The notes beneath the pieces are model-generated. The model worked only from the letters and a program-made list of their open reading frames with translations. It had not been told where the DNA came from and ran no database searches. Position numbers and translations under genes: made by a program. A stretch of DNA of 37,917 bases. It comes from a virus. Positions 1 to 37,917 of the stretch are shown piece by piece. The stretch lies in IMG/VR virus record IMGVR_UViG_3300045988_130903. The stretch is one strand, 5' to 3'. Position 1 is the stretch's first letter. The number at the start of each line of letters is the position of its first letter.

Positions 1-119
1 ACATACATAAGCAGTATCACATTTCATAATAGACTTTTCTAAAAAATCAACAAAATCTTCATCATTCATTTTATCATTTTCTATTGTTCTTTTGTCTTTA
101 ATCCCTGAATATGCAATAT
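1..119. repeat. 119-bp exact direct repeat of the two window ends (1-119 = 37799-37917); circular-assembly overlap or terminal redundancy
   Basis: Both 119-mers read identical base for base. The minus-strand ORF crosses the junction in frame. Confidence 0.9.
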
Positions 120-705
120 TATAAGGCGGGTCAGTAAACACCATATCTGCCTTATTACCATTCATTAGTTTTTCAACATCTTCTTCACTTGTGCTATCGC
201 CACACATTAATCTATGATTTCCCAATTGATAAATATCCCCTAATTTTGCTTTTGGTTCTTCTGGCGGTTCAATGTCAAAGTCATCTTCTACAATTTCTTG
301 TTCTTCTTCAACTTGGAATATGTCATCTAATTCATCAACATTAAATCCTGTTAGTTCTAAATCAAAATCAAGTTCTTTTAAGTTTTCTAATTCAATCTTT
401 AAAAGTTCATCATCCCAGCCTGCATTTAAAGCCATTTTATTATCTGCTATGATATAGGCTTTCTTTTGTGCTTCGGTAAGTCCTGATAGCACTATACAAG
501 GAACTTCTTCCATTTTTAATTTCTTACTTGCTAATAATCTTCCGTGTCCTGCTATAATGTTATCTTTTTCATCTATTAATAGTGGGTTAGTAAAGCCGAA
601 CTCATTTATACTTGCAACTATTTGATTTACTTGTTCTTCACTATGAGTTCTTGAATTATTTATGTATGGTATTAACTCATTTACTTTTTTATAAACAATT
701 TCCAT
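1..705 (-). CDS. ParB-like nuclease domain fused to an N6/N4 DNA methyltransferase, 5' part (continues at 37798 down to 37313)
   Basis: ATG at 705. Translation starts MEIVYKKVNELIPYINNSRTHSEEQ...IIAGHGR (ParB-type) and later has FTDPPYN (motif IV). The frame stays open to base 1 and joins 37798 in phase. Confidence 0.85.
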   Translation of the reverse strand, partial: MEIVYKKVNELIPYINNSRTHSEEQVNQIVASINEFGFTNPLLIDEKDNIIAGHGRLLASKKLKMEEVPCIVLSGLTEAQKKAYIIADNKMALNAGWDDELLKIELENLKELDFDLELTGFNVDELDDIFQVEEEQEIVEDDFDIEPPEEPKAKLGDIYQLGNHRLMCGDSTSEEDVEKLMNGNKADMVFTDPPYNIAYSGIKDKRTIENDKMNDEDFVDFLEKSIMKCDTAYVC

Positions 706-707
706 AA

Positions 708-2264
708 CTATTCTCCTTTCTTTTTCCAAATCTTGTTAAGAGCATATCTTACACTATCTATTGTGTGGTTGTTTTCATCTGGATAACCACTTATCCAATT
801 GCCATCTTTGTCTTGTTCATATTCATAATTACTAAACTCTTGCATTGTTTTAGGACACCTCACAGGGTCTATAACTATCTTCGCCAAACTAGATAACCAC
901 TTCATAGAATACTTGACACTTTCAGGACCTTTTTCAGCACCTTTTATCAATGCACCATAACTTTTAAAATCTCCAATTGACTTTGGTTCAGCACTATCTG
1001 CAATTATCATATCATCAGTAGTAACACCTTTGTTTTCAACTAAATAATCCCAAACATCAACATTACTCATTTTGTTTACTAAAAACTCATCAAAAATATA
1101 CAATGCTCTTTGTGCTGGATTATAACACATTTTAGTCCAAGCCAAAGGGTCAGGATACCATCCGAAGTCAAGTCCCATATAAATGTAATCATATGTTTCT
1201 ATCTCTTCATCGGTTATCTCTCTTATTTCAAGATTTTCAAATACATTTCCACCAATTCCTGTTTCTACCCCTAAATACTCATTTTCGTATGCTTTTTCGT
1301 TTGTTTCTTTTAAGAACTCAGCCTCATCAATAAATGCTTGTCCTAGCCACTTTTTAGGAACACTTCTATAATCACTCAAATTAACAAGCCTTGATGGTTT
1401 AGGTATTCTCTTTTCAATGTTTACAAAGTGTTGTTTGCTAGGTGGTGTATTGTATGAATAAAATTGAATATAATCGTCACCACCACGAATTAACGACTGA
1501 TTTATTTTACGAACTTCTAGCATACCTGCGAATTGGTCGAACTCTTCGTACCAAGTAATACCTACATACATATCCTTTGGTGTTTTTAATGACTTGATTT
1601 TACCATAATCATCAGCACCCCTAAAGAATATCTTTTGCCCCGTGCTTAGTTTTGTTATTTCCATAGGGCTTTTAGTTAGTTTATAATCTTCTTTTATTGT
1701 TGGATATGTTTCTGCTAATGTATCAATAGCCCACTCTAATTGAGCAAATACACTATCTTTTAAAGTGTCTTTTACTTTTCTTAAAACAACGCAACACATT
1801 TTAGGGTTGTTTTCCATTAATTCAATTACCTTTTCACTTATAAAAGATGACTTTGTACTACCACGACCACCCTCTAAATAATATTCTCTGTACTCTCTAT
1901 CATCTATACTTCTATTTATATCAACAAAACTTTTAGCAATGTCTTTTGCTGGTATCTGAATTATTTGTTCTACTTTTTCAACTTCTTCTTTTACTTTATC
2001 AGGGTTCTGTCCTGCAGTATCTCTAATAATCTCATAAGCCTTTGTGTCGCCTTTTATTGCTTTACCCATTAATGCAATTGTTATGTTTTCTTGATAGGTC
2101 TTGCCATTTTTTGCTTCGGCTTCTAATAAAAGTTCTAACTCTTTTCGCATTGTTTTCTTTTCTTTTTGAGCCTTGTTGCTAGCAATTGCACCCATTCTGG
2201 CTATTTCGCTGCGTCTTTGCTGTGTCATATCTGCAAAAGACACTAGATTGTCTAAATTAGCCAC
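708..2264 (-). CDS. terL: Terminase large subunit (PBSX/Terminase_3-like) with a small-terminase-like N-terminal ~100 aa
   Basis: Walker A GGRGSTKS; nuclease-half motifs (DSAEPKSI). N-terminus ...GDTKAYEIIRDTAGQNP resembles TerS proteins. GTG start after GAGGTG. Confidence 0.85.
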   Translation of the reverse strand: MANLDNLVSFADMTQQRRSEIARMGAIASNKAQKEKKTMRKELELLLEAEAKNGKTYQENITIALMGKAIKGDTKAYEIIRDTAGQNPDKVKEEVEKVEQIIQIPAKDIAKSFVDINRSIDDREYREYYLEGGRGSTKSSFISEKVIELMENNPKMCCVVLRKVKDTLKDSVFAQLEWAIDTLAETYPTIKEDYKLTKSPMEITKLSTGQKIFFRGADDYGKIKSLKTPKDMYVGITWYEEFDQFAGMLEVRKINQSLIRGGDDYIQFYSYNTPPSKQHFVNIEKRIPKPSRLVNLSDYRSVPKKWLGQAFIDEAEFLKETNEKAYENEYLGVETGIGGNVFENLEIREITDEEIETYDYIYMGLDFGWYPDPLAWTKMCYNPAQRALYIFDEFLVNKMSNVDVWDYLVENKGVTTDDMIIADSAEPKSIGDFKSYGALIKGAEKGPESVKYSMKWLSSLAKIVIDPVRCPKTMQEFSNYEYEQDKDGNWISGYPDENNHTIDSVRYALNKIWKKKGE

Positions 2265-2277
2265 ATCACCACCTCAC

Positions 2278-2478
2278 TCATTCTATTTTAAAAATATTTT
2301 TAACTTCTTCAAAAGAAATATCGCTCCAAATATACTCCCAAAGTAAATCTAATTGCCAAATTTTAAAAGGTTGGGAATAAAAATTAGTTTTATATTTCCT
2401 TAAATTTTCATTAGATAATTTTATCACAAAATCTCTTTCAACGCAAATTATCCCCAAATATTCTTTTAAATTTGACAT
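2278..2478 (-). CDS. Hypothetical protein, 66 aa
   Basis: ORF track; tightly packed upstream of terL. Confidence 0.5.
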   Translation of the reverse strand: MSNLKEYLGIICVERDFVIKLSNENLRKYKTNFYSQPFKIWQLDLLWEYIWSDISFEEVKNIFKIE

Positions 2479-2480
2479 AG

Positions 2481-2633
2481 TTATCTTCTCCTAATTAATT
2501 TCTTGCCAAATGTTTCAAGTTCGACAAGTCCTATGACTTCATAATCTTTTAATTCTAAAGTTTCGTAAATTTCAAGCAACGTTTTCTTTTTGTTAATTAA
2601 ATATTTTAATTTATTTTTTAAAATATCTTTCAT
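2481..2633 (-). CDS. Hypothetical protein, 50 aa (below track cutoff)
   Basis: Hand translation MKDILKNKLKYLINKKKTLLEIYETLELKDYEVIGLVELETFGKKLIRRR. ATGA coupling with the upstream ORF. Confidence 0.45.
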   Translation of the reverse strand: MKDILKNKLKYLINKKKTLLEIYETLELKDYEVIGLVELETFGKKLIRRR

Positions 2634-2749
2634 AAATTTCCTCCCAAATTTCTTCTTTGTGAATATTCAAAATAACTAAAAAAAAAGCATATTAACCCAC
2701 TGATTAACAATGCTCCTAAAGATAATATTAAATTTAATAAACCGCTCAT
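2630..2749 (-). CDS. Small membrane peptide, 39 aa (below track cutoff)
   Basis: Hand translation MSGLLNLILSLGALLISGLICFFFSYFEYSQRRNLGGNL. AGGTGA precedes the ATG. Confidence 0.4.
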   Translation of the reverse strand: MSGLLNLILSLGALLISGLICFFFSYFEYSQRRNLGGNL

Positions 2750-2765
2750 ATTATCACCTAGTTAA

Positions 2766-2794
2766 ATTATATCATTTTTGGGATAATAATTCAA
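2766..2794 (-). promoter_or_regulatory. Sigma-A type promoter TTGAAT-17-TGaTATAAT upstream of the packaging genes
   Basis: Minus strand reads TTGAATTATTATCCCAAAAATGATATAAT. The extended -10 overlaps the stop codon of the ERCC4 gene. Confidence 0.5.
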
Positions 2795-3329
2795 GTATCT
2801 TTTGCCCTGTTTCGGATTTAGAACAGAATTTAAAAGACACATCATAATCTTCCTTGTTATCTTCGATAGTATGTAATGCTTTTCTTAGTTGTTCGGGGCT
2901 TTGTGGTGGTCTATATGTTTGTAAGCCTCTTTTTTTTGCTTGCCTGTAAAGTTCCCACTCATTGTATTCTGCATGATAATTAAGATTTAATTTCCATTTT
3001 AAAGTTCGCTTGTATTGTTCTAGCCTCGGATTTTTCCATTTTGTAATATCATCAATGCAAGTAATATCTTTGCTATGTTCTATAAGTATTATTAAAAGTA
3101 TTCCAGCCTTTTTGGCTCTGATAAGTTCATCTCTAAATCGTTTTTGTGTAACATTTTGCATAATTTCAGCAAGATTTTGTTTTCGGTCAATAACAATTTT
3201 AGGGTTATCTAAAGATTGATAATCCCCAACATAAAGTTTTGAAGTGTCATAATCAATATTGTTTTCTTCAAAACATTTAATTATTTTTGTTATTGCCTTC
3301 GGTTTTTCTCGGCTGTCTATTAAAATCAT
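2772..3329 (-). CDS. ERCC4-type (XPF/Mus81-like) nuclease
   Basis: MILIDSREK...YVGDY...VIDRKQNLAEI pattern typical of the ERCC4 nuclease fold. Confidence 0.6.
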   Translation of the reverse strand: MILIDSREKPKAITKIIKCFEENNIDYDTSKLYVGDYQSLDNPKIVIDRKQNLAEIMQNVTQKRFRDELIRAKKAGILLIILIEHSKDITCIDDITKWKNPRLEQYKRTLKWKLNLNYHAEYNEWELYRQAKKRGLQTYRPPQSPEQLRKALHTIEDNKEDYDVSFKFCSKSETGQKILELLSQK

Positions 3330-4528
3330 TTAATCAACTCCTTAAAAATTGCCACTAAAACATTCACAACAATGCTATTACCAGCTTGTTTGTACAGTTG
3401 AGTATTACTATTAACCTTAGATGCTTTTTCATAATCACTATCATCAAACCCCATTAGTCTCCAACATTCTTTCGGCGTTAATTTTCTAATTCTTAAATCT
3501 ATGTTTTTATAAATAGAATATTTAGGACTACACTTTAAGGTACCATATTCATTTTTATAACCATAATCTCTTTTTCCTTTAGCAAAGTTGTTGCTTGAAG
3601 TATCATCAAACAACCCTACTTTTAAACATTCCTCTTGTAAATTAGTTGTGTCTTCTAAATTTTCACTATAAGTAATCATTCCAGAATGTTCTTCACCCGC
3701 TCCTCTTGCTGTTAATGTTGGAACTATGCTATTCTTCCCTTGTACTTTTTCAAATGGTTTTTGATATGCTCTCCAATTGGCTATTTTTTGTATTCTACTT
3801 TCACTTAAATAAAATTTTTCGTCTACATTTTCTTCTAACATATCTTTGAGTTTTAATTTAAGTGGTTGTTTTGGTGGGAATGCAAATTGTTTATTTTGCT
3901 CACATACTAAGCAATCTTTTTGAACTGTCGTTATTGCATTTGCACACTCTCTATCTGATATTTCTAAATGTTGTTTTATTTTCCCATTGTCATATCTTCC
4001 TCTCATAGCAGCACCTACAACACCGTTATTTAAAATACTCACCGTAAATACTCTTTCACGATTTTGAGGTATTCCATAATCTTTAGCATTTAATACTTGA
4101 TAATAATTTATATATCCTAGTTGTTTCATTTTTTCTAAATAAGCATCAAAATTATGTCTATGTTTCTTTGATAATAAGTTTTTTACATTTTCCCAAATAA
4201 CATATTTAGGTTTTAACTTTTCAACTATTCTTATTGTTTCATACATTAAACTACTTCTAGTTCCACTTCCTTCATCTCCTCCTGCTTGTTTCCCGGCAAG
4301 TGAGAAGTCTTGACACGGACTTCCGTGCATTATCAAATCTACTTTTATATCTTTGTCCCACTTACATATGTCTTGAGGTTCAAAATTAGTATTGTGTATA
4401 GCATTAAAACTTTTTACTGCATATTTATCTATTTCAACATAATCAGCAATTTCGTATTCAATTCCCAGCTTAGTTAAAGCCGAGCTACAAGCCCCTATTC
4501 CTCCAAAAAGTTCTAATATTTTAATCAT
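3326..4528 (-). CDS. dcm: DNA (cytosine-5) methyltransferase
   Basis: Motifs ELFGGIG (I), GSPCQDFS (IV), WENVKNL (VI), QNRERVF (VIII), GNSIVVNV (X). Confidence 0.9.
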   Translation of the reverse strand: MIKILELFGGIGACSSALTKLGIEYEIADYVEIDKYAVKSFNAIHNTNFEPQDICKWDKDIKVDLIMHGSPCQDFSLAGKQAGGDEGSGTRSSLMYETIRIVEKLKPKYVIWENVKNLLSKKHRHNFDAYLEKMKQLGYINYYQVLNAKDYGIPQNRERVFTVSILNNGVVGAAMRGRYDNGKIKQHLEISDRECANAITTVQKDCLVCEQNKQFAFPPKQPLKLKLKDMLEENVDEKFYLSESRIQKIANWRAYQKPFEKVQGKNSIVPTLTARGAGEEHSGMITYSENLEDTTNLQEECLKVGLFDDTSSNNFAKGKRDYGYKNEYGTLKCSPKYSIYKNIDLRIRKLTPKECWRLMGFDDSDYEKASKVNSNTQLYKQAGNSIVVNVLVAIFKELIK

Positions 4529-4866
4529 TTTAATTCTCCTTTATCTCCCTTAAAATAATTTTCTACAATTTTGTGTATGATATCGTGGCTGTTTGCTGAT
4601 ATATCACAAAAATCATCTATACAAAAATCAATATTATTAAACGAAACATATGTAAATAAATAACAGTGCATTAATTCGTGGTACAGAGTTTTTTTCATTT
4701 GTTGCGAATCCAAATCTTCGTATAATAAAATTTTTTTCTTTATAGGGCAAGTAATTCCATTATAAAAATTTCCATCATTTTTAAATTCTTCATTGTATTC
4801 TTCACACATTTTTTCTTGGCTTGTTTCTATTATTTCCCATTTTTCACCATTCATTTCAAATTTCAT
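4525..4866 (-). CDS. HExxH putative zinc metallopeptidase-like protein
   Basis: HELMH motif at about residue 63; 113 aa. Confidence 0.45.
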   Translation of the reverse strand: MKFEMNGEKWEIIETSQEKMCEEYNEEFKNDGNFYNGITCPIKKKILLYEDLDSQQMKKTLYHELMHCYLFTYVSFNNIDFCIDDFCDISANSHDIIHKIVENYFKGDKGELK

Positions 4867-5373
4867 TTAATCAACCTCATTTTCATAAATATTTCCAGTT
4901 TTAACAAACCCTCCCAACTCATCCCTATTAAGTAAAGTTGTTCTTTTATTTTTTATATGTTTTTTAATCCCTTTTCTTAAATGATTAGACATTCTTATTT
5001 TTTCTTTTTGATAGTCAGATATTGTTTTACCTTTATTATGTTTGCTTTGATGTAATGAGGCATTAATAAACATTAAATTATCTTTTGAGGCATTTAATTT
5101 ATTTTCATCTATATGATGAACATATGTATTTTTATCTAGTTTTCTTATACCATTCCAATACATCATTAATAATCTATGAATATGTATTTTTTCTTTAAAA
5201 ATCGTAACTGCTGGATAATTACCAAACATATAAATATGTTTTAATCTTGATGTTGGTTTATCTTGATACCATAACATTGCTTTTTCTAGTTCTTCGTAAT
5301 CAACAATACAGTTACAATCATTTATAAATTCAATTTTCTTTTGAAATTTAACAATCATTTTTATCCCACACAT
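4867..5373 (-). CDS. HNH endonuclease
   Basis: VHHIDENKLNASKDNLMFINASLHQSKH is an HNH-type motif. Start uncertain (5373 or 5358). Confidence 0.65.
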   Translation of the reverse strand: MCGIKMIVKFQKKIEFINDCNCIVDYEELEKAMLWYQDKPTSRLKHIYMFGNYPAVTIFKEKIHIHRLLMMYWNGIRKLDKNTYVHHIDENKLNASKDNLMFINASLHQSKHNKGKTISDYQKEKIRMSNHLRKGIKKHIKNKRTTLLNRDELGGFVKTGNIYENEVD

Positions 5374-5722
5374 TTCCTATTACTTTCATTCTATTTAGAT
5401 GTTTCATAGAAGAACTAGGAATATGACCTTTTATTTGAAAACTAGCCGTATCTTTATTCCAAGTTATAACACCAATTTCATCAGGATTAGTCCATTCATA
5501 ATCAAACATAACTTTATCTCCTTCATAAACATCTACACCATTTTTATCCTTTAAATTTGTATATTGCATTAAATCGCTAAACCATTCTCCTAGTCCAGTT
5601 TGCATATTATGATAGTAGCCATTTCCTTTTTCATCAAAACATATAAAATCATGTGAACTATTCAAATATCTCATCCTTTTTAAATCTTTATCATATACTC
5701 TAAATTTTATTTCTCTATTCAT
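5348..5722 (-). CDS. YopX-family protein
   Basis: MNREIKFRVYDKDLKRM...YTNLKDKNGVDVYEGDKV matches the YopX signature. Confidence 0.7.
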   Translation of the reverse strand: MNREIKFRVYDKDLKRMRYLNSSHDFICFDEKGNGYYHNMQTGLGEWFSDLMQYTNLKDKNGVDVYEGDKVMFDYEWTNPDEIGVITWNKDTASFQIKGHIPSSSMKHLNRMKVIGNVWDKNDC

Positions 5723-6030
5723 TATTCCTCCACCTTTACAACTAAATCGGCTTCCATTAATTCTTTTACTTTTTGTTTAAATTCAATATAAGAATTTTTA
5801 ATATTTTCAATATCTAACTCTAGTTGTTCTAAATCATTGCACCACCAAGACATATTTTCTAAGCTAAAGCATATTATCTTATTACTTTTATCAATTTTAA
5901 TTGATGAAAAATATCTTGTATTTGGATTATTATTATTTGGGTAATAAATCCAACCCCAATTATTTAATTTTATAAACCCATACTTTTCCAACACATTCAA
6001 GTCCACATTGTCTTTTATGCGAAGTGCCAT
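5722..6030 (-). CDS. Hypothetical protein, 102 aa
   Basis: ORF track; ATG/stop coupling with neighbours. Confidence 0.55.
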   Translation of the reverse strand: MALRIKDNVDLNVLEKYGFIKLNNWGWIYYPNNNNPNTRYFSSIKIDKSNKIICFSLENMSWWCNDLEQLELDIENIKNSYIEFKQKVKELMEADLVVKVEE

Positions 6031-6590
6031 ATAAAACCGCCTCCTGTCTTTCTTTTATTATTACAGGCATAACTAATACTTGTTATTGTTATTCCTGTAT
6101 TTCTACTTGCATCGCTTATGCTTTCATACACATTTAGTAAGTTGTTTTTCTTATCATATTGTGCAACTTTCTTTTTAGTAACTTCGTTAGCCAATGGATA
6201 TCCCTTCAAATACAACTTACTCTTTTTCATTCTTTCACTATTAATTATAGCCATATTTTCAAATCTTTTATTTTTCACTGCGTGTTGGATATTCTCTTTG
6301 GCTGTTACCCATTCCAAATTTTTCGCATTATTATTTTGTCTATTGCTATCAATATGATTGACTTGTGATTTGTTTTTGGGATTAGGAATAAATGCTTGTG
6401 CTACTAATCGATGTACACTAAACACCTTTTTATACTTATCTTTTTGTAAAGTTACTTTACAATATCCAAACTTATTTATAGTTTGTTTCAGATACTTTCT
6501 TTTTCTTTTGCTATATATATTTCCTTTTTCATCAATAGTATAATCTTCAAATCCTTCAATATCCTTCCAATCTTCTCTTATTTTATACAT
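6015..6590 (-). CDS. Free-standing homing-type endonuclease (NUMOD4 + HNH_3 + C-terminal HTH)
   Basis: WKDIEGFEDYTIDEKGNIYS (NUMOD4-like), VNHIDSNRQNNNAKNLEWVT (HNH). ATG at 6590 follows AAAGGA. Confidence 0.75.
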   Translation of the reverse strand: MYKIREDWKDIEGFEDYTIDEKGNIYSKRKRKYLKQTINKFGYCKVTLQKDKYKKVFSVHRLVAQAFIPNPKNKSQVNHIDSNRQNNNAKNLEWVTAKENIQHAVKNKRFENMAIINSERMKKSKLYLKGYPLANEVTKKKVAQYDKKNNLLNVYESISDASRNTGITITSISYACNNKRKTGGGFIWHFA

Positions 6591-6606
6591 AGTATCAGTC
6601 CTTTCT

Positions 6607-6831
6607 TTATTTTTTTGGCATTTGGTAAACAATTCTGTCTACATTTCCAACATAAGCATTTTGTAGTAAATCTTGTATTTCGTCTAAAACTTCAATGGCT
6701 CTTTCTTTTGTTTTGTATATTCCTAATTCAACATTGTCACCATCATAAGTGCTAATTCTTTTATCTTCATAATTGGCATCTAGAAATATATTATCTACTT
6801 TTTGTAATATTCTCTTATCTTGAGAACGCAC
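6607..6831 (-). CDS. Hypothetical protein, 74 aa (GTG start)
   Basis: ORF track only; no clear RBS. Confidence 0.35.
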   Translation of the reverse strand: MRSQDKRILQKVDNIFLDANYEDKRISTYDGDNVELGIYKTKERAIEVLDEIQDLLQNAYVGNVDRIVYQMPKK

Positions 6832-6838
6832 CCAAAGT

Positions 6839-7399
6839 TCAATAAGTCATCTCCTCCTCTCTTAAATATTTAAAAGAATGTCCACAGGTTTTTTTTAATT
6901 TTCCTTGGCAAACTTCGGTTATATGAGCATTTTTGTTATTTAGGTCTTTTTTTGCTTCTTTTAATGAATTGTATATTTTATTATCATCTCGTATTATTTT
7001 TTTCTTATTAATCTCATGACAATATTTGCAATCACTATAAGGAACTTTTAAAACTTCATGCATATGTTTTGTTTGTTCTTTATGAGTTGCCCATTCTAAA
7101 TTTGAAACTTTATTATTTAATTTATTTCCATCTTTATGATTAACGGTTTTTTTATTTAAAGGATTATTAATAAATGTCAAAGCAATAAGCCTATTTACTC
7201 TATATGTTTTTACAACACCATTTTTTGATAATCTTACTCGATAATATTCACTATTATTTTTATTAAATTTTAATATTTTACCTTTTTGTATGTATTCATT
7301 AGTTCCATTTTTTCTAACATGATCTAAACTTCTAATTCTGCCTAAATCACTTGCTTGATAAAAGCCTTCATAATTAGGTATGTCTTTCCATAATTCCAT
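6839..7399 (-). CDS. Free-standing homing-type endonuclease (NUMOD4 + HNH_3)
   Basis: WKDIPNYEGFYQASDLGRIRS and VNHKDGNKLNNKVSNLEWAT; ATG at 7399. Confidence 0.75.
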   Translation of the reverse strand: MELWKDIPNYEGFYQASDLGRIRSLDHVRKNGTNEYIQKGKILKFNKNNSEYYRVRLSKNGVVKTYRVNRLIALTFINNPLNKKTVNHKDGNKLNNKVSNLEWATHKEQTKHMHEVLKVPYSDCKYCHEINKKKIIRDDNKIYNSLKEAKKDLNNKNAHITEVCQGKLKKTCGHSFKYLREEEMTY

Positions 7400-7414
7400 T
7401 TTTATCACTTCTTT

Positions 7415-7618
7415 CTATTTCCAACCTAATTCATTTACCTGTTGGTTTATTGCTTTTAATATATCTAAGGTAAATTCATTAACTATTTCTATTGTTTTGC
7501 TATTATTATAAAACCATATATAAATATCATTTTCTTCATTGTAATAGTACACCATATATGATGTAGTCTCGACTAAATCATATCCTAGTTCCTTAAATAA
7601 CTCTCTAGCACTTTTCAT
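7415..7618 (-). CDS. Hypothetical protein, 67 aa
   Basis: ORF track. Confidence 0.5.
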   Translation of the reverse strand: MKSARELFKELGYDLVETTSYMVYYYNEENDIYIWFYNNSKTIEIVNEFTLDILKAINQQVNELGWK

Positions 7619-7621
7619 ATT

Positions 7622-7879
7622 TTAATCCTCCTTATTTAATTCATCATTTAATTCATCATAATCACGATTTAAACATAAATTTTCTGTATATTCCCAACTA
7701 CACTCTCCTTTATTTTCATCATATTCGTAAACATATAAATGTGGAGTGCAACAATAACTTGCACGTTTATTGTTTTCTTCAAATATTTTTATAACCACCT
7801 TTAATTCTTCTTCGGTTAGTTCCATATCAAAATAAACATTATCATCACAACCAATATTTGCTATTTTATATTTTTTCAT
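7622..7879 (-). CDS. Hypothetical protein, 85 aa
   Basis: ORF track. Confidence 0.5.
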   Translation of the reverse strand: MKKYKIANIGCDDNVYFDMELTEEELKVVIKIFEENNKRASYCCTPHLYVYEYDENKGECSWEYTENLCLNRDYDELNDELNKED

Positions 7880-7882
7880 ATT

Positions 7883-8104
7883 TTAATCATTCTCCTTTGC
7901 TAAAAATTTTCTTTTATATTCATCAATTCCTAATTTTAAGACTAAATTTAATTTTTCTTTTTCAATTATATTAGGAATTACATTATTTTCTGTACAATAT
8001 CTTTCTATTGCTTTTAATGTTTCTTTGTCTTGTTTGCTTACAATTTCAGTAATCATCTTTTCCGTATAACTGAATATACAATTTTCTTCGTTAAGATTAA
8101 ACAT
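7883..8104 (-). CDS. Hypothetical protein, 73 aa
   Basis: ORF track. Confidence 0.5.
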   Translation of the reverse strand: MFNLNEENCIFSYTEKMITEIVSKQDKETLKAIERYCTENNVIPNIIEKEKLNLVLKLGIDEYKRKFLAKEND

Positions 8105-8106
8105 AA

Positions 8107-8439
8107 TTATTTCTCCTTTAAATTGTTAATTTCATCTATTAGTTCATTGATTTTATTTGCTATTGTTCTTTGGTCTTTCGTTGCACAAGCATTATCAGTA
8201 ATTGATTTAGGCAATTTTTCTATCTTCTTTGGTTCTTCAATTATTTCTACTTCATCATCTAATAAAGCAGTTATATCTTCTCCAATAAGAAAATCCAAAG
8301 TACAATTTATCGGTCTACAATAATTTTGAGTTTCTCCATTATATTCATAAATATTATTTTTATATTTTATTTTTCTAGGAGCGTCATCATCTAAAATTAA
8401 TCCTAATAATTCATATATTGTTATTTTCATTTCTAACAT
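8107..8439 (-). CDS. Hypothetical protein, ~107-110 aa
   Basis: ORF track. The likely start is the ATG at 8430, after AAGGAG. Confidence 0.5.
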   Translation of the reverse strand: MLEMKITIYELLGLILDDDAPRKIKYKNNIYEYNGETQNYCRPINCTLDFLIGEDITALLDDEVEIIEEPKKIEKLPKSITDNACATKDQRTIANKINELIDEINNLKEK

Positions 8440-8740
8440 CTCCTTTTGCTTTTTGTATTATTTCTAATAAATCATCATATGGAATATTATCACTATATCC
8501 TAAATCTTTACCAGTTTCTTCATCAGTAGTTGCTTTTAATATTATTTTTTCAATTTCATCTAATGCTTTTTCTAAAATATATGTTTTTTTGTAATGCTTT
8601 TCTAATAATGGTAAATAATATTTATCGTATAATTCTTCCATATTTTCACATTTATCATATAGTTCTTCTTTTTGTGTAATTACATTTATATTATTATTCA
8701 TTTTACCAAATCCTTTCTTAAACACTATTTTTAGCCCCAT
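8411..8740 (-). CDS. Hypothetical protein, ~96-109 aa
   Basis: ORF track. The likely start is near 8701, after AAAGGA. Confidence 0.5.
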   Translation of the reverse strand: MGLKIVFKKGFGKMNNNINVITQKEELYDKCENMEELYDKYYLPLLEKHYKKTYILEKALDEIEKIILKATTDEETGKDLGYSDNIPYDDLLEIIQKAKGDVRNENNNI

Positions 8741-8807
8741 AGAGCGACTTTTTATGGTATGATGGTATATTTATATTATTTTCGTAAAAAGTGCCTTAAA
8801 ATTGTTT

Positions 8808-10007
8808 TTAATGCCCATTTCCTACCTCCACAAATTTTTGCTTTTTAGTATCAAATTTAAAATTTTTCACTAAACAACTTCCATCATCATTTTTGGCGAC
8901 TAATATATCGACATTTTTAATATCAATTTGTTTTTTATAATTTTTGTTGTAAAGTAATATAACTTTTCTTGCTGATTGTTCTATTTCTCCACTATCACGT
9001 AAATCTTGAAGTTTTGGTTCTCGCTCATCTTTTTGGCTTTCTCTTGATAATTGGCATAATCCAAAAATTGTGCAATTATAATCCAAGCATAAACCTCTTA
9101 TTTTTTTAGCAACATTTGTCATTTTTTCATAAAGACTGTTACCTTGTGAATTAATAAGCCCAATGTGGTCTAATATAACAACTATCTTTCTATCATCTTT
9201 GATGTTTGATATAATTTTTTCAATATTATCTATGTTTTGAGAATTATTTATTAAAATTATTTTTCTTTCTTCTATTTCACTAATTTTTTGATATAAAAAT
9301 TTTACTTCTTTTGTTTCTAATGTTCTTATATCGTTGAATTTATTGATATTAATACCAGTTTCAATTGCACTTAATCTTTTGTATAAAGTCTTTTTGCTCA
9401 TTTCCATATTAAAATAAACACATTGATATTCTTTTGATAAATTACTTAATAAATTTAAAGCAAAAGTTGTTTTTCCTGTTCCAGTTCCCCCAGCAAGAAT
9501 GACAAAGTCATTTTGTGAAATGTATAAAGCTTTGTCTAAATCGCTAAAGCCAAGTTTTACTTGTGAGTTTTTTTCTTCTAATGTATTAATCATATCTTCG
9601 GCTGTTATATATTCATTTTCTTCAATATTTAATTCTCTTATTTTATCAATTTGTTTATAAAATTCATCAATATTGCCTGAAAATAATTCTATTGTTCTTT
9701 TTAGTTGCCTACTTTTAAAATTTTCAATTATTTGCTTTTCTAAAATCTTAAATTGTTTTTCTCTTGAAGAATTATATAAATTGTTTTCTAAAAGTTCCAT
9801 ATAATAATCTAAATCAAAATTATTATATTTTATAAGTTCAGCTAAAACCAACGCATTATTTTTTTTATATTCTTTTGTAATAATTTCAAATAATATTTTA
9901 TCTTTGCCTTCAAAATATTCTTTTTTGATAATTGTTCTTTTCAAAAAATCATTATAATTAATAACAAGTGCTAAATATTCATATTCTGCGATATTCTGTT
10001 CCATCAT
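8808..10007 (-). CDS. dnaB: DnaB-like replicative DNA helicase
   Basis: Walker A AGGTGTGKTTFALNL; DnaB-type C-terminal domain (ILDHIGL..., RDSGEIEQSA). Confidence 0.8.
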   Translation of the reverse strand: MMEQNIAEYEYLALVINYNDFLKRTIIKKEYFEGKDKILFEIITKEYKKNNALVLAELIKYNNFDLDYYMELLENNLYNSSREKQFKILEKQIIENFKSRQLKRTIELFSGNIDEFYKQIDKIRELNIEENEYITAEDMINTLEEKNSQVKLGFSDLDKALYISQNDFVILAGGTGTGKTTFALNLLSNLSKEYQCVYFNMEMSKKTLYKRLSAIETGININKFNDIRTLETKEVKFLYQKISEIEERKIILINNSQNIDNIEKIISNIKDDRKIVVILDHIGLINSQGNSLYEKMTNVAKKIRGLCLDYNCTIFGLCQLSRESQKDEREPKLQDLRDSGEIEQSARKVILLYNKNYKKQIDIKNVDILVAKNDDGSCLVKNFKFDTKKQKFVEVGNGH

Positions 10008-10698
10008 TTTTTTCACTTTCCTTGTTTAATTTATAAAAATCTTTCCATTTGCCATTTATGGCTTGGCTTATTATTTCAATTTTATCTTCATCAGTTTTCC
10101 CATATTCATTTAATTTCTTAACTAATCTATTTATTATACTTTCAGATATATTATATTTATTATCTTCTCTTAATTTAATATATTCTTTAAATAGATTATA
10201 TATATTATTAATATTATTTTTATTATTTATATTAATTTTATTTAAAGAATTAATAATAAAATCAGATACAGATACAGATGTATGCATAGGGTATTGATAC
10301 CCTATTGATACCCTATAATTTTCTATCAATTTTGATATTTTTTCTTTAAAATTATTACTTTTTATATATTGAGATAATTTTTCAACATTTTTTAATAATT
10401 TTTCACTTTTTGTCCAATTATATTTGTACCAATTTTTAATAAATATTTCATTTGTTCTAAAATCAAATTCAATAACTTCATGTTCTTGCGACATCCTGTT
10501 TATCAATTTTTCAATAGTATCTTTATTATAACCAGTTTCATTTATTATTTGCTTAAAAGAAATTTGATAGCAACCTAATAAATTTGTATGTGGATTTGTT
10601 AATAAATATAAATAAAAATATTTATCCTCAGAAGTAAAATTATCAACAATTTTTATATCTTCCCAAAAAGATAAAGATACATTTCTATAAATTGCCAT
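9979..10698 (-). CDS. Replication initiator / replisome organiser-like protein
   Basis: N-terminus RNVSLSFWEDIKIV...KYFYLYLLTNPHTNLLGCYQIS is typical of phage replication organisers. It sits directly upstream of the helicase and carries an internal iteron/AT-rich module. Confidence 0.65.
   Translation of the reverse strand: MAIYRNVSLSFWEDIKIVDNFTSEDKYFYLYLLTNPHTNLLGCYQISFKQIINETGYNKDTIEKLINRMSQEHEVIEFDFRTNEIFIKNWYKYNWTKSEKLLKNVEKLSQYIKSNNFKEKISKLIENYRVSIGYQYPMHTSVSVSDFIINSLNKININNKNNINNIYNLFKEYIKLREDNKYNISESIINRLVKKLNEYGKTDEDKIEIISQAINGKWKDFYKLNKESEKNDGTEYRRI
10188..10315. repeat. Origin-like module inside the organiser gene: AT-rich tract, CAGATA hexamer repeats, three TAGGGTA/TACCCTA heptamers at 11-bp phasing
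   Basis: CAGATACAGATACAGATG at 10263-10280. TAGGGTA at 10287, TACCCTA at 10298 and 10309. TAGGGTAttgaTACCCTA is a palindrome. Confidence 0.6.
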
Positions 10699-10699
10699 A

Positions 10700-10879
10700 T
10701 TATTCCTCCTTTTTATCTTTTATATTAAATTGTAAAAATTCAACATGATAATTACTTATTGTTATAATATAATTAAGAAATTTAATTGCTTCCTCATAAT
10801 TATCTTCAAAATGAAACACTAATTCATTTTGAGTTAAACTTTCTTCAACATCATCTTTAATTACTACATTATAATACAT
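10700..10879 (-). CDS. Hypothetical protein, 59 aa (below track cutoff)
   Basis: Hand translation MYYNVVIKDDVEESLTQNELVFHFEDNYEEAIKFLNYIITISNYHVEFLQFNIKDKKEE. Confidence 0.45.
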   Translation of the reverse strand: MYYNVVIKDDVEESLTQNELVFHFEDNYEEAIKFLNYIITISNYHVEFLQFNIKDKKEE

Positions 10880-10881
10880 TT

Positions 10882-11082
10882 TTATTCTCCTTTCTTAATA
10901 AAATAATCTTCAATTTCTGCTTCGTAATTAAGAAACTTTGTTACACAATAAGCAACAAGTTTTGAACATTCCTGTTTACCGTTTATAACTCTTCTTAATG
11001 TATCTGGATTTAATCCAATAACTTTTGCCATTTGTGTTTTGTTAAACATTTTAGCAGTTTCTTTGTCTTTAAATGTATACAT
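10882..11082 (-). CDS. Small HTH DNA-binding protein (Cro/XRE-like)
   Basis: NKTQMAKVIGLNPDTLRRVINGKQ is a helix-turn-helix. It is the first gene after a promoter. Confidence 0.6.
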   Translation of the reverse strand: MYTFKDKETAKMFNKTQMAKVIGLNPDTLRRVINGKQECSKLVAYCVTKFLNYEAEIEDYFIKKGE

Positions 11083-11111
11083 TATTTTTACCTCCTTTAT
11101 TGTATAACTAG

Positions 11112-11140
11112 ATTATACATCTTATTTTTAAAATAGTCAA
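11112..11140 (-). promoter_or_regulatory. Sigma-A type promoter TTGACT-17-TATAAT
   Basis: Minus strand reads TTGACTATTTTAAAAATAAGATGTATAAT, directly after a terminator. Confidence 0.6.
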
Positions 11141-11153
11141 TACCTAAAAATAC

Positions 11154-11180
11154 AAAAAAAGAACTTTTTTTAAGTTCTTT
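11154..11180 (-). terminator. Rho-independent terminator
   Basis: AAAGAACTT-AAAAA-AAGTTCTTT followed by a T run on the minus strand, just after the stop at 11189. Confidence 0.65.
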
Positions 11181-11188
11181 CATTTTTA

Positions 11189-11791
11189 CTAATCTAATAT
11201 GTCATCAGTAATTTCTACTGAATTTCCATAAGCTTCAAATGGATTGTTGTTTTCTTCTTTTCTTTCGTTATAATCATCAATTGTCATATAAGAACCATTT
11301 AATAATCTAACACTGTCAGATACTTCAATATCTTTCATTTTTTCAAGACTTCTAAATTTGCTCAATCTAACTTTTACGCCTTTAGTTCCATCTTGTTTTT
11401 CATATTCTTCATATTGAAATACTCCACAAACTTTTTTGCCTTTTAATTTTGTTTCGTCCCAGTCCCATTTATAACCAATGTTGCTATTTTCAACAATTGT
11501 TATGAAACCTTTAAAATAAGCTACATTATCGCCAGTAAATGCAAGATAACGAACAGCATTGTTATTCCATTTTCTATCAATTCTAGTATCTGTATCATAC
11601 ATTTTTTGAAAATAATCTTTGTATTCTCCACTTGCAATGTCAATTGATACTTTAAATGTATCTTTTCCACTTTGTTCATTATGATTTACTCTTGCGTCTT
11701 TTATCACGCATTCATAAGCTCCAATAGGTAGTCCTCTAAAATCGTCCATCCCTTTTGCGTCAATTTCATTCCAATTATTAATTATTTCCAT
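11189..11791 (-). CDS. DUF669-like phage protein (partner of Sak4-type ATPases)
   Basis: 200 aa; position and sequence style (GAYECVIKDARV...KDTFKVSIDI). Family assignment is from memory. Confidence 0.5.
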   Translation of the reverse strand: MEIINNWNEIDAKGMDDFRGLPIGAYECVIKDARVNHNEQSGKDTFKVSIDIASGEYKDYFQKMYDTDTRIDRKWNNNAVRYLAFTGDNVAYFKGFITIVENSNIGYKWDWDETKLKGKKVCGVFQYEEYEKQDGTKGVKVRLSKFRSLEKMKDIEVSDSVRLLNGSYMTIDDYNERKEENNNPFEAYGNSVEITDDILD

Positions 11792-11928
11792 TATTTATTT
11801 CCTCCTAAAAAAGTAACTTTAACTTTATCTAAATTATCAGTATTTTCAACTAATACTGAGTATCCACTTTTTAATAAAATATTTTGTAAATCTTCTAATA
11901 AGTAATTTTCAATTATAATATAATTCAT
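11791..11928 (-). CDS. Hypothetical protein, 45 aa (below track cutoff)
   Basis: Hand translation MNYIIIENYLLEDLQNILLKSGYSVLVENTDNLDKVKVTFLGGNK. TAATG coupling at both ends. Confidence 0.4.
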   Translation of the reverse strand: MNYIIIENYLLEDLQNILLKSGYSVLVENTDNLDKVKVTFLGGNK

Positions 11929-13364
11929 TATTTTTCTTCTCCTTCTTCTATCTTTTCTGTAATTGGTTTAAAATTATAATATTCTCTAATTGTTTTATCA
12001 ATTTCTGCTAAATCATTAGGTATAAATTCTTCTTCATACATTTCATAAGGTGTCTTCGCTACACTATCTCCAGCACTTCTTGTTTGAAATACGTGTTCAC
12101 CCTCTTTAATAACACTTCTAAAAACTATATTTAATAATCCCTCTATACACAAATTATCGTTAATCATTTTCCCTGTCGTCTTTGGTTTAGATATTCCATC
12201 AATAATATCTTCGTGAATTGTCATATAAACAATCTTTTCACCATCAAGTTTTCTAATAGTTTTTAACAAGTCTGCATAATGTTTAGCCATTTCCGTATGT
12301 TTATCATAACCTTTTATCATTGCTTTATCAAAATTTTCAAATTGCATAAGATAACCAGTGTCATCTAAACATATAATTCTTTTTTTAGTGCCTTGAATAG
12401 CACTAGCAATTTTTGTATAATCATCACATTCTACAAATTTTAATCCTGTTTTATTTCTAAATGGTAGTTCAGATTTTGCTACCGATATAATTGCTGTTTC
12501 TTCTGGTGGTAAGTTTCTAAAACTAAAACTTTTACCTGTGCCAGAAGCACCCATAATTAATACTGGAATACTTTTCATATCTTTTATCCTCCTTAATTCT
12601 AACATTAATTCTGCTTTTTCTTTTTCATAAGGTATTTGAATAACCTCGTAATTGTCTTTGTTTTCGGTTAAATATACTATTTCAGTTCTTAATACTGGAA
12701 TACCTAACAACTCTTGCAAGATGTATTTATAAATACTTAATTGTATTTTGTAATGCTCGTAAGAATTATCTAATGTGTCTTGAAATGGTATCATCATATA
12801 TTTTTTATAAACTTTCTTATCAGGATTATCATAATATCCATCCATGTATGAATTTGTCTTATAGTCAATTATTACAACACCTTTATCAATTTTATCGTAA
12901 AATAAATGGTCAATAGCCGAACTTACATCTGCCCACTCAACGCCGATTAATAATTCATCTTTGATGTGTATATATCGGTCTTTATAATCATTGTAATAAT
13001 TAATTGAATGGTGTTTTATTTTGTCAACTACTTCAAGATATTCTTTTGAGTTATCAAACGGTCTTAAATGCCACTCGTTGCCACTAAATAATGACTGAGT
13101 GTATTCATGTATTGTTGTACCTTTTACGCAACTAAAATCACGTTTATAATGCCATTCTTCAATTATTTGTGTAACTTCTTTATTTTGTTTTTGTGCTACC
13201 ATTTCAGCAACATTTTGTTCATCAAATTTATTAGCATAAAGTCCGATAAGCGAAGTAACACCAATTCCAACCTTAACACCATTGCAATAATAAGTATGAG
13301 TATCTTCTTCAAAAGTATATTTATCAAACACCTTTAACTTTTGTTTAATTTCTTCAAGTGTCAT
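11928..13364 (-). CDS. Fusion of a PD-(D/E)XK (RecB/Cas4-like) nuclease and a P-loop ATPase (Sak4/AAA_24-like)
   Basis: N-terminal half has IIDYKTN...YKIQLSIYKYIL. C-terminal half has Walker A GASGTGKS and Walker B RIICLDD. Confidence 0.65.
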   Translation of the reverse strand: MTLEEIKQKLKVFDKYTFEEDTHTYYCNGVKVGIGVTSLIGLYANKFDEQNVAEMVAQKQNKEVTQIIEEWHYKRDFSCVKGTTIHEYTQSLFSGNEWHLRPFDNSKEYLEVVDKIKHHSINYYNDYKDRYIHIKDELLIGVEWADVSSAIDHLFYDKIDKGVVIIDYKTNSYMDGYYDNPDKKVYKKYMMIPFQDTLDNSYEHYKIQLSIYKYILQELLGIPVLRTEIVYLTENKDNYEVIQIPYEKEKAELMLELRRIKDMKSIPVLIMGASGTGKSFSFRNLPPEETAIISVAKSELPFRNKTGLKFVECDDYTKIASAIQGTKKRIICLDDTGYLMQFENFDKAMIKGYDKHTEMAKHYADLLKTIRKLDGEKIVYMTIHEDIIDGISKPKTTGKMINDNLCIEGLLNIVFRSVIKEGEHVFQTRSAGDSVAKTPYEMYEEEFIPNDLAEIDKTIREYYNFKPITEKIEEGEEK

Positions 13365-13513
13365 TGTTCCTCCTTGTTTTTTTTGATGTAATCACCAAAA
13401 ATTTTATTAGCAAGCCCAGAAATTGTATAACCTTGATTTTTTGCAATTTCTTTAAATTGTTTTTTTAATTTTTCAGTAGTGCTAATTTGTAAAACAATTT
13501 TTTTGCTTTCCAT
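13361..13513 (-). CDS. Ribbon-helix-helix (CopG/Arc-like) protein, 50 aa (below track cutoff)
   Basis: Hand translation MESKKIVLQISTTEKLKKQFKEIAKNQGYTISGLANKIFGDYIKKNKEEQ. Strong RBS AGGAGGG; ATGA coupling to the next gene. Confidence 0.6.
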   Translation of the reverse strand: MESKKIVLQISTTEKLKKQFKEIAKNQGYTISGLANKIFGDYIKKNKEEQ

Positions 13514-13535
13514 TTTATCCCTCCTATCTATTAAA

Positions 13536-13564
13536 ATTATACTATTATTTTAATAATTTGTCAA
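13536..13564 (-). promoter_or_regulatory. Consensus sigma-A promoter TTGACA-17-TATAAT
   Basis: Minus strand reads TTGACAAATTATTAAAATAATAGTATAAT, upstream of the RHH gene. Confidence 0.7.
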
Positions 13565-13597
13565 TAAAATAATATTGCTTTTTTATAAAAAAAATAA

Positions 13598-13798
13598 TTA
13601 AAAATCGTTAATACAATTTTCACATATATAACCAATACCACCATTTAAAAAACCAGTTGTGTCAGTTAAATCTTCTTCAAATTCCCAATTATCACAAATT
13701 GCACATTTTTTCAAATTAAAACGCAACGCTAATTCTTGAATAGAATTTTCATCATTCAAAAAATTTCTTATAAATTCTCTTTCTTCTTCTTTTTGCAT
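13598..13798 (-). CDS. Small zinc-ribbon protein, 66 aa
   Basis: CAICDN ... CENC cysteine pairs. Confidence 0.5.
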   Translation of the reverse strand: MQKEEEREFIRNFLNDENSIQELALRFNLKKCAICDNWEFEEDLTDTTGFLNGGIGYICENCINDF

Positions 13799-14055
13799 TA
13801 TTTATCCTCCTTTATAATTTTTGATAATTTTGATAAATCGACTTGCTTTTTCTTAAAAATTTGCTCAATTTTTTTTAATTTTATTTCTTTCTTTAATAAT
13901 TTCCTTTTATAATCTTTAAAATTATTAATTTCATTTCTTGCGTTATTATAAAGTTGTCTAAATTTATGATTTTCTTTTATCAAAAAATCTATCGTTTCAT
14001 TTAAGTCTATTATTTCTTTTTCTGTTTTTTTTGCTTTTTTTATATTTTCTTTCAT
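13798..14055 (-). CDS. Lys-rich coiled-coil protein, 85 aa
   Basis: ORF track; GGAGGAAATCATAA precedes the ATG. Confidence 0.5.
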   Translation of the reverse strand: MKENIKKAKKTEKEIIDLNETIDFLIKENHKFRQLYNNARNEINNFKDYKRKLLKKEIKLKKIEQIFKKKQVDLSKLSKIIKEDK

Positions 14056-14263
14056 TTATGATTTCCTCCAAATATTTTATAATTATTTTATCACTTTCAC
14101 TGTTTCTAAATTTTAAATATTCGATTTGTAATTCTAGTGGCATTTGTTGTCTACCATGTTCATATCGTGAAATTGAAGTTGACGCTAAATTAAATTTGTT
14201 TTCTAAATCTATTTGCTTTATTTTTGCACTTTTTCTTAATTTTGTCCACATTGTTTCTTGCAT
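13997..14263 (-). CDS. XRE-family HTH transcriptional regulator
   Basis: IKQIDLENKFNLASTSISRYEHGRQ is a helix-turn-helix. The 3' end overlaps the next gene by 59 nt. Confidence 0.65.
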   Translation of the reverse strand: MQETMWTKLRKSAKIKQIDLENKFNLASTSISRYEHGRQQMPLELQIEYLKFRNSESDKIIIKYLEEIINERKYKKSKKNRKRNNRLK

Positions 14264-14276
14264 ATATTAATCCTTT

Positions 14277-14501
14277 CTATAACCTAACTAAACAATAATT
14301 CTCACTATGGTTAGTCATACATTTTTCCAAATCCCCAGATATAGAAGATATGCAAAATGCTAATAAAACTATTATAGCAACCACTATAAAGAAAAATATA
14401 ATTAATTCTTTTTTTTGTCGCTTTTTAATTTTTGCTTTTTCTATCTCCCATATTCTTTTTTTGTTTTCTTGTAACACTTCTTGTAAACTTTTTTCTTTCA
14501 T
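14277..14501 (-). CDS. Small membrane protein, 74 aa
   Basis: Single TM segment LIIFFFIVVAIIVLLAFCISSI; first gene after a promoter. Confidence 0.5.
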   Translation of the reverse strand: MKEKSLQEVLQENKKRIWEIEKAKIKKRQKKELIIFFFIVVAIIVLLAFCISSISGDLEKCMTNHSENYCLVRL

Positions 14502-14530
14502 TTTTAATCCTCCATTTCTTAACTAAATTA

Positions 14531-14559
14531 ATTATATTACAATTGACTAAAAAAGTCAA
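14531..14559 (-). promoter_or_regulatory. Sigma-A promoter TTGACT-17-TATAAT with a palindromic operator-like -35 region
   Basis: Minus strand reads TTGACTTTTTTAGTCAATTGTAATATAAT. TTGACT-TTTTT-AGTCAA is a 17-bp palindrome (14543-14559). Confidence 0.6.
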
Positions 14560-14570
14560 GTATCTAAATA

Positions 14571-14607
14571 AAAAAAATAAAAAATAAGTTTTTTCATCTT
14601 ATTTTTT
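14571..14607 (-). terminator. Weak A/U-rich terminator-like hairpin after the endolysin gene
   Basis: AAAAAATAAG-9 nt-CTTATTTTTT followed by a T run; the stem is almost all A-U. Confidence 0.3.
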
Positions 14608-15454
14608 ATTGTTTTATCAAAAATTTACTAGCCATAAAACCTACTTGATTTGTATTATCTATCTTAACCTTATAATATGTATATCCATACTTGTTATAAC
14701 CATAACCCAAATACGTAACAATAGTTCCTTTTCTATAAACTTTGACTTTTTTACCATTACTATCTAACATCCATAATCCAAGTAAAGCGTTAACTTTATA
14801 CTTTACTTCTTTTTTTTGCTCTACTATAGAACATTCACTTGCTAAAACCCAACTATATAACTCTTTTAAAAGAATAGTTTGTCCATCTTTGCTTACTTGT
14901 AGTATAGTATATGTTTTGTTTTTGTAGTTGTTAGGTATTTTTATTCCTTTTGAATTTCCTTGATATTCTGTAGCACTTTCACTTAATCTTACAATTTGAC
15001 CTGTTTTAAACGAAATTTTAGGAGTATCATTTTCAAACTTAATAGGCAAATAGATAAATCCTTGAAATTTATATTTGTCATTATATTTGTAATCGTTTTT
15101 TAAGTGTTTCATATAGAATAAAGTACCTTTGTAAGCACTATTGCTAATATCAATAGAACCATCTTCATAAATCTTCTCTACTACTGCTACATGACCTTTG
15201 TTGCCTTTAAAACATATTATTGAACCTAACTTTGGTGTTTTCCCCTTTTCTAGACTTTTTGTATTAGGATACCAGTTTTCAGCATTGCCATAATGTAATC
15301 CGTTTGGAATATAGCCTATTAGCTCTAAAATTCTACCATAAGCATAGCATGTACAATTTGGCAATCCATAGCCATTTAGGTAATATCTATTGTTATTACT
15401 ATAATAGCATTTATTATTTTTTGTTGGTGCGGTTGTTCTTGGTGTAAATTTCAT
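14606..15454 (-). CDS. Endolysin: CHAP-domain peptidoglycan hydrolase with SH3-like cell-wall-binding repeats
   Basis: NCTCYAYGR...GSIICFKGNKGHVAVVEKI (CHAP Cys/His); repeated C-terminal SH3-like segments. ATG at 15454. Confidence 0.8.
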   Translation of the reverse strand: MKFTPRTTAPTKNNKCYYSNNNRYYLNGYGLPNCTCYAYGRILELIGYIPNGLHYGNAENWYPNTKSLEKGKTPKLGSIICFKGNKGHVAVVEKIYEDGSIDISNSAYKGTLFYMKHLKNDYKYNDKYKFQGFIYLPIKFENDTPKISFKTGQIVRLSESATEYQGNSKGIKIPNNYKNKTYTILQVSKDGQTILLKELYSWVLASECSIVEQKKEVKYKVNALLGLWMLDSNGKKVKVYRKGTIVTYLGYGYNKYGYTYYKVKIDNTNQVGFMASKFLIKQ

Positions 15455-15458
15455 TTTA

Positions 15459-15632
15459 TCACTCTTCTTTCTTATCAATTTTACTTGCAAAGTAAAAAGT
15501 CATTATCATTATAACCAAATCTTTATAATCTGGCTCTACTATTTCAATAAAACACATAATGGTATATGAAATTACCACAATTAATGATAATATGCTTTTC
15601 AAATCAATTAATTTTGCTATTTTTTCTTTCAT
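15459..15632 (-). CDS. Holin (two TM segments), 57 aa
   Basis: ATG at 15632 after GAGGGGGG. SILSLIVVISYTIMCFI and LVIMIMTFYFA; charged C-terminus. Immediately upstream of the endolysin. Confidence 0.65.
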   Translation of the reverse strand: MKEKIAKLIDLKSILSLIVVISYTIMCFIEIVEPDYKDLVIMIMTFYFASKIDKKEE

Positions 15633-15653
15633 ATTAATACCCCCCTCTAATAC

Positions 15654-15681
15654 ATTATAACACAAAAAAAGAGTAATTCAA
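15654..15681 (-). promoter_or_regulatory. Promoter TTGAAT-16-TGtTATAAT for the lysis genes; the -35 lies inside the preceding terminator hairpin
   Basis: Minus strand reads TTGAATTACTCTTTTTTTGTGTTATAAT. Confidence 0.45.
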
Positions 15682-15690
15682 AATTACTCT
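15664..15690 (-). terminator. Strong Rho-independent terminator
   Basis: AGAGTAATT-TTG-AATTACTCT (9-bp stem) followed by seven T on the minus strand. Confidence 0.75.
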
Positions 15691-15734
15691 AAAAGACCTA
15701 AAAGGATTAGGAAAATGAAAAAAACTCAAGGTCT
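15664..15734 (-). ncRNA. Candidate ~70-nt small RNA or leader between a consensus promoter and the terminator
   Basis: Inferred start about 7 nt after the -10 at 15741. Contains nested hairpins AGACCU...AGGUCU and CCUAA-UCCUU-UUAGG (anti-SD-like loop), then the terminator. Confidence 0.4.
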
Positions 15735-15740
15735 ATTAAT

Positions 15741-15768
15741 AATTATATCATTAAATGGTATATTGTCA
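15741..15768 (-). promoter_or_regulatory. Near-consensus promoter TTGACA-16-TGaTATAAT
   Basis: Minus strand reads TTGACAATATACCATTTAATGATATAAT, starting 3 nt after the tRNA-like 3' CCA. Confidence 0.65.
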
Positions 15769-15770
15769 AA

Positions 15771-15844
15771 TTGGAGGGAGTGGAGAATGTTGCAATCTCG
15801 CTCAAGGTGTTGCAGACCTTTGCCTTACTTCTTGGCTACACTCC
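15771..15844 (-). tRNA. tRNA-Cys(GCA)-like gene with encoded CCA and a non-canonical D/T-loop elbow
   Basis: Hand fold: GGGAGUG/CACUCCC 7-bp acceptor, D stem GCC/GGC, anticodon stem AAGGU/ACCUU with loop CUGCAAC, T stem GAGA(U)/(U)UCUC with loop UGCAACA, then U-CCA. Confidence 0.6.
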
Positions 15845-15859
15845 CATTTGAAGAAGAAA

Positions 15860-16309
15860 TTAATCTTCTTTTGGTATTTTTGTATAATAAACCCAAATTT
15901 TGTCTTTTACGGCGTCCTCATCATTAATAAATGCGTTTGCCATTTTTACATAAGTTTCAACATCTTCTTTATCAATAACTTTGTTATAATCATTTACAAG
16001 ACTATTCATAACTACATAAAAATCGCAATCGGTAGCATTTACGCCATAATCTCTTTTGACTTTTGAAGTTGTTTCAAAGTCCCAATATTCGCCTAGTGGT
16101 TTCATATCGTGAACTATTTCATAAGCCATATCTTCATTTAATTTATAATCGTAAGCCATTCCTAATAATTTCATTTTATATTTTTTATAACATTTTGGGT
16201 CGGTTTCTTTCAATTTATAAATAGTATCTTCAAGCATTTCAGATAATTCTTCCATATCTTCTTGTTTACCATTATCAACTATTTTTTTAATATATTCTCT
16301 AATTTTCAT
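15860..16309 (-). CDS. Hypothetical acidic protein, 149 aa
   Basis: ORF track. Confidence 0.6.
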   Translation of the reverse strand: MKIREYIKKIVDNGKQEDMEELSEMLEDTIYKLKETDPKCYKKYKMKLLGMAYDYKLNEDMAYEIVHDMKPLGEYWDFETTSKVKRDYGVNATDCDFYVVMNSLVNDYNKVIDKEDVETYVKMANAFINDEDAVKDKIWVYYTKIPKED

Positions 16310-16478
16310 TAGTGCCTCCTTTCAATAATTTGTCTAGTTTATTCTCAATACTTTCTAAATGTTCGTGTAAATAGTTATGGTCTTCTCTAGCCTTGTTATA
16401 ACTATTAATTTGCATTGCAAATGATATAATGACTAAGATATCAAGTATTTCAAATTGTTGATTATCGTTATTTTGCAT
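16299..16478 (-). CDS. Hypothetical protein, 59 aa (below track cutoff)
   Basis: Hand translation MQNNDNQQFEILDILVIISFAMQINSYNKAREDHNYLHEHLESIENKLDKLLKGGTNEN. Overlaps both neighbours by 11 nt. Confidence 0.4.
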   Translation of the reverse strand: MQNNDNQQFEILDILVIISFAMQINSYNKAREDHNYLHEHLESIENKLDKLLKGGTNEN

Positions 16479-16848
16479 TTTTATCTTCTACACTTTTAGC
16501 ACTAGAAATAACACTACTACAAGCACAACATAAATTATTTCTAACTAAAAATTGCCCTAAAGTATAGTTAGTATTAGTATTTCCATAACTTGCACAATAT
16601 CTAGTTCTAGTTCTTAATTGGTTAGAATATACAGGATTAGCATATTTATCTAATAAAGGCACGTTTCCAGCATTTGTTTGAATAAACACAGGCAAACTAT
16701 TTGTAGCCTTTAAACCACAAGCGATTATTAAATTATAATTAAAAGTATTTGCTAAATTAGTTTGAGTTATAGTTCTATTTGGTATTAGCACCACACCAGT
16801 TGAAGTTGTAGTTAAACTTGTTATATAAATTGTATTACAATTACACAT
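16468..16848 (-). CDS. Cysteine-rich, Thr/Asn-rich protein of unknown function, 126 aa
   Basis: ATG at 16848 after AAAGGAA. MCNCNTIYITS...NNLCCACSS. The track start at 16899 lies in regulatory repeats. Confidence 0.6.
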   Translation of the reverse strand: MCNCNTIYITSLTTTSTGVVLIPNRTITQTNLANTFNYNLIIACGLKATNSLPVFIQTNAGNVPLLDKYANPVYSNQLRTRTRYCASYGNTNTNYTLGQFLVRNNLCCACSSVISSAKSVEDKNAK

Positions 16849-17010
16849 ATTATCATTCCTTTCTATAATTTTGCACAATATTTTAAATATTTTGTGCATT
16901 TTTGGTCTTTTAGACCCCTATTTTGCACAAATATTGTACATTTTTACAATTATTTTTTTTAATTAGTCCACTTATAATTGGACTTTTTTATCTAAAAGTG
17001 GACTTTTTTT

Positions 17011-17040
17011 AAATAAAAAGCACAGGTTTCCCTATGCTTA
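17011..17040 (-). terminator. Terminator-like hairpin (AAGCAU-10 nt-GUGCUU plus U-rich tail) with possible alternative pairing
   Basis: Read on the minus strand after the stop at 17079. UUCCCUAU (17055-17062) can pair instead with AUAGGGAA (17028-17035). Confidence 0.4.
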
Positions 17041-17078
17041 TATCAACCTATAAAATAGGGAAGTAGTTCACTAATCTA

Positions 17079-17705
17079 CTAATAAAGTGAGTTGCAACCA
17101 CAAGTTCCTAAACCATAGTAACTAGCATAAGGGCTAGGTACAGTGTAGGCTGGAATTGGTGCTTGAGGTTTCATTGCTGAGATTATTCTTTGTTCGCTTA
17201 ATAATTGACCTTGTTCAGCAATTTTGCTATCTTTTTGTTCCATAACATAAGCATTAATTGTGTCAACTATTCTTTGAGTGTTAGCAGTTCCAGCGTTGAT
17301 TATGTCGCAAGTGTTCTTAGCGTTTTCATATCTTACGCTGTCGATGTTACGATTTGTTTCGCAGCAACAAGATTGCATTTGGTAACCTAAGTTAGCAATG
17401 CCAGTTTGTGTTGCAAATGAACTATCTTTAATAGAATTGTTTAAAGCATAAGAACTATCACAAAGCCCGTTTTCAAGACCATTCAACTTATTAATAACAT
17501 TTTGGTTATTAAATTCATTTGAAACAAAGTCTTTTGTAGCAGGTACATCATAAGAACCACCACGACTACCACCAAAGCCAAAGCCATTTCCTCCCCATGC
17601 TAATAGGAAGAATAAGAATATAGCCCAAACTCCATTACCACCAAACATTCCGTCATTATCTTTTAATAATGCTAAATCTCCAGCAGAAAGTCCTGTTCCG
17701 TTCAT
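17079..17705 (-). CDS. Membrane-anchored Gly-rich / Cys-rich protein of unknown function, 208 aa
   Basis: GGNGVWAIFLFFLLAWGGNGFGFGGSRGG (TM flanked by Gly repeats); later SCCCETN, NTCD, GTCGCNSLY. Strong RBS AAGGAGG. Confidence 0.65.
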   Translation of the reverse strand: MNGTGLSAGDLALLKDNDGMFGGNGVWAIFLFFLLAWGGNGFGFGGSRGGSYDVPATKDFVSNEFNNQNVINKLNGLENGLCDSSYALNNSIKDSSFATQTGIANLGYQMQSCCCETNRNIDSVRYENAKNTCDIINAGTANTQRIVDTINAYVMEQKDSKIAEQGQLLSEQRIISAMKPQAPIPAYTVPSPYASYYGLGTCGCNSLY

Positions 17706-17804
17706 AAACTACCTCCTTTCTCTATAACTCATTATACTAGGCTAATAAGTTTATTGAGATGTTCTAATACCTAGTTATTAAAGCACCTCAATAAGCCTAT
17801 TGGC

Positions 17805-18035
17805 TTATATATTTATTCCATAACTATTAGCCATTTTTCTAACTTCATCAACACTAACACCTTTTTGTTTAGCAATTTGATTAATAACTTCTTGTTTATT
17901 TCCATTTTGACTAAGTTGCTGTGCCATTTGCCACGCATTATTTAGTTGTGGATTTTGTTTTATTAAGTTTTCCACCATTGCCATTTTGTTCGGTGCTTTC
18001 ATTATCTGCATAAACATTGCCATTTGATTGTTCAT
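17805..18035 (-). CDS. Gln/Asn/Met-rich small protein, 76 aa
   Basis: ORF track; AAAGGA lies 9 nt before the ATG. Overlaps the upstream ORF by 98 nt in another frame. Confidence 0.5.
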   Translation of the reverse strand: MNNQMAMFMQIMKAPNKMAMVENLIKQNPQLNNAWQMAQQLSQNGNKQEVINQIAKQKGVSVDEVRKMANSYGINI

Positions 18036-18342
18036 TTGTTATCATTCCTTTCAATTCACTAATTTGTTTCTCTAATTCTTCAATTTTTTCATCTTTTTCA
18101 TCTTTTGGTAAGACAAGCCCATAGGTTGTTATTGTTCCGTCAATATCCTTTATTTTTAATTCCTTTTTAAACAGGTCTATAAAGGCTGTTTTATGATTGA
18201 CAAACATTTCCTCTACCTTTTCATCTTTCTTTAAAAATTGAGCCATAAATAAGTTATTTAAAGGCATTTGAGTATTGATTATATTTTGAATTGGTTGTTG
18301 TTGATTTTCTCTAAAATTATTAAAATATGGATTACCATACAT
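17938..18342 (-). CDS. Hypothetical coiled-coil protein, ~134 aa
   Basis: ORF track. ATG at 18342 (MYGNPYF...) after GAAAGG. Confidence 0.5.
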   Translation of the reverse strand: MYGNPYFNNFRENQQQPIQNIINTQMPLNNLFMAQFLKKDEKVEEMFVNHKTAFIDLFKKELKIKDIDGTITTYGLVLPKDEKDEKIEELEKQISELKGMITNEQSNGNVYADNESTEQNGNGGKLNKTKSTTK

Positions 18343-18443
18343 AAATATCACTACCTTTCAATGAAAAAGAGAAATAGCAAGCCATAATCGTTTTAAGATT
18401 TATTTTAAACTATTCCTCTCCTTTCTTAACTAAATTATATAAC

Positions 18444-18473
18444 AAAAAAGAAAGCCATTTTTATTGACTTTCT
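18444..18473 (-). terminator. Terminator-like hairpin (AGAAAG-13 nt-CUUUCU plus U run)
   Basis: Read on the minus strand after the stop at 18483. The large loop makes it weak. Confidence 0.35.
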
Positions 18474-18482
18474 ATGTGTATT

Positions 18483-18677
18483 TTATAAAATTTTTTTAAT
18501 TTTTTTCTTTAATTTTCTAATCATAACATCAAGAGTAGGTTCACTAACATTAAGTTCCATTGCAATTTTAGTTCTTGTCGTACCTTTAATTTTCATTTCA
18601 AGAAGTTTACAATATTCTTCATTAAGCATACATTCATCGCATATTTTTAGATATTCCGTTTTACTGAAATCAAACAT
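18483..18677 (-). CDS. Sigma-70 region-4-like HTH protein, 64 aa (candidate transcription regulator)
   Basis: TRTKIAMELNVSEPTLDVMIRKLKKKI resembles a region 4 / LuxR-type HTH. Confidence 0.55.
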   Translation of the reverse strand: MFDFSKTEYLKICDECMLNEEYCKLLEMKIKGTTRTKIAMELNVSEPTLDVMIRKLKKKIKKIL

Positions 18678-18796
18678 TACTTATTTCCCATAAATTTACC
18701 ACAAGTCTTACATCTTCTGCGACCTTTGCTATCTTTTTTTGTTTTAGATTTACGATATTTTGTTATACGAATTCTAGTTAATTTGATTTTTCCCAT
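18677..18796 (-). CDS. Very basic 39-aa peptide with a CxxC pair (below track cutoff)
   Basis: Hand translation MGKIKLTRIRITKYRKSKTKKDSKGRRRCKTCGKFMGNK. TAATG coupling to the regulator gene. Confidence 0.35.
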   Translation of the reverse strand: MGKIKLTRIRITKYRKSKTKKDSKGRRRCKTCGKFMGNK

Positions 18797-18886
18797 ACAT
18801 CATCACCAATTTTAATATGTGAATTGTCAATTGCTTCTACATTATCTATATCAATAGTGTCTGTTTCGGTGCTTACACCAAAATCG

Positions 18887-19066
18887 TTAAGCAAATATAT
18901 AGTATAAACCTAACAAGCAAGTAAACATTCCTAAAATTACTAATATTATAATAAATTGTCTTTTATTTTGTTTCTTTTGGTCTTTTAAAAGTTCCATTGC
19001 GAATGAATGCTCTTGCATTTCTTCTACTTCTTTTTCCAACTCTAACACTTCCTCTTTTAAATCCAT
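18887..19066 (-). CDS. Coiled-coil protein with C-terminal TM (XhlA-like topology), 59 aa (below track cutoff)
   Basis: Hand translation MDLKEEVLELEKEVEEMQEHSFAMELLKDQKKQNKRQFIIILVILGMFTCLLGLYYIFA. RBS AGAGGAGG. Replaces track ORF 18963-19148. Confidence 0.55.
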   Translation of the reverse strand: MDLKEEVLELEKEVEEMQEHSFAMELLKDQKKQNKRQFIIILVILGMFTCLLGLYYIFA

Positions 19067-19068
19067 TT

Positions 19069-19329
19069 TTATCCTCCTCTATGATATATTGCAACGTGTT
19101 TTTCCATTTCTTCTCTAACAATTTTTTTTGTTTCATTTTCAAAAACATCTAATTTTGCTTCGATTTTATCTAATTTTTTCATAATGGTAGATAATGTGTT
19201 ATCTAATTTTCCTTTTTCATATTGTTCTTTAGCAATATCTTTATTTGATTTTAATTTTTTATTATCGAAAAATGTAGTTACCGAAATAATCGAGCCTATA
19301 ATTGCTATTGCGAATGTAATATATTGCAT
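19069..19329 (-). CDS. N-terminal TM plus coiled-coil protein, 86 aa
   Basis: ITFAIAIIGSIISVTTFF, then a heptad-like region. Confidence 0.55.
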   Translation of the reverse strand: MQYITFAIAIIGSIISVTTFFDNKKLKSNKDIAKEQYEKGKLDNTLSTIMKKLDKIEAKLDVFENETKKIVREEMEKHVAIYHRGG

Positions 19330-19349
19330 AACATCTTCCTCTCTATAAA

Positions 19350-19378
19350 ATTTTACACTTTATTATATTATTTGTCAA
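19350..19378 (-). promoter_or_regulatory. Promoter TTGACA-17-TAAAAT
   Basis: Minus strand reads TTGACAAATAATATAATAAAGTGTAAAAT, immediately after the fibre gene stop. Confidence 0.5.
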
Positions 19379-19383
19379 ATTTA

Positions 19384-20628
19384 TTAATTTTGCGTTTCAT
19401 TAACCCATGTTAGGGTACCATTTATATTTTTTAATATTTGTGTTTTAGTTTCATCATAACCTGTATAAGTCTTGTATAAATCGCTTTTAGGAGCTAATGA
19501 TTCCCATTTTTGTTCAGTTGCATTTCCTCTTACTAAATCATAATTATTGCCTACTGTGTAAACATCATTTTCATTAATATCACTAGGTGTAGTAGTTACA
19601 AATGAAGTATTTCCATTTTCATCGAATGCTAACATTTTATAACCTTCATTATAGAAAAAGTCATTTAATTCCAATGTGTTGTATTGATAGCTTGTAATAT
19701 TAGGATTTTTTTTAAATTTTAAATTATGCCCAATATTACTAAACATACTTAACGCTTTAAATAAATCATTCCATCCAGTATCTTTATATACCCATCCGGG
19801 TTTACTCATAGTTGTATTTGAACTTGTACTTGTTCCATCTTCATAATTAATTATATTTATATTAGAAACCTTACAAGGCTTACTTGTAGAAGCATTAATA
19901 TGAACATACATTGTTACGCAAGCACTATAACCGCTTGTAGGTGCAAAATATATAGCATCTATTATTTCCGGGTAATTAGTTTCTAACATAAAGGCATAAT
20001 TGACTTTATCAAACCACATCCCTAAATAATAATCATAATTTATGGCTCTAGCATTTTCGATTTTTTCTTTTCGAGTTGTATCATTACTAATTATATTATT
20101 AGCAAACTCAGTCCCTATTGAATTGCTAGGGCTAATAAGTGTACCACTTACTTGTCCAGCGGTTGGCAAATCTTCTTTTGAATTAACGTGTCCTTTATAT
20201 TTTAATCTTTTACTTAATTCATCATAAACAACTTTAGCACTAGGATATTGAACATTAGTTGAATTGCCATCTAGTGAAGTCACTTTATTTGCTTTATCTT
20301 CTTTGCCACTTATGTCTTGATGTTCGATTAAATAACCAACGTCATTTTCAAAAGCACTTATATTGATTGGAATTGTTGGGATACTAGGTTTGTTACTTAA
20401 ATCATTATAATCGCCGCTAAAGTCACTTTTATTGTTCCAATTGGTTATATCATTTTTGGTAATTCCACTCGCCGCACTCGAGGTAAATATTGGGTCGGTT
20501 TCGGTTGGAACCAAATTTTTATATTTTATTTTTTTTGTTTCCATTTTCCTCGTATCAACAATTGGTAAAAAATCATCCATATAAGGGTATTGTAATTCTG
20601 ATAATTCACTTATTTTAATATTTGTCAT
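19384..20628 (-). CDS. Tail fibre / receptor-binding protein
   Basis: ATG at 20628 after AAAGGAGG. MTNIKISELSEL... N-terminus and its position after the tail-tip protein. Confidence 0.65.
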   Translation of the reverse strand: MTNIKISELSELQYPYMDDFLPIVDTRKMETKKIKYKNLVPTETDPIFTSSAASGITKNDITNWNNKSDFSGDYNDLSNKPSIPTIPINISAFENDVGYLIEHQDISGKEDKANKVTSLDGNSTNVQYPSAKVVYDELSKRLKYKGHVNSKEDLPTAGQVSGTLISPSNSIGTEFANNIISNDTTRKEKIENARAINYDYYLGMWFDKVNYAFMLETNYPEIIDAIYFAPTSGYSACVTMYVHINASTSKPCKVSNINIINYEDGTSTSSNTTMSKPGWVYKDTGWNDLFKALSMFSNIGHNLKFKKNPNITSYQYNTLELNDFFYNEGYKMLAFDENGNTSFVTTTPSDINENDVYTVGNNYDLVRGNATEQKWESLAPKSDLYKTYTGYDETKTQILKNINGTLTWVNETQN

Positions 20629-20639
20629 TTTTTCCTCCT

Positions 20640-22670
20640 TTATTTCCATCTTCCTATTGCTGTCCACATTATCTCTCTTTCATAATTTTTTTGAGTTGTC
20701 TGTAGTGAAATTCTTGCTTGAGTTTTTGATTGTGGCACCGCATAAGTATTACATATATAATTCATATTTTCGTGGCGTACTTCACTTGTCATTTGAATTT
20801 TTTGTACATCCACATTAGAAAATTCAAATGGAAAATTTATATAAGTATCTGCACAATAATATGTTAATCCCCCAGATGTTTTTTGTTCGTTAGATGTGAG
20901 TCTTACTATACCTCTACATATCATAGTTCCATCATAGAATTTTACATATTCACCATCATTATTACTTCCACTTTCAACAATTGGATTACCACTTATCAAA
21001 ATATTTTCGGAATTTAAATTTTTTATAAAACCCCCATCTATTCCAAATCTAACACCATTTTTATCGTTTGTTTCATCATATATTACAAATGTGTTGTATC
21101 CATCATAACTATTAATTTTAAGTTTACCAACTCTAGTTGATGGATTTGTTCCTAATACTATCTTTTGTACAAGCAACAAATCGTTTATGTCTAAAATTCC
21201 ATTTCCGTTAGCATCATAATATTCTAGTTGTGCTTTAGTAGGTGTTGTACCATCTACAAGAATTTGTTTCAAGATATTAACATCTTCTTGAGTATAATTT
21301 CTTTCCCAAGTTATATTAGAGTCAACAAACATACTACCTTTATCGTCAATTTTAAAACTATCATTAATTGAGGTATACCCCTCTAATATAATATTTTTTG
21401 CTTTAACTTGAAATATAGAACCCCCATCAGCATCTGCCCCAAGACTAACCAGTGTAATTTCACCGTTGCTATTAACCTTTAATACAATTTGTGCGTTTGC
21501 TTTATCAAGATTGATAACAGCGTTGTTTAATTTGTTTTGATTTTTGTCAACTGCAACATAATCATTAACATTGTTTTCAGGCTTATCAGCATAACATTTT
21601 TCACTTATTCCTACATTTATTTTTATTTCATCGTTTAACATTAAAGTTGAATATTTATTATCGTTTATTTTAATGCTAAACCTATCTAAAGGTTCATAAA
21701 TAAGTAGACCATTTGTATCAATATCATAAATATAATATTCCAAACCATTTATTTTTTCAAACATATTGTCAATAAAATCATCACTATTATTTAATAAAAT
21801 ATAATTATCATTAAATTTAATTTCTGTTTTACCATTTTGCTCTATCGAATTCTCATCAATTCTATTATTTAAAGTAACATTATCATTTGTAGTAATTAAA
21901 ATTGCGTTTACCACTCCAAATTTTTCTTTTATTTCGACATTTATGTTTTTTAAATTATCTTCATCTATTATGCTATCATTTTCAGTTGATTTTTCTATAT
22001 ATTTTATTTTTAATTTTTCGTTTTTGTCAAACAAAATGTTACCAACAACAACTTGTGAAATATTGTCTAAAATATCTCGATAAGTTAAGTTAAGATTGTT
22101 AAATAAATCTTTATCTAAAACTTTGTCATAATTTATAAAATTATCTAATTCATAATTCCAACCAAATTTTTGACATATTTTAATTAAAAAATCTTTTATT
22201 GTTATTGGGTATGTAATGTTAAATGTTTCTGTTTCATAGAGTATCATACTTTCATACATTTTATCATAAGCAAGTATTGAATAACTTTTGGTGTTGGCAT
22301 TATACACACTTTCTTTTGTGTAAAAATAACCCAAATCAACATATTCAAAATCATTTTCAACTTTTACACCAACTTTAATGTTTATTTTGGTTTTAGATGG
22401 TATGTTTTCTCTTGAATTAATTTCTAGTTGCTTACAAACACTTTTAAATAAATCTGTATTAAATGTTCTTACTACTGATAAAAGATTATCTTCTGATATT
22501 TGGTAATCGTTATTTTCAATTGCCAATAAATCGTTTAATTCGGTTACAATATTTTCATTTAATTCAGTTGCTAATATATAGTTTACACCTTTTAGTTTAT
22601 AACTTATTATAGTATTCAATTCATTTTCTTTCTTTAAATTTTGATTAAATTTTTCACTAACCACTTCCAT
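20640..22670 (-). CDS. Tail-tip (Tal-like) structural protein with one dockerin/EF-hand-like segment
   Basis: 676 aa, downstream of the tape measure and Dit-like gene. DANGNGILDINDLLLVQKIVLG at residues 486-507. Confidence 0.65.
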   Translation of the reverse strand: MEVVSEKFNQNLKKENELNTIISYKLKGVNYILATELNENIVTELNDLLAIENNDYQISEDNLLSVVRTFNTDLFKSVCKQLEINSRENIPSKTKINIKVGVKVENDFEYVDLGYFYTKESVYNANTKSYSILAYDKMYESMILYETETFNITYPITIKDFLIKICQKFGWNYELDNFINYDKVLDKDLFNNLNLTYRDILDNISQVVVGNILFDKNEKLKIKYIEKSTENDSIIDEDNLKNINVEIKEKFGVVNAILITTNDNVTLNNRIDENSIEQNGKTEIKFNDNYILLNNSDDFIDNMFEKINGLEYYIYDIDTNGLLIYEPLDRFSIKINDNKYSTLMLNDEIKINVGISEKCYADKPENNVNDYVAVDKNQNKLNNAVINLDKANAQIVLKVNSNGEITLVSLGADADGGSIFQVKAKNIILEGYTSINDSFKIDDKGSMFVDSNITWERNYTQEDVNILKQILVDGTTPTKAQLEYYDANGNGILDINDLLLVQKIVLGTNPSTRVGKLKINSYDGYNTFVIYDETNDKNGVRFGIDGGFIKNLNSENILISGNPIVESGSNNDGEYVKFYDGTMICRGIVRLTSNEQKTSGGLTYYCADTYINFPFEFSNVDVQKIQMTSEVRHENMNYICNTYAVPQSKTQARISLQTTQKNYEREIMWTAIGRWK

Positions 22671-22681
22671 ATCATCATCTC

Positions 22682-23056
22682 CTAAATTTTTTTGTTTCCA
22701 ACAAAATCAAATGAAAAACCATCTTTTTTATTAATCCCAGTAAATCTAACAACAAAATCTCCTTTGTGTGTGTTTATTGTTTTTCGCGTGCCATCAGGGT
22801 CATCATAAATTATTGTTTGCGTTGTTGTTCTAAAAATTTTATTAGTCAATATTTTTAGATTTTCTATACTTAATGATTTGGCAAATTTAACTGTTATTTT
22901 AGGATAAGTCCCTTTAAAAGTACCAACAAAATTTCCACTTAAAGAATTATAGCCGGTGTTTGATGACCAAGTATCAAAATAACTAAAGATTGCTTCCGTT
23001 ATATAATTACCCATATTTAAACCATTAATTATTAAACTATCTTTATTTATATACAT
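22682..23056 (-). CDS. Small distal-tail (Dit-position) protein, 124 aa
   Basis: Assigned by position directly after the tape measure. Confidence 0.45.
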   Translation of the reverse strand: MYINKDSLIINGLNMGNYITEAIFSYFDTWSSNTGYNSLSGNFVGTFKGTYPKITVKFAKSLSIENLKILTNKIFRTTTQTIIYDDPDGTRKTINTHKGDFVVRFTGINKKDGFSFDFVGNKKI

Positions 23057-23067
23057 AAAATCCCCCC

Positions 23068-24972
23068 CTATTTGTTTGTTGCAAAATTAATTCTTTCCTT
23101 TGTTTTTTCTATTTCTCTTTGTATTAATCTTCCATCTAAATACACATTTACCGGTGAACCACCATTATTACTATATTGTCCAATTAAACTTGCTAATCTT
23201 GACAAATAATCTTCTCTTTCAGGCAATACATATTCGTTATATCCGGCTTCACCGATTAAGGTTTGTGTAGGTTGCGTTACAATTCCACCGTGTGCAAAAC
23301 CCAACGCTTTTCGTTGTTGTGAAGTAACCGATTTTATAAGAGTACCCAAAATAGGTATTTTATTTGTTTTATTTTCTATAAAATCAAACAAGTTTTTTAT
23401 CTTTTCTTTTCCTTCTTTTGTATCAACGATTGTTTTAATTTTAATTTTAAACTCATCAGCATTTATTCTTTTTAATTTTGTTTCTATATCGCTTGTATCA
23501 ATACCTAAATTTTCCATAACTTTAAGTGAATCTTCTAATGTTTTTTTATATTTTTTTGTTTCATCATTTGTTAACACCCCCCTTTGATAAAGGACATCAT
23601 ATCCATCTATCATTTTTTTTATTCTTTTAACAATTAATTGTGCATTTTCATTGTATTTATATATAAAAATGCCTTTGCTTTTTAAGTTATCAAGTTGATT
23701 TATTAAAAGTTTGCTTTCTTCTTCGTAAGAAAATACTGTTGCATCTCTTTTTTGCCCAATTAATTCTTCTTTTTCTAGCAATTCTTGTATTAAATCTCGA
23801 ACTTTCTCTGCTCTGTTGTAATTATCTACTTGCATTTCGTAATTGTTCTTTTCCATCTCTTTTAATTCTTTATATGCTTTAACAGTTTTTGCTATATCAA
23901 TTCCTGCTAAAGTTGCCAAACTTGCAGCCAACAATCCGACTGCTGTAGTTATTCCGACAATTCCACCAGCACTAGCACTACCTATCAATGTAGCAATATT
24001 TCCCACTATTTTTCCGATAGCAACAGTGCCAAAGACAGTTCCCAAAACAATTCCTAAATTTTTAACAAGGGATTGATTTTCTTTTAACCAAGTAGCCATG
24101 TCTTGTAGTTTTTTTACAATTCCATTATTAAGTTCAGGAATTTTTATTAAGCCACTTGTATCAATTCCATTTGATGAACTTGTAGTATCCTGTTGTTTTC
24201 TAATAACATCAAAATCATAATTTTGTACTTCTTTATTTAATTGTTTTTGTGATTTGGCTTGTTTTTCTAATGCTCTAGCATTTGCGTTTGCGATATAATC
24301 TGTACCAGTTAAGGCTTTTACAAATTCGTTTAGATAACCAAGTCCCTTTAATAATACATCACTTATTTTTTCAATTATTGGTGATAGGAAACTTCCTAAA
24401 CCAACCCATACACTTTGTAACTTGTTTGCTATTTCTTCATTTTGTGAAAGATAAGCGGAACTTGCTTTTGAAACAGCCGCAAATATTGAACCAACACTCA
24501 ACATAGATAAAGCCAACCTTTTCATTTTGTTTGCTGTTTTATTAATATTTTTATTGTATTTTAATAATGTTCTATTACTATTATTAGTTTTATCGTTCAC
24601 TCCATCCCAACCACTTTTTAAATCTTTCATATCAGTTGCAACCCATTCGAGATTACCTTTTATATTTTTTATATTGCCATCTATACCCTCTAGTTGAACT
24701 TTTGCATTATTTAAGTTAGAAATGGTTTGAGGATTAAATTCAATGTTTTTTATTTGGCTTAAACCAGCTTGAAAACTCTTATTGCTTAAATCAGCAAACT
24801 TATTTTTTAACCTTTCTAATTGTGCTTCGATTTGTGTAGTATCAGCATTAATACTTTTTTCTTCTGATAATTTTCGCTCTAGTTCTTGGACTTGTTTGTC
24901 GACTTCATCTATTTGTTTATCAAATTTTTTGGTTTCTAGTATTGTTTCGATAACAACTTTTCCATTTGCCAT
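23068..24972 (-). CDS. Tail tape measure protein
   Basis: 634 aa. Coiled-coil N-terminus; Gly/Ala/Ile hydrophobic block (GIVLGTVFGTVAIGKIVGNIATLIGSASAGG). Lies after the two chaperone ORFs. Confidence 0.85.
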   Translation of the reverse strand: MANGKVVIETILETKKFDKQIDEVDKQVQELERKLSEEKSINADTTQIEAQLERLKNKFADLSNKSFQAGLSQIKNIEFNPQTISNLNNAKVQLEGIDGNIKNIKGNLEWVATDMKDLKSGWDGVNDKTNNSNRTLLKYNKNINKTANKMKRLALSMLSVGSIFAAVSKASSAYLSQNEEIANKLQSVWVGLGSFLSPIIEKISDVLLKGLGYLNEFVKALTGTDYIANANARALEKQAKSQKQLNKEVQNYDFDVIRKQQDTTSSSNGIDTSGLIKIPELNNGIVKKLQDMATWLKENQSLVKNLGIVLGTVFGTVAIGKIVGNIATLIGSASAGGIVGITTAVGLLAASLATLAGIDIAKTVKAYKELKEMEKNNYEMQVDNYNRAEKVRDLIQELLEKEELIGQKRDATVFSYEEESKLLINQLDNLKSKGIFIYKYNENAQLIVKRIKKMIDGYDVLYQRGVLTNDETKKYKKTLEDSLKVMENLGIDTSDIETKLKRINADEFKIKIKTIVDTKEGKEKIKNLFDFIENKTNKIPILGTLIKSVTSQQRKALGFAHGGIVTQPTQTLIGEAGYNEYVLPEREDYLSRLASLIGQYSNNGGSPVNVYLDGRLIQREIEKTKERINFATNK

Positions 24973-24973
24973 A

Positions 24974-25546
24974 TTATTCACCTCCAATTATTTTATTCCA
25001 AAATTTATCAATTTCTTCCTCTTCTTTGGTTTTTATGTGCGTTTCTTTTAAAGCAACACTTTTTTTCATTTCAATCATTTTATTTTTTTGTTTTTCATCA
25101 TTAATTTCATTTAAGTCAAAGTTTCTAACATATCTTATTCTGTTTATGCAAGTTTCTTCTGTAAGACCACTTATAAGTTCATTATATTCATACCAATGTA
25201 AATAATCTAACTTACTTATATCTAAATTATTATAGCATTGTCTTATACTTGTTTTAACTTCAATCTCATCTTGTAAATAATCAAAATCTTTTTCTTCTTC
25301 GGTTGTATTTTCTTTTTTTCCACATCTTAAATATAATTCAATTTTTTCTTTTAAAATCAACTCGTCTTGTTCCAAAACTTCTGTTCCAAGTAAAAGTGTT
25401 TCAACGGCATAAAACCTTTCTAAATTGCTTATTTCAGCATCATTTATGGCTCTAAAACAAGCAAGAGCAACTCTATAATCAGTATTTATTGGGTAAATAT
25501 GTCCATTCGCCTCCATTTTTGTTGGGTACATATTACAACACGTCAC
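24974..25546 (-). CDS. Gp15-like tail assembly protein
   Basis: YPINTDYRVALACFRAINDAE... pattern and position. No obvious SD; GTG start in the track. Confidence 0.55.
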   Translation of the reverse strand: MTCCNMYPTKMEANGHIYPINTDYRVALACFRAINDAEISNLERFYAVETLLLGTEVLEQDELILKEKIELYLRCGKKENTTEEEKDFDYLQDEIEVKTSIRQCYNNLDISKLDYLHWYEYNELISGLTEETCINRIRYVRNFDLNEINDEKQKNKMIEMKKSVALKETHIKTKEEEEIDKFWNKIIGGE

Positions 25547-25976
25547 TATCTTTTAATAAATACTTGTTTGCTAATTTTCTTTTTGCTTTATCTAATTTCA
25601 TAATCATTTTATTAAAATGCGGTTGTAAAGCTTCCATTAATTCATCAAATTGACCATATCTGTTTTTATCACCAAATATTTTTTGACAAGCACCGTCACC
25701 AAGAAAACTATCAAAAGCTTTTCTCATTTCTTTTGCTTGCTCTTTTTCAAGTTTTATTATTTCTTTGGTTAACTCTATCTTATTATCGGTTTTTTTATCC
25801 AACTCTAGCACTTTTTCTTTTGTTTTAGTGTCTATTTCTTTAATTTTTTCTGACGCATTCATTATTTTTTCTGCTAAACTTATATCAGTTAAATCAAATT
25901 CAATTGTATCTCCTTTATCATTAACTTCTAAAATATAAAAATCATCTTTGTTTTGCTCTAAAATTAATTTTTCCAT
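25533..25976 (-). CDS. Tail assembly chaperone
   Basis: Acidic 147-aa protein between the tail tube and the tape measure. Confidence 0.55.
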   Translation of the reverse strand: MEKLILEQNKDDFYILEVNDKGDTIEFDLTDISLAEKIMNASEKIKEIDTKTKEKVLELDKKTDNKIELTKEIIKLEKEQAKEMRKAFDSFLGDGACQKIFGDKNRYGQFDELMEALQPHFNKMIMKLDKAKRKLANKYLLKDSDVL

Positions 25977-25989
25977 AAATTCCTCCTAT

Positions 25990-26028
25990 AAAAATAAAAT
26001 AAAGGATGAGAGTTTTCCTCCCACCCTT
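25990..26028 (-). terminator. Strong Rho-independent terminator after the tail tube gene
   Basis: AAGGGUGGGAG-GAAAA-CUCUCAUCCUU (11 bp with 2 G-U) followed by UAUUUUAUUUUU on the minus strand. Confidence 0.7.
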
Positions 26029-26042
26029 AAAGGTTTTATCTA

Positions 26043-26540
26043 TTATCCTACTTTTTCTACAAATGTAGGAACTTCACCAGTAAATGTAACACTACCCTGT
26101 GTAGGATCACCATTCAATCCAATTGTGAATGTTATATTTGGTGTAACTCCACCGTCACCGCCATAACTTTCAATTGAAATAGTACAATCAAAAGTTTGTG
26201 CTTTAAATGCACCATCGGTATCTTTGTCATACTTATCAATTAACAATGCTTTAGTAACCGCATCACTACCAGTTGCTAGATTATATCTTAATCCATTTAT
26301 AAAATCATAAATAGCATCTCCGAAATAACATTTCATATCCCCATCAATTGTAACATTGTAACTATCTAGTGTAACAGTTGCATTGTCATCAGTTATATAA
26401 GTTTCACTTGTCGAATTTGGATTGTAAGTATAAGTCGCACTTGTTGACTTTTTACCATATAATCCCCATTCTGGAGTTACTTCTGATGGTTTAGTATTAA
26501 GATATAACATTATCTCTTTTCTTTTTACTAATGTAGGCAT
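26043..26540 (-). CDS. Major tail (tube) protein
   Basis: 165 aa. Assigned by position before the chaperones, beta-rich composition and the downstream attenuating terminator. Confidence 0.65.
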   Translation of the reverse strand: MPTLVKRKEIMLYLNTKPSEVTPEWGLYGKKSTSATYTYNPNSTSETYITDDNATVTLDSYNVTIDGDMKCYFGDAIYDFINGLRYNLATGSDAVTKALLIDKYDKDTDGAFKAQTFDCTISIESYGGDGGVTPNITFTIGLNGDPTQGSVTFTGEVPTFVEKVG

Positions 26541-26543
26541 TTA

Positions 26544-26747
26544 TTATTCCTCCTCTTTTTTAAATTTTGGTTTATTAACAAATTTTTCAATTTCATTAAT
26601 TTCTTTTAAAGTTAGAGGCTCAATAAAACCTTTTTCATTTAATAATTTTATCATTTCAAAATTTTCTTTTGTTGGTTCAATAATATCATTTTCATAAATA
26701 TATGTATTTTGATATTTTCCATTTTTGATAACTTTTATTGGTTTCAT
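26544..26747 (-). CDS. Hypothetical small protein, 67 aa
   Basis: ATG at 26747 after GAGGAGG. Confidence 0.5.
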   Translation of the reverse strand: MKPIKVIKNGKYQNTYIYENDIIEPTKENFEMIKLLNEKGFIEPLTLKEINEIEKFVNKPKFKKEEE

Positions 26748-26748
26748 T

Positions 26749-27189
26749 TTAATCCTCCTCGTATTCAATTTGTATTTGAATGTCAAACACGGCAGTTTTC
26801 ATACTTTCATCAGCATAATTGAAAGTGCCTTGATTTAAGCATTCAATACTTTCTATATTATCTATTTTAGGCAAAATGCCCTCATCATTATTAGAATTTA
26901 TTATCTTTTGAAATGTTTCAAAAAAACCTATGTTTTTAAGATTACTTAATCGGTCGCTAGAATAAGCGTTTCTACTTTTAAATGAAAATACATCTCTATA
27001 TAATCCACCACCTGTTATGTAAGGTTCAACAATACTCAAAGTGGGTATTTTATCAAGCGAATAATTATTAACTTCAATTCCTAAAAAGTCGGCATTTATC
27101 TTTTTATACTTGCTATTTAATTCTTCAAGTATAGTTTCTAAATACTTGCCAAGTTTAGCAATTCTTGTATTTTCAACATCAATAATCAT
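26749..27189 (-). CDS. Tail-completion / minor structural protein
   Basis: Position in the connector block; 146 aa. Confidence 0.5.
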   Translation of the reverse strand: MIIDVENTRIAKLGKYLETILEELNSKYKKINADFLGIEVNNYSLDKIPTLSIVEPYITGGGLYRDVFSFKSRNAYSSDRLSNLKNIGFFETFQKIINSNNDEGILPKIDNIESIECLNQGTFNYADESMKTAVFDIQIQIEYEED

Positions 27190-27533
27190 TATTTGCCTCC
27201 TCTATCAATAAAGTCTTGTAATTCTGAAACAACATTTTGCATATCAACACTTTTCATGCGTTCGTCCCAATAGGGTCCTGTACCTGATGTTGTATAATTA
27301 ACAACTGTTCCACCATTTACTTTACCAATATATTGAGCATGAGCATAAAGTTGTTCATAAGTTATGCTATTACTATTAATAGTAACATCTTCTCTTAATA
27401 TTCCAGTATCTTTAGGAACATATTTATCCATATACCTATAACAAGTGTTTGTAAAAAACTTTTGAACTCTTCCGTTAGGCTCTATACCTAAATTAGCCTT
27501 TATAACACTTGTAGGTTGCATTTTTACTGGCAT
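27189..27533 (-). CDS. Minor capsid / tail-completion protein (HK97 gp10-like position)
   Basis: YRYMDKYVPKDTGILRE...GTGPYWDERM pattern. Confidence 0.55.
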   Translation of the reverse strand: MPVKMQPTSVIKANLGIEPNGRVQKFFTNTCYRYMDKYVPKDTGILREDVTINSNSITYEQLYAHAQYIGKVNGGTVVNYTTSGTGPYWDERMKSVDMQNVVSELQDFIDRGGK

Positions 27534-27880
27534 TACTTACCACTCACATGAATATGCTTGTTATTGCCAAATACATTATTATTTAAAGAAGTGATATTGT
27601 AATATGGAATGTTTAAATCTTTTAAATCATTCTCACTAACAATGTCCTCATATTCGCCTTGAACTAAAATATCTTCTATTGCAAAATTATCGTAGTCTAG
27701 GCTAGGATTTAAGTCATAAGGTATTCTAATTTGAACATCGTTCGCATTTTCATAACCTTTATTTAAGCTTGAACCTTTGCCACCAAACCACCATATATTT
27801 TTATAGAAATGTTTTTCCCATGTATCTTCACGGTTTTTAACAACCTTGTGATACACAGTTAAACTTGAATTGACTAACAA
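27533..27880 (-). CDS. Head-closure / head-tail joining protein
   Basis: Position; 115 aa; ATGA-type coupling. Confidence 0.5.
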   Translation of the reverse strand: MLVNSSLTVYHKVVKNREDTWEKHFYKNIWWFGGKGSSLNKGYENANDVQIRIPYDLNPSLDYDNFAIEDILVQGEYEDIVSENDLKDLNIPYYNITSLNNNVFGNNKHIHVSGK

Positions 27881-28266
27881 TCTGCACCTCTATATAACAC
27901 AGGAACATCATCAACAATCAAATTAGATAAATATGTATCAATAACATCTTCTAATTCACTATTTTTAGCCTCTGTAGTAGACTTTTGTGGTGTTCCATAT
28001 GAAATACTATAACCATCAGTGTTTTCACTTGAAATAGCCTTATTTTGTGTGTCATACGAACTATAACTATTTAAAGTTGTAATCATATTATAAACACACA
28101 ATTTAACTTCTTGATATTCTTGTCCTTTACCAACTAATCTTTCAAAGGTTCTTTCATCAATTTTCTTTCTAGCATTATATTCTAATAAATTAAAAGGCAT
28201 TTCATCAAGAGTTCCACCTAGAGCAAGATACTCTTGATAAGTCAAATATTGTCCTTTAAACTCCAT
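27874..28266 (-). CDS. Head-tail connector (gp6/gp15-like adaptor)
   Basis: YLTYQEYLALGG...LLEYNARKKIDERT N-terminus is typical of these adaptors. Confidence 0.55.
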   Translation of the reverse strand: MEFKGQYLTYQEYLALGGTLDEMPFNLLEYNARKKIDERTFERLVGKGQEYQEVKLCVYNMITTLNSYSSYDTQNKAISSENTDGYSISYGTPQKSTTEAKNSELEDVIDTYLSNLIVDDVPVLYRGADC

Positions 28267-28284
28267 TTAAAATGCCTCCTATCG

Positions 28285-28440
28285 TTATTCTTCCTCTTTT
28301 AAAGGTTTTCTTTTATTTTCAGTTTCTACTTTAACTTCAACTTTTTTAGGTTCGTATTTAACATAACCCATTGACAAATATTTTTCTAGTTCTATTTCTT
28401 CAATTTCTAATTGAATATTATCTTTATTAACTAAAATCAT
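28285..28440 (-). CDS. Hypothetical protein, 51 aa (below track cutoff)
   Basis: Hand translation MILVNKDNIQLEIEEIELEKYLSMGYVKYEPKKVEVKVETENKRKPLKEEE. Confidence 0.4.
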   Translation of the reverse strand: MILVNKDNIQLEIEEIELEKYLSMGYVKYEPKKVEVKVETENKRKPLKEEE

Positions 28441-28452
28441 ATTGCCACCTCA

Positions 28453-29370
28453 TTAAGCAACAGCAGTTATATCTAAATCTACATAAACACTATCAACTTT
28501 GCCATCTTTTCCGTTAGGGAATACAAATGTATCATAGTGTGCTCTGTTTTGATATAAGTATCCATCACCTTCAGTATGTTCTCCTGGTGCAAAGAAATAA
28601 ATACTTTCAATTTTTGGTACAACTTTAGTTGTCATTGGAGTACAACCTAACATATTGATTTTAAATCCACCTTTTGCTGGTGCAAATCCATCGCTAAAGT
28701 TAAATTGTGAATAGAAACGGTCATCATCAATTACTTCAACAACTGGAACATTGTCTACTTTTGTAATTCTTGTTTGAATTGCTTTTCCACCTTCAACAAA
28801 TCCCATACTTTCAATTGGATGCGTTAATTCAGTTGATAATGCAAGTAAATCCATTAATTCAGGTGCAACATAAACGATTAAACCTTTATTTCTGTATCTT
28901 CTTAATTTACCAATGAATTGAACTACCTTAGTATAGATATTTGCACTAGTATAGTCTGCAATAGCAGTTGAACTTTTCATGTTAGCAGTTGTTGCTTCAG
29001 TAGCAACTTTACTAAAGAAGTAAGCATCCTTTTCTGGTGTTGCTTGAGTTTTTTCAAATGTATTTGATACATTTTCGATTGTAGCAGTTCTATTGCTTTC
29101 ATCAACTTCTCTTTTATCTAAGAAGAACTCTACATCCCTGTCTTGAGTAACTGTGTAAACTTTGTCGGTTTCAGTTATTGCTTGTCTATTCCATCCTCCA
29201 GTTAAAGCATGGTTTTTATAACCTCCAGTTTGTAAAATTGTAAAATGGAAGTTTTTTGCATCTAACCAATCAACGTTAGTTGCAACAAATGGTGCTGCAT
29301 AAGAATTTTCAATAAATGTTTCGATTAATTCTCTGTTATATTTTGCAGCATGGTTAATTGTATTAGCCAT
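28453..29370 (-). CDS. Major capsid protein
   Basis: 305 aa directly after the scaffold gene. N-terminus MANTINHAAKYNRELIETF... is typical of SPP1-type capsid proteins. Confidence 0.8.
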   Translation of the reverse strand: MANTINHAAKYNRELIETFIENSYAAPFVATNVDWLDAKNFHFTILQTGGYKNHALTGGWNRQAITETDKVYTVTQDRDVEFFLDKREVDESNRTATIENVSNTFEKTQATPEKDAYFFSKVATEATTANMKSSTAIADYTSANIYTKVVQFIGKLRRYRNKGLIVYVAPELMDLLALSTELTHPIESMGFVEGGKAIQTRITKVDNVPVVEVIDDDRFYSQFNFSDGFAPAKGGFKINMLGCTPMTTKVVPKIESIYFFAPGEHTEGDGYLYQNRAHYDTFVFPNGKDGKVDSVYVDLDITAVA

Positions 29371-29392
29371 AATTTAATCTCTCCTTTTCTTT

Positions 29393-29974
29393 TTAAAAAT
29401 CAGTTTTGAACATAGGGTTGATTTTTATACCCTCACTTGTTGACTTGCCCTCTGCAGGTTTGCTTTCTTGAATATCAGGCATATCACTTAACTCATTTTT
29501 GTTTTTAAATATGTCTGTGCTATCTTTTGTGATAGTTTCAAAAATATCTTTAGCAGATTTGCCAACATTTGCTTTATCTTGTAAAGCAGTTTTTACTTCG
29601 TTAATGATTGCATTTTTTGTTCTTTCATTAACAAATTCTTTATCGCCAATTGCCTCTAAAACATTTTTAGTAAGAACTTCATCAAGATTCTTTTTGTCCT
29701 CGGCTTCTTTTCTTTCCTTTTCTTTTGTTTCATAATCAGCAATCTTTGATTTTAGACTTTCTATTTCATCAGATTTTGGTGCATTATTGATTTGTTCTTT
29801 TAAATCATCAATCGTTCCTTTTAAATCTTCATTTTCTTTTCTCATATCATTTTGAACTTTTTCAGTTTCATTTTTAACACTTTTCCCGTGTTCGGCTAAA
29901 ATAGATTTAATTTCTTCTTTTGATAATTTAATCTTATTTTCTCCAATTTCTAAATTCTCTAAAAAATCTTTCAT
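29393..29974 (-). CDS. Capsid scaffolding protein
   Basis: Acidic coiled-coil protein of 193 aa, immediately upstream of the capsid gene. Confidence 0.75.
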   Translation of the reverse strand: MKDFLENLEIGENKIKLSKEEIKSILAEHGKSVKNETEKVQNDMRKENEDLKGTIDDLKEQINNAPKSDEIESLKSKIADYETKEKERKEAEDKKNLDEVLTKNVLEAIGDKEFVNERTKNAIINEVKTALQDKANVGKSAKDIFETITKDSTDIFKNKNELSDMPDIQESKPAEGKSTSEGIKINPMFKTDF

Positions 29975-30136
29975 ATAAATATCTCCTCCCTCGATTTTTT
30001 CAAGTGGTCTACTCCACCAAGAATTTAATATTTAAACCATCTTAAGCAATCAATGGTTGTAGCCTTTAGGTCATGAGTTCAAGACTTGCACTTGATTAAT
30101 CTCTTTAGTACTCATGATAAATAAAAAGAACTCAGA

Positions 30137-30265
30137 CTATTTGTCTTGGTTCTCTAAATTGTGGAACTCTATCAATTTTTTACAATGTCGGCACATTATT
30201 GAAATAATACCTTTGAATTTGCCTTTGAATAACAATTTGCCACACATACAACGATATTCTTTCAT
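30137..30265 (-). CDS. Com-like zinc-ribbon protein, 42 aa (below track cutoff)
   Basis: Hand translation MKEYRCMCGKLLFKGKFKGIISIMCRHCKKLIEFHNLENQDK. Compare phage Mu Com MKSIRCKNCNKLLFKA...IEIRCPRCK. RBS AAAGGTAGG. Confidence 0.55.
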   Translation of the reverse strand: MKEYRCMCGKLLFKGKFKGIISIMCRHCKKLIEFHNLENQDK

Positions 30266-30288
30266 TAACTCGCCTACCTTTATATCAC

Positions 30289-30458
30289 TAAATAGATTAT
30301 ATCATATTTATTAAAAAAAATCAAATATATAAAATTAGGAATAATATAATATAAATAATTAATAATATATTTAATAATAATTAATATAAATAATAATAAA
30401 TAATATATATACAGATACAGATGTATACCTACGGTATAGATAGGGTATAGATAGGGTA
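30289..30458. repeat. Second origin-like module: diverged copy of 10188-10315 in intergenic DNA
   Basis: Shares TAAATAGATTATAT (30289-30302 = 10188-10201) and ATACAGATACAGATGTAT (30409-30426 = 10266-10283). About 110 bp of almost pure A/T. TACGGTA/TAGGGTA/TAGGGTA at 30430, 30441 and 30452 (11-bp phasing). Confidence 0.6.
30296..30324 (-). promoter_or_regulatory. Promoter TTGATT-17-TGaTATAAT upstream of the Com-like ORF, scaffold and capsid genes
   Basis: Minus strand reads TTGATTTTTTTTAATAAATATGATATAAT. Confidence 0.5.
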
Positions 30459-30493
30459 TTTATTTTTGTCCATTTTTTTATCAAATAAGCCAC

Positions 30494-30518
30494 AAAAAAA
30501 CAACCATTTAAGGTTGCT
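30494..30518 (-). terminator. Rho-independent terminator
   Basis: GCAACC-UUAAAU-GGUUG followed by seven U on the minus strand. Confidence 0.55.
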
Positions 30519-30600
30519 TAATTTCAAATACATCAGGGGTATGTTATCCAAATACACTTCACATACACTATCAACAACAATAATCTTTCTAATGTGTCAA

Positions 30601-30629
30601 ATTATACTTAATTATTATGTTTTTAGCAA
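30601..30629 (-). promoter_or_regulatory. Possible internal promoter TTGCTA-17-TATAAT
   Basis: Minus strand reads TTGCTAAAAACATAATAATTAAGTATAAT. It overlaps the 3' end of the tRNA-like module and would give a ~100-nt RNA ending at the 30494 terminator. Confidence 0.3.
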
Positions 30630-30702
30630 GTGGGTGGGCTCGAACCACCATTCAATTTTAGGTTGACAGCCTATTATCTACTCATAAGGTCGCCCAGAGT
30701 AG
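30626..30702 (-). ncRNA. tRNA-like three-hairpin module without an acceptor stem
   Basis: Minus strand: CUACUC-13 nt-GAGUAG; UAGG-CUGUCAA-CCUA; canonical T arm GGUGG-UUCGAGC-CCACC. No complementary 5'/3' acceptor strands. Confidence 0.5.
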
Positions 30703-31127
30703 CCCCTAGAAAAATCTTATTATGATTAAAATTGTATCTTTAATAGATACTGATACTAAATAATAAAATCTTTCGTCACTTCTCTGTCTAGAATTGTTTT
30801 TATTGTTATCTCGAGTTCAATAAAATATATTCGTCTGAGTTACCTTTAATTAGAATACGTCTAATTGTGTTCCTTTATTATTTAGTATCACTACCTACTA
30901 GAGATAGTCCATATAATCATAATATAGGTACTTATTGTCCATAAAGATGAATTGCTACATCAAGTGGAACTTGACTTACTCCATTCTGGAACACATTTAC
31001 AGACTACTAGTTTTTATAAGCACCATAGAATAAATAAGTCCAAGCTATTAAAAGACAAGCAAGTTTATAGATACATACGATTATCATCTTGCGTTATTGC
31101 GTAAGTTATAGTTTTATTTATTTATTC
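30626..31127 (-). ncRNA. Candidate large structured non-coding RNA (~0.5 kb; may extend to the terminator at 30494)
   Basis: Strong promoter upstream and no credible ORF. Perfect 17-bp long-range helix 30874-30890/30751-30767. Hairpins at 30848-30866, 30734-30750 and 30960-30974. tRNA-like 3' module. Confidence 0.45.
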
Positions 31128-31133
31128 AATTTA

Positions 31134-31162
31134 ATTATATCACTTTAACTTGCTTTTTGCAA
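31134..31162 (-). promoter_or_regulatory. Promoter TTGCAA-17-TGaTATAAT driving the non-coding unit
   Basis: Minus strand reads TTGCAAAAAGCAAGTTAAAGTGATATAAT. Confidence 0.65.
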
Positions 31163-31163
31163 A

Positions 31164-31325
31164 TCATTTTAGTTCTTCCATTTCTTTTATTTCCTCAATA
31201 TTTAATTCAATTCCATTTATTATAATTGTATTATCTTCTTCATAATATTCTTCAAATAATCCTTCAAATATTTCTCCATCAGTTAATACAACTCTTACAT
31301 TTTTGTTAAATAATTTTAAATTCAT
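31164..31325 (-). CDS. Acidic 53-aa protein, translationally coupled to the MuF gene (below track cutoff)
   Basis: Hand translation MNLKLFNKNVRVVLTDGEIFEGLFEEYYEEDNTIIINGIELNIEEIKEMEELK. ATGA overlap with the MuF stop. Confidence 0.5.
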   Translation of the reverse strand: MNLKLFNKNVRVVLTDGEIFEGLFEEYYEEDNTIIINGIELNIEEIKEMEELK

Positions 31326-32977
31326 TCTTTATCACTCCTTTTTCGTGCTGGTGTTATATGAACACCATTTTTTGAATAATGTATAGTAAACGAATTTGTA
31401 TCTTCATTCATTATAATTTCGTCATTATCTTTCAAAATATATTTACCAACATTTTCATTTATTGTAATAATTTCTTTGTTTACTAATTCTCCTTTTTTAG
31501 AAGCAATTATACGTCCTTTTCCAGCGTATTCATTAACTAATTCTTGTAATTTATCGATATTGGAATATTTATCATTAAAATAACTTTTGCCAACTATATA
31601 TTTTTCACTATTTTTTATATGTTGAAGTTGCTTATCTTTTTTTATTGTTAAATCTATCTCTCCATTTTTTATTTTTTCTTGTCTTTTTCTTGCTTGAATA
31701 TATAAACTCGTGTCTTTATATAAGTTACCAGTATTATACACCTTTTGAACTCTTTTTTCAACATTTTTAGTACTAACTTTTCGATAACTGCTTACCGACA
31801 TTCTTTGCTTTTGAGTAGGCAATCCACTAACCTGTGATAATTGTTTGTATTTAGTATTTAATTGTGTAATTCTTAATTGGCTTTTTAATACTTGTTCTTC
31901 ATCCCCACTCGCTTTAGCTAATATTTGTGTATCTTTTTCTTGCCTTATAGCAGTTTCAATTCTTCTTTGTAATTGAGTACCTTCATACATATTATAAGTC
32001 TTGCCATCAAATTCAAATGTTTTATTCTTATTATCAATTATTTCTTTTAATTGCTTATCACTATATTGTGGTTTGCTAACTCCCAATACGATTGAAAAGA
32101 TATAATGAAAACAATTCATGGTACTGATAGGTCTAAAATTATCTTTTATTCTTATATCAATCACTTCACCATTATAATCGGTAGCAACACCTGTTGATTG
32201 TAATTTTTCATATTCTTTGTTTGAAAATTGGTGTCCTTGAACATTACTATGATCTGGTGCTGGATTTAAATGGGTAGATATTTCTACACCATCACTATCA
32301 AATTCTTTACCAAATAGTTGTTGGCTTTCGTTTGATACTTGTCTCATACTATCAAGTATATTCATTCTTATAGAAGTATCTAATCTTCTTGAATAACCAC
32401 TCTCATATTCTATTTTACGAACTCCTGATGATGATAATTGCTTTAAAGTGCTTCTCATTGCTTGCTGATAAGTTTCTTTGCCTTGGCTGATAGCAACAAC
32501 ACATTTATCTATTACATATTTGTATGTTTCATCAATGTCTAGTAGCAAAGGTTCTCCATTATCTCCTAAAAGCCTAAAACCTGTGCTTTTAGCGATGTTT
32601 TTAAATTCTGCACCACTTATACTATAAACACTAGAAACAAGCCTCTGGAGTGCTTTATTCTCGTTATAGATAGGTGTTTCAAGTCCTCTTGCTTTATAAT
32701 AAGTATCCGCAAATCCAATGTTCTCTTTTGCGACTTTTTCTAGTATCGCTTTTAAGTCTTTAACAGACAACCCACTAATTTTAGATAACTCATCTAATAA
32801 ATCCTTGATAGTTGTATTGTATTTTAGTTGCTGTGCTAAGGAATATGCTTGGCTTGGTGTCAAATCTTTAAATTGCTTGATAACATTTCCTAATTCTTCT
32901 AATACTTTTGTGTTATAATCTTGAAATCTTTTGTCAAATACACTTAACAACTTTTCTTGTAATTCTTCACTTAACAT
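31322..32977 (-). CDS. Minor head protein (SPP1 gp7 / Mu F family) with a C-terminal ~150-aa extension
   Basis: STHLNPAPDHSNVQGHQFS...FRPISTMNCFH core, then a long C-terminal region ending ...FTIHYSKNGVHITPARKR. Confidence 0.8.
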   Translation of the reverse strand: MLSEELQEKLLSVFDKRFQDYNTKVLEELGNVIKQFKDLTPSQAYSLAQQLKYNTTIKDLLDELSKISGLSVKDLKAILEKVAKENIGFADTYYKARGLETPIYNENKALQRLVSSVYSISGAEFKNIAKSTGFRLLGDNGEPLLLDIDETYKYVIDKCVVAISQGKETYQQAMRSTLKQLSSSGVRKIEYESGYSRRLDTSIRMNILDSMRQVSNESQQLFGKEFDSDGVEISTHLNPAPDHSNVQGHQFSNKEYEKLQSTGVATDYNGEVIDIRIKDNFRPISTMNCFHYIFSIVLGVSKPQYSDKQLKEIIDNKNKTFEFDGKTYNMYEGTQLQRRIETAIRQEKDTQILAKASGDEEQVLKSQLRITQLNTKYKQLSQVSGLPTQKQRMSVSSYRKVSTKNVEKRVQKVYNTGNLYKDTSLYIQARKRQEKIKNGEIDLTIKKDKQLQHIKNSEKYIVGKSYFNDKYSNIDKLQELVNEYAGKGRIIASKKGELVNKEIITINENVGKYILKDNDEIIMNEDTNSFTIHYSKNGVHITPARKRSDKE

Positions 32978-33233
32978 TATATTCTCCTTTTAATATTTTA
33001 ATTAAATCTTTGCTTAATCGTGCTGGCAAATAATAATCTTTTATTAATCTTTCATCTTTAGTTCTACCTATAACACATTCTTGTTTATATGTTTCGTAAA
33101 AATCTATTGCTTTATTTATTTTATCATTTAATTCTTGATTTTCTTTAACTAGTTTTTTAATTTCATTATAAACAATATTGCTATTTTCAAAATCAATATT
33201 ATTTAAGTAAGATATTAGTTCTTCATTATTCAT
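32967..33233 (-). CDS. Hypothetical coiled-coil protein, 88 aa
   Basis: ORF track. Confidence 0.5.
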   Translation of the reverse strand: MNNEELISYLNNIDFENSNIVYNEIKKLVKENQELNDKINKAIDFYETYKQECVIGRTKDERLIKDYYLPARLSKDLIKILKGEYNVK

Positions 33234-33446
33234 TTACTCATCACTCTCTATCTTCTCTTGATACATTACTATCGACCTTATTGGTACAATTACATCTATA
33301 TATCCACCTTTTTTCTTTAACTCTTTTCTAAATTGTTTTAAATTTTCTTCATACACAGCACTACAATAACCACCTATAGTAGTAACTTTTGTTTCATAAT
33401 TATTTTTATTTTTAATCTTTAACATTACTATCACTTCCTTCTTCAT
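33234..33446 (-). CDS. Hypothetical protein, ~63-70 aa
   Basis: ORF track; start uncertain. Confidence 0.45.
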   Translation of the reverse strand: MKKEVIVMLKIKNKNNYETKVTTIGGYCSAVYEENLKQFRKELKKKGGYIDVIVPIRSIVMYQEKIESDE

Positions 33447-33762
33447 ATACTATCTCTAATATTCTTTGTTTTAATTCACTTTTTAAAAATTTACTATTAT
33501 ACTTATAATAAATATTACCAGTATCACAATTATGGTTTATTATTAATGTTTCTATTTTAGATAGTTTATCTTTTAGTTGTTTATTTTCTTCAACATTTGC
33601 TTTTAAAAGTATATCGTAAGTTTGTATAGCACCATTTAATTTTTTATTTTCTTGTTGTAAATCGCAATACTTTTCAAAATAAAAATTGTGTAATTCTTCC
33701 AATCTAGTATAAGAACAACCACATTCTTCATCTAGCCATTTATTTATTGTTTCTAAATTCAT
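33412..33762 (-). CDS. Hypothetical coiled-coil protein, 116 aa
   Basis: ORF track. Confidence 0.5.
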   Translation of the reverse strand: MNLETINKWLDEECGCSYTRLEELHNFYFEKYCDLQQENKKLNGAIQTYDILLKANVEENKQLKDKLSKIETLIINHNCDTGNIYYKYNSKFLKSELKQRILEIVYEEGSDSNVKD

Positions 33763-34067
33763 TCTGACACCTCTTTTAATATATCTAATAATTCTTTTAA
33801 TATTTCAGGTATTAACTTCCAACGTGTATTTGTTTCAACATAAGAACCACTTTCATCAGTATTTTTTAAATAATGATTTATCAATTTATTTACTTTATCA
33901 ATAACTTCTTTTTGCTTTTTGACTTGTTGTTCTAAATTTTTTATGTATTTTGTTGATAAATAATTTCTTTGACAAATTAATTGATATGATTCATCTACAC
34001 TTACTCTACCAGCCTTAAATCTATTATTTATTCTTTCTATTCGTTTATAATATTCTTTTTTTTCCAT
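33759..34067 (-). CDS. Hypothetical coiled-coil protein, 102 aa
   Basis: ORF track. Confidence 0.5.
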   Translation of the reverse strand: MEKKEYYKRIERINNRFKAGRVSVDESYQLICQRNYLSTKYIKNLEQQVKKQKEVIDKVNKLINHYLKNTDESGSYVETNTRWKLIPEILKELLDILKEVSE

Positions 34068-34085
34068 TATTCTTATTTCTCCTTC

Positions 34086-34220
34086 CTAAAGAGTATCTTC
34101 ATAATGACTATAAGGTTCTAATATAATTGTTATAGTGTTTCCTTCTCTTTTAAAATCTTTAACATAAGCATATTGTTTAATAATATCTTTTATAAGTTTC
34201 AATACTAATCTTTTGTTCAT
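34086..34220 (-). CDS. Hypothetical protein, 44 aa (below track cutoff)
   Basis: Hand translation MNKRLVLKLIKDIIKQYAYVKDFKREGNTITIILEPYSHYEDTL. Confidence 0.35.
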   Translation of the reverse strand: MNKRLVLKLIKDIIKQYAYVKDFKREGNTITIILEPYSHYEDTL

Positions 34221-34222
34221 AA

Positions 34223-34375
34223 TTATTTCTCCTTTTTCATTTCTTTAAGTGTCTCTCGCATAAATTGTTCTATTAATGAAGATACGCTTCTGCCTATACT
34301 ACTAGCATATTTTTGAAATTCAGCATACACTTTCTTATCAAATGTATGTGTTTTTCTTGTTTTGTTTTCTTTCAT
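34223..34375 (-). CDS. Ribbon-helix-helix (CopG-like) protein, 50 aa
   Basis: ATG at 34375 after AAAGGAG. KTHTFDKKVYAEFQKYASSIGRSVSSLIEQFM. Confidence 0.55.
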   Translation of the reverse strand: MKENKTRKTHTFDKKVYAEFQKYASSIGRSVSSLIEQFMRETLKEMKKEK

Positions 34376-34458
34376 TTTATTCTCCTTTTCATATTTTCTA
34401 TGCTCTACATTTTTAATACTGGCTTGCAACAGTCAATGGCTACATTGAGAAAAAGATT

Positions 34459-34809
34459 TTATTCTTCTTCTTTATTAGATTTATTAGACAAGAAAGTTAC
34501 TTTTTCTGCAACAACTCTTAACTTTAATCTTTTATTCTCTTCTATTGTATGGTTATCATCAGTAGTTATTGAACTTTCTAATTTTCCTCTAACTCCTACT
34601 AAATCACCTTTTTTAAAATAATTTATTGTATTTCCAGCAATGCTGCCCCATAGCGTAACTGGTATAAAATCAGTTTCATAAATACCTTGTTCATTTTTAT
34701 AACTTCGTGATACTGCTAATGTAATATTGCAATCCTTTCTTCCATTTTCAGTTTCATTTATTTGAGGGTCTGAAACTAAATGACCAACTAATGTTAATTG
34801 ATTTAACAT
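34459..34809 (-). CDS. ssb: Single-stranded DNA-binding protein (OB fold)
   Basis: MLNQLTLVGHLVSDPQ...TDFIPVTLWGSIA...GDLVGVRGKL signature. Confidence 0.8.
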   Translation of the reverse strand: MLNQLTLVGHLVSDPQINETENGRKDCNITLAVSRSYKNEQGIYETDFIPVTLWGSIAGNTINYFKKGDLVGVRGKLESSITTDDNHTIEENKRLKLRVVAEKVTFLSNKSNKEEE

Positions 34810-34840
34810 CTTTCATCTCTCCTTTTCAATTTATACTTTA

Positions 34841-34869
34841 ATTATACTATATTATATTTACTTTGTCAA
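34841..34869 (-). promoter_or_regulatory. Consensus sigma-A promoter TTGACA-17-TATAAT
   Basis: Minus strand reads TTGACAAAGTAAATATAATATAGTATAAT, upstream of ssb. Confidence 0.7.
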
Positions 34870-34899
34870 TACTAAATTAACATTTTTTAAATTTATAGC

Positions 34900-34926
34900 A
34901 AAAAAAAGAAAGATTTTACTCTTTCT
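34900..34926 (-). terminator. Rho-independent terminator
   Basis: AGAAAGA-GUAAAA-UCUUUCU followed by eight U on the minus strand. Confidence 0.65.
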
Positions 34927-34934
34927 CTTCATTT

Positions 34935-35231
34935 TCAGTTGTTATAGAGTATTTCTTTGCCATATTCAACAGCAACTTCGTGTTCTATTTTGCAACCTCT
35001 AGCATATTGCCAACCTTTCATAAATATTATTGTATCTGCTTGTGCTAAATACTCTATACTTTTTGATAAAAACCATATTGCCTCATCAACATTTTTTGGT
35101 GTTTCATCAAATATAGTATTTAAAACTATATCTCCATTGCTTTCAATCTCTTTTACTAAATATTCCCTTTCTCTTCTTATTTCTTCATTTGTTTTACCTT
35201 TCATAGGTTGACTAATCATTACTTTTTTCAT
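34935..35231 (-). CDS. DUF4406-like (nucleoside 2-deoxyribosyltransferase-like) protein, 98 aa
   Basis: ATG at 35231 after AGAGGGA. MISQPMKGKT...IIFMKGWQYARGCKIEHEVAVEYGKEI pattern. Family assignment is from memory. Confidence 0.5.
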   Translation of the reverse strand: MKKVMISQPMKGKTNEEIRREREYLVKEIESNGDIVLNTIFDETPKNVDEAIWFLSKSIEYLAQADTIIFMKGWQYARGCKIEHEVAVEYGKEILYNN

Positions 35232-36636
35232 TTTTTCCCTCTTTCTTATCATCTTTGTTATCTTCTTTATCTTTTTGCTTATCTTTGTTATTATCAGCAT
35301 TATCCTCTTCATCATCAAGCAACTTATCAACACTAGGTGTTTCTTCTTCTATCTCTTCAATAGCCTTTTTGCTTTCTTCTAGTGTTTCATCGCTAAATAT
35401 GAATTGCCTTAGTTCTTCTTTCTTAACAACGCCTTGACTTAAACCTTGTACATATTGGTTATATGTTTCTTGCGGTTCTTCAAGTAAAGATAAATCCCAA
35501 TCGTAAGATAATTCAAAAGTACCGCTTGGAACAACATTATAAGCATTTGCTAGAACATCGCAAGCCTTAAAGAAATCATCAAAGCCTTGTTCTAGGTTAT
35601 CTCTTAAATCATCTACTATTGTTAAAGTATCATACAATGCCCTTTTAATAGCAGTTGCAGTTGCATTCGCTGTTTCTATTTCAGTTAATATTCCTGCACT
35701 TGTTCCAATTTCTTTTTCAAGTCTTGAATACAATTCCCTTAATCTGTTGTAATAAGAACTTTCTCTTATATCTGGGCTAAATACTTCCCAGAAGTCATCT
35801 TTATCACTGTTGAACTTCTTATAAAGCCCATCTTCTGGTAATTCCCAATGCCCATTTTTGTCTTTTTTAAACATTGAGTAGTCAACACCAATAAATGTTT
35901 CTTTTGACTTAAATTCCCTAACTATTTGCTTTAAGCACTCTCTTATTTCGGCTATCGTTTCATCGCAACCATAAGTAATAGGCACTCCATAGTCATCGCT
36001 TGTTTGCCTATTATTTACAGGGCTTATTATAAAAGCAAATGGTACTCTGTCAACATTACTAATACTTAATATTGTTTGAACTCCAGCCCAAAATTCAGGT
36101 GTGTCTTTTAATTCATTCCCATTTTCATCAGTAAACTTTTGTTGAATAATCAAGTTGTTATTTCTTATCTGATAATTAGTCCATCTGTAATAAATCTTTT
36201 GACTAACTAAATCACTTACAACTTTGCTTTCGGCAAGAATAGTCGCACCAGTGATTAAGTCACCAGCCTTTTCATCAATTAAAATTCTATTTTGTGGAAC
36301 AATATTGTAATAAATCTTTCCTTTTTTAACATAAGGAACTATTGCAATACCTCCAACTCCTAAAATTGTTGATGAAATCTTTTTTAACTTCCTTTTCATA
36401 CTTTGTACGATTTCATTGAAATACTTTGCTCTTTCGCTCGTACCAACTATATCAATATTGCTATCGTTTGCCACATAATTAGATATTTTGTTAGCAAATA
36501 TTGAAGTAAAGTTAATTTGGTCTATTCGCTCGTACTCTCTTTGATAATCGTTGTTTTGACTAACCACATCTGGTGTAGTCTGTGTTTTACTTTTAAAGAT
36601 ATGTTCCATAATCCAAAGATATACATTCTTTAGCAT
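35212..36636 (-). CDS. Portal protein (SPP1 gp6-like)
   Basis: 474 aa with an acidic/Lys-rich C-terminal tail, next to the packaging genes. Confidence 0.8.
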   Translation of the reverse strand: MLKNVYLWIMEHIFKSKTQTTPDVVSQNNDYQREYERIDQINFTSIFANKISNYVANDSNIDIVGTSERAKYFNEIVQSMKRKLKKISSTILGVGGIAIVPYVKKGKIYYNIVPQNRILIDEKAGDLITGATILAESKVVSDLVSQKIYYRWTNYQIRNNNLIIQQKFTDENGNELKDTPEFWAGVQTILSISNVDRVPFAFIISPVNNRQTSDDYGVPITYGCDETIAEIRECLKQIVREFKSKETFIGVDYSMFKKDKNGHWELPEDGLYKKFNSDKDDFWEVFSPDIRESSYYNRLRELYSRLEKEIGTSAGILTEIETANATATAIKRALYDTLTIVDDLRDNLEQGFDDFFKACDVLANAYNVVPSGTFELSYDWDLSLLEEPQETYNQYVQGLSQGVVKKEELRQFIFSDETLEESKKAIEEIEEETPSVDKLLDDEEDNADNNKDKQKDKEDNKDDKKEGKNEKSND

Positions 36637-36755
36637 ACTATCACTCTCCTTTTTTATATCTTTATTTTAAAATAACCCCCACTCTGCGAACTTTTCAAAA
36701 CCACCAATTTTGTTTATGTAATTTGAATGGCAAGAGTTTACTTTTTCTATCGTTT

Positions 36756-37346
36756 CTATTCTCCCTCTTTTATTAATAATGCCTTTTTGCCAGTAAATTC
36801 TTCCCATCTTGCTTTATGTCCATAATTATCTGTTAATTTGTGGCATTCGTGACATAATGTTAATCCATTATCTACATCATAAATTAATTCAGGATATTTG
36901 TTTTGTTCTTTTATATGATGTGCTTCTAAATCCCTTGTATGTTTACCACAATTTTGACAAATATAATTATCTCTTTTAAATACTTTATTACGCCATTCTT
37001 TATATTGAGAATTAGTTTTTCTTAATTTACTTTCTTTTGTTTTTCCACCCTGCCAAAACCAACTTAATTCGCCTTTATGTGTATTTCTATAATCTAGGTT
37101 TCTGCATTCATTATTGCAATAGACTTTATTCCTTTTAATATTGGTTTTTATATCTTTACCGCAATATTTGCATTTATTTATTATAGTTGCTCTTTTGCTC
37201 CAACATTCTTTACTACAATATTTTTGTTTATGTTGTTTAAAATCTTTTACTGCCCTAAACTCTTTACCACATACAAGACAAATCCCTATTCTTGCTCTTT
37301 GTAAATCAGGTCTTACTTCTCCTTTTCGCATTTTATATCTCTCCAA
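36756..37346 (-). CDS. HNH endonuclease with duplicated N-terminal zinc ribbons
   Basis: CLVCGKEF...CSKECW, CKYCGKDI...CNNECR, then CQNCGKHTRDLEAHHI...LTLCHECH. Confidence 0.8.
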   Translation of the reverse strand: MERYKMRKGEVRPDLQRARIGICLVCGKEFRAVKDFKQHKQKYCSKECWSKRATIINKCKYCGKDIKTNIKRNKVYCNNECRNLDYRNTHKGELSWFWQGGKTKESKLRKTNSQYKEWRNKVFKRDNYICQNCGKHTRDLEAHHIKEQNKYPELIYDVDNGLTLCHECHKLTDNYGHKARWEEFTGKKALLIKEGE

Positions 37347-37917
37347 TTAGTTTTAGTTCCATCAGGATTTAATCTATAAACATCATTTCCAGTAAAATTT
37401 ATATATCTTTCAATTATAACCGAAGCATAATGTTCATCGAGCTCCATCATATAACAATTTCTATTTAATTGTTCACAAGCAATTAATGTTGAACCACTAC
37501 CACCAAATCCATCATAAACTATTTCTTTATCTTTATTATCTCCTAATGCCATCGCAATTAATTCTATTGGTTTCATAGTAGGATGAACTGTATTTTTTTG
37601 TCTTTTGCATTCCCATATATCTCCTCTAATAGTTTTCTCTCCACCAAATTTTCCATAGTAAAATATTATTTCATGTTGTTTAAAATACTTATCTAAATGT
37701 TGTGCTGGATTTACTTTATTCCAAATTATCATTGCTTTTGGTGCCATTCCTATATTAGTCATTGCTTTTTTAAATAAATGTTCATATTGCCAACTACAAC
37801 ATACATAAGCAGTATCACATTTCATAATAGACTTTTCTAAAAAATCAACAAAATCTTCATCATTCATTTTATCATTTTCTATTGTTCTTTTGTCTTTAAT
37901 CCCTGAATATGCAATAT
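37313..37917 (-). CDS. ParB-DNA methyltransferase, 3' part (same gene as 1-705; 37799-37917 duplicates 1-119)
   Basis: VYDGFGGSGSTLIACEQL (AdoMet motif I) lies after DPPY, i.e. a beta-class amino-methyltransferase. Open to the window end. Confidence 0.85.
   Translation of the reverse strand, partial: IAYSGIKDKRTIENDKMNDEDFVDFLEKSIMKCDTAYVCCSWQYEHLFKKAMTNIGMAPKAMIIWNKVNPAQHLDKYFKQHEIIFYYGKFGGEKTIRGDIWECKRQKNTVHPTMKPIELIAMALGDNKDKEIVYDGFGGSGSTLIACEQLNRNCYMMELDEHYASVIIERYINFTGNDVYRLNPDGTKTNWRDIKCEKEK

What the first reader, a model, noticed from the sequence alone, without database searches (positions are those of the whole stretch)
16299..18796. Accessory cassette of cysteine-rich, glycine-rich and Q/N-rich proteins with its own sigma-region-4-like regulator, splitting the lysis region
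An approximately 3-kb block separates the tail fibre and membrane proteins (18887-19329) from the holin and endolysin. It encodes:
- a 39-aa very basic CxxC peptide, coupled to a 64-aa sigma-region-4-like HTH
- a terminator, then two overlapping Q/N/M-rich ORFs
- a 208-aa protein with a TM helix embedded in GGNG/GFGFGG repeats and a Cys-rich ectodomain (SCCCETN, GTCGCNSLY)
- a 126-aa Thr/Asn/Cys-rich protein (MCNCN..., NNLCCAC)
- two further ORFs and the tRNA-Cys-like gene

I recognise no family for the core proteins.

The intergenic DNA at 16849-17078 has direct repeats ATATT(T)GTGCAAAAT (two copies, plus a related ATGCACAAAAT). They flank a GGUCU-AAA-AGACC hairpin and a 9-bp inverted repeat AGTCCACTT/AAGTGGACT. 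This suggests dedicated regulation.

The content looks like a moron or host-interaction module: surface or spore-associated proteins, a bacteriocin-like factor, or superinfection exclusion. It does not look like virion or lysis machinery.
Basis: partly seen in the sequence, partly recalled or inferred. Interest (0 to 1): 0.65.

Follow-up and report, generated by a model that had tools for sequence, protein, structure and literature searches.

The report
Widespread mobile phage cassette, function unknown
The block is one copy of a self-contained gene cassette that thousands of gut phages carry and swap but can lose without harm. It encodes a small regulator, a cysteine-rich helical protein with a hydrophobic anchor, and a small beta-sandwich partner, and none of its core proteins resembles a characterised system.

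Summary
The ORFs, the HTH, the terminators, the repeats and the tRNA-Cys-like gene are all present as described.

The block is not a one-off. It is a conserved module with this gene order: sigma-region-4-type HTH, A (Q/N-rich), B (Met-rich 'NPMQMM'), C (Gly-flanked hydrophobic helix plus an invariant CCC-x-TNRNID motif), D (Cys-tipped beta-sandwich; a BclA_C-like protein in other phages), E, and F (DUF7841).

- **Spread:** C has about 2,900 clusters at 50% identity, on phage contigs and prophage ends attributed to many bacterial phyla.
- **Mobility:** near-identical cassettes sit among unrelated tail, head or lysis genes.
- **Dispensability:** five C. perfringens phages with about 93% identical flanks have cleanly deleted genes A to E.
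- **tRNA link:** a tRNA-Cys follows the cassette in four loci.
- **Repeats:** they lie in a 137-bp structured insert found only in this window, so they are not conserved regulation.
- **Known families:** no match to any lysis, tail, defence or bacteriocin family.

The 'accessory cassette with its own regulator' reading is supported. The function remains unknown. My best guess is a hydrophobically anchored stalk-and-knob complex that acts at the envelope of the infected cell.

The parts
18887..19066 (-). 59-aa protein with a coiled coil and a C-terminal TM helix. The left edge of the DNA block shared with relatives falls inside it.
   Evidence: ORF. blastn homology with L075 and L076 starts at 19038/19060. 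No family hit.
18677..18796 (-). 39-aa very basic CxxC peptide, translationally coupled to the HTH gene (TAATG overlap).
   Evidence: Lies inside the block that is 87% identical to L075. One similar 46-aa ORF in L006. No family hit.
18483..18677 (-). 64-aa sigma-70 region 4 / LuxR-GerE-type HTH, the first gene of the cassette.
   Evidence: GerE E=4.6e-5 (23.4 bits, cut-off 23.5) and Sigma70_r4_2 E=0.015. sigma70-ECF E=4.9e-4. The same kind of gene lies upstream of A/B/C in 33 of 69 loci. Alignment A9.
18449..18473 (-). Terminator-like hairpin plus T-run after the HTH gene.
   Evidence: 9 pairs, loop of 7, TTTTTTGTTAT tail.
17938..18351 (-). Gene A (134-137 aa): Q/N/P/Y-rich N-terminus, small central domain, C-terminal coiled coil.
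   Evidence: 68-90% identical to L070/L071/L073. Aligns with the A family found at position -2 in 48 loci.
17805..18035 (-). Gene B (76 aa): Met/Gln-rich 'NPMQMM'-type helical protein with a conserved C-terminal G-x-S/D...FGI motif. It overlaps A.
   Evidence: B family in 41 of 69 loci, directly upstream of C. Only sub-threshold hits, to SurA_N, STI1-HOP_DP and Trigger_C.
17738..17807 (.). Imperfect 35-nt-arm palindrome/hairpin at the end of B.
   Evidence: Inverted repeat I1; hairpin 17791-17808.
17079..17705 (-). Gene C (208 aa), the core protein. It has a short acidic N-tail, an 11-13-residue hydrophobic helix flanked by GGNG/GFGFGG, long helices with invariant CCC-x-TNRNID...RYEN..NTCDI, and a Pro/Tyr/Cys-rich tail (P-x-PAY..SPY...CGC).
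   Evidence: phrog_16490 E=2e-22. 3,346 homologues. 2,898 clusters at 50% identity. Invariant columns in alignment A1. AF2 model is helical but low confidence, pLDDT 46.6.
17018..17039 (-). Terminator-like hairpin after C. A hairpin plus T-run is kept at this position in all seven relatives compared.
   Evidence: Alignments A4 and A7 show it in L070-L073 and L075-L077; L073 has a different stem sequence at the same position.
16872..17007 (-). Window-specific 137-bp structured insert that holds the AGTCCACTT/AAGTGGACT hairpin and the GTGCAAAAT/TGCACAAA and GGTCT-AAA-AGACC hairpins.
   Evidence: Absent from L070-L077. RNA fold of 16860-17045 gives -49.5 kcal/mol, z = -7.4. No Rfam hit. A 20-nt core is absent from IMG/VR.
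16468..16848 (-). Gene D (126 aa): beta-sandwich with Cys at both ends (MCNCN..., ...LCCAC).
   Evidence: 102 close homologues. AF2 pLDDT 78, pTM 0.70. BFVD matches to small phage proteins (E about 1e-7) and to C-terminal domains of tail-fibre and collagen-like proteins (E 1e-4 to 1e-3). No PDB match. The same slot holds BclA_C-like proteins elsewhere.
16299..16478 (-). Gene E (59 aa): hydrophobic N-terminal helix plus coiled coil.
   Evidence: A profile of 10 proteins at the same position in other loci scores the window's E at 12.4 bits, E=8.6e-5 against the 13 window proteins tested. The slot is sometimes held by ferritin/rubrerythrin-like mini-proteins.
15860..16309 (-). Gene F (149 aa): DUF7841.
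   Evidence: PF25223 E=3.7e-10, 40.5 bits against a cut-off of 25.2. F at +2/+3 in 22-24 loci. 245 homologues, all single-domain. A D-like + DUF7841 fusion exists in a crAss-like virus.
15775..15845 (-). tRNA-Cys(GCA)-like gene with a non-canonical T-loop.
   Evidence: Rfam RF00005, 48.4 bits. Not called by ARAGORN. Canonical or similar tRNA-Cys genes lie directly after the cassette in L071 and L073 and 1.5 kb after C in L052.
15742..15769 (-). Perfect sigma-70 consensus promoter (TTGACA-16-TGnTATAAT) in front of the holin and endolysin genes. It marks the right boundary of the cassette.
   Evidence: 12 of 12 matches, TG extension.

Best explanation
**What it is (well supported).** Window positions about 19040 to 15775 on the minus strand hold one copy of a widespread phage cassette. 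It is horizontally mobile and dispensable.

Its gene order is: sigma-region-4/LuxR-type HTH, then A, B, C, D, E and F(DUF7841). Here it also carries a tRNA-Cys. Terminator-like hairpins split it into sub-units.

**How it works (inferred).**
- The cassette is expressed as its own unit, strongly enough during lytic growth that a tRNA-Cys is worth carrying.
- C is the core. Its short, Gly-flanked hydrophobic helix anchors it in the cytoplasmic membrane, which is the one docking site common to all these hosts and phage types. Its long helices form an oligomeric stalk.
- The invariant CCC...C cluster and the Cys/Tyr/Pro-rich tail bridge subunits, or join C to D, through metal or disulfide bonds.
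- D is a Cys-tipped beta-sandwich. In other phages its slot holds a BclA_C/TNF-like trimer. I propose it is the variable head on the stalk.
- B is Met-rich, like the client-binding domains of chaperones. I propose it shields C's hydrophobic helix before insertion.
- A, E and F (or ferritin/rubrerythrin-like substitutes) would be assembly or adaptor factors.

**Proposed role.** The complex gives an accessory fitness function at the envelope of the infected or lysogenic cell. The most likely roles are competition with or exclusion of other phages, or tuning of lysis. It is not part of the virion or of the core holin-endolysin machinery.
For: **Conserved synteny.** Around 69 C genes from many phyla: A-like in 48 loci, B in 41, D in 36 plus D2 in 27, F in 22-24, and an HTH within 1.6 kb upstream in 33.

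**Family size.** 3,346 homologues and 2,898 clusters at 50% identity.

**Mobility.** Only A to D (66-90% aa identity), or the HTH-to-F block (87% nt identity), is shared with loci whose flanks are unrelated. The cassette lies before the endolysin (L075, L070, L071), after it (L076, L045, the C. perfringens phages), or inside a head module (L077).

**Dispensability.** phiCP39-O, 26F, 9O, 13O and 34O lack A to E and the 5' end of F'. The junction is clean, right after a shared terminator, and a truncated remnant gene is left. Flanks are about 93% identical.

**Prophage-end position.** A host tRNA or tmRNA gene on the opposite strand lies 0.1-2.5 kb downstream in L011, L019, L028, L041, L065 and L066.

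**tRNA-Cys link.** Of the 6 co-oriented tRNAs within about 1.5 kb of a cassette, 4 are tRNA-Cys (window, L071, L073, L052). C and D together are 4.2% Cys, against 1.29% for the rest of the proteome.

**No signal peptide** on A, B, D, E or F (sequences).

**Charge bias.** The N-flank of the hydrophobic helix is acidic: 0.92 K/R against 2.79 D/E over 146 homologues.

**D slot.** BclA_C is hit by 15 of 56 proteins in this slot, best E=8e-9. The D model resembles the C-terminal domains of tail-fibre and collagen-like proteins.

**Fusions.** A D-like domain is fused to DUF7841, which links D and F.

**Own signals.** A promoter-like site lies upstream at 19378-19350. Terminator-like hairpins follow the HTH and C, and the one after C is kept in relatives.

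**No known family.** No hit in Pfam, NCBIfam, PADLOC or PDB to lysis, tail or defence families.
Against: - Nothing shows the function.
- The C model has pLDDT 46.6, so the stalk, its oligomeric state and any contact between C and D are all inference.
- The hydrophobic stretch is short (10-13 residues, with Gly/Asn flanks). It may not span a membrane.
- The topology call rests on a weak charge bias.
- B's similarity to chaperone domains is sub-threshold and could be compositional.
- D and D2 are not detectably homologous (hhalign probability 4%). D has no PDB fold match.
- Exclusion genes are usually single small genes made at low level. A seven-gene unit with a tRNA-Cys suggests abundant products, which fits a structural material better.
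- The cassette usually sits among late structural or lysis genes.
- One protein (P0400) fuses the C domain to a tail-fibre-like N-terminus. That favours the virion-fibre rival.
Confidence: 0.35

Rival explanations
1. **Portable virion accessory fibre or decoration.** C trimerises into a helical shaft and D is its distal knob. A and B are assembly chaperones. The fibre is added to particles (head or tail) to improve adhesion or stability, much like phi29 head fibres or T4 fibritin, and is dispensable in the laboratory.
For: - The D model matches C-terminal domains of tail-fibre and collagen-like proteins.
- The D2 type is BclA_C-like.
- P0400 joins a tail-fibre-like N-terminus and coiled coil to the C domain, without the hydrophobic helix.
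- The cassette usually follows tail fibre or receptor-binding genes. Once it lies in a head module.
- There are no signal peptides.
- The tRNA-Cys and the 3' hairpin after C suggest abundant late products.
- Dispensability fits a decoration.
Against: - The same cassette, N-termini included, occurs in phages with unrelated tails and heads. BFVD labels homologues as myo-, sipho-, podo- and crAss-like. No common virion docking partner is therefore apparent.
- In the C. perfringens phages, lysis genes and about 12 small genes separate it from all structural genes.
- It carries its own regulator and terminators.
- A Gly-flanked hydrophobic helix is unusual for a soluble fibre base.
- P0400 is a single 2.9-kb contig and may be a deletion or an assembly artefact.
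Confidence: 0.2
2. **Lysis accessory.** C is a membrane-active protein (holin-, antiholin- or spanin/fusogen-like). With E and the neighbouring small TM proteins, it tunes the timing or completeness of envelope disruption.
For: - Next to holin and endolysin genes in most loci where these could be named (window, L045, L070, L071, L075, L076).
- C has an N-proximal hydrophobic Gly-rich segment, long helices, conserved Cys and a Pro-rich tail. That is reminiscent of i-spanins and of viral fusion peptides (my reading of the sequence).
- E-like proteins resemble the neighbouring TM/coiled-coil protein (E10 profile against the 86-aa protein: 16.4 bits).
Against: - No hit of C, E or the small TM proteins to any holin, spanin or XhlA family.
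- The phages have separate holins.
- Order relative to the lysis genes varies, and the cassette can lie in a head module.
- The same protein serves monoderm and diderm hosts.
- Five phages lyse C. perfringens without it.
Confidence: 0.12
3. **Self-assembling, Cys/Tyr-cross-linked protein coat or matrix.** This would be analogous to an exosporium: a BclA-like nap on a Cys-rich basal layer, with ferritin/catalase-like coat proteins. It would form late in infection, around or among virions or on cell debris, and protect particles in the gut.
For: - BclA_C-like proteins in the D slot.
- Cys-rich C and D.
- Gly/Tyr/Asn-rich low-complexity ends on A and C.
- Recurrent ferritin/rubrerythrin-like small proteins in the cassette. 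The L070 60-aa protein hits Rubrerythrin at E=2e-4. The phiCP39-O gene next to the cassette site is annotated 'contains ferritin domain'.
- The tRNA-Cys implies abundant product.
Against: - The argument is purely analogical. No homology to ExsY, CotY or CdeC was tested or found.
- Hosts are mostly anaerobes, where oxidative cross-linking is not expected.
- No such phage structure is known.
Confidence: 0.06
4. **Secreted bacteriocin-like or toxin factor, or spore-specific lysogenic-conversion genes.** These are the first reader's alternatives.
For: - Gly-rich hydrophobic peptide region in C.
- A sigma-like regulator sits upstream of proteins without signal peptides, next to a holin. That layout recalls the TcdR- and UviA-type loci of clostridia (my knowledge).
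- Prophage-end position.
Against: - No C39 peptidase/ABC exporter, immunity gene or toxin domain in the window.
- The N-terminus of C fits the double-glycine leader consensus poorly.
- The cassette occurs in virulent-type phages: the window has no integrase-sized ORF, and the C. perfringens phages are lytic isolates.
- It occurs in MAGs of non-spore-forming groups, and a relative of C occurs in Vibrio phages.
Confidence: 0.04

Closest known systems
Phage 'morons' / accessory cassettes at the end of the late operon (for example lambda bor/lom, HK97 gp15 exclusion, prophage-end conversion genes)
   Same: - Discrete block with its own promoter-like and terminator-like signals.
- Inserted between otherwise syntenic genes.
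- Present or absent among close relatives.
- Lies at the att-proximal end of prophages.
   Different: - Seven co-inherited genes with their own HTH, not one or two genes.
- Conserved across phyla in thousands of phages.
- Also carried by virulent-type phages.
- No protein is related to any known moron product.
BclA C-terminal domain (PF18573; TNF/C1q-like trimer of the Bacillus exosporium nap)
   Same: The gene after C encodes a 110-150-aa stand-alone beta-sandwich. In 15 of 56 loci scanned it hits BclA_C (best E=8e-9), over the full length of the domain in the one member whose match was shown. Cys residues sit at both termini.
   Different: - No collagen-like region and no exosporium-targeting N-terminal domain.
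- The window's own D does not hit BclA_C and is not detectably homologous to the BclA_C-like type.
- No PDB fold match for D.
Clostridial TcdR/UviA-type loci (small sigma factor + non-secreted cargo + holin/endolysin-derived release genes)
   Same: A sigma-like regulator sits at the head of genes for proteins without signal peptides, next to holin and endolysin genes. The comparison itself rests on my own knowledge.
   Different: - The regulator is only a 64-aa region-4-type HTH, not a full group-5 sigma factor.
- The cargo is unrelated.
- Adjacency to the holin is not constant.
i-spanins (Rz) and N-terminal fusion-peptide/coiled-coil fusogens
   Same: N-proximal hydrophobic, Gly-rich segment followed by long helices with conserved Cys and a Pro-rich end (sequence).
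   Different: - No sequence or profile similarity.
- No o-spanin partner.
- Present in phages of monoderm hosts.
- Dispensable for lysis of C. perfringens.
Met-rich client-binding chaperone domains (STI1/DP, SurA N-terminal, trigger factor C-terminal)
   Same: B is a 75-aa helical protein with repeated NP-x-Q-M-M motifs. The families that B members hit most often are these three (5, 3 and 3 of 35 members).
   Different: All hits are below threshold (best E=0.004) and may only reflect composition. No experimental or structural support.

Membership tests
Sigma-70 region 4 / LuxR-GerE HTH | Profile match to the region-4-type helix-turn-helix at or above the curated cut-off | tested here: inconclusive
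   GerE 23.4 bits against a cut-off of 23.5; Sigma70_r4_2 15.3 against 25.7. sigma70-ECF 19.8 against 42.9. The alignment with cassette HTHs shows the L-x-E..+..hE...G.s...IA...n.SEST pattern.
Sigma-70 region 4 / LuxR-GerE HTH | Full sigma factor (regions 2 and 4) | tested here: not met
   The protein is only 64 aa, and the matches cover region 4 alone.
Pfam DUF7841 (PF25223) | Score above the gathering threshold | tested here: met
   F scores 40.5 bits against 25.2, E=3.7e-10. 118 of the 120 homologues listed carry PF25223.
PHROG 16490 (unknown function) | Profile match | tested here: met
   C: E=2.2e-22, 81 bits.
BclA_C (PF18573) / TNF-C1q-like | Profile match of the window's D | tested here: not met
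   No Pfam hit for D. hhalign of D against D2 gives probability 4%. Foldseek PDB best E=0.11.
BclA_C (PF18573) / TNF-C1q-like | Profile match of proteins in the same slot in other loci | tested here: met
   15 of 56 members hit, best E=8.3e-9. L020 protein: E=1.3e-5 over profile positions 6-127 of 128, below the 38-bit cut-off.
tRNA (Rfam RF00005) | Covariance-model score above the gathering score; cloverleaf with anticodon | tested here: met
   48.4 bits against 29; full-length model match with GCA at the anticodon position.
tRNA (Rfam RF00005) | Canonical T-arm, as accepted by ARAGORN | tested here: not met
   ARAGORN finds no gene. The T-loop reads UUGCAAC, with a mismatched closing pair.
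Holins / spanins / XhlA (lysis proteins) | Profile match of C, E or the adjacent small TM proteins to a lysis family | tested here: not met
   None in Pfam, PHROGs or NCBIfam. The only trace is A against an Rz-like PHROG at E=0.075.
Tail / baseplate accessory proteins | Sequence or fold homology to characterised tail proteins | tested here: inconclusive
   No sequence hit for A to F. The D model matches C-terminal domains of uncharacterised tail-fibre and collagen-like proteins in BFVD (E 1e-4 to 1e-3, TM about 0.5). There is one tail-fibre-like/C-domain fusion.
Known anti-phage defence systems (PADLOC) | Profile match to a defence protein | tested here: not met
   Only weak HTH-type (CasR) and coiled-coil hits; nothing for C, D, E or F.
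Double-glycine-leader bacteriocins | GG leader plus a C39-peptidase ABC exporter and an immunity gene nearby | tested here: not met
   No such ORF among the window's genes. The leader consensus is poorly matched (my reading).
Moron (operational definition) | Autonomous promoter/terminator-flanked insert, absent from close relatives, dispensable | tested here: met
   Signals. Block boundaries. Natural deletion in the phiCP39-O group. Promoter activity itself was not tested.

The most novel reading that the evidence does not exclude
The cassette is an uncharacterised multi-protein phage system, common in gut viromes. It would build a new kind of supramolecular structure: a Cys- or metal-bridged stalk-and-knob array, or an exosporium-like coat. 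This would use a hydrophobically anchored helical protein, a TNF/BclA-like trimer, a Met-rich holdase and ferritin-like partners, under its own region-4-only sigma-like regulator and supplied by its own tRNA-Cys. The structure would sit on the infected cell's membrane or around progeny particles. It would be a class of phage accessory machinery with no described counterpart.
Probability: 0.3. Interest if true: 0.85.

Novelty: categorically new. Interest (0 to 1): 0.68.

Why it matters
The core protein family has about 2,900 clusters at 50% identity. It appears on phage contigs and prophage ends attributed to Firmicutes, Negativicutes, Bacteroidota, Spirochaetes, Melainabacteria and others, and a relative of the core protein occurs in Vibrio phages. 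No member has a name or a function.

A seven-gene unit that phages of unrelated architecture exchange intact, can lose without dying, and equip with a regulator and a tRNA-Cys must confer a strong conditional advantage in nature. Working out what it does would annotate thousands of 'hypothetical' genes at once. It could also reveal a new principle of phage-host or phage-phage interaction in anaerobic gut communities.

The work gives a directly testable system: cultured C. perfringens phages that differ naturally by presence (PMQ04, CPD1, CPQ4, XP41-N3, HMD-PC1, 17DYC) or absence (phiCP39-O, 26F, 9O, 13O, 34O) of the cassette.

Tried and rejected
**Searches that gave nothing usable**
- megablast of the region against 50,697 phage records: no match.
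- tblastn of D against the phage records: no match.
- Sequence search of PDB with the C and D profiles: nothing.
- Foldseek of the D model against PDB: nothing significant.
- The AF2 model of C was too poor (pLDDT 46.6) to search with.
- NCBIfam and PADLOC: no informative hits.
- Pfam on 40 C members: only scattered weak hits (FliK 8 of 40, E about 0.008), judged compositional.
- Plasmid and E. coli collections: essentially absent. The 'E. coli' MAG contig L045 is probably mis-binned.
- Literature searches for DUF7841, for BclA/C1q in phages, and for the cassette-bearing C. perfringens phages: no functional information.
- Looking for close genome relatives of the window through its two tail proteins in IMG/VR: only partial matches.

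**Ideas rejected**
- The GTGCAAAAT and AGTCCACTT repeats as regulator binding sites. They lie in an insert private to this window.
- A and B as a frameshift pair. B has its own RBS and ATG, and the frame offset is not constant between loci.
- 'Long' C homologues as domain fusions. They were ORF over-extensions, except P0400.
- XhlA identity of the two small TM proteins. No Pfam hit.
- D and D2 as one family. hhalign finds no relation.

Full report
**Setting.** The window is a complete, circularly permuted phage genome of about 37.9 kb and 27% G+C. All genes are on the minus strand.
- Going downstream on the minus strand it encodes: large terminase (708-2264, wrapping round), portal, minor head protein, major head protein, tape measure and two tail-fibre-like proteins (20640-22670 and 19384-20667).
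- The block in question follows, then a 68-aa two-TM holin candidate and a CHAP endolysin (14606-15490).
- After those come recombination, helicase and methylase genes.
- Every ORF of 300 aa or more is accounted for. No integrase-sized gene is left, so the phage looks virulent. This is an inference.

**Observation.**
- The 64-aa protein is a region-4/LuxR-type HTH at the family threshold: GerE 23.4 against 23.5 bits, sigma70-ECF E=5e-4.
- Two minus-strand terminator-like hairpins fall exactly in cassette gaps, one after the HTH and one after C. The region has 6 such sites against 1.5 in shuffles.
- The tRNA-Cys(GCA)-like gene at 15775-15845 passes Rfam (48.4 against 29 bits). ARAGORN does not call it, because the T-arm is aberrant.
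- The repeats in the C-D spacer are real. Folding shows they are arms of three strong hairpins (z = -7.4).
- Alignment with seven related loci shows that 16872-17007 is a 137-bp insert private to this window. Relatives go straight from the conserved terminator to D's ribosome-binding site. This includes two whose C protein is 98% identical.
- The repeats are therefore not a conserved regulatory feature.

**It is a conserved module.** C matches phrog_16490 (E=2e-22). It has 3,346 homologues in the 90% clustered database and 2,898 clusters at 50% identity. None has a name.

I fetched 64 loci from GTDB genomes and 5 from annotated phages, then called and clustered the neighbouring ORFs. The recurring order is:
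- an HTH within 1.6 kb upstream, in 33 of 69 loci;
- A-like, in 48 loci: Q/N/P/Y-rich N-terminus, a small conserved central domain, then a coiled coil;
- B, in 41 loci: about 75 aa, with repeated NP-x-Q-M-M motifs and a conserved C-terminal helix pair;
- C;
- D in 36 loci, or an unrelated D2 in 27 loci;
- a short E-like protein;
- F (DUF7841, in 22-24 loci), or other helical, ferritin/rubrerythrin-like proteins.

The record titles span Clostridia, Bacilli, Negativicutes, Bacteroidota, Treponema, Fibrobacter, Fusobacteria, Melainabacteria and Mycoplasmatota. Most are 35-55-kb contigs, so bin assignments are uncertain. Several lie in large chromosomal contigs. A more distant relative of C occurs in 127 Vibrio phage records.

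**The proteins.**
- **C.** It has a short acidic N-tail, then an 11-13-residue hydrophobic stretch flanked by Gly-rich motifs. Long helices follow, with invariant CCC, R, D and a nearly invariant TNRNID...RYEN..NTCDI motif. It ends in an invariant P..P.Y....PY tail with terminal Cys. The AF2 model is helical but unreliable, pLDDT 46.6.
- **Topology of C.** Over 146 homologues the N-flank of the hydrophobic helix carries 0.92 K/R against 2.79 D/E. The C-flank carries 1.25 against 1.45. This weakly favours N-out/C-in. A, B, D, E and F have no signal peptides. The 'ectodomain' reading is therefore doubtful.
- **D.** It models as a beta-sandwich (pLDDT 78, pTM 0.70) and has no PDB match. In BFVD it matches small uncharacterised phage proteins (E about 1e-7). 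It also matches the C-terminal domains of tail-fibre and collagen-like proteins (E 1e-4 to 1e-3), and a D-like + DUF7841 fusion in a crAss-like virus.
- **The D slot.** In other loci the slot is hit by BclA_C in 15 of 56 proteins, best E=8e-9.
- **B.** Its only recurrent hits, all sub-threshold, are to client-binding chaperone domains: SurA_N, STI1-HOP_DP and Trigger_C.
- **Negative results.** Nothing in NCBIfam, PADLOC or PDB sequence searches is informative.

**Mobile.**
- Against L070, L071 and L073, only A to D are similar (66-90% aa identity). The flanks are unrelated.
- Against L075 and L076, the shared DNA runs from about 19040 to 15845 at 87% identity, with different tail and lysis genes on either side.
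- The cassette lies before the endolysin in L075, L070 and L071. It lies after it in L076, L045 and the C. perfringens phages.
- In L077, A to D sit between a minor-capsid gene and the scaffold and capsid genes, followed by a glycosyltransferase.
- In prophages, a host tRNA or tmRNA gene on the opposite strand lies 0.1-2.5 kb downstream. The cassette is therefore the last thing before the attachment site.

**Dispensable.**
- Six C. perfringens phages carry A to G: PMQ04, CPD1, CPQ4, XP41-N3, HMD-PC1 and 17DYC.
- Five others (phiCP39-O, 26F, 9O, 13O, 34O) have about 93% identical neighbouring replication genes but keep only the last 0.8 kb.
- The junction lies immediately after a shared terminator. 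It runs into the middle of the F-like gene and leaves a truncated 78-aa remnant. This is a deletion in viable lytic phages.

**tRNA-Cys link.**
- Co-oriented tRNA-Cys(GCA) genes lie directly after the cassette in L071 and L073, and 1.5 kb after C in L052, as well as in the window. These make up 4 of the 6 co-oriented tRNAs near cassettes.
- C and D together are 4.2% Cys, against 1.29% for the rest of the proteome.
- This suggests abundant translation during lytic growth.

**Interpretation.**
- *Shown:* a coherent, widely conserved, mobile and dispensable cassette that carries its own HTH and terminators.
- *Inferred:* because identical cassettes serve phages with unrelated virions and hosts with different envelopes, the hydrophobic segment of C most plausibly docks in the cytoplasmic membrane. 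C would then form a helical, Cys-bridged stalk and D (or BclA_C-like D2) a variable head. B would act as a holdase for the hydrophobic helix, and A, E and F as adaptors. The role would be accessory, at the envelope: phage-phage competition or exclusion, or lysis tuning.
- *Main rival:* a portable virion fibre or decoration. It is favoured by D's fold, by late-region placement, by the need for abundant product, and by one protein (P0400). P0400 fuses a tail-fibre-like N-terminus and coiled coil to the C domain and is followed by a DUF7841 gene.
- *Weaker rivals:* a lysis accessory, an exosporium-like cross-linked coat, and a bacteriocin or spore role.

**Comparison with known systems.** In organisation it behaves like a moron, but it has seven co-inherited genes and pan-phylum conservation. 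Only three membership tests are met: F (DUF7841), the tRNA (Rfam), and the D2-type proteins (BclA_C, with significant E-values). The HTH is at threshold. Membership in lysis, tail, defence and bacteriocin families was tested and not met.

To my knowledge, and in the searchable literature, the module has not been described.

**Verdict.** A real and coherent feature. Its core has no characterised relative and its function is unknown. The proposed repeat-based regulation and the ectodomain are not.

Noticed in passing
window 15775-15845 (-); L071 7375-7448; L073 7783-7860; L052 10024-10098: A phage-borne tRNA-Cys(GCA) recurs next to the Cys-rich cassette in four loci. The copies in the window and in L071 have an unusual T-loop (UGCAA in place of UUCAA/UUCGA). 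ARAGORN misses the window's copy.
   Followed up: partly
window 16872-17007: A 137-bp, hairpin-rich insert (z = -7.4 for 16860-17045) sits between the terminator of C and the RBS of D. It is absent from all relatives, has no Rfam match, and is not found in IMG/VR. It could be a miniature mobile element or an acquired promoter or processing site.
   Followed up: partly
window 15742-15769 (-): A perfect extended sigma-70 consensus promoter (TTGACA-16-TG-n-TATAAT) lies directly after the tRNA and ahead of the holin and endolysin genes. This suggests the lysis genes have their own strong promoter.
   Followed up: no
window 29975-31163: About 1.2 kb between the scaffold-like gene and the minor head protein gene has no ORF of 55 aa or more on the coding strand, and AT skew is locally near zero. 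No Rfam family reaches its gathering score there.
   Followed up: no
L071 5228-5830 (-); L075 5883-6380; L073 159-845: Homing-endonuclease genes (NUMOD1, HNH_3, NUMOD4/HNH) are inserted inside or beside the cassette. One sits on the opposite strand between B and C in L071.
   Followed up: no
L077 7204-8256 and L078 4003-5055: A GT2 glycosyltransferase directly follows D where the cassette lies inside a head module. This may hint at glycosylation of a cassette or capsid protein.
   Followed up: no
L070 7105-7287; L086 5268-5795 (phiCP39-O gp45); H9 and G15 families in several loci: Small ferritin/rubrerythrin-like helical proteins, some with an E...ExxH pattern, recur just downstream of D. The phiCP39-O homologue is annotated 'contains ferritin domain', and it is kept even where A to E are deleted.
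   Followed up: partly
L066 and L067 (same 125-kb Faecalibacterium contig, 38.7 kb apart): Two copies of the C/D2 region that are identical in gene layout and match score lie on one contig. In L066 a tmRNA gene lies about 1 kb downstream of C.
   Followed up: no
window 19069-19329 and 18887-19066 (-): Two small proteins with mirror-image architecture lie between the tail fibre and the cassette: one is TM then coiled coil, the other coiled coil then TM. Neither hits XhlA or any holin family, although they sit where such genes are expected.
   Followed up: partly

Follow-up and report, generated by a model that had tools for sequence, protein, structure and literature searches.

A conserved three-way-junction RNA within a mosaic non-coding interval between phage head genes

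The window analyzed here is the whole 37,917-nt stretch of IMGVR_UViG_3300045988_130903. Among its head genes lies a minus-strand gap with no ORF longer than 42 aa, and this gap is a hypervariable slot, flanked on one side by the MuF-toxin/immunity genes and on the other by the scaffold gene. The slot begins with a predicted promoter on the minus strand (TTGCAA-17-TGaTATAAT, 31134-31162), recognized by consensus scan and by its conservation: it is 80-97% conserved in L002, L003, L017, L020, and L022, irrespective of the cargo downstream. It ends with a predicted terminator on the same strand, AAGCAACC-TTAAAT-GGTTGTTT followed by a run of T (30491-30519, with the hairpin at 30519-30498), which is 92-97% identical in ~30 related loci whether their cargo is RNA or protein genes, and which also lies 3′ of the RNA element E1 described below in L022, L063, L099, and L138. 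Terminator-like sites were enriched in the scan (6 seen vs. 0.4 expected), and promoter-like patterns were not (20 seen vs. 19 expected). The original prediction had described a non-coding unit bounded by this promoter, TG extension included, and this terminator; both elements are present and kept in relatives, and the interval between them contains evolutionarily conserved RNA structure.

We compared the contents of the slot among relatives, in which the cargo is an HNH endonuclease (L003), RHH plus Pyr_excise, PAPS reductase, a methyltransferase, DUF1064, or tRNA-Gln. Among contigs that encode an identical 53-aa neighbor protein, the gap varies from 441 to 1190 nt, and two of them (L017 and L021) lack the entire RNA region, while others have different cargo in its place. 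A tblastn search of the window for a remnant of the HNH gene of L003 found none. The position within the head module, which had seemed unusual, is explained by the interval being a hypervariable cargo slot. No match to 29900-31400 was found by blastn among 50,697 GenBank phages, so no cultured phage in that set carries the region.

Read from the sequence, the predicted transcript of the interval is a chain of separately inherited modules, designated E1, E2, and E3, together with a shared hairpin, M3, and not a monolithic RNA. The promoter is followed by a leader, E0 (~96 nt, 31038-31133, minus strand), which nhmmer found to be restricted to the 99%-identical window-type contigs L018, L019, L023, L024, and L026, and for whose structure there is no comparative support. 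Mosaicism in the slot is extreme (module boundaries: 20-180 nt).

This anatomy bears directly on the proposal that the interval makes a single RNA of ~640 nt, either a large ornate RNA of the ROOL or GOLLD type or something equivalent made as one piece. Its size, phage context, and tRNA linkage do resemble ROOL/GOLLD (PMC5737381), and the window, L022, and L063 all arrange E1, the long helix, a tRNA or tRNA-like element, and the terminator in this order. However, Rfam cmscan matched neither ROOL nor GOLLD in the window at the gathering threshold, in 29900-31400 at E ≤ 10, or in the related loci. Furthermore, each module occurs alone in other contexts, no long-range pairing was found between modules (the one long-range helix lies inside E2), a terminator comes at once after E1 in L027 and L059, and E0 is unique to the window phage type. 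The folding energy of the whole unit is only weakly unusual (z = -2.16, 20 shuffles), and that of E3 alone is not unusual (z = -0.71). We regard a single coherent RNA as very unlikely, and annotators are cautioned against taking such gaps as one large RNA.

Other identities fared no better. For tmRNA, Rfam gave no match under either cutoff, and for tRNA it gave only a subthreshold alignment, treated below; ARAGORN reported no tRNA and no tmRNA, standard or permuted, in the region. The model of YrlA or bacterial Y RNA-like molecules (RF02553) had no match in the window at E ≤ 10; in L054 it scored only 17.4 bits vs. a threshold of 69. Noise at E ≤ 10 comprised mir-9437, CC0734, a PreQ1 fragment, and Toga_5_CRE, Rfam was equally unproductive for the related loci, and L013 was discarded as a chance match within a coding region.

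E1 (~100 nt, 30927-31024, minus strand) is a three-way-junction RNA delimited by our covariance model R1 and by covariation. We defined the family by four helices at a junction, an invariant UUCCA-NAA-UGGAG-UAA hairpin, and an N-CUAG-N′ box, and the window copy conforms to this definition (R1 matches 30918-31037 at 129.6 bits). Its helices are P1 (31024-31016/30935-30927) and P4 (30975-30971/30963-30959), both of which covary, P2 (31004-30992/30949-30937), and P3 (30991-30987/30983-30979), whose hairpin is invariant. Across 19 distinct homologues, 97.3% of cells are paired and 14 of the 31 pairs show changes on both sides, values that were reached in none of 500 shuffles on any of five measures; slid controls were 31-51% paired. 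A structure-blind MAFFT alignment gave the same outcome, and copies as low as ~70% identical keep all four helices. E1 is assigned to the minus strand because its G-U pairs are mismatched on the opposite strand. Its indels are not multiples of three and its substitutions are compensatory, so that it carries no coding signal. The hairpin predicted earlier at 30960-30974 is thus helix P4, and the bulged helix proposed between 31033-31041 and 30927-30936 was half right: its 3′ strand is paired as supposed, with a different partner, in the covarying P1.

At the P1/P2 junction lies a self-complementary box, ACUAGU in the window (31006-31011, minus strand), recognized by comparison within the family. 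It reads ACUAGU in 13 copies, UCUAGA in five, and CCUAGG in one; the flanks of CUAG covary and the palindrome is preserved. Pairing of this box with the one that opens the long helix was considered and is not conserved. A search of genomes with a 17-base E1 pattern returned 71 matches, about the chance expectation, of which only L099 passed the covariance model. All E1 loci are phage contigs or, in the case of L099, a prophage-like region.

We examined the surroundings of E1 in these loci. An intrinsic terminator lies immediately 3′ of E1 in L027 and L059 and 65-400 nt beyond it in 11 of the 18 other listed loci (L136 and L144 being one sequence in this tally); in about one-third of the copies the next gene is reached without any terminator. 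Same-strand tRNAs occur within ~300 nt of E1 in L022/L025, L054, L057, L063, and L136/L144, and tRNA remnants are common nearby, among them the acceptor-strand remnant UAUAUCUAUUCUA, as are truncated mini-E1 hairpins. The E1 loci thus share the genomic habit of ROOL and GOLLD, which reside in phages or prophages with tRNA genes close by, as had been anticipated for the interval. E1 is usually intergenic and just before the terminase genes (L053, L055, L056, L060, L061, L062, L063, L099, and L151); in the window it is located before head genes.

This context is the basis of what we consider the main rival of the cassette interpretation given below, namely that E1, with or without the long helix, would be a cis-acting leader, an element of the nascent RNA that alters RNA polymerase or brings in a phage factor, so that transcription started at the slot promoter or a late promoter passes the terminator into packaging and head genes. 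E1 is co-oriented with the downstream protein genes in all lineages but one (L054/L057), and the order promoter, structured RNA, intrinsic terminator, and late genes recurs in the window, L022, L027, L059, L062, L063, L099, and L138. In L053, L055, and L151, E1 and the long helix continue into the 5′ UTR of the following gene without an intervening terminator, and in L056 and L061 no terminator was detected over the 600-940 nt to the next ORF. That RNA alone can suffice for such a role is known from HK022 put (PMC9378689). However, in L054 and L057 the unit, consisting of tRNA, E1, tRNA-like element, and terminator, is opposite in strand to all its neighbors and faces convergent genes, which leaves it nothing to regulate; L017 and L021 are near-identical phages that manage without the entire region; and read-through would be unneeded in L003, L020, L027, and L059, which have strong consensus promoters beyond the terminator. 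Sharing a unit with tRNAs is what one expects of stable-RNA operons, and no candidate antiterminator protein was found. On positional arguments such as these, a cis-acting role, including put- or EAR-like processive antitermination in which the nascent RNA would render RNA polymerase terminator-resistant, is possible, if rather unlikely.

Downstream of E1 in the window, E2 (30735-30906, minus strand) is a long-helix domain in which a basal helix of ~34 bp surrounds ~105 nt, as judged from an inverted repeat and from folding. The repeat (30735-30767/30874-30906) is 33 nt long and 88% complementary, and 30728-30912 folds with z = -5.0. At its core is the perfect 17-bp pairing reported earlier (30874-30890/30751-30767), which dominates the minimum-free-energy folds, and the hairpin reported within it (30848-30866, AATTAGA-CGTAT-TCTAATT) is likewise present. 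Copies of E2 in L044, L056, and L061 are 96% identical and maintain their pairs through one-sided changes. The same helix also comes after E1 in L022, L053, L055, L060, L062, and L063, where the same two boxes, 5′ UAGUAGGUAG and 3′ CAGUAUCUAUUA, pair beneath unrelated tips. Fold z-scores of this recurrent long helix range from -2.4 to -8 and are -5 or lower in five of seven cases. E1 and the long helix form a recurrent two-domain RNA of roughly 220-310 nt.

The M3 box, CAGTATCTATTAAAGATAC / CAGUAUCUAUUAAAGAUAC (30734-30752, minus strand), serves as the 3′ strand of the long helix or as a small hairpin, the latter being the one noted before at 30734-30750 (GTATCT-ATTAA-AGATAC). M3 is common to the window, L002, L003, L020, L056, and L061, and the variant in L056 and L061, GUACUU-AUUA-GGGUAC, retains the hairpin. 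In L022 and L063, M3 is directly 5′ of tRNA-Gln.

E3 (171 nt, 30536-30706, minus strand) is a tRNA-like element with GGGG...CCCC ends that occurs in nine phage contexts, 95-98% identical throughout and with unrelated flanks. The three hairpins predicted at 30626-30702 are all present; they include an anticodon-arm mimic, UAGG-CUGUCAA-CCUA (30659-30673), and a T-arm mimic, GGUGG-UUCGAGC-CCACC (30633-30649), both aligning to the Rfam tRNA model. The lack of an acceptor stem was also borne out: at 30625-30703 the acceptor has mismatches at three of seven pairs, leaving four that form, and RF00005 scores 15.7 bits (E = 6.5) against a gathering threshold of 29 bits. E3 lies at the exact site of a real tRNA-Gln in L022, L025, and L063. 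Among its copies we found one compensatory G-C to A-U change and several G-U/A-U switches; in L007 a stem pair of the anticodon-arm mimic is A-U in place of G-C. At 95-98% identity, the copies of E2 and E3 offer next to no covariation with which to support their structures. Overall, comparison among relatives supports E1 and the architecture of E1 plus long helix, but neither E3 nor E0. Neither nhmmer nor an E3 covariance model (R2) found divergent homologues in ~0.5 Mb of related loci. The exact T-arm pattern had no match in 185,579 species genomes and only three in metagenome contigs; with none in species genomes, E3 was not copied from the end of a tRNA or tmRNA of the host, and an attB-type match is lacking. 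The weaker internal promoter proposed at 30629-30601 does match the pattern, but it sits within a predicted hairpin of the conserved E3.

Two functions for E3 were considered separately. A role as decoy for the toxin of the neighboring MuF protein, an Ntox50 RNase, is weakened by L002, which has E3 and a MuF protein without the toxin domain. The 41-aa hydrophobic ORF antisense to E3 was rejected as a type I toxin-like peptide, with eight nonsynonymous changes to one synonymous, and it has no usable ribosome-binding site because AGGGG lies 1 nt from the ATG. The same facts tell against hidden coding in the interval even though this ORF is conserved in all E3 copies. A function of the DNA itself, as packaging site, replication origin, or operator, could draw on the CTAG-centered palindrome, which could bind a protein dimer, and on the pre-terminase position, which is where pac and cos sites lie; against it stand the many G-U pairs of E1, which would be mismatched if read from the opposite strand or as duplex DNA, and the occurrence of E1 in a head-gene slot and beside tRNAs, away from terminase genes. 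We consider coding or DNA-level function extremely unlikely.

The interval might also be evolutionary debris, a decaying tRNA island scarred by recombination, in a slot that homing endonucleases keep turning over, and conserved through recent common descent and not through function. The extreme mosaicism, the HNH endonuclease in the same slot of L003, the tRNA remnants and truncated mini-E1 hairpins around E1, and the scoring of E3 as a failed tRNA all agree with this, and at 95-98% identity selection cannot be demonstrated for E2 and E3. For E1 the explanation already fails: its four helices survive 14 compensatory pair changes in copies down to ~70% identity, with an invariant P3 hairpin and a covarying palindrome. 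The long helix, moreover, has been rebuilt from different sequences, and the constancy of E3 amid unrelated flanks needs either selection or very recent transfer. As an account of the interval, debris is improbable.

The interpretation we favor, and on which we stand evenly balanced, is that the interval is a “moron”, a cassette of non-coding cargo from which stable small RNAs linked to tRNAs are made. The sigma-70-type promoter at 31162-31134 would drive an untranslated transcript of ~640 nt ending at 30519-30498. Its first module would be E1; its second, the long helix of E2, would form a two-domain RNA together with E1; and its third would be E3, at the place taken in relatives by tRNA-Gln, tRNA-Met, or a different tRNA-like piece. 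The modules may be made as one precursor in the fashion of a tRNA operon and then cut by host RNases, among which RNase III could cleave the helix of ~30 bp, while the end bearing the tRNA or tRNA-like element could be cut by RNase P or Z. Stable small RNAs would result and would act in trans while the phage infects or is carried as a lysogen; E1 would be their functional core, possibly pairing with itself through the CUAG box. Against the cassette count the near absence of covariation in E2 and E3, the lack in E3 of a recognizable acceptor helix that RNase P could use, and its folding, which does not surpass that of shuffled sequence (z = -0.71). The orientation of E1 and the missing terminators fit a cis-acting leader equally well, and the palindromic box could instead work as DNA. 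A more specific version, in which E1 and the long helix are a self-associating, trans-acting class of phage RNA whose copies pair through the N-CUAG-N′ box, strikes us as unlikely; if true, it would mean a particle produced from tRNA-type operons, acting, for example, on tRNA metabolism or against host defense, and a small, tractable relative in kind of the homo-oligomers ROOL, GOLLD, and OLE. Taken together, the features originally observed in the interval are confirmed, and their interpretation is partly supported.

ROOL and GOLLD are large ornate RNAs that often occur in phages or prophages of Firmicutes and adjoin tRNA genes (PMC5737381, Weinberg et al. 2017); cryo-EM structures of both are available (PMC12286853), and they, like OLE, form homo-oligomers. 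The interval resembles them as a non-coding structured RNA in a phage setting with tRNA neighbors and possible co-transcription, and the palindromic box of E1 may hint at self-association. It differs in size (~100 nt for E1 or 220-310 nt with the long helix vs. ~580-800 nt), in having one junction in E1 and no demonstrated pseudoknots, in that the remaining transcript consists of swappable modules, and in lacking any match in sequence or structure. Among tRNA-linked phage RNAs, E1 would be a much smaller member of the same kind, and an experimentally convenient one, with its invariant hairpin, its mutable self-complementary box, and presence/absence variants in near-identical gut phages.

In lambdoid and HK97-like phages, morons are insertions within late operons that form autonomous units of promoter, gene, and terminator, a concept of Juhala and Hendrix. 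The interval has its own predicted promoter and terminator, both kept in relatives, and is an independent unit inserted between two adjacent late (head) genes, present or absent among close relatives and with alternative cargo in its slot. Classical morons encode proteins, whereas the cargo here is RNA only; a head-module slot of the kind known for protein morons can hold such cargo, and tRNA, tRNA-like element, and protein genes are interchangeable in it. The T4 species 1 and 2 RNAs are small stable structured RNAs in a tRNA gene cluster. By analogy, the RNAs here would likewise lie beside phage tRNAs, have some tRNA-like features, and presumably be matured by tRNA-processing enzymes; the host group differs, being low-G+C gut Bacilli (L099 points to an uncultured lineage of these), and homology is not expected.

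For a cis-acting leader the analogues are lambda PR′-6S RNA-tR′, nut/N, and HK022 put RNA. Lambda PR′-6S RNA-tR′ and HK022 put (PMC9378689) share with the interval a promoter-proximal structured RNA, an intrinsic terminator, and then late genes, but no Q-, N-, or put-like features were found here, and E1 is also present in L054 and L057 without downstream genes. Finally, Fremin and Bhatt (2023) mined structured RNA candidates from IMG/VR (PMC10690425), with 8,495 unnamed models of 29-151 nt; the study reports some candidates that are tRNA-like and 14 that lie upstream of genes for the large terminase. These share with E1 their source in IMG/VR gut phages and their size range; E1 is absent from Rfam and may be among them, and its covariance model is of practical value for the annotation of gut phage genomes.

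The interval between the MuF-toxin/immunity genes and the scaffold gene (hereafter the slot) is best read as holding a non-coding moron, that is, a promoter-cargo-terminator insertion in which structured RNA modules form a chain between the slot's promoter and its terminator. We directly observed its anatomy, its mosaic inheritance, the conservation and covariation of one module (E1), the recurrence of a long helix, linkage to tRNAs, and the absence of a coding signal. A complete contig of 37.9 kb (ERZ27229772 k119_272867, L026 among our loci), the window belongs to an AT-rich tailed phage with all genes on the minus strand. Its related contigs derive from gut metagenomes of pigs and humans, and Anaerostipes phages, the closest that are cultured, reach only 53% capsid identity. 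Upstream of the 1.19-kb gap that holds the cassette, the gene for a MuF/Phage_min_cap2 protein (31322-32977, minus strand) whose C-terminal domain, Ntox50, is predicted to be an RNase toxin of the BECR fold (PMC3482391), is followed by a 53-aa ORF (31164-31325, minus strand); downstream lie the scaffold gene (29393-29974, minus strand) and then the major capsid gene. The 53-aa ORF is acidic, overlaps the MuF/Ntox50 gene, and probably encodes the immunity protein to the toxin; in L002 the MuF protein is the same but lacks the toxin domain.

Slot contents were compared by aligning the gaps of related contigs. Among contigs with an identical 53-aa protein the gap measured 441, 696, 835, 1179, or 1190 nt, and the entry promoter, exit terminator, and scaffold 5′ UTR (30064-29975) were common to nearly all relatives. 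The RNA region was wholly missing from L017 and L021; L022 and L025 carried a bona fide tRNA-Gln(UUG) (70.5 bits) just 5′ of the same slot terminator, L003 an HNH homing endonuclease gene (3113-3619), and L027, L035, L038, L043, and L044 other cargo (RHH plus Pyr_excise, PAPS reductase, N6_N4 methyltransferase, and DUF1064). The slot is a general cargo hotspot. With cargo varied or missing among relatives, the cassette is accessory, and by the same alignments promoter and terminator are the slot's own and not tied to one RNA. Both had been named in the original prediction and were recovered by our scans (promoter TTGCAA-17-TGaTATAAT, 31162-31134; terminator, 30519-30498).

The gap has further features. 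The scaffold 5′ UTR (29975-30064, minus strand), 98-100% identical across ~25 related contigs despite differing upstream cargo, includes two hairpins and is a possible translational operator. Directly 5′ of it lies a zinc-ribbon module (30334-30064), which L017, L021, and L044-L050 carry and L003, L020, and L022 lack; its 42-aa ORF (30137-30265, minus strand) encodes a CxxC...CxxC zinc ribbon, weakly resembles (E = 1.9e-4) PHROG 'gpCom control of modification', and is preceded by an extended -10 promoter of its own (30324-30296). A repeat module (30324-30459) common to the window, L001, L002, and L043 comprises a perfect 11-nt direct repeat (GGTATAGATAG, 2.5 copies, 30433-30459) and adjoining AT-rich degenerate repeats (30324-30409). 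A terminator-like hairpin (CTTGCGTTATTGCGTAAG, 31088-31105) with a T-rich tail pairs well on the plus strand only, where genes are absent. Outside the gap, a sequence at 15775-15845 (minus strand) reaches 48.4 bits with the Rfam tRNA model, yet ARAGORN calls no tRNA; this match has an anticodon loop CUGCAAC (Cys GCA), an atypical T loop, and an encoded CCA.

One large ROOL- or GOLLD-class RNA, which the original prediction had raised as one possibility, is not supported, since each part of the 640-nt unit is found separately elsewhere. On the minus strand, the leader E0 (31133-31038) is confined to window-type phages, E1 (about 31037-30928) exists in 19 distinct versions, and the long-helix domain E2 (30908-30741) recurs at 96% identity in L044, L056, and L061. 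The M3 box (30752-30734), the 3′ strand of the long helix or alternatively a small hairpin, is also present in L002, L003, L020, L056, and L061, and the tRNA-like element E3 (30710-30536) recurs at 95-98% identity in L002, L007-L011, L015, and L016, where it is intergenic, 5′ of terminase genes, and has unrelated flanks. Membership in ROOL, GOLLD, tmRNA, or tRNA families likewise found no backing: Rfam 15 gave no match to the cassette region at the gathering threshold and only noise at E ≤ 10, and ROOL, GOLLD, tmRNA, and YrlA had no Rfam match in the window region or related loci.

The structured RNA E1 is genuine and conserved. Its MAFFT alignment folded by RNAalifold into a three-way junction with four helices, P1 (9 bp), P2 (12 bp), P3 (5 bp; invariant UUCCA-NAA-UGGAG, then UAA), and P4 (5 bp). 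A covariance model built from this alignment scored all members at 77-140 bits and retrieved seven new members from 100 pattern matches, mostly chance ones; one new member (L099), in a 539-kb gut-metagenome assembly labelled uncultured Bacilli, lies just 5′ of a gene set encoding an HNH protein and both terminase subunits, small and large. Across the 19 distinct sequences, standard pairs occupied 97.3% of cells and both-sided changes occurred at 14 of the 31 pairs (39 cells); none of 500 shuffles matched the real alignment on any of five measures, pairing fell to 31-51% when partners were slid by 1-3 columns, and a structure-blind alignment gave the same picture. Covariation in relatives is present for E1; pure evolutionary debris is ruled out for it but possible for E2 and E3. 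Frequent G-U pairs assign the RNA to the window's minus strand. A predicted 9-bp bulged helix had the wrong 5′ partner, the supported pairing being 31024-31016 with 30935-30927. The P1/P2 junction box is self-complementary (ACUAGU in 13 copies, UCUAGA in 5, CCUAGG in 1), so that its flanks covary and the palindrome is kept, which suggests RNA-RNA self-pairing; a DNA palindrome is less likely.

An intrinsic terminator lies directly 3′ of E1 in L027 and L059 and within 65-400 nt of it in 11 of the 18 other listed loci, and a tRNA-Gln (L022, L025, L063) or tRNA-Met (L136, L144) follows within 300 nt. In L054 and L057 a 91-93-nt tRNA stands immediately 5′ of E1, and most E1 copies keep a 5′ flank, UAUAUCUAUUCUA, formed by that tRNA's 3′ acceptor strand and its trailer. 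This unusually long tRNA scores 43-45 bits; ARAGORN calls it (Arg-ACG) in L054 only and is silent in L057. A second piece 3′ of E1 in these two loci combines a T arm with an acceptor-like helix, GGGAAA/UUUCCC, and lacks an anticodon arm (long tRNA and second piece: L054 8937-9029 and 9160-9250; L057 2417-2507). Two derivatives of E1 were also seen, a 'mini-E1' with a GAGA loop closing P1 (L054, 8842-8885) and one with P1 made of AUAGAAUAGAUAU/AUAUCUAUUCUAU (L148, 1441-1570), directly after which a second E1 starts. Outside L054 and L057, E1 is co-oriented with genes and usually just 5′ of terminase genes. The main rival to the moron reading, a late-operon leader acting in cis and comparable to lambda 6S, nut, or put, draws on the recurrent order of structured RNA, terminator, and late genes. 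Against it, the tRNA-E1-hairpin-tRNA-like-terminator unit is convergent in L054 and L057, antiparallel to all neighbour genes; L017 and L021 do without the region; and promoters are located after the terminator.

A 25-35-bp helix starts directly after E1 in L053, L060, and L063, and a short distance downstream in the window (27 nt), L062, L055, and L022. Its boxes, 5′ (C)UAGUAGGUAG... and 3′ ...CAGUAUCUAUUA, enclose unrelated tips of 30-105 nt, except that L055 has CUGCUACUAAUGAUAUA in place of the 5′ box and the 3′ box bulged out; folding z-scores ranged from -2.4 to -8 (≤ -5 in five of seven). E2 in the window is a domain of this kind; E1 and E2 together (about 31024-30735) are therefore one instance of a recurrent two-domain RNA. 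The perfect 17-bp pairing noticed originally belongs to the long helix; it is the core of a 33-nt inverted repeat and dominates the folds. The small hairpins named alongside are present.

E3 is a discrete 171-nt element, GGGGCUAC...ACAUACCCC, with D-like, anticodon-like, and T-arm hairpins and a long predicted hairpin. The three tRNA-like hairpins are as predicted, with a canonical T arm, loop CUGUCAA, and no acceptor stem; they score 15.7 bits against the Rfam tRNA threshold of 29, and ARAGORN calls no tRNA there. The hexamers of the supposed internal promoter exist, but inside the conserved, predicted long hairpin. Nine copies of E3 differ at ~13 positions; pairing survives most of the stem changes (one G-C to A-U, several G-U/A-U switches), and two changes break pairs. 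Our searches found no divergent relatives, and no copy of the T-arm region in any host genome searched. An antisense 41-aa ORF was rejected, with eight non-synonymous changes vs. one synonymous indicating no coding selection. Where E3 stands in the window, L022 and L063 have their tRNA, and L054 and L057 a different piece that is acceptor-like and bears a T arm.

Under the moron reading, the modules would be co-transcribed and the transcript processed by RNase III, for which the 25-35-bp helices are potential substrates, and by RNase P or Z, and the resulting RNAs would be stable and act in trans. E1 is absent from Rfam 15. Of the 8,495 unnamed IMG/VR candidates in PMC10690425, some are tRNA-like structures and some lie 5′ of terminase genes, and E1 might be among them; we rate E1 as a putatively new family among the phage tRNA-linked structured RNAs of unknown function.
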